Shown here: piece by piece, positions 1 through 12,594 of the stretch
Layout: each line of letters begins with the position of its first letter
Numbering within the stretch: the stretch's first letter is position 1
Origin: Promethearchaeota archaeon
GTDB lineage: Archaea; Asgardarchaeota; Thorarchaeia; Thorarchaeales; Thorarchaeaceae
Reading direction: 5' to 3'
Assembly: GCA_027031765.1 (NCBI GenBank)
Contig: JALVPN010000117.1
Location: forward strand, 1 to 12,594
DNA: 12,594 nt
Notes under the pieces: model-generated
What the model saw: only the letters and a program-made list of their open reading frames with translations
Told to the model about the DNA's origin: nothing
Database searches by the model: none
Program-made: the position numbers and the translations under genes

Positions 1-2216
1 CGCTTGTATATGTACCGGGCCCATGAGGACATGCTCGGCATCTCCTCTGGCATGCCCTTGCGGCGCCGGATCTCAAGGATGACCTGCTCCTGTAGTGCAG
101 CAGGCAGGGGCTCGAAACCCCTGAACTCGTAACCGAAGAAACTCCGCCCGGCGCTTGCGCTCCTGAACTCGTCGGCTATGCCGATGGTCTCGGCTGTGGG
201 CAGGGTGCCCTTTATTGTGACCGAGTCCTCCTCGGCCTCCATTGCCACAATCTGTCCACGGTGCGCCGTCAACACCTTGATCACTGCGCCTTGGGTGTCA
301 GGTGGTGTCTTGATGTCGACGTTCAGGACGGGCTCGTAGAGGGCTGGCCCGCCTGTCAGGAACGACATGTTCAGGCCAGAGCTGACCATTGTGGCCACCT
401 CGTTGAACCCGGTATGGGCCGGGTCGGTGTGGACGGTGGCATCGGTCAGTACGACCTTCACTGCCATCACGGGCTCGTGTGCAATTGGTCCTGCATTGAC
501 GAACTCCCTGAACGTCGACTTCACATAGGCTGATATCCTGTCGAACCGCTGTACGCCGGTCATCGCGTCCACGAGGATGCAGTTCTCATATATGTCGAGG
601 ATCTTGCGGGCCTCTTTCGCGTCCCAACCAGCCTCGCGCCTGAGGATTTCCGCGCGCTCACGTGCAGGCTGGTCGATGGTGACCTTCTTCTTCCTGATGA
701 GCTCCACGGTCTTGTCGTCAAGGGGTTCAAGGTACATCTTTATCCTGTTGTGTCCGTTTGGCGACTTTGTGTGGAACTCTTGGCCGTGCTCCGTCATGCG
801 TTCGCGGTAGACGATGATTGGCTCAGAGACCTTGATTGGTACTTGCTCGTTGATGCGTTTCGTGAGTATCTCGATCTGGAGCGGGTCGATACCATCGAGG
901 CGGTACTCGCCAGACTCCTTGTCATGCACGAACCGGGCCGTCGGGTCTGCCATTATCCATTTGCGTACGACCTCGCCGAGCTTGCCGATGTCCTGTGGGT
1001 CCACAGGCTTGATGCTCCTGCTCACGACAGGCTCGCTGACGTACTCGATGGCCTCGAAACCCGGCATGTCTGATGACGGGTCAACAAAGGACTCGCCTGA
1101 CGGACACAGGAACCCGAAGATGGACATCAGGTTACCCGCGGGTATCTTGTCCATCGGGAGGATGTCTGTGATCTCCTGCACGCCGAGGCGTTTCACACGT
1201 GCGTTCTGTTTCATGTTGATAAGCCGGATCTCCTGACCGGACTCAAGCGTCCCTGAGAACACGCGCCCAATCAGAGTGGGCCGTTTGCTCTTCGGGTCAA
1301 CGTAGATCTTCGTGATCATGCCGAGGAGCGGGCCGTCCGGGTCGCACTTGAGGAGTGCACGTCCCTCCGGGCTGTCAAGGTCGCCCCTCCATATCCTCGG
1401 TATCTTGTACTTCTGTGCCTCCCGTGGGTTCGGCAGGTGGTGGACAATCATCTCAAGCAACGCGTCGTCCAGTGGCAGGTTCTCCCGCAGCCACTTCTCG
1501 TCGCCCTCTGCGTACTTCTCAAACACAACGATGGGCTTGATGCCTTTCTTCTCAAGGGTGCGCATTGTGAATGCCCAGCCGGTCTTTGCACTGCCAATGG
1601 CGACAGTGCCATGTTCAAACCCGACCTGCCACTTCTTCTTGAACTCTGGTGGTGCCACCTTGCGGATCAACTCGTTGACCTTGGCCACAATGAGGTCGAT
1701 GCGTTCGTACACCTTCTTGGGTGGCAACTTCAGTTCCTGTATCAGCCGGTCGACCTTGTTGACGAAGAGGATTGGTCTGCAGGCCTCCGCTCCCACTGCG
1801 AGCCGGATGTTGGTCTCGGTCTGGGTCATCACCCCCTCAAGGGCGTCCACCAGGATGACGACCCCGTCACTTGCTCTGAGTGCCCGTGAGACCTCACCTG
1901 TAAAGGAGAGGTGTCCGGGGGTGTCGTTCAGCTGGACCAGGTACTCCTCACCGTCGACCTCGAAGTTGAGCAGCACGACCGATGTGAAGATTGTAATCCC
2001 TCGTTCCTGCTCCTCCTCATCGCTGTCGGTCATCAGGGCCTGTCCGGCCGCCGCGTCGCTCATCAGCCCTGCCCTGCGCATGAGGTAGTCGGTCGTCGTC
2101 GTCTTGCCATGGTCGATATGCGCACTGATGGAAACAATTCTCTTGTGCTCATAGTCATCTGACAGTATGAGTCTCCTGATTGCGTCGGGGTCCTTGATCT
2201 TGACCACTTTTTTCAC
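1..2216 (-). CDS. fusA: Elongation factor 2 family GTPase, divergent paralog (aEF-2p-like); 3' end truncated by window edge
   Basis: Manual minus-strand translation from GTG at 2216 (in-frame TAG just upstream at 2220-2222); no stop seen down to position 1. It reads MKKVVKIKDPDAIRRLILSDDYEHKRIVSISAHIDHGKTT (G1), EQERGITI (G2), DTPGHLSF (G3), FVNKVD (G4), GSAKTGW (G5), domain IV loop HTDPAHTG and the C-terminal FRSASAGRSFF...RRRKGM. About 738 codons lie in the window. The ORF track omits it because the stop is outside. Confidence 0.95.
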   Translation of the reverse strand, partial: MKKVVKIKDPDAIRRLILSDDYEHKRIVSISAHIDHGKTTTTDYLMRRAGLMSDAAAGQALMTDSDEEEQERGITIFTSVVLLNFEVDGEEYLVQLNDTPGHLSFTGEVSRALRASDGVVILVDALEGVMTQTETNIRLAVGAEACRPILFVNKVDRLIQELKLPPKKVYERIDLIVAKVNELIRKVAPPEFKKKWQVGFEHGTVAIGSAKTGWAFTMRTLEKKGIKPIVVFEKYAEGDEKWLRENLPLDDALLEMIVHHLPNPREAQKYKIPRIWRGDLDSPEGRALLKCDPDGPLLGMITKIYVDPKSKRPTLIGRVFSGTLESGQEIRLINMKQNARVKRLGVQEITDILPMDKIPAGNLMSIFGFLCPSGESFVDPSSDMPGFEAIEYVSEPVVSRSIKPVDPQDIGKLGEVVRKWIMADPTARFVHDKESGEYRLDGIDPLQIEILTKRINEQVPIKVSEPIIVYRERMTEHGQEFHTKSPNGHNRIKMYLEPLDDKTVELIRKKKVTIDQPARERAEILRREAGWDAKEARKILDIYENCILVDAMTGVQRFDRISAYVKSTFREFVNAGPIAHEPVMAVKVVLTDATVHTDPAHTGFNEVATMVSSGLNMSFLTGGPALYEPVLNVDIKTPPDTQGAVIKVLTAHRGQIVAMEAEEDSVTIKGTLPTAETIGIADEFRSASAGRSFFGYEFRGFEPLPAALQEQVILEIRRRKGMPEEMPSMSSWARYIYK

Positions 2217-2275
2217 TCTCTAGTTTCCTGTCCCCAGTTGTGGCACTTGACACGAGAGAACTCGGTGGGGGGGTC

Positions 2276-2299
2276 GCCACCAGTCCTGTCGCCGGTGGC
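2276..2299 (-). other. Stem-loop at predicted 5' end of EF-2 paralog mRNA
   Basis: Minus strand GCCACCGG-CGACAGGA-CUGGUGGC forms an 8-bp stem (one G-U) with an 8-nt loop. Confidence 0.55.
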
Positions 2300-2321
2300 T
2301 TTGGCGACCACCATGACGATG

Positions 2322-2336
2322 TTTAAAAGAATTTCG
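2322..2336 (-). promoter_or_regulatory. BRE-TATA promoter of the EF-2 paralog
   Basis: The minus strand reads CGAAAT-TC-TTTTAAAC, a purine-rich BRE followed by an archaeal TATA box. Standard spacing puts the TSS near 2299, about 83 nt upstream of the GTG. Confidence 0.7.
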
Positions 2337-2461
2337 TAATGGGGCCTGGGTACTGCTGGGGTCTGCAGGTGCTCATGACGATTGCACTGGGCCGACCCGG
2401 AGTCGTGGACACTCTCTCAGCGGTACCGTGCCCTCCCCCAGCAGTGCCGTACTACCGTCGG

Positions 2462-3241
2462 CTACTTCTCGGCCACGACGACCATTCGTTGCGAGTCGGC
2501 TGAGTACGGTGTCCTCGGGAGCTTGTTCTGCCCGTAGAGCTCCACCTTGTTGAACCCTGTGTCTGCAAGGAGCTCGCGGATCTCGTGTGCTGTGTACATC
2601 CTGATGTTGTTGTTCATCATCGCGTCCTCGTTCATCACAACAATGCGTGCGTTCTCAACATCGATGAAGGTCGCAGGTCTGCCCCTGAGAATGCCGGACG
2701 CGGCATCCAGGACATGTGCCTCGTTCAGCAGGTAGCCCCCTGCAACCTTGGTCCAGGTCTTGTGGAACCGTGGTAGGTTGTACGGGTTCATCAGGTCGAG
2801 CAGCAGTCGTCCACCAGCTCTCAGTGCATTGTATGCGCCCCGGAGCACAGCCATGTTCCCCTCATGGTCAAAGAAACCGAAGCTGTGGCTCAGGATCACC
2901 GCTGCATGGAACCTCTCATGGTAGTCCATCTCCCGCATGTCCCCGGTGTAGAAGTCCACTTCCACTCCCTCTTCCTGTGCACGCTGCATCCCAGCCCTCA
3001 CCAAGCTCTCTGCAAGGTCGAATGCGGTGGCCTTCAGCCCCGCCTTTGCGAACTCTATGCTGTGCACACCGGCACCGCAGGCAATGTCGAGGACCTCTCG
3101 GCCCGGTTCGAGACCAAGTGTGTCGATACAGAACTCCACGACCATGCGGTCGTACTGTTCAATCCCGGGGATGGAGTTGCGGTGCTTTATCCTGAACAGC
3201 TCGGCCCAGAACTCGTCCCAGCCAAGGGCAACTCTCTGCAT
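2462..3241 (-). CDS. Class I SAM-dependent methyltransferase
   Basis: 259 aa. Motif I VLDIACGAGVHS, acidic end of strand 2 (AFDLA), GDMR, and post-II LRAGGRLLLD. The substrate cannot be inferred. Confidence 0.9.
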   Translation of the reverse strand: MQRVALGWDEFWAELFRIKHRNSIPGIEQYDRMVVEFCIDTLGLEPGREVLDIACGAGVHSIEFAKAGLKATAFDLAESLVRAGMQRAQEEGVEVDFYTGDMREMDYHERFHAAVILSHSFGFFDHEGNMAVLRGAYNALRAGGRLLLDLMNPYNLPRFHKTWTKVAGGYLLNEAHVLDAASGILRGRPATFIDVENARIVVMNEDAMMNNNIRMYTAHEIRELLADTGFNKVELYGQNKLPRTPYSADSQRMVVVAEK

Positions 3242-3389
3242 GGCACTGTCCTCTCGTGCGCAACGATATGAAGCTTGTCATTATGTGTCCCGCCACTCCC
3301 ACCCGGCAGGTGTACGACCTAATCCCCCACCAAGACGTACTCGCATGCTCACTGGGCCACGCAGCCGTACCGGAAACGCAGAACGGGGT

Positions 3390-3487
3390 GGAGACGCTCT
3401 GACACCCTGTTGTTGAGATCTCCGCCGGGAGGTTTGGACTTCAACAGGAAACTCAGAGTGATGAGCATGACCAGTGCGAGCGTCTCC
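3390..3487 (-). ncRNA. Candidate ~98-nt structured non-coding RNA (unassigned family)
   Basis: A perfect 10-bp terminal inverted repeat (3390-3399/3478-3487) encloses further stems (3406-3412/3442-3448; 3418-3423/3428-3433). A minus-strand TTTATA box at 3517-3512 begins 30 nt upstream of G3487. Confidence 0.45.
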
Positions 3488-3509
3488 GGACTAATCATGT
3501 TCGGCCACG

Positions 3510-3525
3510 CCTATAAATGTATAGG
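3510..3525. promoter_or_regulatory. TATA box embedded in palindrome CCTATA-aatg-TATAGG
   Basis: 6-bp inverted repeat with a 4-nt spacer. It contains TATAAA (+) / TTTATA (-) in an AT-rich patch of the MTase-aspS divergent intergenic region. Confidence 0.55.
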
Positions 3526-3710
3526 TCATATGGTAAACAGTGAAGTCTCATGAAAAATCGTTAGTCCCGGTGGTGGTCGTGGCCCGGTCACTGTCATGGC
3601 ACGGTATCCATGCTCCTCGATGCGCCACCGTTCTCGTCCTCTCCACGGTGTCTGGGCCACAAGTCTCATAACCATGATGCCAATCGGCTCGGCAAGTGAG
3701 GCAGCGCAAG

Positions 3711-5069
3711 ATGGACTTCTATGAGAGGGCTGGTGTTGAGCCCATCGATGACGCACCGAGGACACACTACACCTCAGAGATTGTCCCAGCACTCACCGGC
3801 GCCGAGGTCGAGTTGATGGGCTGGGTGCACATACTCCGTGACAAGGGCCGCATCAAGTTCCTGGTCCTCAGGGACGAGCGGGGCACAGTGCAGGTCACCA
3901 TCCCGAAGAAGCGCGTCCCGGAGGAAGTGTTCGAGGTCTCCGGCACACTGCGTCCCGAGACCGTGGTCGCAGTCCATGGCACGGTCGTTGAGGCGCCCCA
4001 GGTCGAGCGTGGTGTCGAGGTGATACCGTCACGGCTACGGGTCCTGAACCGGTCGGAACCACTGCCCATCGATGTGGTGGAGGGCAAGGCCGGCATCGAC
4101 CTTGACACACGTCTCAACCACCGTATCCTCGACCTCAGGAAGCCGCGGGTGAACGCAGTCTTCAGGGTACAGCACTGTCTCGTCCGGTTCGCCCGCGAGT
4201 ACCTTGAGGAGAATGGTTTCGTCGAGGTCCACACACCCAAGATTGTTGCCGAGGCCACGGAGGGTGGCGCGAACCTCTTTGAGATAAAGTACTTTGAGCG
4301 CAAGGCGTTCCTGGCACAGAGCCCGCAGTTCTACAAGCAGCTCATGCTGCTCGCTGGCTTTGGACGTGTCTTTGAGGTGGCGCCGGTCTTCAGGGCCGAG
4401 AAACACAACACACGCCGTCATATCAATGAGTATACCTCCTTCGACCTGGAGATGGCATGGATACGTGGTGTGGAGGACGTGATGGCCATCGAGGAGGAGA
4501 TGCTGTGCCATGCGTTCTCCAAGACCCGTGAACATGCTGCTGCTGAGCTGGAGCTCCTCGGCGTGGAGCTTGTGACCCCCAGAATACCCTTCCCACGGGT
4601 CAAGTACGCAGGGGTCATTGACATGCTCGCCTCCGAGGGCAAGGAGCTTGAGCTGACCGACGACCTCGACCCTGAGGCTGAACGCATGCTGGCAGAACTG
4701 TTCCCGGAGCGCTTTGGCACCGATATGGTCTTCATAACCCACTACCCACTTGAGCTGCGTCCTGCCTACACGATGCCCAGCATGACCGACGAGGGCATGA
4801 CCGAGAGCTTCGACCTCACTTACAAGGGCATGGAGATCACCACTGGCGGACAGAGGATTCACCTGTACGACCTGCTCGTTGAACGGTTCCGTGCGAAGGG
4901 CTTCAACCCCGATGACTTTGCGTTCTACCTCGACCCGTTCAGGTACGGTGCTCCCCCACACGGTGGTCTGGGCCTTGGTGTCGAGAGGCTGACAATGCAG
5001 GTGCTTGGCATAGAGAACATCCGCGAGGCCACACTCCTGCCACGTGACCGCGACCGGCTGACGCCGTAG
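3711..5069 (+). CDS. aspS: Aspartyl-tRNA synthetase, archaeal type
   Basis: OB-fold N-terminus (RTHY...GWVHILRDKGRIKF), motif 1 (FVEVHTPKI), AQSPQFYKQ, motif 2 FRAEKHNTRRHINE, GGQRIH, motif 3 PPHGGLGLGVER and the C-terminal PRDRDRLTP. ATG 3711 is preferred over GTG 3696 because GTGAGG upstream looks like an RBS. Confidence 0.96.
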   Translation: MDFYERAGVEPIDDAPRTHYTSEIVPALTGAEVELMGWVHILRDKGRIKFLVLRDERGTVQVTIPKKRVPEEVFEVSGTLRPETVVAVHGTVVEAPQVERGVEVIPSRLRVLNRSEPLPIDVVEGKAGIDLDTRLNHRILDLRKPRVNAVFRVQHCLVRFAREYLEENGFVEVHTPKIVAEATEGGANLFEIKYFERKAFLAQSPQFYKQLMLLAGFGRVFEVAPVFRAEKHNTRRHINEYTSFDLEMAWIRGVEDVMAIEEEMLCHAFSKTREHAAAELELLGVELVTPRIPFPRVKYAGVIDMLASEGKELELTDDLDPEAERMLAELFPERFGTDMVFITHYPLELRPAYTMPSMTDEGMTESFDLTYKGMEITTGGQRIHLYDLLVERFRAKGFNPDDFAFYLDPFRYGAPPHGGLGLGVERLTMQVLGIENIREATLLPRDRDRLTP

Positions 5070-5094
5070 TCCGACACCTGTCCACGCCGCACCA

Positions 5095-5113
5095 GTAATA
5101 CTCTGTCTTAAAG
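5095..5113 (+). promoter_or_regulatory. Putative promoter of Vps22/36 gene (GTAATAC motif + TTAAAG TATA)
   Basis: AT-rich patch gtaatactctgtcttaaag in the short gap after aspS. Confidence 0.45.
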
Positions 5114-5176
5114 CACGTTGCTGGGTCACACTCCATGTCAAGAGTTGGTACTACTGGTACGAAGGGAGCCCGACCG

Positions 5177-5914
5177 ATGCGCGAGAGAGCCGAGTCTGAG
5201 CTGTACGCATGTATCGCGACACTCGACCAGCTGAAGAAGATGTACGACATGGGTGCAGTAGATATCACATCCTTCCGTCAGGAGTCGGCCGGCCTGATAT
5301 CTGAGGTCCGGGGCCAGATTGAGGAGATGCGCCGCCTCGGCCTGGACCCTGATGGCTTCCTAATTGCGCAGCGCATCCCTGAACGGTTCCCTGATGCTGC
5401 CTCACTCCTCGAACTCGGCAGCCCGGCCACCCAGCCGCTCGCAGGGCTCACACGGGAACAGTACCTCGACTACATCGGCCTCGCCGTACTAGACGTGGTG
5501 ACCGCGAATTCGTCCAAGGGCATCATGGGCCTCGCAGAACTCATAGTCGAGGTGGTACGCAGAATCCCGCAGTCATCCCCAGTGAGCTACAGCGACGTGA
5601 TTGAGGCCGTGGACATGGTGGCTGCACACGGCCTGATCCCTGGTATCCGGACTCTGAAGGGTGGTGTCAAGGTTGTCGAGCTCCGCCCCCTCGAACTGCG
5701 TGGTGACCAAGCTGAAGTGATAAACCTCGCAGCGTCAAAGGGGTACGTGACCATCGAAGAGGTGATGATGGAGTTGCGCTGGAGCCGCGACCATGCGGTC
5801 CAGGTCCTGGGGAGTCTGGTGGACGATGGGATGGCGGTGCTCGACAGCTCGTACTCGGCAGGGAAGCGCTACTGGTTCCCCGGCCTCCGGACACGTGACA
5901 GCAACGCCTCCTGA
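5177..5914 (+). CDS. ESCRT-II Vps22/Vps36 (EAP30) winged-helix protein with N-terminal Vps28-N-like hairpin
   Basis: The C-terminal ~150 aa match the Vps22/Snf8 tandem WH pattern (YLDYIGLAVLDV...GIMGLAEL...VSYSDVIEAV...PLELRGDQAEVINLAASKGYVTIEEVMMELRWSRDHAVQVLGSLVDDGMAVLD...YWFPGL). The N-terminal ~80 aa resemble Vps28-N. Start is ATG 5177 (GAAGGGAG RBS) or ATG 5135. Confidence 0.88.
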   Translation: MRERAESELYACIATLDQLKKMYDMGAVDITSFRQESAGLISEVRGQIEEMRRLGLDPDGFLIAQRIPERFPDAASLLELGSPATQPLAGLTREQYLDYIGLAVLDVVTANSSKGIMGLAELIVEVVRRIPQSSPVSYSDVIEAVDMVAAHGLIPGIRTLKGGVKVVELRPLELRGDQAEVINLAASKGYVTIEEVMMELRWSRDHAVQVLGSLVDDGMAVLDSSYSAGKRYWFPGLRTRDSNAS

Positions 5915-6098
5915 AGAGAAGAGGGCGGGACTTGGCGCCCGTAGAAACAGTGGTGGTACCCTCTCCCTGTGGTGGGGGTAAGACACGGTATGCCCTACAT
6001 CAACTAACACGGTGATGCGGACTCGTTACCTATGTCCTGTGCGTACCGTTGCCTACTCTGCCCCCTCTCGTGACGTCTCCCCTCCCCCGGGCCTCTCC

Positions 6099-6812
6099 TC
6101 AGACCCTGAGCAGCACCGTCCCCCTGTCCTCGTCAATCCACTGTGCCACCCCGCGTTCCACAAGACGGCCGAGTGCTGTCCGCAGCTCGTCCTCTGGGAG
6201 CGTCGAGAAGGCCTCGGTCGTTTCCCGGATCACAAGCGACCTGACATCAAGTCGTCTGTGACCCGTCCTCAGTGCCCAGTCGTATATGACATCTGACCAC
6301 TCGTCCGGGTCCCTCCAGAAGACCCGGAGGACACGTCCCTCCTCCCCCCTCCACTCTGCAAGCCCACGTTCTACGAGCCTGTCACCAATCGTCTGGAACG
6401 CGTCCATGCGCTGTTGTATCTGAGTGAAGGGCGAGTATGTCAGGAACGTCATGAGGGAGACCGTGTGCAGTCTGGCATGTGCAGTCCATTCGAGGAGGTA
6501 CTCCGCCCACTCGTCAGCCCACAACCGGCGGTCCTGTTCGTCCTGCGGCACAATGTACATCCAGCCTGCCTGTTCACGTGCCCCCCACTTTGGCTGGGGT
6601 GCAGTCGGTGGTGCCAGCGTCCCCTCGGCCGGGGTCAGTCCCACTGCCGACACCATGCCCCCGCCCTGACGCACCTGTCCGTCCACCACCCCTGATATTT
6701 GGCCCTCAGTGCTGGTCGCAGCTGTGGTGCTGTCCACGGCCGGCGGGGTGTCGTGAGAGACCTGTGGTGGTGCGCCCCTACCCTTCCTGCGGACGCGTTC
6801 CGCCATGCCCAC
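6099..6812 (-). CDS. vps25: ESCRT-II Vps25 homolog with ~75-aa low-complexity N-terminal extension
   Basis: Contains WADEWAEYLLEW, LAEWRG, VFWRDPDEWSDVIYDWALRTG (Vps25 signature I/V-W-R-x-P-E-E-W...IYxW) and FSTLPEDELRTAL. It starts 3 nt after the vps4 stop (GTG 6812 or ATG 6806), so the two form an operon. Confidence 0.88.
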   Translation of the reverse strand: MGMAERVRRKGRGAPPQVSHDTPPAVDSTTAATSTEGQISGVVDGQVRQGGGMVSAVGLTPAEGTLAPPTAPQPKWGAREQAGWMYIVPQDEQDRRLWADEWAEYLLEWTAHARLHTVSLMTFLTYSPFTQIQQRMDAFQTIGDRLVERGLAEWRGEEGRVLRVFWRDPDEWSDVIYDWALRTGHRRLDVRSLVIRETTEAFSTLPEDELRTALGRLVERGVAQWIDEDRGTVLLRV

Positions 6813-6815
6813 GGC

Positions 6816-8045
6816 CTATGACCCCTCCGCCCACTCTATGTAGCGCTGCATAACCCGCGGGTCGGTGGACGGGGACACCATGGTCAGTGCCCGCAGGAAG
6901 TCTCCCATTGTGACAGGCCTAAGTCCCGGTGCACCCCCTTCACTGGACCCCTTGTCACGGAGCACTTCTCTCACGGCCTCCATTGCAGCCTCCCGACACA
7001 CGGTGCTTATGTCCCGGCCACTATACCCCTCGGTCATGCCTGCAAGGTACTCGTAGTCCACATCTGGGGCGACATCGACGCCGGTCATGTGCACCCTGAA
7101 TATCTCGGCGCGTGCCCCTTTATCTGGCAGCGGCACGTGGATCCGCTTTTCAAAACGTGAGCACAGGGCGAAGTCAAGTTCCCAGGGCAGGTTGGTGGCG
7201 GCGATGACCGTGACCCTGTCGTCCTCACCCTCACGGAGTCCCTGCATCTCTGTGAGCAGCTGTGTTTTCAGGCGCCGCTCCCCGCCCACATCGTCTGCCG
7301 AACGCGCCGTGCCAAGGGCGTCGAGCTCGTCAATGAATATGACCGAGGGCTGCAACTCCCTGGCCCTCCGGAACAGCTCGTGGACAAGCCTCTCAGACTC
7401 GCCCAGCCACTTGCTCACGATATTGGCTGCTGACACGTTGAAGAACGTGGCACTCACCTCCGCGGCCACCGCGCGTGCAACAAGGGTCTTTCCACAGCCC
7501 GCGGGACCGTACAGTAGGACTCCCCTCCAGGGCCTCCGTGCCCTTGCTGCAAACAGCTCGGGCCGGGTCATCGGCGCAATGACGGCCTCCTCGATTGTCT
7601 GCTTCACATCGTCCAGGCCGACCACGTCACTCATCCGCGTGTCTGGTCGCTCGACGACAATCGTTGCGTCAACCATCTGTCGGACACGCTGCACGTCCTG
7701 GTCGCTCTCCGTCGGATAGGCCTCTGTCTGCTCGTCGCTGTCCGCAGGGGTCACCGTGTGGGGGCCGTGGGCGTCGTGTGTTGGCGGGTGCCGGGTGTGG
7801 GCCGTGGTGGGCCCGCCGGGACCGCACAGCTCTCTCACACGGTCAACACATTCCTGTGCACGGAGCATGTAGTGTCTTCTGAGCGACGGCAGTGTGGCCG
7901 AGCGTGACAGGTGCAAGAGGACCCTGCTCGCCTCGAGATATCGTCGTGCTGCCTCACGGCTCTGTCCGCTCCTGTCGAGGCCTACTGCTGTTTCCAGCAG
8001 ACGCCTGAGCCCCATGTCAACCCTGTCCATATGTGCTCCGGACAT
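6816..8045 (-). CDS. vps4: Vps4-like MIT-AAA+ ATPase
   Basis: N-terminal MIT three-helix pattern (AVGLDRSGQSREAARRYLEASRVL...YMLRAQE), Walker A GPAGCGKT, pore loop SKWLGES, Walker B IFIDELD, sensor 1 AATNLPW, GYSGRDI, and the C-terminal helix PSTDPRVMQRYIEW. There is no beta-domain insert. It neighbours ESCRT-II and ESCRT-III genes. Alternative start ATG 8030. Confidence 0.93.
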   Translation of the reverse strand: MSGAHMDRVDMGLRRLLETAVGLDRSGQSREAARRYLEASRVLLHLSRSATLPSLRRHYMLRAQECVDRVRELCGPGGPTTAHTRHPPTHDAHGPHTVTPADSDEQTEAYPTESDQDVQRVRQMVDATIVVERPDTRMSDVVGLDDVKQTIEEAVIAPMTRPELFAARARRPWRGVLLYGPAGCGKTLVARAVAAEVSATFFNVSAANIVSKWLGESERLVHELFRRARELQPSVIFIDELDALGTARSADDVGGERRLKTQLLTEMQGLREGEDDRVTVIAATNLPWELDFALCSRFEKRIHVPLPDKGARAEIFRVHMTGVDVAPDVDYEYLAGMTEGYSGRDISTVCREAAMEAVREVLRDKGSSEGGAPGLRPVTMGDFLRALTMVSPSTDPRVMQRYIEWAEGS

Positions 8046-8295
8046 GCTCCGTCGGCCCCATCTCTGCCACTTGAATATGAATATGGGACTATGCTCTTGG
8101 TATTACGTCTGTCCGCCCGTATGCCTGACATCGGTGGTCCTTCCTGCGCCCGTCGGCACACCGGGCCCGCCCACAGGTCGCGGCTGCCCGTCAGTTGGTA
8201 TACCCACCGCCTGTGTTCCTCTACAGGTATTACTACGTTTTTAGACTGATTACCGGTGCACAGGAATGGAGCTCGCTCCATATGTGGTGGACCAC
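8046..8295. promoter_or_regulatory. Divergent promoter region between vps4 and ESCRT-III
   Basis: AT-rich patches: tandem GAATAT x2 (8073-8084), TTTTTAGA (8238-8245), GGTATTAC at 8099-8106 and 8226-8233, and palindrome GGTATACC at 8197-8204. Confidence 0.55.
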
Positions 8296-8904
8296 ATGGG
8301 CGCCGCTAAGAAAGCATGGTCATGGGCGTGGAACAATGTGGATGTTAGCAGACTGCGTGTCGACCTGAAGGTGCTAGTACGGCAGCTCGAACGTGAACGT
8401 GTAAGGCTGGAACGTGAGGAGCGGGCGGCCCGTGAGAGAGCTGCCAGGGCCCATGAGAGTGGGAAATCCGATGTGTTCCGCTTCTACGCGACGGAAGCCG
8501 TCCGGTTCAGGCGCCTCGCCATTTCTGTGGACCGCTCGCGCCTGCAAATGCTCAAGGTCCTCGCTCTGGTGTCCCGTACACAGACGACGGCTAGGACATC
8601 AGTCGCAATGCAGGAGGTCGCCAGGACACTTGAGGTCCTTGAGAAGGAGGTCGACAGCAAGAGGACACTGCAGAACGCTGACGAGATTGCCCGCAGGCTT
8701 GAGGGGCTTGAGATTACAAGCGAGCTCTCGGCTTCTGCCCTCGACTCGGGCGTCGCGGAGGTCTCACCAGAGGAAGTTGCAGCCATGATGCGTGAGATTG
8801 CCAGCGAGCAGACGCATGACACACCAGCGAGGGGGGGCTTGCTGACAGAGGCCGAGGCACTTGAGGCCGACATACGCTCGCTGGAGCGTCAACTCGGTCT
8901 TTGA
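8296..8904 (+). CDS. ESCRT-III subunit, Vps2/24/46 (CHMP1/2/3-like) class
   Basis: Charged helical hairpin LKVLVRQLERERVRLEREERAARERAARAHESGKSDVFRFYATEAVRFRR...TQTTARTSVAMQEVARTL matches the CHMP1/Did2 pattern. It has an acidic C-terminal half, helix 5 SPEEVAAMMREIASE, and a Leu-rich MIM1-like tail. ATG 8296 follows GTGGTGG; alternative start ATG 8266. Confidence 0.9.
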   Translation: MGAAKKAWSWAWNNVDVSRLRVDLKVLVRQLERERVRLEREERAARERAARAHESGKSDVFRFYATEAVRFRRLAISVDRSRLQMLKVLALVSRTQTTARTSVAMQEVARTLEVLEKEVDSKRTLQNADEIARRLEGLEITSELSASALDSGVAEVSPEEVAAMMREIASEQTHDTPARGGLLTEAEALEADIRSLERQLGL

Positions 8905-9067
8905 GACTGGTGCACGGCCGTCCTCAGCTATGCGTGACACGGCAGACGGGGGCAATTGCGGTACAGTAGTCAATGACGGCTGCTGGTCAGGTCAGTAACG
9001 GCTGCTACTGTTCATCCGCTCCGGACCGCGCTTGGCGGACAGGTCGCAGCAGGGCCATTTCCCGGCC

Positions 9068-10789
9068 CTACCAGACCGGATAGCCCTGGCCTGCGGTCAG
9101 CCTCTCAATCTCTATGCTGGTCATATACGCGTCGCGCACGAGTTCTCTATACCTGCGTATGAAGTCCTCTGGGGCCAACCGCCCATCGCGCATCATCCTT
9201 ACTGTGCGTCTTATCTCTTCGTCAATGACTGCCGCCTGCTGTTTCAGGCGTTGGAGCCCCGCCACTTGTTGCGGTTGATATGAGTCACTGTACGTACTGC
9301 TACTCGTCGGGGGCCGTCCGAGTCCCGGATGGCCCGTTGTGGGCGTGCCTGCGGATGGCGGCCGCTGGACGTTGGGTGCAGTCTGATGGGGCTGGCCTGT
9401 CTGGACTGGGGATGGTGCTGGTATGTCCGTTGTGCTGTGTGGTATGGCCCAGTAGCTGCTGGTGCCATGGTCATGTTGGGGTGTTACAGCATGGCTGTAC
9501 CACTGGGGCGCAGCCCGTGCGGTCGGGGCCGGGTACCACCCCGTCGCTGCTGGCCCCCTCATGGACTGGGATGGCCGCACTGTAGCACTTGTGTCATGTC
9601 CTTGCGTCCTCGACGAGAGTACCATGTGGATGAGCGACTCGATCTTGAGGCGCACATCACTTACACTGGTGTCTGTCTGTTGCAGTCGCCTGACACGCTG
9701 CATGTCCGTCTGCATGTGCCTGTTGAATGTCCGGGCAACCTCCACGTACTGTGGCAGTACACTCTTTGTCTGCGGGTTGCACGAGAACCGCAGGTCTCCC
9801 TGGCGCATCTTGAAGACCAGTCTGTCCTGTCGCTTCGTGTCCGGCTCGATGTTCGAGAGATACGAGAGTGGAAAGTCGAAGACCACGTCTGTCCTTTTCC
9901 GCATGCGTCCTGTCTCTGCAATGAACACCATGCGCACGTCCGTGATGAAGAGGGTCCCTCTGGCCTTGTCGTTCTTCAGGAAGTCGCTCCCGGCCAGTGC
10001 GATGTCCGGAAATGCACACACGGGGTGCTCATTGACCCTGAACTCGGTGTAGTCCCTGAAGGGCCTGAACTGTTTCCTGTAGAACGCCACTCCGTCGAGC
10101 TGCGCCTTGAGGTCTGCGACAGTGAGCATGAGGCCTTGGAGGGCCTCGTCAACGCGCTCCCTGTAGTCGTTGCTCAGCTGTACCAGTCTATGCACCACGC
10201 CCCTAACGAACGAGAACTGCTCCGGTGCCCATCTAGTATAGTCAATCAGCCCGCGTGTTTCGGCCACCATCTGGCGCGCCACAATCTCGGCCTGGTTCGC
10301 AATCCTGCGCTTGACTGCTGGCAGCTCCGCATGGAGTCCCTCGACCTTGGCCTCGAGCCAGTTGTAGTGTAGGAAGTCCGCCATCCTGAGTGAAACGAGC
10401 AGCTGTTTTGCCTCCTCAAGGCGGTTGCGGAACTCCCTGAGTCGCATGTGACCATACCTTATGCCCATCACGGCGCGTTTCATCTCGGCAGCCAAGTTGC
10501 GCCGCGTCACATCAATGAGCACTGTCCTTACAGAGTGGCACTTGGGGCACCTGTCTGTAGTGCGCCGTCCGCGGGCCAGGTCTTTGGAGCCGCAATTGGT
10601 ACACTGGGTGGTGCTCTCTCCCGGCAGGGGGGTGCCCAGGTCTGTGTGACACTCCCTGCACACCCAGTACTCCCTTGTGACCGCTTCAAGGCATTCCGGA
10701 CATAGGACGGCCCCGCAGTCTTCACACAGGTGTGTGGCCCTTCGCGTACCGCAGACCTCACATGTGACTGCAGATGCATCTCCTCTCAA
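9068..10789 (-). CDS. Multidomain protein: Cys-rich Zn fingers + coiled coil + GRAM/PH-like domain + Pro/Ser/Thr-rich linker + C-terminal steadiness-box-like hairpin (putative ESCRT-I-like adaptor)
   Basis: Six CxxC pairs (10538-10762), a heptad-rich helical region (~10070-10507), ARGTLFITDVRMVFIA...FDFPLSYLSNIE (GRAM/PH-like, ~9722-10042), a low-complexity linker (~9266-9607), and MMRDGRLAPEDFIRRYRELVRDAY (~9095-9265). TTG 10789 is preferred as start because GGAGG lies 7 nt upstream; the ORF is open to 10969 (ATG 10924). Confidence 0.8.
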   Translation of the reverse strand: MRGDASAVTCEVCGTRRATHLCEDCGAVLCPECLEAVTREYWVCRECHTDLGTPLPGESTTQCTNCGSKDLARGRRTTDRCPKCHSVRTVLIDVTRRNLAAEMKRAVMGIRYGHMRLREFRNRLEEAKQLLVSLRMADFLHYNWLEAKVEGLHAELPAVKRRIANQAEIVARQMVAETRGLIDYTRWAPEQFSFVRGVVHRLVQLSNDYRERVDEALQGLMLTVADLKAQLDGVAFYRKQFRPFRDYTEFRVNEHPVCAFPDIALAGSDFLKNDKARGTLFITDVRMVFIAETGRMRKRTDVVFDFPLSYLSNIEPDTKRQDRLVFKMRQGDLRFSCNPQTKSVLPQYVEVARTFNRHMQTDMQRVRRLQQTDTSVSDVRLKIESLIHMVLSSRTQGHDTSATVRPSQSMRGPAATGWYPAPTARAAPQWYSHAVTPQHDHGTSSYWAIPHSTTDIPAPSPVQTGQPHQTAPNVQRPPSAGTPTTGHPGLGRPPTSSSTYSDSYQPQQVAGLQRLKQQAAVIDEEIRRTVRMMRDGRLAPEDFIRRYRELVRDAYMTSIEIERLTAGQGYPVW

Positions 10790-11088
10790 CTGGGGGCCTC
10801 CGGATGTCCTGCCTCCCTGTCTGTGACGGCAGTCAAGAATAACCCGTGTATTATTGCTGGAATACCGACCGGGCAGAGCCCCCTGTCTAGGCGTGCCTGC
10901 ACCGGGCGGCTGGGCCCCGGACATGGTTCGGCGGGGACGTCTACTGAGGGCCCAGGCCTTGGCGCCCACTTTTCACAACCACGGTCCTGCCGCCCGCTGT
11001 TGGTACTGTCCCCGGTATTATCTTGGAGGTGTGTTTGGCCACATAGATACATCTATGAACCCGTTGCTGCACGGCCAGTGTGATTGAT
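10790..11088. promoter_or_regulatory. Divergent promoter region between the Zn-finger/PH protein and tldD
   Basis: AT-rich patches at ~10835-10856 and ~11015-11060, each beginning with or containing GTATTAT. Confidence 0.4.
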
Positions 11089-12474
11089 ATGGAGGACTTG
11101 GCGGACGCCGCAATTCAGGCGGCACTGGATGCGGGAGCCACCTTCGCCGATGTCAGAATTGAAGACACGATGACCACAGTCCTTGAGATCAGCGACGGTG
11201 TGACACGGCGCTCCACAATATCCCATCTCAAGGGTGCGGGCATCCGCGCGCTTGTAGACGGTGCGTGGGGGTTCATCCAGAACACGGACCTGAGCCCCGA
11301 GGGGATGCGCGAGGCCGGGAGGTCTGTAGCAAAGATGGCCCTGGCCACCAGCTCGCGGGTGGAGGCGCGGTTTGACATCGATGCGCCCGTCTTCACTGGC
11401 AAGGTGACGATGCGTGTCAGGCGGCCCTTCGTGGATGTGCCCATTGAGGAGAAGGTCGAGTTTACAAAGATGATTGACGACCAGGCGCGCCAGTTCGACG
11501 AGCGCATTGTCAATACCCGTACGGTATATGGCGAGATGTGGACACGGCTGTTCGTCGCAAACTCGCTCGGTACACGTGTCTGGATGGAGAACTCACTCCC
11601 GAGGATCATGTCAATTGTCACCGCAAAGGACGGTGGCACCCGTCAGCGTGCCTTCCGTTCTGTGGGCACCCGCGGTGGGTTCGAGACCATGAGGACCGAG
11701 GAGGCCCAGCACATAGGTGAGGCCTCGGCACGCCTTGCAGTCGACCTCCTGTCGTCGGTGGCTGCAAAGGGTGGCATATACGACGTTGTCATGGACCCGG
11801 TACTCAACGGCGTGATGGTCCACGAGGCCTTCGGTCATGCCACCGAGGCTGACAACTGGCCCGCCCATGCCACTGTGCTCGAGGACAAGGTGGGCGAACA
11901 GGTGGGCCCCGAACACCTCAACATAAGCGACGACCCCACTCTGCCGGGCGAACGCGGCTCCTTCGAGTATGACTGGGAGGGCACAAAGACCCGGAAGCGC
12001 CGGCTCGTGACAGCAGGTGTCCTGACGGAACTCCTCCACAGCCTTGAGACCGCCTCGAGGCTCGGCATGGAGCCCAACGGTGCTGCCCGGGCGCAGAGCT
12101 TCATGTACCCGCCCATCCCACGGATGAGTAACACGTTCATGGAACCGGGTGACTGGAAGGTGGAGGAGATAGTCGAGGACACAAAGCACGGCATCATGCT
12201 GTGCAGTTTCAACTATGGCTACACTGAGCCGGCCAAAGGGCAGTTCATGTTCCAGGCACGTTATGGCTACCTCATTGAGGACGGCGAGGTCGGCCAGATG
12301 GTGCGCGACGTGTCACTGGCAGGTCAGATACTGGATGTCCTGTCAAAGATTGACGCTGTTGCGGACGACTTCCAGATGGAGGCCGGCACATGTGGGAAGA
12401 ATGGCCAGGGCGTCCCGGACATGAGTGGTGGCCCCCACGCACGGATCAGGGCAGTCCCTGTAGGAGGTATGTAG
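11089..12474 (+). CDS. tldD: TldD family metalloprotease
   Basis: GATFADVRIE N-terminus, zinc motif HEAFGHATEAD (HExxxH), GSFEYDWEG, PRMSNTFM, and the C-terminal CGKNGQ...SGGPH. Start is ATG 11089 (or GTG 11080). Confidence 0.94.
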   Translation: MEDLADAAIQAALDAGATFADVRIEDTMTTVLEISDGVTRRSTISHLKGAGIRALVDGAWGFIQNTDLSPEGMREAGRSVAKMALATSSRVEARFDIDAPVFTGKVTMRVRRPFVDVPIEEKVEFTKMIDDQARQFDERIVNTRTVYGEMWTRLFVANSLGTRVWMENSLPRIMSIVTAKDGGTRQRAFRSVGTRGGFETMRTEEAQHIGEASARLAVDLLSSVAAKGGIYDVVMDPVLNGVMVHEAFGHATEADNWPAHATVLEDKVGEQVGPEHLNISDDPTLPGERGSFEYDWEGTKTRKRRLVTAGVLTELLHSLETASRLGMEPNGAARAQSFMYPPIPRMSNTFMEPGDWKVEEIVEDTKHGIMLCSFNYGYTEPAKGQFMFQARYGYLIEDGEVGQMVRDVSLAGQILDVLSKIDAVADDFQMEAGTCGKNGQGVPDMSGGPHARIRAVPVGGM

Positions 12475-12477
12475 GCA

Positions 12478-12594
12478 ATGAGCAGTCAACTACTTGAGAC
12501 CGGCGAGCAGGCGGTCGAGGCCGCGCTGCGCCTCGGTGCTGACCAGGCCGAGGCATACGTGTCGCGGACGCGTTCGTTCGCAATAGATGTGGAG
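12478..12594 (+). CDS. pmbA: PmbA/TldE family protein, 5' fragment (runs off right edge)
   Basis: ATG 3 nt after the tldD stop, with AGGAGGT RBS at 12462-12468. It reads MSSQLLETGEQAVEAALRLGADQAEAYVSRTRSFAIDVE, which carries the GADQAEAY N-terminal PmbA/TldD pattern. tldD-tldE pairing is typical. Confidence 0.82.
   Translation, partial: MSSQLLETGEQAVEAALRLGADQAEAYVSRTRSFAIDVE

Follow-up and report, generated by a model that had tools for sequence, protein, structure and literature searches.

Does the intergenic stretch upstream of a SAM-dependent methyltransferase gene in a Thorarchaeaceae genome encode a small RNA in its own right, or does it form a switchable leader for the gene that follows? 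The window analysed here is the whole 12,594-nt stretch of DNA that contains this locus. Both readings were put forward in an initial annotation, the first as a stand-alone small RNA with its own TATA box and paired ends, the second as a methyltransferase leader; the former is sustained by the comparisons described below, and the latter is not. To our knowledge, non-coding RNAs have hardly been explored in Asgard archaea, and full-text literature searches returned neither a description of structured small RNAs or riboswitches in Thorarchaeota nor an account of an RNA of this kind in Asgard archaea generally. The element is an uncatalogued, family-specific gene that is new to Rfam, and we consider it very probable that it is a real, independent RNA gene. 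The explanation that best accounts for the whole body of evidence, which we favour with reasonable but limited confidence, is a stand-alone small RNA specific to Thorarchaeaceae and most likely acting in trans via a C-rich loop.

The structured RNA gene lies on the minus strand, where the covariance-model match (models R1 and R2, with covariation on 29 and 79 sequences) extends over 3380–3491 and the paired core of the RNA spans 98 nt, from 3487 to 3390. The molecule is closed by a terminal helix, P1, in which the 5′ strand GGAGACGCUCGCAC (3474–3487) pairs with the region GUGUCAGAGCGUCUCC (3390–3403), an assignment based on the fold and on family covariation; within it, GGAGACGCTC (3487–3478) and GAGCGTCTCC (3399–3390) are perfectly complementary over 10 bp. 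Inside P1 are a short variable hairpin predicted by folding, P2 (3451–3466, of the form GCUCA-loop-UGAGU), and a longer arm, P3/P4 (3406–3448), whose P3 helix is formed by CCUGUUG (3448–3442) and CAACAGG (3412–3406) and encloses the conserved core CCUCCCGGCGGAGAU (3418–3432). This core includes CCUCCCGGC, which is identical in all 79 known copies and carries the loop CCUCCC. The 98-nt fold has a predicted energy of −37.2 kcal/mol, with a z-score of −2.96 relative to dinucleotide shuffles, and only one of 200 shuffles folded as well.

The promoter of the RNA (3510–3527, minus strand) consists of the TATA box TTTATAGG (3517–3510) preceded by the BRE-like element GACCTATACA. The minus-strand hexamer TTTATA occupies 3517–3512, with its first T 30 nt ahead of G3487, and the palindrome CCTATA-CATT-TATAGG (3525–3510) lies over the TATA box. 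These two features, the perfectly paired ends and the inner hairpin at 3406–3448 had been described from the sequence beforehand, and all are reproduced on re-reading it. Aligned promoter regions show that the palindrome is found in only part of the Thorarchaeaceae. On the 3′ side, P1 is followed by a pyrimidine-rich tract, ACCCCGUUCUGCGUU (3375–3389), which is a candidate termination zone and is weaker in the window copy than in relatives.

BLAST of the region against relatives returned one clear match only, in which the promoter word and three blocks of the RNA are retained and the methyltransferase gene follows. With nhmmer, 26 of 30 orthologue loci proved to have the element upstream of the methyltransferase in the same orientation, and a covariance model with a hand-set structure detected the RNA in 29 of 30 methyltransferase loci. 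A plain MAFFT alignment misaligned the 5′ half, and the four-pair structure that RNAalifold derived from it was discarded as meaningless. A second covariance model, built on the 29 loci found with the first, matched once in each of 79 of the 86 Thorarchaeaceae genomes, covering all 16 genera, and the RNA is present in each of the 23 genomes of high quality (completeness of 90% or more, contamination of 5% or less). Covariance-model searches found it in none of 124 genomes from 26 other families of the phylum, the sister family included. The window copy is among the most divergent and lowest-scoring members, at 45 bits compared with 57–114 for most.

A word scan of metagenomes added six more true copies, standing among chance matches and in the same genomic context (loci L136, L161, L173, L182, L199 and L202), whilst in viral contigs the 15-mer core word gave 75 chance matches, none of which fitted the covariance model. 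The 2.95-Mb assembly of the window contains the RNA sequence a single time, and it therefore does not represent a MITE; the one model match per genome across Thorarchaeaceae likewise speaks against a repeat. Two genomes contain additional partial copies: in contig G097:C21 (locus L022) the 3′ half of the RNA is repeated after a run of N, about 100 nt downstream of the first copy, and in G101:C249:1-55 a second partial match sits at the contig end. Both are most likely artefacts of scaffolding or strain mixture and no true duplications.

That the conserved entity is an RNA is strongly supported by covariation in homologous intergenic regions, a check that the initial annotation had proposed. 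When 79 distinct copies were aligned to the covariance model, standard pairs occupied 93.7% of the cells, and changes on both sides were seen in 22 of 28 pairs, compared with 10.8 in column shuffles, with none of 500 shuffles reaching 22. As a control, sliding the 3′ partners by one to three columns lowered pairing to 40–61%. Compensatory changes are found in all five pairs of P1a (GGAGA/UCUCC), where swaps of the whole helix occur, for example to GACAG/CUGUC, in all eight pairs of P1b, in six of the seven pairs of P3 and in three of the eight pairs of P4, whose sequence is nearly invariant. The 79-copy alignment was fitted to the model structure and is biased toward it; the whole-helix swaps are visible by eye in the unfitted sequences, independently of that alignment, and the 29-sequence set gives the same picture of covariation. 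Frequent G-U pairs place the RNA on the same strand as the methyltransferase.

The elements of the fold have evolved in different ways. P2, between P1b and P3, differs widely in sequence among genera and is absent from a few copies, and in 73 of the 79 copies this region forms a hairpin that folds better than shuffles. The most conserved part of the RNA is the P4 hairpin core GCGUCCCUCCCGGCGG, with the C-rich loop CCUCCCGGCG; the CCUCCC of this loop is invariant in the 79 copies and is predicted to be unpaired with a mean probability of 0.94.

Covariation also bears on the idea that the conservation reflects a function at the DNA level (promoter or regulator binding) or a small protein gene, with no RNA structure involved. 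In the window a 49-aa ORF with a hydrophobic N-terminus (3349–3498) overlaps the element, an in-frame 3-nt indel separates the window from genome G015, and the promoter region is conserved as well as the RNA. The start codons and reading frame are, however, not conserved among relatives: the two possible starts, ATG 3498 and ATG 3468 in the same frame, have both been altered, the median ORF with a start in the window's frame is 0 codons, the shortest open stretch is 8 codons and no frame is open across the copies. Compensatory changes of the extent described above and the many G-U pairs can be explained only by an RNA of this strand, and the DNA or protein explanation is accordingly given very little credence.

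Transcription of the RNA would proceed from its own strong TATA promoter and begin with the opening nucleotide of the terminal stem or slightly ahead of it. Every one of the 79 copies has a TATA-like hexamer that starts 28–33 nt ahead of the first paired base (29–31 nt in 75 of them), and tRNA genes in the same genome have TATA-like boxes at an equal distance from the mature 5′ end. At the other end, the 15 nt after P1 contain a mean of 7.4 T and 11.3 pyrimidines across the 79 copies, with a run of at least four T in 37. Oligo-T tracts stop archaeal RNA polymerase, and transcription would probably end in the T/C-rich tract right after the terminal stem. TATA geometry and the T/C-rich tail together predict a product of about 95–105 nt with its two ends paired; both termini, and the transcript itself, are deduced from such sequence features. 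A scan for bacterial-type promoters and terminators gave nothing, as expected for an archaeon.

A further conserved feature lies upstream of this promoter. In most loci a T-rich word (TTTTA or TTTA) is found approximately 48–55 nt upstream of the first paired base, about 20 nt upstream of the TATA box, and often within a short GC-flanked palindrome. It could terminate transcription of the upstream tRNA-Gln unit or serve as a second TATA box in divergent orientation.

In the window the same-strand neighbours of the RNA are the class I SAM-dependent methyltransferase (259 aa, 2462–3241, minus strand, Pfam Methyltransf_25/11) and EF-2 (3–2216), with the aspartyl-tRNA synthetase gene aspS as the divergent neighbour and ESCRT genes further along. 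The methyltransferase ATG, at 3241, is 149 nt past the 3′ end of the terminal stem, in practice the 150 nt given before. Across genera the usual order on one strand is tRNA-Gln(CUG), RNA, methyltransferase, EF-2 (loci L008–L036), with EF-2 85–93% identical across these loci, and the six metagenome contigs are arranged likewise; the window is an exception, with the divergent aspS in place of the upstream tRNA-Gln.

Such an arrangement would be compatible with a cis-acting leader, a riboswitch or a protein-binding attenuator controlling read-through into both the methyltransferase and the EF-2 gene; P1 and the U-rich tract would then terminate transcription conditionally. The RNA is always upstream of, and on the same strand as, these two genes, its highly conserved junction and loop nucleotides look aptamer-like, and in genome G014, where the methyltransferase is gone, it lies upstream of EF-2. 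The distance between the RNA and the methyltransferase ATG, however, lies anywhere between about 50 nt and about 4.5 kb, with a 267-aa opposite-strand ORF between them in G077 and two ORFs in G085, and there is one element per genome, where it might have been expected ahead of several genes of a pathway. The alternative fold that would make the leader switchable, pairing 3460–3453 with 3402–3395, does exist in the window (seven of eight pairs, with one A·C mismatch and six contiguous pairs) but is confined to it, as in the 79-sequence alignment the two segments are not complementary in any of the other 78 copies.

The methyltransferase moreover has a BRE/TATA-like element to itself, ATGACAAGCTTCATATC (3265–3281, minus strand). 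This conserved element, (A)TGACAAGCTTCATATC at 3281–3265, is located about 40 nt before the ATG in 30 of 30 loci, whatever the distance of the RNA and even where the RNA is far off, and judged by its sequence and position it is likely to be the methyltransferase's own promoter. The hexamers CATAAC, TTATCA and TCATAT are enriched 1.7–2.7-fold at −70 to −20 of ORFs in this genome, and the exact composite motif ACAANNTTYNTA is rare, with seven sites genome-wide; the composite is therefore no general promoter word, and only its TATA-like half is of the enriched type. Weighing these observations, we regard the leader as improbable.

The stand-alone gene draws its support from a TATA box at the proper distance in every copy, from the strong covariation and from three genomes in which the RNA is parted from the methyltransferase or that gene has been lost. 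The loss is seen in G014 (91% complete), where the methyltransferase has been deleted at the syntenic site and the RNA is kept with its promoter, now upstream of EF-2. At this locus (L075, G014:C1:101500-106500) the RNA lies at 2667–2772 on the minus strand, and tRNA-Gln, the RNA and its promoter, EF-2 and a degenerate element resembling the methyltransferase promoter are retained in a genus that has lost the methyltransferase.

The identity of the RNA was sought among known classes. The initial annotation had matched it to none of the tRNA, 5S, SRP, RNase P and SAM-I consensus sequences, and Rfam likewise gives no match at the gathering score in the window; even a permissive search of Rfam 15 (E up to 10) with the window copy and seven typical relatives returned noise only, at E-values of 0.9–5 and scores of 12–19 bits, as against thresholds of 42–65. 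ARAGORN finds no tRNA or tmRNA gene in the window. In size and outline the RNA resembles 5S rRNA and Y RNA: all are approximately 100–120 nt long, their 5′ and 3′ ends are joined in a closing helix, and they have another two arms as well as a U-rich 3′ tail. In contrast to 5S rRNA, the element does not match the Rfam 5S model (RF00001), and a canonical 5S gene is present elsewhere in all five genomes tested, that of the window included. A Y RNA was rejected in that Ro60/TROVE (PF05731) was not found in 41 Thorarchaeaceae genomes, in a search to which control genomes respond.

A box C/D or H/ACA guide was likewise rejected on inspection of the 79-sequence alignment, which shows neither a RUGAUGA/CUGA pair nor an ACA following P1, and in which the internal loop is one-sided; a weak match to sR38 is on the opposite strand and reaches 14 bits, compared with a threshold of 50. 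SECIS was dropped because the RNA has its own promoter and lies upstream of genes, not in a UTR, and because the methyltransferase has no in-frame stop.

What such an RNA might do is suggested by its loop. The 3′ end of 16S rRNA in this genome is GGAUCACCUCCU, and CCUCCC contains its anti-Shine-Dalgarno core, CCUCC. The genome uses GGAGG/GGTGA Shine-Dalgarno sites before ORFs, and GGAGG, GGTGA and AGGTG are enriched 2.3–2.5-fold at −20 to −3. Because the loop shares this core with the anti-Shine-Dalgarno end of 16S rRNA, the RNA is most likely trans-acting. The P3/P4 arm would present the unpaired CCUCCC loop, with P1a/P1b closing the molecule and P2 remaining short and variable; the loop would then pair with G-rich, Shine-Dalgarno-like sites on mRNAs and mask their ribosome-binding sites, or, alternatively, the hairpin would be presented to a protein partner. 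Rather tentatively, we put forward Shine-Dalgarno masking, by analogy with known regulators, as the possible mechanism.

Loop complements of at least 8 nt near ORF starts number 33, which is near the roughly 20 estimated for chance. In 86 genomes, 12-nt complements of the loop region outside the RNA gene occur at control rates only, and duplex energies with the 5′ regions of the methyltransferase and EF-2 and with tRNA-Gln are no better than those of shuffles. That P4 is conserved in sequence and not in pairing alone fits recognition by a protein or ligand at least as well as a seed. The window copy itself counts against the loop mechanism, since the 5′ half of its P4, GUCUGCGUC in the family, has diverged to GUCCAAA, with the result that the C-rich loop can pair with GGAG and is less well presented; its unpaired probability is 0.51, an outlier relative to the family mean, leaving the loop only half accessible. 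In two closed genomes, rRNA models returned a 23S fragment only and no match to 16S.

The obvious candidate for a protein partner is encoded next door, and the RNA may be a substrate, guide or regulator of the adjacent family-specific methyltransferase, the two making up one functional module; the enzyme might, for example, methylate the RNA, or the conserved hairpin might mimic the true RNA substrate and titrate the enzyme. Orthologues of the methyltransferase are single-copy, with 58–70% identity, in 79 of 86 Thorarchaeaceae genomes, the same number as the RNA, with which they co-occur, and neither was detected among the sampled genomes of the sister family or of the phylum's other families. 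The two are on the same strand and adjacent or near in every locus that has both, the six metagenome contigs included, the pair is intact in the window despite the replacement of the upstream tRNA-Gln by aspS, and the sequence-level conservation of the P4 stem suits recognition by a protein.

Against a module, G014 retains the RNA after deletion of the enzyme gene, and the adjacency may be inherited synteny, because tRNA-Gln and EF-2 are equally conserved neighbours. The best match of the methyltransferase outside Thorarchaeaceae is approximately 31% identical, its nearest relatives are generic small-molecule or unassigned class I enzymes (PDB, NCBIfam and Atlas), and no RNA-binding domain was detected in it. 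A functional module, the chief alternative to trans action through the loop, is on balance unlikely, and from the genomic context the methyltransferase is best described as a conserved neighbour and a candidate partner. The more specific proposal that the two form a lineage-specific ribonucleoprotein or an enzyme–substrate pair acting on translation is less likely again; in one form of it, a methylated RNA may use its anti-Shine-Dalgarno-like loop to compete with 16S rRNA for ribosome-binding sites, and such a pair, if real, would be a global translation regulator invented in the Asgard lineage.

For the preferred reading, a small RNA acting in trans through its loop, there are parallels in bacteria. 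In RsaE, unpaired UCCC motifs bind Shine-Dalgarno sites, and regulators of this Shine-Dalgarno-masking type are characteristically stable small RNAs whose C-rich loop is invariant and unpaired (PMC2790875). Like RsaE/RoxS of Firmicutes, the Thorarchaeaceae RNA is predicted to be stand-alone and about 100 nt long, is single-copy and conserved throughout its lineage, and has as its most conserved nucleotides a C-rich hairpin loop, predicted to be unpaired, that is complementary to the Shine-Dalgarno core. It has no sequence or covariance-model (Rfam) similarity to them, so the likeness would be one of mechanism and not of descent. It also differs in its archaeal host, in having a TATA promoter as opposed to sigma-type promoters, in possessing one C-rich loop where they have two or more, and in the pairing of its ends to close the molecule; pairing with mRNAs of the RsaE kind is a candidate activity deduced from the sequence of the loop.

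Among archaea, trans masking of ribosome-binding sites has been proposed for sRNA41 of Methanosarcina mazei (Buddeweg et al. 2018, as summarised in PMC5867862), also an intergenic small RNA. The two lineages are unrelated and homology between the RNAs is not to be expected, and whereas sRNA41 has experimentally supported targets, the ACDS operons, the mechanism of the Thorarchaeaceae RNA is putative.

The RNA nevertheless constitutes a clean case, single-copy, present in 16 of 16 sampled genera and with promoter, fold and invariant loop defined. It is ready for inclusion in RNA family databases and genome annotation, and offers a tangible subject for the first functional studies of RNA in the lineage. 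If the C-rich loop does mask ribosome-binding sites, this logic would have arisen independently in archaea near the eukaryotic stem, and if the RNA works with the methyltransferase, the two would be a new RNA–enzyme pair. The annotation of the locus itself loses a false small ORF and a false ‘riboswitch’.

Other features of the locus concern the divergent aspS gene. A sequence on the plus strand, ACAAGTCTCATAAC (3660–3673), resembles the methyltransferase element and is located approximately 38 nt before the likely aspS start, ATG 3711, which has the Shine-Dalgarno sequence GTGAGG at 3697–3702; the GTG at 3696 listed as the start probably lies too far upstream. On the opposite strand, an 88-aa ORF (3526–3792, minus strand) that lacks any Pfam match runs across the promoter and start of aspS, and is probably spurious.

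Follow-up and report, generated by a model that had tools for sequence, protein, structure and literature searches.

The ESCRT gene cluster of ThorAB25 is the closest described relative of the locus analyzed here and comprises genes labeled "SB" (ThorAB25_08990), ESCRT-IIIA (09000), Vps4 (09010), Vps25 (09020), and Vps22 (09030), with ESCRT-IIIB (07240) encoded away from the cluster and no separate Vps28 in the set (Hatano et al., 2022; PMC9192718). Pairwise yeast two-hybrid assays of these orthologues showed that Thor Vps22 self-interacts and that Vps25 binds ESCRT-IIIB; the same report writes of the Thor SB protein that it "may interact with Vps28", suggests contacts between ESCRT-I/II and ESCRT-III that bypass Vps25, and records the absence of ubiquitin from 30 Thorarchaeota genomes. 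In the portions of that report drawn on here, the N-terminus of Vps22 is not described as a Vps28 N-domain. The family of the large "SB" protein has been named Znr_CC_PH_SB (asCOG cog.011556), a function in ESCRT-I and attachment to membranes through the PH domain being proposed for it, and an SB-fused Vps22 (cog.002769) has been described alongside it (Makarova et al., 2024; PMC10936438); pairing between the two SBs is not mentioned in the sections consulted of that article. Joined ESCRT-I parts are also known from the Heimdallarchaeota UEV-Vps23-Vps28 protein HeimAB125_14070 (Hatano et al., 2022), and some Thorarchaeia carry Vps28 fused to Vps5-BAR (Eme, 2023).

The window (the whole 12,594-nucleotide stretch of DNA analyzed here) carries at positions 5177-10789 a conserved, standard five-gene ESCRT locus of Thorarchaeia. 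Its architecture is not new, as the ThorAB25 cluster, the lack of ubiquitin, Znr_CC_PH_SB, and the SB-fused Vps22 have all been published (PMC9192718, PMC10936438). The same five genes and families occupy one locus in ThorAB25 and in the window, ESCRT-IIIB lies elsewhere in each, and neither has ubiquitin; the window, however, belongs to a different genus with a high GC content (about 60%), and the large protein it encodes shares just about 45% identity with relatives, besides having a longer disordered linker. The host genome is a draft of 229 contigs that is 95% complete. The features of the window, and two further genes from the same genome, are as follows.

3696..5069, + strand: aspS, aspartyl-tRNA synthetase, left flank (Pfam tRNA-synt_2, E 4.8e-88)
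5177..5914, + strand: Vps28N-Vps22 fusion protein (P0126, 245 aa; Pfam EAP30 52 bits, cut-off 26.8)
5177..5422, + strand: Vps28 N-terminal (headpiece) domain of the fusion, residues 1-82 (BLASTP, Asgard Vps28 HMM), with a helical hairpin (H2-24/H30-53)
5453..5875, + strand: Vps22 core of the fusion, residues 93-233, one helix and two winged-helix domains (AF2)
6099..6812, - strand: Vps25 with a low-complexity N-terminal tail (Pfam ESCRT-II PF05871 47.4 bits, cut-off 27)
6816..8045, - strand: Vps4, AAA+ ATPase carrying an MIT-like domain at its N-terminus, 409 aa (Pfam AAA 137.6 bits, AAA_lid_3 55 bits)
8266..8904, + strand: ESCRT-IIIA of the Vps2/24/46 (CHMP1/2/3) class (Pfam Snf7 47 bits)
9068..10789, - strand: Znr_CC_PH_SB protein (P0006, 573 aa; homology, AF2)
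10517..10789, - strand: Zn-ribbon module with six CxxC pairs, residues 1-91 (sequence; model pLDDT about 90-95)
10067..10516, - strand: three long helices, coiled coil or helical bundle, residues 92-241 (AF2 H92-136, H143-177, H189-241)
9731..10024, - strand: GRAM-type PH domain, residues 256-353 (Foldseek; AF2 beta-sandwich plus helix)
9281..9583, - strand: disordered P/S/T/Q-rich linker, residues 403-503 (pLDDT <50)
9095..9277, - strand: C-terminal steadiness-box-like hairpin, residues 505-565 (AF2 H505-534/H540-565, pLDDT 94-98)
11080..12474, + strand: tldD metallopeptidase, right flank (Pfam PmbA_TldD_3rd, E 1.2e-63)
G000:C211:18625-19113: Snf7/Vps20-class ESCRT-IIIB, amid housekeeping genes
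G000:C143:2712-3059: free-standing SB-like hairpin protein

Pfam assignments uphold the set of five genes that the original prediction had placed between aspS and tldD, and the alternating orientation it described is likewise present, running convergent, co-directional (from Vps4 to Vps25), divergent, and convergent. The large gene is syntenic with ESCRT genes elsewhere too, the five-gene synteny being the same in all four related Thorarchaeal contigs (L003-L006), where the large gene adjoins tldD, the aspS neighbor is kept, and the housekeeping genes aspS, tldD/pmbA, and argS form part of the conserved block. The locus is rearranged in L006, yet the Znr_CC_PH_SB gene still adjoins ESCRT genes there, and in Lokiarchaeum it adjoins a Vps20 gene. 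Vps25, which is single-copy in the genome and whose long N-terminal tail is similar in ThorAB25 Vps25, lies immediately downstream of Vps4 and is probably in the same operon. Vps4 has the size of its ThorAB25 counterpart, and its MIT (23.7 bits) and Vps4_C (18 bits) Pfam matches fall below their cut-offs yet are correctly placed.

The top PDB matches of the in-cluster ESCRT-III are CHMP1B (E 1.6e-7), then CHMP1A and CHMP2A, with SNF7 reaching just E 0.58; because the protein is thus of the CHMP1/2/3 class, the statement that the cluster holds no Snf7-class gene is correct. Equally accurate was the statement that it holds no ubiquitin, E1/E2/E3, or UEV gene. The description of the cluster as self-contained did not survive, since the genes for ESCRT-IIIB and for a second SB protein lie elsewhere. 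The ESCRT-III paralogue on contig C211 displays the reverse pattern of similarity (SNF7 E 1.1e-11; Heimdall ESCRT-IIIB E 5.9e-8). Of the genes proposed for a genome-wide search, the Snf7 class was found and ubiquitin and UEV were not, as judged by Pfam. The free-standing protein on C143, conserved in 31 of 31 family genomes, is paralogous to the SB hairpin of the large protein and scores as Pfam GvpG.

The protein encoded next to aspS is a Vps22 whose first 82 residues are, by sequence, a true Vps28 N-domain. Its AF2 model (pLDDT 80.8) shows a hairpin at the N-terminus plus two winged helices, and the top Foldseek match of the protein is human Vps22 (2zme_A, E 6.8e-9); a PDB profile match to SNF8 (E 8e-20) spans positions 90-240. 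Residues 1-82 align by BLASTP with two bona fide Asgard Vps28 proteins at 35% and 41% identity over 74-77 residues (E 9e-14 and 2e-13), which bears out the expectation of a Vps28-N-like hairpin on this subunit; the match to the yeast Vps28 profile is weak (E ~0.1). An Asgard Vps28 HMM has this open reading frame as its sole match in the genome (E 1.4e-9), confined to HMM positions 23-99, that is, the N-domain, and in G108, a genome of the same order, Pfam VPS28 (PF03997) itself matches the Vps22 open reading frame. The gene is nevertheless not a Vps28: the N-domain is followed by a Vps22 core, and the four-helix Vps28-C bundle that binds ESCRT-II has no match in the genome by Pfam VPS28 or the Asgard Vps28 HMM, so that the gene is read as a Vps28N-Vps22 fusion. 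The hairpin-bearing form occurs in 26 of 26 genomes of the family and in the single genome of another family (f2) of the same order, whereas across a 151-genome survey the Vps22 of other Asgard archaea is matched by the Thor profile only from the winged-helix core onward.

The 573-aa protein (AF2 model pLDDT 81.4) belongs to the same family as ThorAB25_08990 and asCOG cog.011556; it has 130+ Thorarchaeota homologues at about 45% identity (44-50%; E down to 1e-169), one of which, P0076 (alignment A1), has a start almost identical to that of ThorAB25_08990. All three traits of Znr_CC_PH_SB proteins are present, namely N-terminal Zn ribbons, of which the family has about three (here with weak Pfam DZR and zf-B_box matches), a coiled coil followed by a PH domain, and a C-terminal hairpin, in the order known from other Asgard members. 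For the PH domain, Foldseek returned the MTMR2 PH-GRAM domain (about 114 columns, rmsd 3.4-3.5) as well as the PH-like domain of Lam6, and alignment identifies the additional length of the linker as an insertion. The fold proposed for the C-terminal hairpin is supported by its model, while its sequence likeness to Vps23 is weak, with all matches below significance (E 0.03-0.1): profile matches to the yeast Vps23 SB lie at E 0.03-0.07, and Pfam Vps23_core has its sole match in the genome at this hairpin (E 0.0985). Znr_CC_PH_SB occurs in 99 of 151 Asgard genomes and in 26 of 26 genomes of the host's taxonomic family, and the protein is likely an ESCRT-I-like membrane adaptor.

In solved structures the partner of Vps28-N is the SB of Vps23, as in the yeast ESCRT-I core (e.g., 2F66 and 2P22), and both of these entries are among the PDB profile matches for the two hairpins. 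The proposal that the SB-like hairpin pairs with the Vps28-N-like hairpin gains in silico support from modeling residues 1-82 of Vps22 in complex with residues 498-573 of the large protein, which gave an ipSAE of 0.84 against 0.02 for the best of three controls. This figure is to be read in light of the readiness with which helical hairpins dock and yield false positives, and it may partly reflect what the model had learned from the solved yeast Vps23-Vps28-Vps37 headpiece. Of 80 solved complexes, 58 attained this mark, as did 2 of 110 mismatched pairs. The contacts, predicted at Vps22 residues 11, 14, 15, and 18 and large-protein residues 544, 547, 548, and 551, were at least 97% alike between runs, with partner pLDDT of at least 78, in a model of two chains, whereas the eukaryotic headpiece has three hairpins. 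Predicted interface residues are also more conserved than the remainder of each hairpin (SB p=0.001; Vps28N p=0.05). This modeling supports a direct joining of ESCRT-I-like and ESCRT-II parts through the two hairpins.

Were the hairpins not to pair, that of Vps22 would instead drive homodimerization, standing in for the N-terminal helices found on Vps22 and Vps36 in eukaryotes, the SB would pair with the free SB-like protein or with itself, and the large protein would contact ESCRT-II or ESCRT-III through a different surface, if it contacted them at all. Such an arrangement would agree with the reported self-interaction of Thor Vps22 and the suggested contacts bypassing Vps25, as well as with the universal presence of the homologous free SB protein in the family and the false positives to which hairpin docking is prone; we consider it unlikely in view of the gap between the heterodimer score and its controls, the homology of the Vps22 hairpin to a domain whose structural partner is the Vps23 SB, and the conservation of the predicted interface. 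Self-association of Vps22 might nonetheless occur through this hairpin besides, or in place of, pairing with the SB, and the free-standing SB protein is a potential competitor for the surface that the large protein occupies in the model. The sub-threshold Vps23 matches, the GvpG score of the paralogous free protein, and the housekeeping genes in the same conserved block could alternatively mean that the Zn-ribbon/PH protein is a mere conserved neighbor, its hairpin being a generic coiled coil related to GvpG or CdvA with some other role. This appears very improbable given the wide occurrence of the family, its adjacency to ESCRT genes even in L006 and to Vps20 in Lokiarchaeum, a complex prediction that beats its controls, and its classification as ESCRT-I-like in both published accounts (Hatano et al., 2022; Makarova et al., 2024).

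Pfam ubiquitin, UEV, UQ_con, and VPS28 have no match anywhere in the 95% complete genome, and when draft genomes were searched with Pfam models and HMMs, ubiquitin and free Vps28 were each found in 0 of 26 members of the family, against 107 and 103, respectively, of 151 Asgard genomes overall. The Vps28-Vps5-BAR fusion known from some Thorarchaeia was not found in the host genome either, Pfam Vps5 matching nothing at E <= 1. Given that neither the genome nor the sampled members of its family yielded ubiquitin, E2, or UEV, ESCRT recruitment in this family presumably proceeds without ubiquitin. The locus would not be ubiquitin-independent if a divergent SAMP/Urm1-like modifier, or an unrecognized UEV or Vps28, supplied ubiquitin-like input from elsewhere in the genome, a scenario favored by the draft state of the assembly, by the restriction of the search to four Pfam models, and by the existence of Vps28-BAR fusions in the class. 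It is nonetheless quite improbable, since the same searches succeed in most Asgard genomes, neither Vps28-C nor Vps5 is detected in this one, and ubiquitin was independently reported missing from Thorarchaeota (Hatano et al., 2022).

The preferred reading, to which we assign a probability of roughly 0.6, is that of a conserved Thorarchaeia ESCRT locus whose products assemble in five steps, presumably with no need of ubiquitin. The Znr_CC_PH_SB protein would settle on membrane or cargo via its GRAM-type PH domain and Zn ribbons, and its Vps23-like SB hairpin is predicted to pack on the Vps28-N-type hairpin of Vps22, the covalent fusion thereby replacing the non-covalent Vps28-C/Vps36 bridge of eukaryotes, in keeping with the lack of a detected free Vps28. 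The winged-helix core of Vps22, probably a homodimer, would then bind Vps25, as homology and published Asgard yeast two-hybrid data suggest; Vps25 would nucleate the ESCRT-IIIB encoded elsewhere, with which the in-cluster ESCRT-IIIA would co-polymerize, and Vps4 would take the polymer apart. The free-standing SB-like protein may contribute a third hairpin to the headpiece.

Such an assembly would resemble yeast and human ESCRT-I in possessing both Vps23-like SB and Vps28-N hairpins with predicted packing, and ESCRT-II in having Vps22 and Vps25 downstream. Unlike the yeast and human systems, it has no UEV, ubiquitin, or Vps28-C bundle, and Vps36, Vps37, and Mvb12 were not identified; a covalent link joins Vps28-N to Vps22, it is the Vps23-like subunit and not Vps36 that bears the GRAM-type PH and Zn modules, and any third hairpin would be supplied by a small protein of its own. 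HeimAB125_14070 shares the Vps28-N motif "LFASIATLD" with the protein of the window; however, it combines Vps23 with Vps28 in full, UEV and Vps28-C being retained, whereas here Vps28-N alone is joined to ESCRT-II.

Added to the published picture are the identity of Vps22 residues 1-82 as a Vps28 N-domain, the failure to find free Vps28 or ubiquitin in any of the 26 sampled members of a family within a group where both are common, and the predicted binding of the Vps28N hairpin to the C-terminal hairpin of the large protein; the hard-wiring idea, as supported in silico, is an incremental step only. More tentatively, at somewhat under even odds, the Thorarchaeial order as a whole may have merged ESCRT-I and ESCRT-II into a ubiquitin-independent supercomplex, with Vps28 pared down to its headpiece hairpin and attached to Vps22, the lipid-binding PH domain and Zn modules on the Vps23-like subunit, and a universally conserved free SB/GvpG-like protein as third hairpin of the headpiece. 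If so, these archaea would possess a natural minimal wiring of ESCRT-I to ESCRT-II, and could show how ESCRT recruitment operates without ubiquitin.

The window, contig C117 of a draft source genome (2.95 Mb in 229 contigs, 95% complete), has a GC content of about 60%, and its genes were called from six-frame ORFs combined with Pfam as follows.

3-2216, minus strand: EF-2
2462-3241, minus strand: SAM methyltransferase
3696-5069, plus strand: aspS
5177-5914, plus strand: EAP30/Vps22-like gene (product P0126, 245 aa)
6099-6812, minus strand: Vps25
6816-8045, minus strand: Vps4
8266-8904, plus strand: ESCRT-III
9068-10789, minus strand: large Zn-ribbon protein (product P0006, 573 aa)
11080-12474, plus strand: tldD

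The start codons of P0126 and P0006 lie exactly at 5177 and 10789, the limits originally set for the ESCRT cluster. The Vps25 start codon abuts the Vps4 stop codon (6816-6818), which suggests that these two genes form an operon. A 94-aa ORF at 6012-6296 on the plus strand, which lacks a Pfam family and lies opposite the 3' end of Vps25, is probably spurious. At its N-terminus Vps25 has a low-complexity tail (6540-6812, minus strand; about 90 residues), as does the Vps25 of Thorarchaeote ThorAB25; since UEV was undetectable in the genome, it is not obvious what would read a PTAP within this tail.

More than 130 homologues of the large protein were found (E-values down to 1e-169, 44-50% identity), and those bearing a name are nearly all labelled Candidatus Thorarchaeota, the label also borne by homologues of the Vps22-like protein at 56-70% identity. 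In a synteny sample of four long contigs bearing large-protein homologues, the EAP30, Vps25, Vps4, Snf7-family and large-protein genes occur together in every case, flanked by aspS on one side and tldD, pmbA or argS on the other; even where the locus is rearranged (contig L006), the large gene still adjoins the ESCRT-III gene. The large gene is therefore syntenic with ESCRT genes elsewhere, and the lack of synteny that would have spoken against the original prediction was not found.

Much of this organization has been described. Hatano et al. (2022; PMC9192718) give six ThorAB25 proteins in Supplementary Data 1, of which ThorAB25_08990 ("SB"), 09000 (ESCRT3A), 09010 (Vps4), 09020 (Vps25) and 09030 (Vps22) correspond to the five genes clustered in the window, while 07240 (ESCRT3B) is encoded elsewhere in the ThorAB25 genome; 08990 and the large protein are visibly of one family. 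They report pairwise yeast two-hybrid assays of these proteins, state repeatedly that ubiquitin is apparently missing from Thorarchaeota, include no separate Vps28 in the Thor set, and go no further than to say that the free-standing SB protein of Loki- and Thorarchaeota "may interact with Vps28". In Makarova et al. (2024; PMC10936438), the large-protein family is named Znr_CC_PH_SB (asCOG cog.011556), a likely ESCRT-I component with a PH domain expected to bind membrane, and Asgard Vps22 proteins are said to carry a fused steadiness box (SB). The literature thus already covers the architecture, the lack of ubiquitin and a likely ESCRT-I function for the large protein; the consulted portions of the two papers contain no explicit statement that both hairpins pair.

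P0006 was modelled with AF2 from a 60-row alignment (mean pLDDT 81.4), and the model resolves the following parts.

Residues 1-91: Zn-ribbon module with six CxxC pairs
Residues 92-241: three long helices
Residues 256-353: PH domain
Residues 403-503 (9281-9583, minus strand): disordered P/S/T/Q-rich linker
Residues 505-565: helical hairpin, confidently modelled

In Foldseek searches, the PH domain groups with PH-GRAM domains (MTMR2, rmsd about 3.5 Å over about 114 columns; also Lam6), and an apparent DH-PH RhoGEF homology of the whole model (rmsd about 20 Å) was rejected as merely reflecting helices beside a PH domain. The linker exceeds that of relatives of about 525 aa by some 50 residues and has a higher P/S/T/Q content than theirs, and an exact P(S/T)AP motif was not found within it. 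The C-terminus resembles the yeast Vps23 steadiness box in profile searches of PDB sequences (E 0.03-0.07), a weak but pointed match, and is the sole match to Pfam Vps23_core genome-wide (E 0.0985).

The model of P0126 (pLDDT 80.8) runs from an N-terminal hairpin (helices 2-24 and 30-53) through short helices, a flexible link and a further helix to two winged-helix domains, and its closest structure is human Vps22, with Vps36 behind. Its N-terminus has a weak but pointed resemblance to the yeast Vps28 N-domain in the same type of profile search (E about 0.1). Far closer are the Vps28 N-domains of other Asgard families, taken from proteins that themselves score above the Pfam VPS28 cut-off, to which residues 1-82 are 35% and 41% identical (E 9e-14 and 2e-13). 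An HMM made from these Asgard Vps28 proteins matched a single ORF genome-wide, the Vps22 gene, over HMM positions 23-99 only (E 1.4e-9), and no match to the Vps28 C-domain was obtained with it in the source genome. The single sampled genome of the sister family, G108, which belongs to the same order, has a Vps22 ORF (C64:32148-32864) whose N-terminal part exceeds the Pfam VPS28 cut-off (24.6 bits, positions 2-142) and so points independently to the fusion beyond the family of the window. Judged by these sequence matches, the P0126 gene fuses Vps28N to Vps22, with the C-terminal bundle of Vps28 missing. A Vps5-BAR/Vps28 fusion has been reported in Thorarchaeia (Eme, 2023); none was found in the source genome, where Pfam Vps5 matched nothing at E <= 1. 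A second, sub-threshold EAP30-like match in the source genome (contig C40:168508-168846, in a 706-aa ORF at 5467-7587, minus strand, of the fetched stretch L017) belongs to MCM, which is not an ESCRT protein, and lies in its C-terminal winged helix. Related genomes give the same false match, there in ORFs of about 800 aa, and this domain is a trap for domain-based surveys of ESCRT-II.

The distribution of these features was surveyed with four queries in one sample of 151 Asgard genomes. Znr_CC_PH_SB was present in 99, including all 26 of the organism's own family and members of several families that possess Vps28 and ubiquitin, so the large protein is widespread among Asgard archaea. Pfam VPS28 was matched in 103 genomes of the whole sample and in 0 of 26 of the own family, and Pfam ubiquitin in 107, with 0 of 26 in the own family and 0 of 1 in the sister family. 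Only in these two families (26 of 26 in the former) did the alignment to the Thor Vps22 profile begin at position 1 and take in the hairpin; elsewhere it mostly began only at about position 65-112, the winged-helix core, and in a few cases at 19-55. What marks the order is the conjunction of three traits: the Vps28N-Vps22 fusion together with negative searches for free Vps28 and for ubiquitin. As the genomes are close kin, this is one lineage-level pattern rather than many independent observations.

The cluster had also been held to be self-contained, and in this respect alone the observation needs correction. The ESCRT-III encoded within it belongs to the CHMP1/2/3 (ESCRT-IIIA) class, and the genome's second ESCRT-III, a Snf7/Vps20-class ESCRT-IIIB, lies on contig C211 (18625-19113, minus strand; 7503-8165 of the fetched stretch L012); this is the class contacted by Vps25 in the Asgard two-hybrid data of PMC9192718. 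Its neighbours are a HAD hydrolase, an inositol monophosphatase and a ParA/NUBPL ATPase, with an upstream 204-aa ORF that has no Pfam match and is hydrophobic and membrane-protein-like; the identifiable neighbours being housekeeping genes, a second ESCRT cluster at this site was ruled out. An SB-hairpin HMM further matched a free-standing 115-aa protein on contig C143 (2712-3059, minus strand; same positions in L018; E 1.6e-6), homologous in its C-terminal half. It narrowly passes Pfam GvpG (30.8 bits, cut-off 30.6), is kept in 31 of 31 family genomes at 50-62% identity, and in one relative cross-matches the C-terminus of the large protein. Its neighbours are unrelated (ZnuA, an ABC ATPase, NikR and an HdrA-like oxidoreductase).

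The central proposal, a pairing between the large protein's SB hairpin and the hairpin of Vps22, is reasonable and finds support in structure prediction. When Vps22 residues 1-82 and large-protein residues 498-573 were modelled as a complex with a separate alignment for each, the pair scored 0.84 and the best of three controls 0.02; among solved complexes 58 of 80 attained the pair's mark, and among mismatched pairs 2 of 110. Contacts agreed between runs by at least 97%, with partner pLDDT of at least 78, and are predicted to involve helix 1 on the Vps28N side and helix 2 on the SB side, with Vps22 residues 11, 14, 15 and 18 and large-protein residues 544, 547, 548 and 551 among them; contact residues are conserved above the rest of their own hairpin by an entropy test (SB, p=0.001; Vps28N, p=0.05). 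Solved structures exist for the yeast Vps23-Vps28-Vps37 core (such as 2F66 and 2P22), and the passing score may partly reflect memory of that similar complex. The main rival assigns the Vps22 hairpin to self-association of Vps22 and has the large-protein SB pair with the free SB protein of C143 or with itself. The C143 protein is a candidate either for a third headpiece hairpin or for competing at the same surface.

Under the predicted pairing, the PH and Zn modules of the large protein would make it an adaptor to membrane or cargo, with its SB hairpin docked onto the Vps28N hairpin of Vps22. Homology and published two-hybrid data on orthologues suggest that Vps22, probably as a homodimer, would in turn bind Vps25, which would recruit ESCRT-IIIB, and the cycle would be completed by ESCRT-IIIA and Vps4; no ubiquitin input to the pathway was found. 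What is new here is that sequence comparison firmly identifies a Vps28 N-domain at the N-terminus of Vps22, that the fusion and the loss of Vps28 are restricted to one order, and that the hairpin complex was predicted with controls. Together these are an incremental step and no discovery, and because the Thorarchaeial ESCRT cluster is already published and the locus adds one more, rather divergent instance of it, the finding changes little.

The locus is nevertheless valuable as a clean test case, in that Thorarchaeia possess ESCRT-I-like, ESCRT-II, ESCRT-III and Vps4 components, with ubiquitin, UEV and free Vps28 not detected. A link from Vps28 to ESCRT-II is known in eukaryotes. If the pairing is true, the fusion would independently support that link, and a simple, expressible system of two to three proteins would offer a means to study the assembly of the ESCRT-I/II bridge and its recruitment to the membrane without ubiquitin.

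Follow-up and report, generated by a model that had tools for sequence, protein, structure and literature searches.

How is ESCRT-I linked to ESCRT-II in an archaeon whose Vps22 gene opens with a sequence resembling Vps28? The question is raised by a contig of a Promethearchaeota archaeon of the order Thorarchaeales (GenBank assembly GCA_027031765.1, contig JALVPN010000117.1), of which we analyzed positions 1 to 12,594 on the forward strand; this whole stretch of 12,594 nucleotides is referred to here as the window. In eukaryotes, the N-terminal hairpin of Vps28 packs on the hairpins of Vps23 and Vps37 in the ESCRT-I headpiece, and its C-terminal bundle contacts ESCRT-II. A first-pass annotation of the window, made from the sequence alone, proposed that the gene at 5177-5914 joins a Vps28-N-like segment to winged helices of Vps22/36 type, that this segment takes the place of the usual Vps22 N-terminal helices, and that the gene is a covalent fusion of the Vps28-ESCRT-II link.

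The Vps28N-Vps22 fusion is already known. Makarova et al. [quoted passage not shown] According to this published description, KXH75178.1 shares both architecture and annotation with the window gene, a steadiness box followed by the Vps22 winged helices, and differs from it in nothing material. The window gene likewise has the features of cog.002769, namely a steadiness box ahead of two winged helices, encoded among Asgard ESCRT genes. Hatano et al. (2022) employed two Thorarchaeota (Thor) proteins, ThorAB25_09030 'Vps22' and ThorAB25_08990 'SB', in yeast two-hybrid assays; the former is a visible orthologue of the fusion and the latter is the zinc-ribbon protein described below. The protein set of that study is apparently without a Thor Vps28.

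Here, we confirm the fusion and add detail on its distribution, origin and likely partner, which the published domain assignment leaves unstated. Among the genomes sampled, the Vps28-type N-domain is found only in this order, and it is absent from the non-Thor Asgard Vps22 proteins examined. It replaces the ordinary N-terminal helices, and no canonical Vps28 is detected in the order. We also present an origin suggested by gene order in other lineages and a predicted interface with a partner protein.

Results

The fusion gene and its ESCRT locus

The window is contig C117 of a genome of 2.95 Mb that is 95% complete, and the proteins most closely related to those it encodes carry the label Candidatus Thorarchaeota. 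The fusion gene (5177-5914, +; 245 amino acids plus stop) follows a gene for an Asp/Asn-tRNA synthetase (3696-5069, +), and its product is on record as P0003. Its start is the ATG at 5177, which is M15 of a longer open reading frame (5135-5914); this Met is unchanged across 66 orthologues, the majority of which begin with it. The peptide that the first-pass annotation quoted is the exact translation of 5177-5425 on the plus strand. Beyond the fusion gene lie genes encoding the ESCRT-II subunit Vps25 (6099-6812, -; Pfam ESCRT-II, E 3e-12), a Vps4 AAA ATPase with an MIT domain (6816-8045, -; Pfam AAA, MIT and Vps4_C), an ESCRT-III subunit of the Snf7 family (8266-8904, +; Pfam Snf7, E 2.9e-12), a 573-residue zinc-ribbon protein (9068-10789, -) and TldD/PmbA (11080-12474, +). 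The genomic association of the Vps22 gene with those for Vps25, Vps4 and ESCRT-III, which are adjacent in the window, is also seen in the loci of a sister lineage. The Snf7-family gene is the only ESCRT-III gene of the locus. Vps25 carries a low-complexity N-terminal extension of ~90 residues, rich in Ala, Pro, Thr and Gly, ahead of its ESCRT-II winged helices, and its start codon is uncertain. An open reading frame at 6012-6296 (+), which overlaps the Vps25 gene on the opposite strand and has no family match, was taken as spurious.

The last ~150 residues of the 245-residue protein are an ordinary Vps22/EAP30 tandem winged helix. Pfam EAP30 (PF04157) matches the protein at E 9.8e-14, with 52 bits over a cut-off of 26.8, human SNF8/VPS22 is matched at E 2.5e-15 (phmmer, PDB sequences), and Foldseek ranks 3cuq_A (E 1.3e-10), 2zme_A and 1u5t_A first for the full-length AF2 model. 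This Vps22/EAP30 core, consisting of one helix and two winged-helix domains, is encoded by 5453-5911 (+). A short flexible linker (5420-5452, +), marked by variable alignment columns and, in the full-length model, by low confidence (pLDDT below 50) over residues 96-103 of the long open reading frame, joins it to the N-domain.

The N-domain is a Vps28 N-terminal domain

The first 83 residues of Thor Vps22, encoded in the window by 5177-5425 (+), are a Vps28 N-terminal (steadiness-box) domain. An alignment of 66 orthologous Thor Vps22 N-termini (A2) was compared with an alignment of 19 canonical Asgard Vps28 sequences drawn from a phylum-wide PF03997 search (A3), which itself retrieves the N- and C-domains of eukaryotic Vps28 in the PDB. 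The two align with a probability of 99.1 and E 8.6e-19 over 78 columns at 31% identity (hhalign), and have the motif E-L-Y-A-x-I-A-T-L-D in common. A search of 1.84 billion representative proteins with the A2 profile (hmmsearch) gave 49 matches at E <=1e-3; those outside the Thor Vps22 family reach E 2e-12, and Pfam VPS28 was present in nine of nine that were scanned. Ten matches other than Thor fragments were scanned in all. They comprise seven full-length Pfam VPS28 proteins, one UEV-Vps23-Vps28 fusion with a full VPS28 domain, one UEV protein that fits only the N-terminal part of the VPS28 profile, and one other EAP30 fusion, which is more distant. Among PDB sequences, yeast Vps28 constructs came out on top with the same profile (E 0.035-0.07). 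No profile similarity was found between the Thor Vps22 N-domain and the Vps23-type hairpin that this locus also encodes.

Matches of single sequences to Pfam VPS28 (PF03997) fall below the gathering cut-off of 24.5 bits, scoring 12.9-14.9 bits for the window protein and 12.9-19.9 bits over single sequences, and always span profile positions 2 to ~60-80. A score under the cut-off is expected for the window protein, since it covers only about 80 of the profile's 188 positions; the four-helix bundle of the Vps28 C-domain is absent from this protein, in which the chain runs on into the Vps22 winged helices. An orthologue from the sister family (L096) passes the cut-off with 26.9 bits. Across the orthologous N-termini, Pfam VPS28 is matched by 53 of 66, and the next family by 20.

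The fold leads to the same assignment. The residues encoded by 5177-5425 were modelled alone, since a Foldseek search with the whole protein was dominated by Vps22. The AF2 model (pLDDT 93.7) shows a hairpin of two helices and, after it, three short ones. In this check, which the first-pass annotation had proposed, the leading matches are the Vps28 N-domains of ESCRT-I headpiece structures: the ten best Foldseek matches are all such chains (6VME, 2F6M and 2CAZ; TM 0.66-0.79), on which the model superposes with an rmsd of 2.1-2.3 A over 78-79 residues. VIA-align against representative structures gave Z 11.0 for human Vps28 (6vme_E, residues 34-112) and 8.8 for the yeast protein (2caz_E); the next-best row after the Vps28 chains has Z 7.6, and the others are lower. 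The hairpins of Vps23 and CdvA align with the N-domain over only 52-56 residues. The likeness is thus to the Vps28 type specifically.

The Vps28-type domain replaces the N-terminal helices of Vps22

The N-termini of other Asgard Vps22 proteins consist of a basic helix and a hairpin, as in the eukaryotic protein. When Thor Vps22 was compared with 22 other Asgard Vps22 proteins, the alignment ran only from residue 107 of the long open reading frame to the end (hhalign, E 7.6e-38), and the Thor N-domain (A2) showed no similarity to the N-termini of the others (hhalign probability 1.2). In the window protein, the EAP30 profile match begins at profile position 64-65, and the N-terminal helical region (positions 1 to ~60) is not matched. 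Over 61 Asgard genomes sampled, the match starts mostly at position 1-2 in the Vps22 of other families and at ~58-85 in the Thor family.

All three proposals of the first-pass annotation are borne out by these comparisons. A Vps28-N-like segment is fused to the Vps22 winged helices, and it stands in place of the usual N-terminal helices; an ordinary EAP30 N-helical domain, the finding that would have spoken against the proposal, was not what the comparison with other Asgard Vps22 returned. Its reading of the gene as a covalent fusion of the Vps28-ESCRT-II link is supported as well, with the qualification that the part retained is the headpiece-binding half of Vps28 and that the bundle contacting ESCRT-II is missing.

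Distribution of the fusion and absence of canonical Vps28

Searches with the A2 profile found the fusion once per genome in 74 of the 81 genomes of the order. Of the 24 high-quality genomes, 23 have it, and every one of the 17 genera is represented. Two truncated frames aside, the open reading frames encode ~246-323 amino acids. The sister family has the same fusion architecture (L096 and L035). The most likely point of origin of the fusion is the ancestor of the order.

Canonical Vps28 was not detected in any of the genomes of the order that carry the fusion. By PF03997 over its cut-off, canonical Vps28 was found in 0 of 27 genomes of the family, as against 101 of 151 genomes phylum-wide. We also screened all six-frame open reading frames of the window's genome, unfiltered, with Asgard-specific Vps28-N and Vps28-C profiles. 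The fusion gene is the only credible match to the Vps28-N profile (E 5e-14), and nothing credible matched the Vps28-C profile, for which the best E was 0.12. Weak genome-wide matches to these two profiles, comprising an EF-1alpha-like open reading frame, a cation antiporter tail and an 84-residue open reading frame, were rejected. Several genomes of the family also contain frames of 410-520 amino acids with weak PF03997 matches (E ~1e-3, profile positions 10-185), which were taken as coiled-coil noise because a 414-residue coiled-coil example is unrelated to Asgard Vps28 (hhalign probability 0.2).

Gene order in other Asgard lineages

A Vps28-N match within Vps22 was found in 0 of 29 non-Thor Vps22 loci. 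Directly upstream of vps22 and on the same strand, 22 of these 29 loci have a complete vps28, and in six further loci vps28 lies <=2 kb upstream; a gene for a Vps23-like hairpin often precedes vps28. Since vps28 and vps22 adjoin in most of the other Asgard lineages sampled, we suggest that the fusion originated by an internal deletion between the two adjacent, co-directional genes, an origin inferred from gene order only.

The open reading frames just upstream of vps28 (in L036, L037, L038, L040, L041, L049, L060 and L062) have a C-terminal hairpin with a weak match to positions 2-53 of the Vps28-N profile; these hairpins are probably Vps23-like steadiness boxes, and the resulting gene order in non-Thor loci is vps23-like, vps28, vps22. 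Some non-Thor Asgard genomes have, between a full vps28 and vps22, a stand-alone Vps28-C gene of 95-104 codons (L037:1201-1485, L038:1197-1481 and L040:1171-1482; E 3e-8 to 1.5e-11 with the Asgard Vps28-C profile), as Makarova et al. (mBio 2024) also remark. Two genes lie divergently upstream of the fusion gene in the sister lineage. One encodes a protein of 239-266 residues with a faint bacterial-PH match (L096:1782-2501, - and L035:7161-7961, -), and the other a protein of ~453 residues and no known family.

A candidate partner for the Vps28-type domain

The 573-residue neighbour (9068-10789, -) ends in a conserved hairpin, ahead of which it has zinc ribbons, a coiled coil, a PH-like domain and a Pro-rich linker; its Pfam matches are to DZR and B-box, with a weak one to Mod_r. 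It fits the Znr_CC_PH_SB family that Makarova et al. (mBio 2024) described. We found it in 41 of 41 Thor-family genomes and, where positions were compared, a few kb from the Vps22 gene. Its C-terminus (9071-9286, -) is a steadiness-box hairpin of the Vps23 type. A word-based homologue search with the 69-residue tail found only the window protein itself. Among 26 orthologous tails gathered by genome search, 13 match Pfam Vps23_core (best E 2.3e-4), and profile searches of the PDB gave weak matches to yeast Vps23. Other than this tail, no Vps23-type hairpin was found in the locus.

The two hairpin domains were co-folded as a 1:1 complex, each supplied as an alignment. The Vps28-N domain and the Znr_CC_PH_SB tail gave an ipSAE of 0.77, compared with 0.00 for the best of three controls, although a complex of the same kind (Vps23-C:Vps28-N, e.g. 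2F6M) is already solved and the pass may reflect memory of it. For comparison, 58 of 80 solved complexes and 2 of 110 mismatched pairs attain this mark. Among the three runs, contacts agree to at least 97%, the pLDDT of the partner is at least 86, and the predicted contacts sit on the nearly invariant helix-1 motif of the N-domain. The co-fold supports a model in which the Vps28-N domain would dock onto the Vps23-type hairpin of Znr_CC_PH_SB.

Discussion

The fusion is real, conserved and mechanistically sensible, and it joins parts of two membrane-sorting complexes in one chain. With canonical Vps28 of Asgard archaea and eukaryotes (PF03997; 2F6M, 2CAZ, 2P22 and 6VME) it shares the sequence and fold of the N-domain; unlike canonical Vps28, it lacks the ESCRT-II-contacting four-helix bundle at the C-terminus and forms one covalent chain with Vps22. 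With Vps22/SNF8/EAP30 (3CUQ_A, 1U5T_A and other Asgard proteins) it shares one helix, two winged helices and the neighbouring Vps25, but the N-helical region (EAP30 positions 1 to ~60-85) is absent and has been replaced. The Heimdallarchaeota UEV-Vps23-Vps28 protein HeimAB125_14070, described by Hatano et al. (2022) and represented among our profile matches (P0155-type), is likewise an Asgard fusion of ESCRT-I modules in one chain. That fusion lies within ESCRT-I and includes a full Vps28, whereas the Thor fusion crosses from ESCRT-I to ESCRT-II and includes the N-domain only.

We consider it likely that Thor Vps22, with a Vps28-N domain in place of its N-terminal helices, docks on the Znr_CC_PH_SB hairpin as part of a merged ESCRT-I/II module that arose by deletion. 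Of this account, the domain's identity and fold, the replacement of the helices, the distribution and the gene order are computational results, whereas partner, function and origin are inferences. The two winged helices of the fusion would bind Vps25, encoded next door, which in turn would recruit ESCRT-III and Vps4. As happens in the ESCRT-I headpiece, the Vps28-type hairpin would pair with one of the Vps23 type, supplied here by the tail of Znr_CC_PH_SB, and the zinc ribbons and PH-like domain of this protein would presumably recognize cargo or membrane. The non-covalent contact that the Vps28 C-domain makes with ESCRT-II in eukaryotes would be replaced by the short peptide linker, and the upstream ESCRT-I and ESCRT-II parts would form one merged module. 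A deletion between vps28 and vps22 would account for the disappearance of both the Vps28 C-domain and the N-terminal helices of Vps22; loss of the C-bundle that contacts ESCRT-II is what a covalent replacement of the contact predicts. The broader proposition, in which the entire upstream ESCRT machinery of Thorarchaeales is a single ubiquitin-independent module (Znr_CC_PH_SB, the hairpin contact, Vps28N-Vps22 and Vps25) derived from one vps28-vps22 deletion with loss of canonical Vps28, is more tentative, and we hold its chances to be somewhat short of even.

Other explanations have to be weighed against the docking of the Vps28-type domain on Znr_CC_PH_SB. The hairpin might serve mainly in the self-association of Vps22, taking over from the lost helices, through which eukaryotic Vps22 pairs with Vps36. 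Hatano et al. (2022) observed self-interaction of Thor Vps22 in the yeast two-hybrid assay, so that the hairpin could serve dimerization as well as, or instead of, docking; the same work includes a dimer of Odin Vps23, an indication that steadiness-box proteins can dimerize, and the ordinary Vps22 N-helices, as noted, are gone. Against this stand the co-fold, in which the Vps23-type tail and none of the three controls scored and did so on the most conserved face of the N-domain, and the solved headpieces, in which Vps28-N pairs with the Vps23 hairpin. We regard self-association as the main role as unlikely, but the two functions could coexist, as they are not exclusive.

The two remaining explanations deny the fusion itself. 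That the segment is an ordinary EAP30 N-helical domain or some generic hairpin, resembling Vps28 by chance, might be argued from the sub-threshold Pfam scores of single sequences and from the many middling structural matches (Z ~7) that helical hairpins yield. This is refuted by the hhalign comparisons, in which the same alignment that matches Asgard Vps28 at E 8.6e-19 reaches a probability of only 1.2 with other Asgard Vps22; moreover, VPS28 is the family most often matched across the orthologues, and a match of 78-79 residues exceeds a bare hairpin, the Vps23 chains aligning over 52-56. A chance likeness is accordingly very improbable. An artefact of assembly or gene calling that joined separate vps28 and vps22 genes could be imagined from their adjacency in other Asgard lineages, but we give it still less credence. 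It is refuted by 74 independent genomes, and by more than 100 protein clusters of several sources, in which the N-domain recurs without gaps in one uninterrupted frame and no internal stops are seen.

As evidence of the Rosetta-stone type, the fusion indicates that the link between Vps28 and ESCRT-II predates eukaryotes, and it shows the two halves of Vps28 to be separable modules. Thorarchaeota are seemingly without ubiquitin, according to Hatano et al. (2022), and, from the literature, without UEV-Vps23, so that their ESCRT-I/II appears reduced to a fused adaptor and one zinc-ribbon/PH protein. Such a reduced set would be a compact system for reconstituting the hand-over from upstream ESCRTs to ESCRT-III. 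If the merged module is as proposed, it would represent a natural minimal ESCRT-I/II, in which the Vps28 C-domain bridge became dispensable once the link was covalent.

A possible remnant of the Vps28 C-domain

A divergent Vps28 C-domain may survive on another Thor protein. Outside the window, the genome encodes a 370-residue coiled-coil protein (G000:C31:22961-24070, -) that is present in 30 of 31 genomes of the family (also in L097 and L098). Between its highly conserved C-terminus of ~90 residues and the final helices of the Vps28 C-domain there is a weak likeness (hhalign probability 24.5, E 8e-4, 36 columns), and a profile search of the PDB with this tail returned nothing relevant. The protein may be the Thorarchaeota 'BAR-SB' protein for which Table S3 of Makarova et al. 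(mBio 2024) gives an HHpred value of 84 to the Vps28 C-domain 2J9U_A. The likeness of the tail, together with the 'BAR-SB' entry, makes a complete loss of the Vps28 C-domain uncertain. In the window's genome (G000) and in three other genomes of the family, the gene for the 370-residue protein lies near that for the 414-residue coiled-coil protein mentioned above; in G000 and one of these three genomes, a D-aminoacyl-tRNA deacylase gene lies between the two.

Follow-up and report, generated by a model that had tools for sequence, protein, structure and literature searches.

A probable Thorarchaeial ortholog of the Asgard ESCRT-I-like adaptor Znr_CC_PH_SB

Asgard ESCRT-I and ESCRT-II proteins bear on the origin of the eukaryotic membrane-sorting machinery, and Thorarchaeota are reported to be without ubiquitin (PMC9192718). 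In the Thorarchaeial DNA analysed here (the window, 12,594 nucleotides of contig JALVPN010000117.1, positions 1 to 12,594), a 573-residue protein is encoded beside several ESCRT genes, which raises the question of what this protein is and how it could be connected to ESCRT assembly. A preliminary description of the sequence had read it as a mosaic adaptor uniting ESCRT-0-, ESCRT-I- and ESCRT-II-like targeting modules, with the implication that the combination was new. This architecture had already been reported: Makarova et al. 2024 (mBio 15:e00335-24; PMC10936438) introduced it as Znr_CC_PH_SB (also Znr_PH_CC_SB; cog.011556) and regarded it as probably part of ESCRT-I, with a PH domain that binds membranes, so that both the architecture and the inference of membrane targeting are already in the literature. 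The published protein consists of three zinc ribbons, a helical ‘CC’ region, a PH domain and a C-terminal steadiness box (SB), is restricted to Asgard archaea, is encoded with ESCRT genes and was judged ancestral in the phylum (PMC10936438). The protein studied here has a three-site zinc module, a helical region, a PH domain and a steadiness box, and is likewise Asgard-restricted and ESCRT-linked. We consider it probable that positions 9068–10789 encode the Thorarchaeial ortholog of asCOG cog.011556 (assigned by comparison with the published description), an ESCRT-I-like adaptor for which we report domain order, synteny and an inferred docking mechanism.

Results

According to the open reading frame list and its translation, the coding sequence occupies 9068..10789 on the minus strand and encodes 573 amino acids plus a stop codon. 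Its TTG start at 10789, the position given in the preliminary description, is shared with about 25 full-length homologs in the alignment and with the called 573-aa protein P0002, and a Shine-Dalgarno-like GGAGG read from the sequence (10797..10801, minus strand) lies 7 nt upstream. A longer GTG start at 10969 (frame 9068–10969, minus strand) was rejected, given that the homologs offer no support upstream of the TTG. Both peptides quoted in the preliminary description, the tail AAVIDEEIRRTVRMMRDGRLAPEDFIRRYRELVRDAYMTSIEIERL and the strand GTLFITDVRMVF, occur in the translation of 9068–10969 (minus strand), and the segments it delimited lie close to the modelled ones: 9095–9265 against 9092–9274 (residues 506–566) for the steadiness box and 9722–10042 against 9731–10024 (residues 256–353) for the PH domain. 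Since more than 130 homologs are found at E <1e-118 with a mean column identity of 53%, the conserved features of the protein are, judged from the alignment, far beyond chance. Nearly all of the source names of these homologs are Thorarchaeota, with a few labelled Promethearchaeota, Sifarchaeia or Lokiarchaeota. Of 400 genomes of the phylum, 298 contain a match to the family profile. Some of the matches are ORFs of about 700 aa from another large family, a size comparable to that of a 650-aa Lokiarchaeum member among the entries of Table S2 of the published study (PMC10936438), and the order of parts is the same in members drawn from three families of the phylum besides this one. Most homologs end, in the last alignment block, on the same residue as this protein, Trp 573 (9071..9073, minus strand).

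Four ESCRT genes adjoin in the window: a Vps22-like gene fused to a Vps28N domain (5135–5914, protein 5177–5914, plus strand; Pfam EAP30), a Vps25-like gene (6099–6812, minus strand; Pfam ESCRT-II, 3e-12), Vps4 (6816–8045, minus strand; Pfam AAA, MIT and Vps4_C) and a Snf7/ESCRT-III gene (8266–8904, plus strand; Pfam Snf7, 2.9e-12). The same neighbours recur at the loci of three homologs of 39–43% identity (L005, L006 and L007), and the homologs are thus linked to ESCRT loci even at this distance, as the preliminary description had supposed. By Pfam, the Vps22-like protein has no PH domain, and the 573-aa protein has neither an EAP30 winged-helix core nor a UEV domain. In its own genome, which is 95% complete, no UEV was found at E up to 1 and no match to ubiquitin; Vps28 occurs only as the Vps22 N-terminus, with no free-standing copy, and beyond the genes of the window there is no Vps23_core, second PH paralog or second Vps28N-like domain. 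Given the completeness, these ESCRT and ubiquitin parts are likely absent.

The N-terminal zinc module (residues 10–85; 10535..10762, minus strand) is defined by six CxxC pairs (C10/13, C22/25, C30/33, C44/47, C63/66 and C81/84), each of which is missing from at most one of the homologs covering that position, and it is modelled with pLDDT >90. By sequence, six such pairs are enough for three zinc sites. Pairs 1–4 are B-box/DZR-like and the last two pairs form a zinc ribbon. With residues 1–95 searched as an isolated segment, Pfam DZR is matched above its cut-off (E 3.3e-8, 34 bits) and zf-B_box at E 3.3e-5 (24.4 bits), and there are weak matches to RING, B-box and zf-UBP profiles. The proposed zinc fingers are well founded, but their proposed relation to the FYVE finger of ESCRT-0 is not supported: the Pfam FYVE profile reaches E 0.53 and, with a cut-off of 27.8 bits, scores 10.9, which is a poorer fit than DZR and B-box give, and the stretch corresponding to the basic FYVE motif R(R/K)HHCR reads ATHLCEDCG.

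The zinc module is followed by three long helices, the published ‘CC’ region (residues 92–136, 143–177 and 189–240; 10070..10516, minus strand), which the full-length AF2 model places mostly at pLDDT >90 and which contain many invariant residues in the homolog alignment. No Pfam match was found for the region, and an Atlas feature search with residues 92–250 gave no usable match. The loops between the helices are only 6 and 11 residues long in the model, and because of these short loops an intramolecular antiparallel bundle is more likely than a Vps23-type stalk, the packing being inferred from the loop lengths. Long helices are thus modelled where the preliminary description had seen a coiled coil, but its likeness to the coiled-coil stalk that leads into the Vps23 steadiness box is not supported: the helices precede the PH domain, and what comes before the steadiness box is a disordered linker.

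The PH domain (residues 256–353; 9731..10024, minus strand) is modelled as seven strands and a C-terminal helix, continuous and without an inserted finger (AF2 pLDDT 87.7). It was placed by fold search, because the PDB sequences, when searched with a profile of the region, yielded nothing beyond a chance match (CymR, E 0.14). Foldseek with the PH model finds MTMR2 at 4.8e-5, Lam6 at 9.3e-5 and the GLUE domains of EAP45/Vps36 at 6.8e-4 to 1.3e-3 (2hth_B 6.8e-4, 2cay 8e-4), which bears out the GRAM/GLUE-type fold that had been proposed. The VIA Z scores follow the same order, with 12.5 for MTMR2 (rmsd 2.8 A over 105 residues of its PH-GRAM domain), 11.3 for Lam6 and 10.4 for GLUE (2dx5_A), and the GLUE structures rank below the two GRAM domains, amid many other PH domains. 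A strand reading ‘GTLyiTNkRl’ is typical of GRAM domains. Across the PH regions of the family there are sub-threshold Pfam matches (bPH_3 in 33, GRAM in 27 and Vps36_ESCRT-II in 13 of 37), and on this protein GRAM (PF02893) reaches 13.9 bits against a gathering cut-off of 23.6. The model, with a PH-GRAM domain as its best fold match, suggests that the domain works like a GRAM domain without qualifying as one by sequence. Conserved helices with the motifs QTDMQRVRK and DVRLKIE follow it in the AF2 models (residues 355–391; 9617..9727, minus strand).

The GLUE matches invite another reading, in which the protein is a detached Vps36-like subunit of ESCRT-II whose GLUE-type PH domain and NZF-like zinc module would have as their target not lipid but cargo or a modifier of ubiquitin-like type. 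EAP45/Vps36 GLUE domains are among the best fold matches, the Vps36_ESCRT-II profile is found in about a third of the family members (the 13 of 37 above), the Vps22 of the window has no PH domain of its own, and the weak RING, B-box and zf-UBP matches of the zinc module point in the same direction. We nevertheless consider this unlikely: GLUE is a poorer match than the lipid-binding GRAM-type domains of MTMR2 and Lam6, the uninterrupted PH domain holds no finger, the protein has no winged-helix/EAP30 core, and searches of the 95%-complete genome, from a lineage reported to be ubiquitin-less (PMC9192718), turned up neither ubiquitin nor UEV.

The C-terminal part of the protein begins with a disordered linker (residues 396–505; 9275..9604, minus strand), recognised by pLDDT <50, by its composition and by alignment gaps in relatives, most of which have a linker about 50 residues shorter. 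P (18), T (15), S (14) and A (12) make up much of its 110 residues, in agreement with the P/S/T-rich linker noted before; no P(T/S)AP, PPxY or PxxP motif occurs anywhere in the 573-aa protein. The linker leads into a helical hairpin (residues 506–534 and 540–566; 9092..9274, minus strand; pLDDT 93–98), which had been compared with the steadiness box of Vps23/TSG101. Searched against the PDB, the tail family profile has yeast Vps23 SB chains as its three best matches, at E 7.9e-4, 9.4e-4 and 2.7e-3, the best of these values being significant but weak. The chains are matched along the whole hairpin (2p22_A, 2f66_A and 2caz_A), and TSG101 (6vme_B) is matched weakly, at E 0.16. Vps23_core is also the commonest Pfam profile among family tails (19 of 37, with Mod_r in 12, GvpG in 4 and a SHOCT-like family in 1, all below cut-off), and three members belonging to other families of the phylum also show it, sub-threshold, in their tails. 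On the tail of this protein it scores 15.5 bits against a cut-off of 26.8, and up to E 10 the same tail has no match to Pfam CdvA or SHOCT. The comparison with the steadiness box thus survives, and the hairpin is not one devoid of SB similarity.

A candidate partner of the hairpin is encoded in the same window. The N-terminus of the Vps22-like protein (5177..5440, plus strand) forms a Vps28-N-like steadiness-box domain: the four best PDB matches of its profile (0.036–0.07) are N-terminal chains of yeast Vps28 in the ESCRT-I core, from the same crystal entries as the Vps23 chains matched by the tail, and published HHpred results give 99% to PF03997 for a Thorarchaeota Vps22 N-terminus (PMC10936438 Table S3). 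When the SB tail and this domain were predicted as a complex, ipSAE was 0.82 in three runs and 0.01 for the best control, with a partner pLDDT of at least 81 and a contact agreement of 97%. Of 80 solved complexes, 58 attain this ipSAE mark, as do 2 of 110 mismatched pairs; the counts apply only roughly, own alignments having been used. The predicted interface covers the most conserved tail residues of the family (R534, G536, E541, F543, Y547 and R552). Part of the score may stem from a resemblance of the pair to ESCRT-I cores of known structure.

Fold searches lack specificity for a structure as simple as a two-helix hairpin, and the tail could in principle be a generic GvpG/SHOCT-like helix-turn-helix on a zinc-finger/PH protein unrelated to ESCRT assembly, with an incidental neighbourhood. 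The tail profile does match an unrelated GvpG-like 115-aa ORF elsewhere in the same genome at E 5.6e-5, and because of this match the turn motif G-x-I/L-x-P-E/D-D/E-F-x-RRYREL is not unique to steadiness boxes. This second genomic match (C143) was considered as a third steadiness-box subunit and rejected, since it is a small protein resembling GvpG whose genomic context is not that of ESCRT genes. The few GvpG and SHOCT-like tails point the same way, as does the fact that no sequence match to Vps23_core, Mod_r, GRAM or the Vps36 GLUE domain reaches the curated Pfam cut-off. Against this stand the Vps23 chains as the three best PDB matches, the predominance of Vps23_core and Mod_r over GvpG among the 37 tails, the persistence of the gene beside Snf7, Vps4, Vps25 and Vps22 in distant relatives, and the gap in ipSAE between the docking on the Vps28-like domain and the best control, which together make a generic hairpin very unlikely. 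Full-length Foldseek matches to Dbs, Asef, Vav1 and Trio (E 1.8e-4 to 3e-3 over about 330–350 columns) might suggest a DH-PH-like tandem acting as a guanine-nucleotide exchange factor for Asgard small GTPases, but this resemblance was rejected as extremely improbable, given that the alignments have an rmsd of 17–25 A and TM scores of 0.15–0.37 and share only ‘helices then PH domain’, that there are three helices rather than a DH fold and no Pfam RhoGEF signal, and that the PH domain alone accounts for the Dbl-family matches.

Discussion

As a probable ortholog of Znr_CC_PH_SB the protein is alike in all parts and shows no difference in kind; its linker is about 50 residues longer than in most relatives. 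The published description leaves the SB partner unnamed (PMC10936438), and the predicted partner, the Vps28-like N-terminus of Vps22, would be the one addition made here. Hatano et al. 2022 (PMC9192718) employed a Thorarchaeota ‘freestanding steadiness box protein’ in yeast two-hybrid; if that protein belongs to the present family, its binding to a Vps28-type domain would already have been observed. Compared with Vps23/TSG101, the protein has the C-terminal steadiness-box hairpin and, in keeping with the ESCRT-I head, is predicted to pair with a domain of Vps28-N type, but it lacks a UEV, and a disordered 110-residue linker (pLDDT <50) replaces the stalk helix before the steadiness box; Vps23, in turn, has neither the zinc module nor the PH domain. 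With Vps36/EAP45 it shares a PH fold of the GRAM-like class combined with zinc fingers, but not the EAP30 winged-helix core; its zinc fingers are N-terminal instead of inserted in the PH domain, and the ubiquitin partner is apparently absent from its host. The PH-GRAM domains of MTMR2 and Lam6/Ltc1 are the best structural matches, although identity is 17–18% at most and their phosphatase or StART domain is absent here. A presumed role in bringing ESCRT to the membrane is shared with CdvA, the archaeal ESCRT-III membrane recruiter of Thermoproteota, whose helical hairpin resembles the steadiness box by published HHpred; some CdvA-like proteins combine an N-terminal zinc ribbon with a coiled coil (PMC10936438). 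However, CdvA has a PRC-barrel instead of a PH domain and binds the winged helix of CdvB directly.

In the mechanism that we propose, the PH domain with its conserved basic loops, which carry K275, R286, R297 and K322, would sit, possibly together with the zinc module, on a membrane or on a cargo or landmark, while the flexible linker would let the C-terminal hairpin dock on the Vps28-like hairpin fused to the Vps22 N-terminus. Such docking would join an ESCRT-I-like targeting head directly to ESCRT-II (Vps22–Vps25), which would then nucleate ESCRT-III (Snf7) for remodelling by Vps4. A GLUE-like membrane module, which this Vps22 does not have, could plausibly be contributed by the protein, as the preliminary description had suggested and in agreement with the published inference (PMC10936438). 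More tentatively, and at somewhat less than even odds in our judgement, the tail of Znr_CC_PH_SB and the Vps22-fused Vps28-like hairpin may form a minimal two-component ‘head’ in the ubiquitin-less Thorarchaeia, hard-wiring a lipid- or landmark-reading ESCRT-I-like module (PH domain and zinc fingers) to ESCRT-II.

In a ubiquitin-less lineage, Znr_CC_PH_SB is a natural candidate for directing ESCRT-III to its sites of action, because it is the sole ESCRT-linked Thorarchaeia protein with an evident membrane-reading domain. Since ubiquitin, UEV and a free-standing Vps28 all went undetected in the genome, recruitment would be ubiquitin-independent. If the docking is true, it would provide such a ubiquitin-independent route, and it might show how ESCRT-I and ESCRT-II were connected prior to their separation in eukaryotes.

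Results

The window represents an ESCRT locus of an Asgard archaeon (Thorarchaeota-type). By Pfam, its genes encode EF-2 (3-2216, minus strand), a methyltransferase (2462-3241, minus), a class II Asp/Asn-tRNA synthetase (3696-5069, plus), a Vps22-like EAP30 protein (5135/5177-5914, plus), a Vps25-like ESCRT-II protein (6099-6812, minus), Vps4 (6816-8045, minus), a Snf7/ESCRT-III protein (8266-8904, plus) and PmbA/TldD (11080-12474, plus). The target ORF (9068-10789, minus) starts at TTG 10789, which has a GGAGG 7 nt upstream and agrees with the start of full-length homologs and with the called 573-aa protein (P0002). Three homologs on long contigs (39-43% identity; loci L005, L006 and L007) also adjoin Snf7, with Vps4, Vps25, Vps22 and the Asp-tRNA synthetase nearby. 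A PmbA/TldD metallopeptidase pair flanks these homologs opposite Snf7, one copy being visible in the window; this linkage is either functional or merely old synteny. In the Vps25-like protein, the first 95 residues (6528-6812, minus) give no Pfam match at E up to 10 and no signal resembling a steadiness box (SB); some Asgard Vps25 N-termini are SB-like according to published work.

The architecture of the target and its interpretation are already published: Makarova et al. 2024 describe exactly these parts as Znr_CC_PH_SB / Znr_PH_CC_SB (asCOG cog.011556), a likely ESCRT-I component that was probably present in the ancestor of Asgardarchaeota; they expect its PH domain, by analogy with Vps36, to associate with membranes (PMC10936438). 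AlphaFold2 modelling from 37 homologs (mean pLDDT 79.8) places a zinc module (residues 10-85) first and three long helices (92-136, 143-177 and 189-240) next. A beta-sandwich that ends in a helix (256-353) comes after them, followed by 2-3 short helices reaching residue 391, a linker with pLDDT <50 (396-505; window 9275-9604, minus) and a two-helix hairpin (506-534 and 540-566; pLDDT 93-98). Among the homologs covering it, each of the six CxxC pairs is missing from at most one; the FYVE/ESCRT-0 element claimed in the preliminary description found no support. Nor did its Vps23-type stalk: because the loops joining the three long helices are just 6 and 11 residues, we infer that these helices pack within one chain as an antiparallel bundle, unlike the stalk of ESCRT-I. 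P, T, S and A abound in the linker, which exceeds that of most relatives in the homolog alignment by about 50 residues and contains no PTAP, PPxY or PxxP motif. Two insertions in it are unique to the window's genome.

The PH region modelled alone (residues 242-397, pLDDT 87.7) folds into seven strands with a long helix at its C-terminal end. Near the top of a Foldseek search against the PDB are the MTMR2 PH-GRAM (4.8e-5) and Lam6 PH-like (9.3e-5) domains, together with the EAP45 and Vps36 GLUE domains (6.8e-4 to 1.3e-3). A search independent of Foldseek returned MTMR2 (Z 12.5, rmsd 2.8 A over 105 residues), Lam6 (Z 11.3), the EAP45 GLUE domain (Z 10.4) and, at Z 9-11, numerous further PH domains. 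By sequence, the target reaches E 0.05 at best against Pfam GRAM, and sub-threshold matches across 37 family members are spread over bPH_3 (33/37), GRAM (27/37), PH-GRAM_MTMR6 (14/37) and Vps36_ESCRT-II (13/37). 'GRAM/GLUE-type PH fold' is thus an apt label for a domain whose sequence scores stay below the thresholds of the Pfam GRAM and Vps36_ESCRT-II families. In an Atlas search with the whole protein, the fourth-ranked cluster was bacterial (Chloroflexota, 572 aa, 71 members; Pfam GRAM 68%, Vps36_ESCRT-II 51%), and its score of 0.83 makes it no more than a lead, hinting that bacteria may have GLUE-like PH proteins of comparable size.

A profile of the 37 tails has as its best three PDB matches yeast Vps23 ESCRT-I core chains (2p22_A, E 7.9e-4; 2f66_A, 9.4e-4; 2caz_A, 2.7e-3), aligned over the entire hairpin; the value for human TSG101 is 0.16. 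With the whole-protein profile, 2p22_A ranks first too. Against Pfam, the target tail gives Mod_r at E 0.0099 and Vps23_core at E 0.018, the family tails match Vps23_core in 19/37 and Mod_r in 12/37 cases, and tails from three further families in the phylum reach Vps23_core at E ~0.01. The tail profile also matches a 115-aa GvpG-like ORF on another contig of the same genome (E 5.6e-5; locus L004:1432-1779, minus, on contig C143 of genome G000; Pfam GvpG 3.3e-7), with no ESCRT genes among its neighbours. Its hairpin turn, KRAGTIGPDEFERRYRELQDEL, is nearly identical to that of the steadiness box, and the short turn motif by itself is therefore not diagnostic. The resemblance suggests a short motif, or possibly an origin, common to SB, GvpG and SHOCT-type hairpins. 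Trp 573 (9071-9073, minus), the last residue of the target, is also the C-terminal one in most of the 37 homologs aligned, where it follows 6-8 poorly conserved residues, and might serve as a terminal docking motif.

For the first 88 residues of the Vps22-like protein, the best four PDB profile matches are yeast Vps28 N-terminal chains (E 0.036-0.07), which share crystal entries with the Vps23 chain matched by the tail. A Thorarchaeota Vps22 has been matched to the VPS28 N-terminal domain at 99% by HHpred (PMC10936438, Table S3), and Asgard Vps22 is reported to carry a fused steadiness box (PMC10936438). When the Vps22 N-terminal domain and the tail were submitted to complex prediction as alignments, the ipSAE values were 0.82, 0.82 and 0.81 (best of three controls, 0.01), with partner pLDDT at least 81 and contact agreement between runs at least 97%. 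The pair passes a mark reached by 58/80 solved complexes and 2/110 mismatched pairs, counts that hold only roughly because our own alignments were the input. The predicted interface comprises tail residues 530-559, including conserved R534, G536, E541, F543, Y547 and R552, and Vps22 residues 3-40, including conserved E8, A11, A14, T15, Q18, L19, E36 and L40. The pass may reflect likeness to ESCRT-I cores, because these are solved. The prediction supports putative binding between the tail and the Vps28-like part of Vps22. Separately, Hatano et al. 2022 report possible Vps28 binding, in yeast two-hybrid, by a freestanding steadiness-box protein from Loki- and Thorarchaeota (PMC9192718).

The window's own genome (2.95 Mb, 95% complete) contains Vps28 solely as the Vps22 N-terminus and Vps23_core solely as the target's tail, with no second PH paralog and no match to UEV or ubiquitin; Thorarchaeota are described as lacking ubiquitin (Hatano et al. 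2022, PMC9192718). Across the phylum the family profile matches 298/400 genomes, including 82/85 in the family to which the window belongs and 128/135 in a different large family with ORFs of ~700 aa. Members from three other families have the parts in the same order as the target. Many genomes of one large family carry two matches each, and in at least two of them (G163 and G255) both lie inside one long ORF. Three families show almost no matches (1/31, 1/12 and 0/22 genomes) and, at a guess, fit the Hermod-, Hod- and Wukongarchaeia reported without ESCRT systems (PMC10936438).

Discussion

Both peptides quoted in the preliminary description are present in the target, and the domain reading given there (zinc fingers, GRAM/GLUE-type PH fold, linker and SB tail) was essentially right. 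The most likely mechanism, by inference, is head-linker-SB docking: the head would read a membrane or landmark, the flexible linker would tether it to the steadiness box, and the latter would dock on the Vps28-like domain of Vps22, which in turn would feed into Vps25, Snf7 and Vps4.
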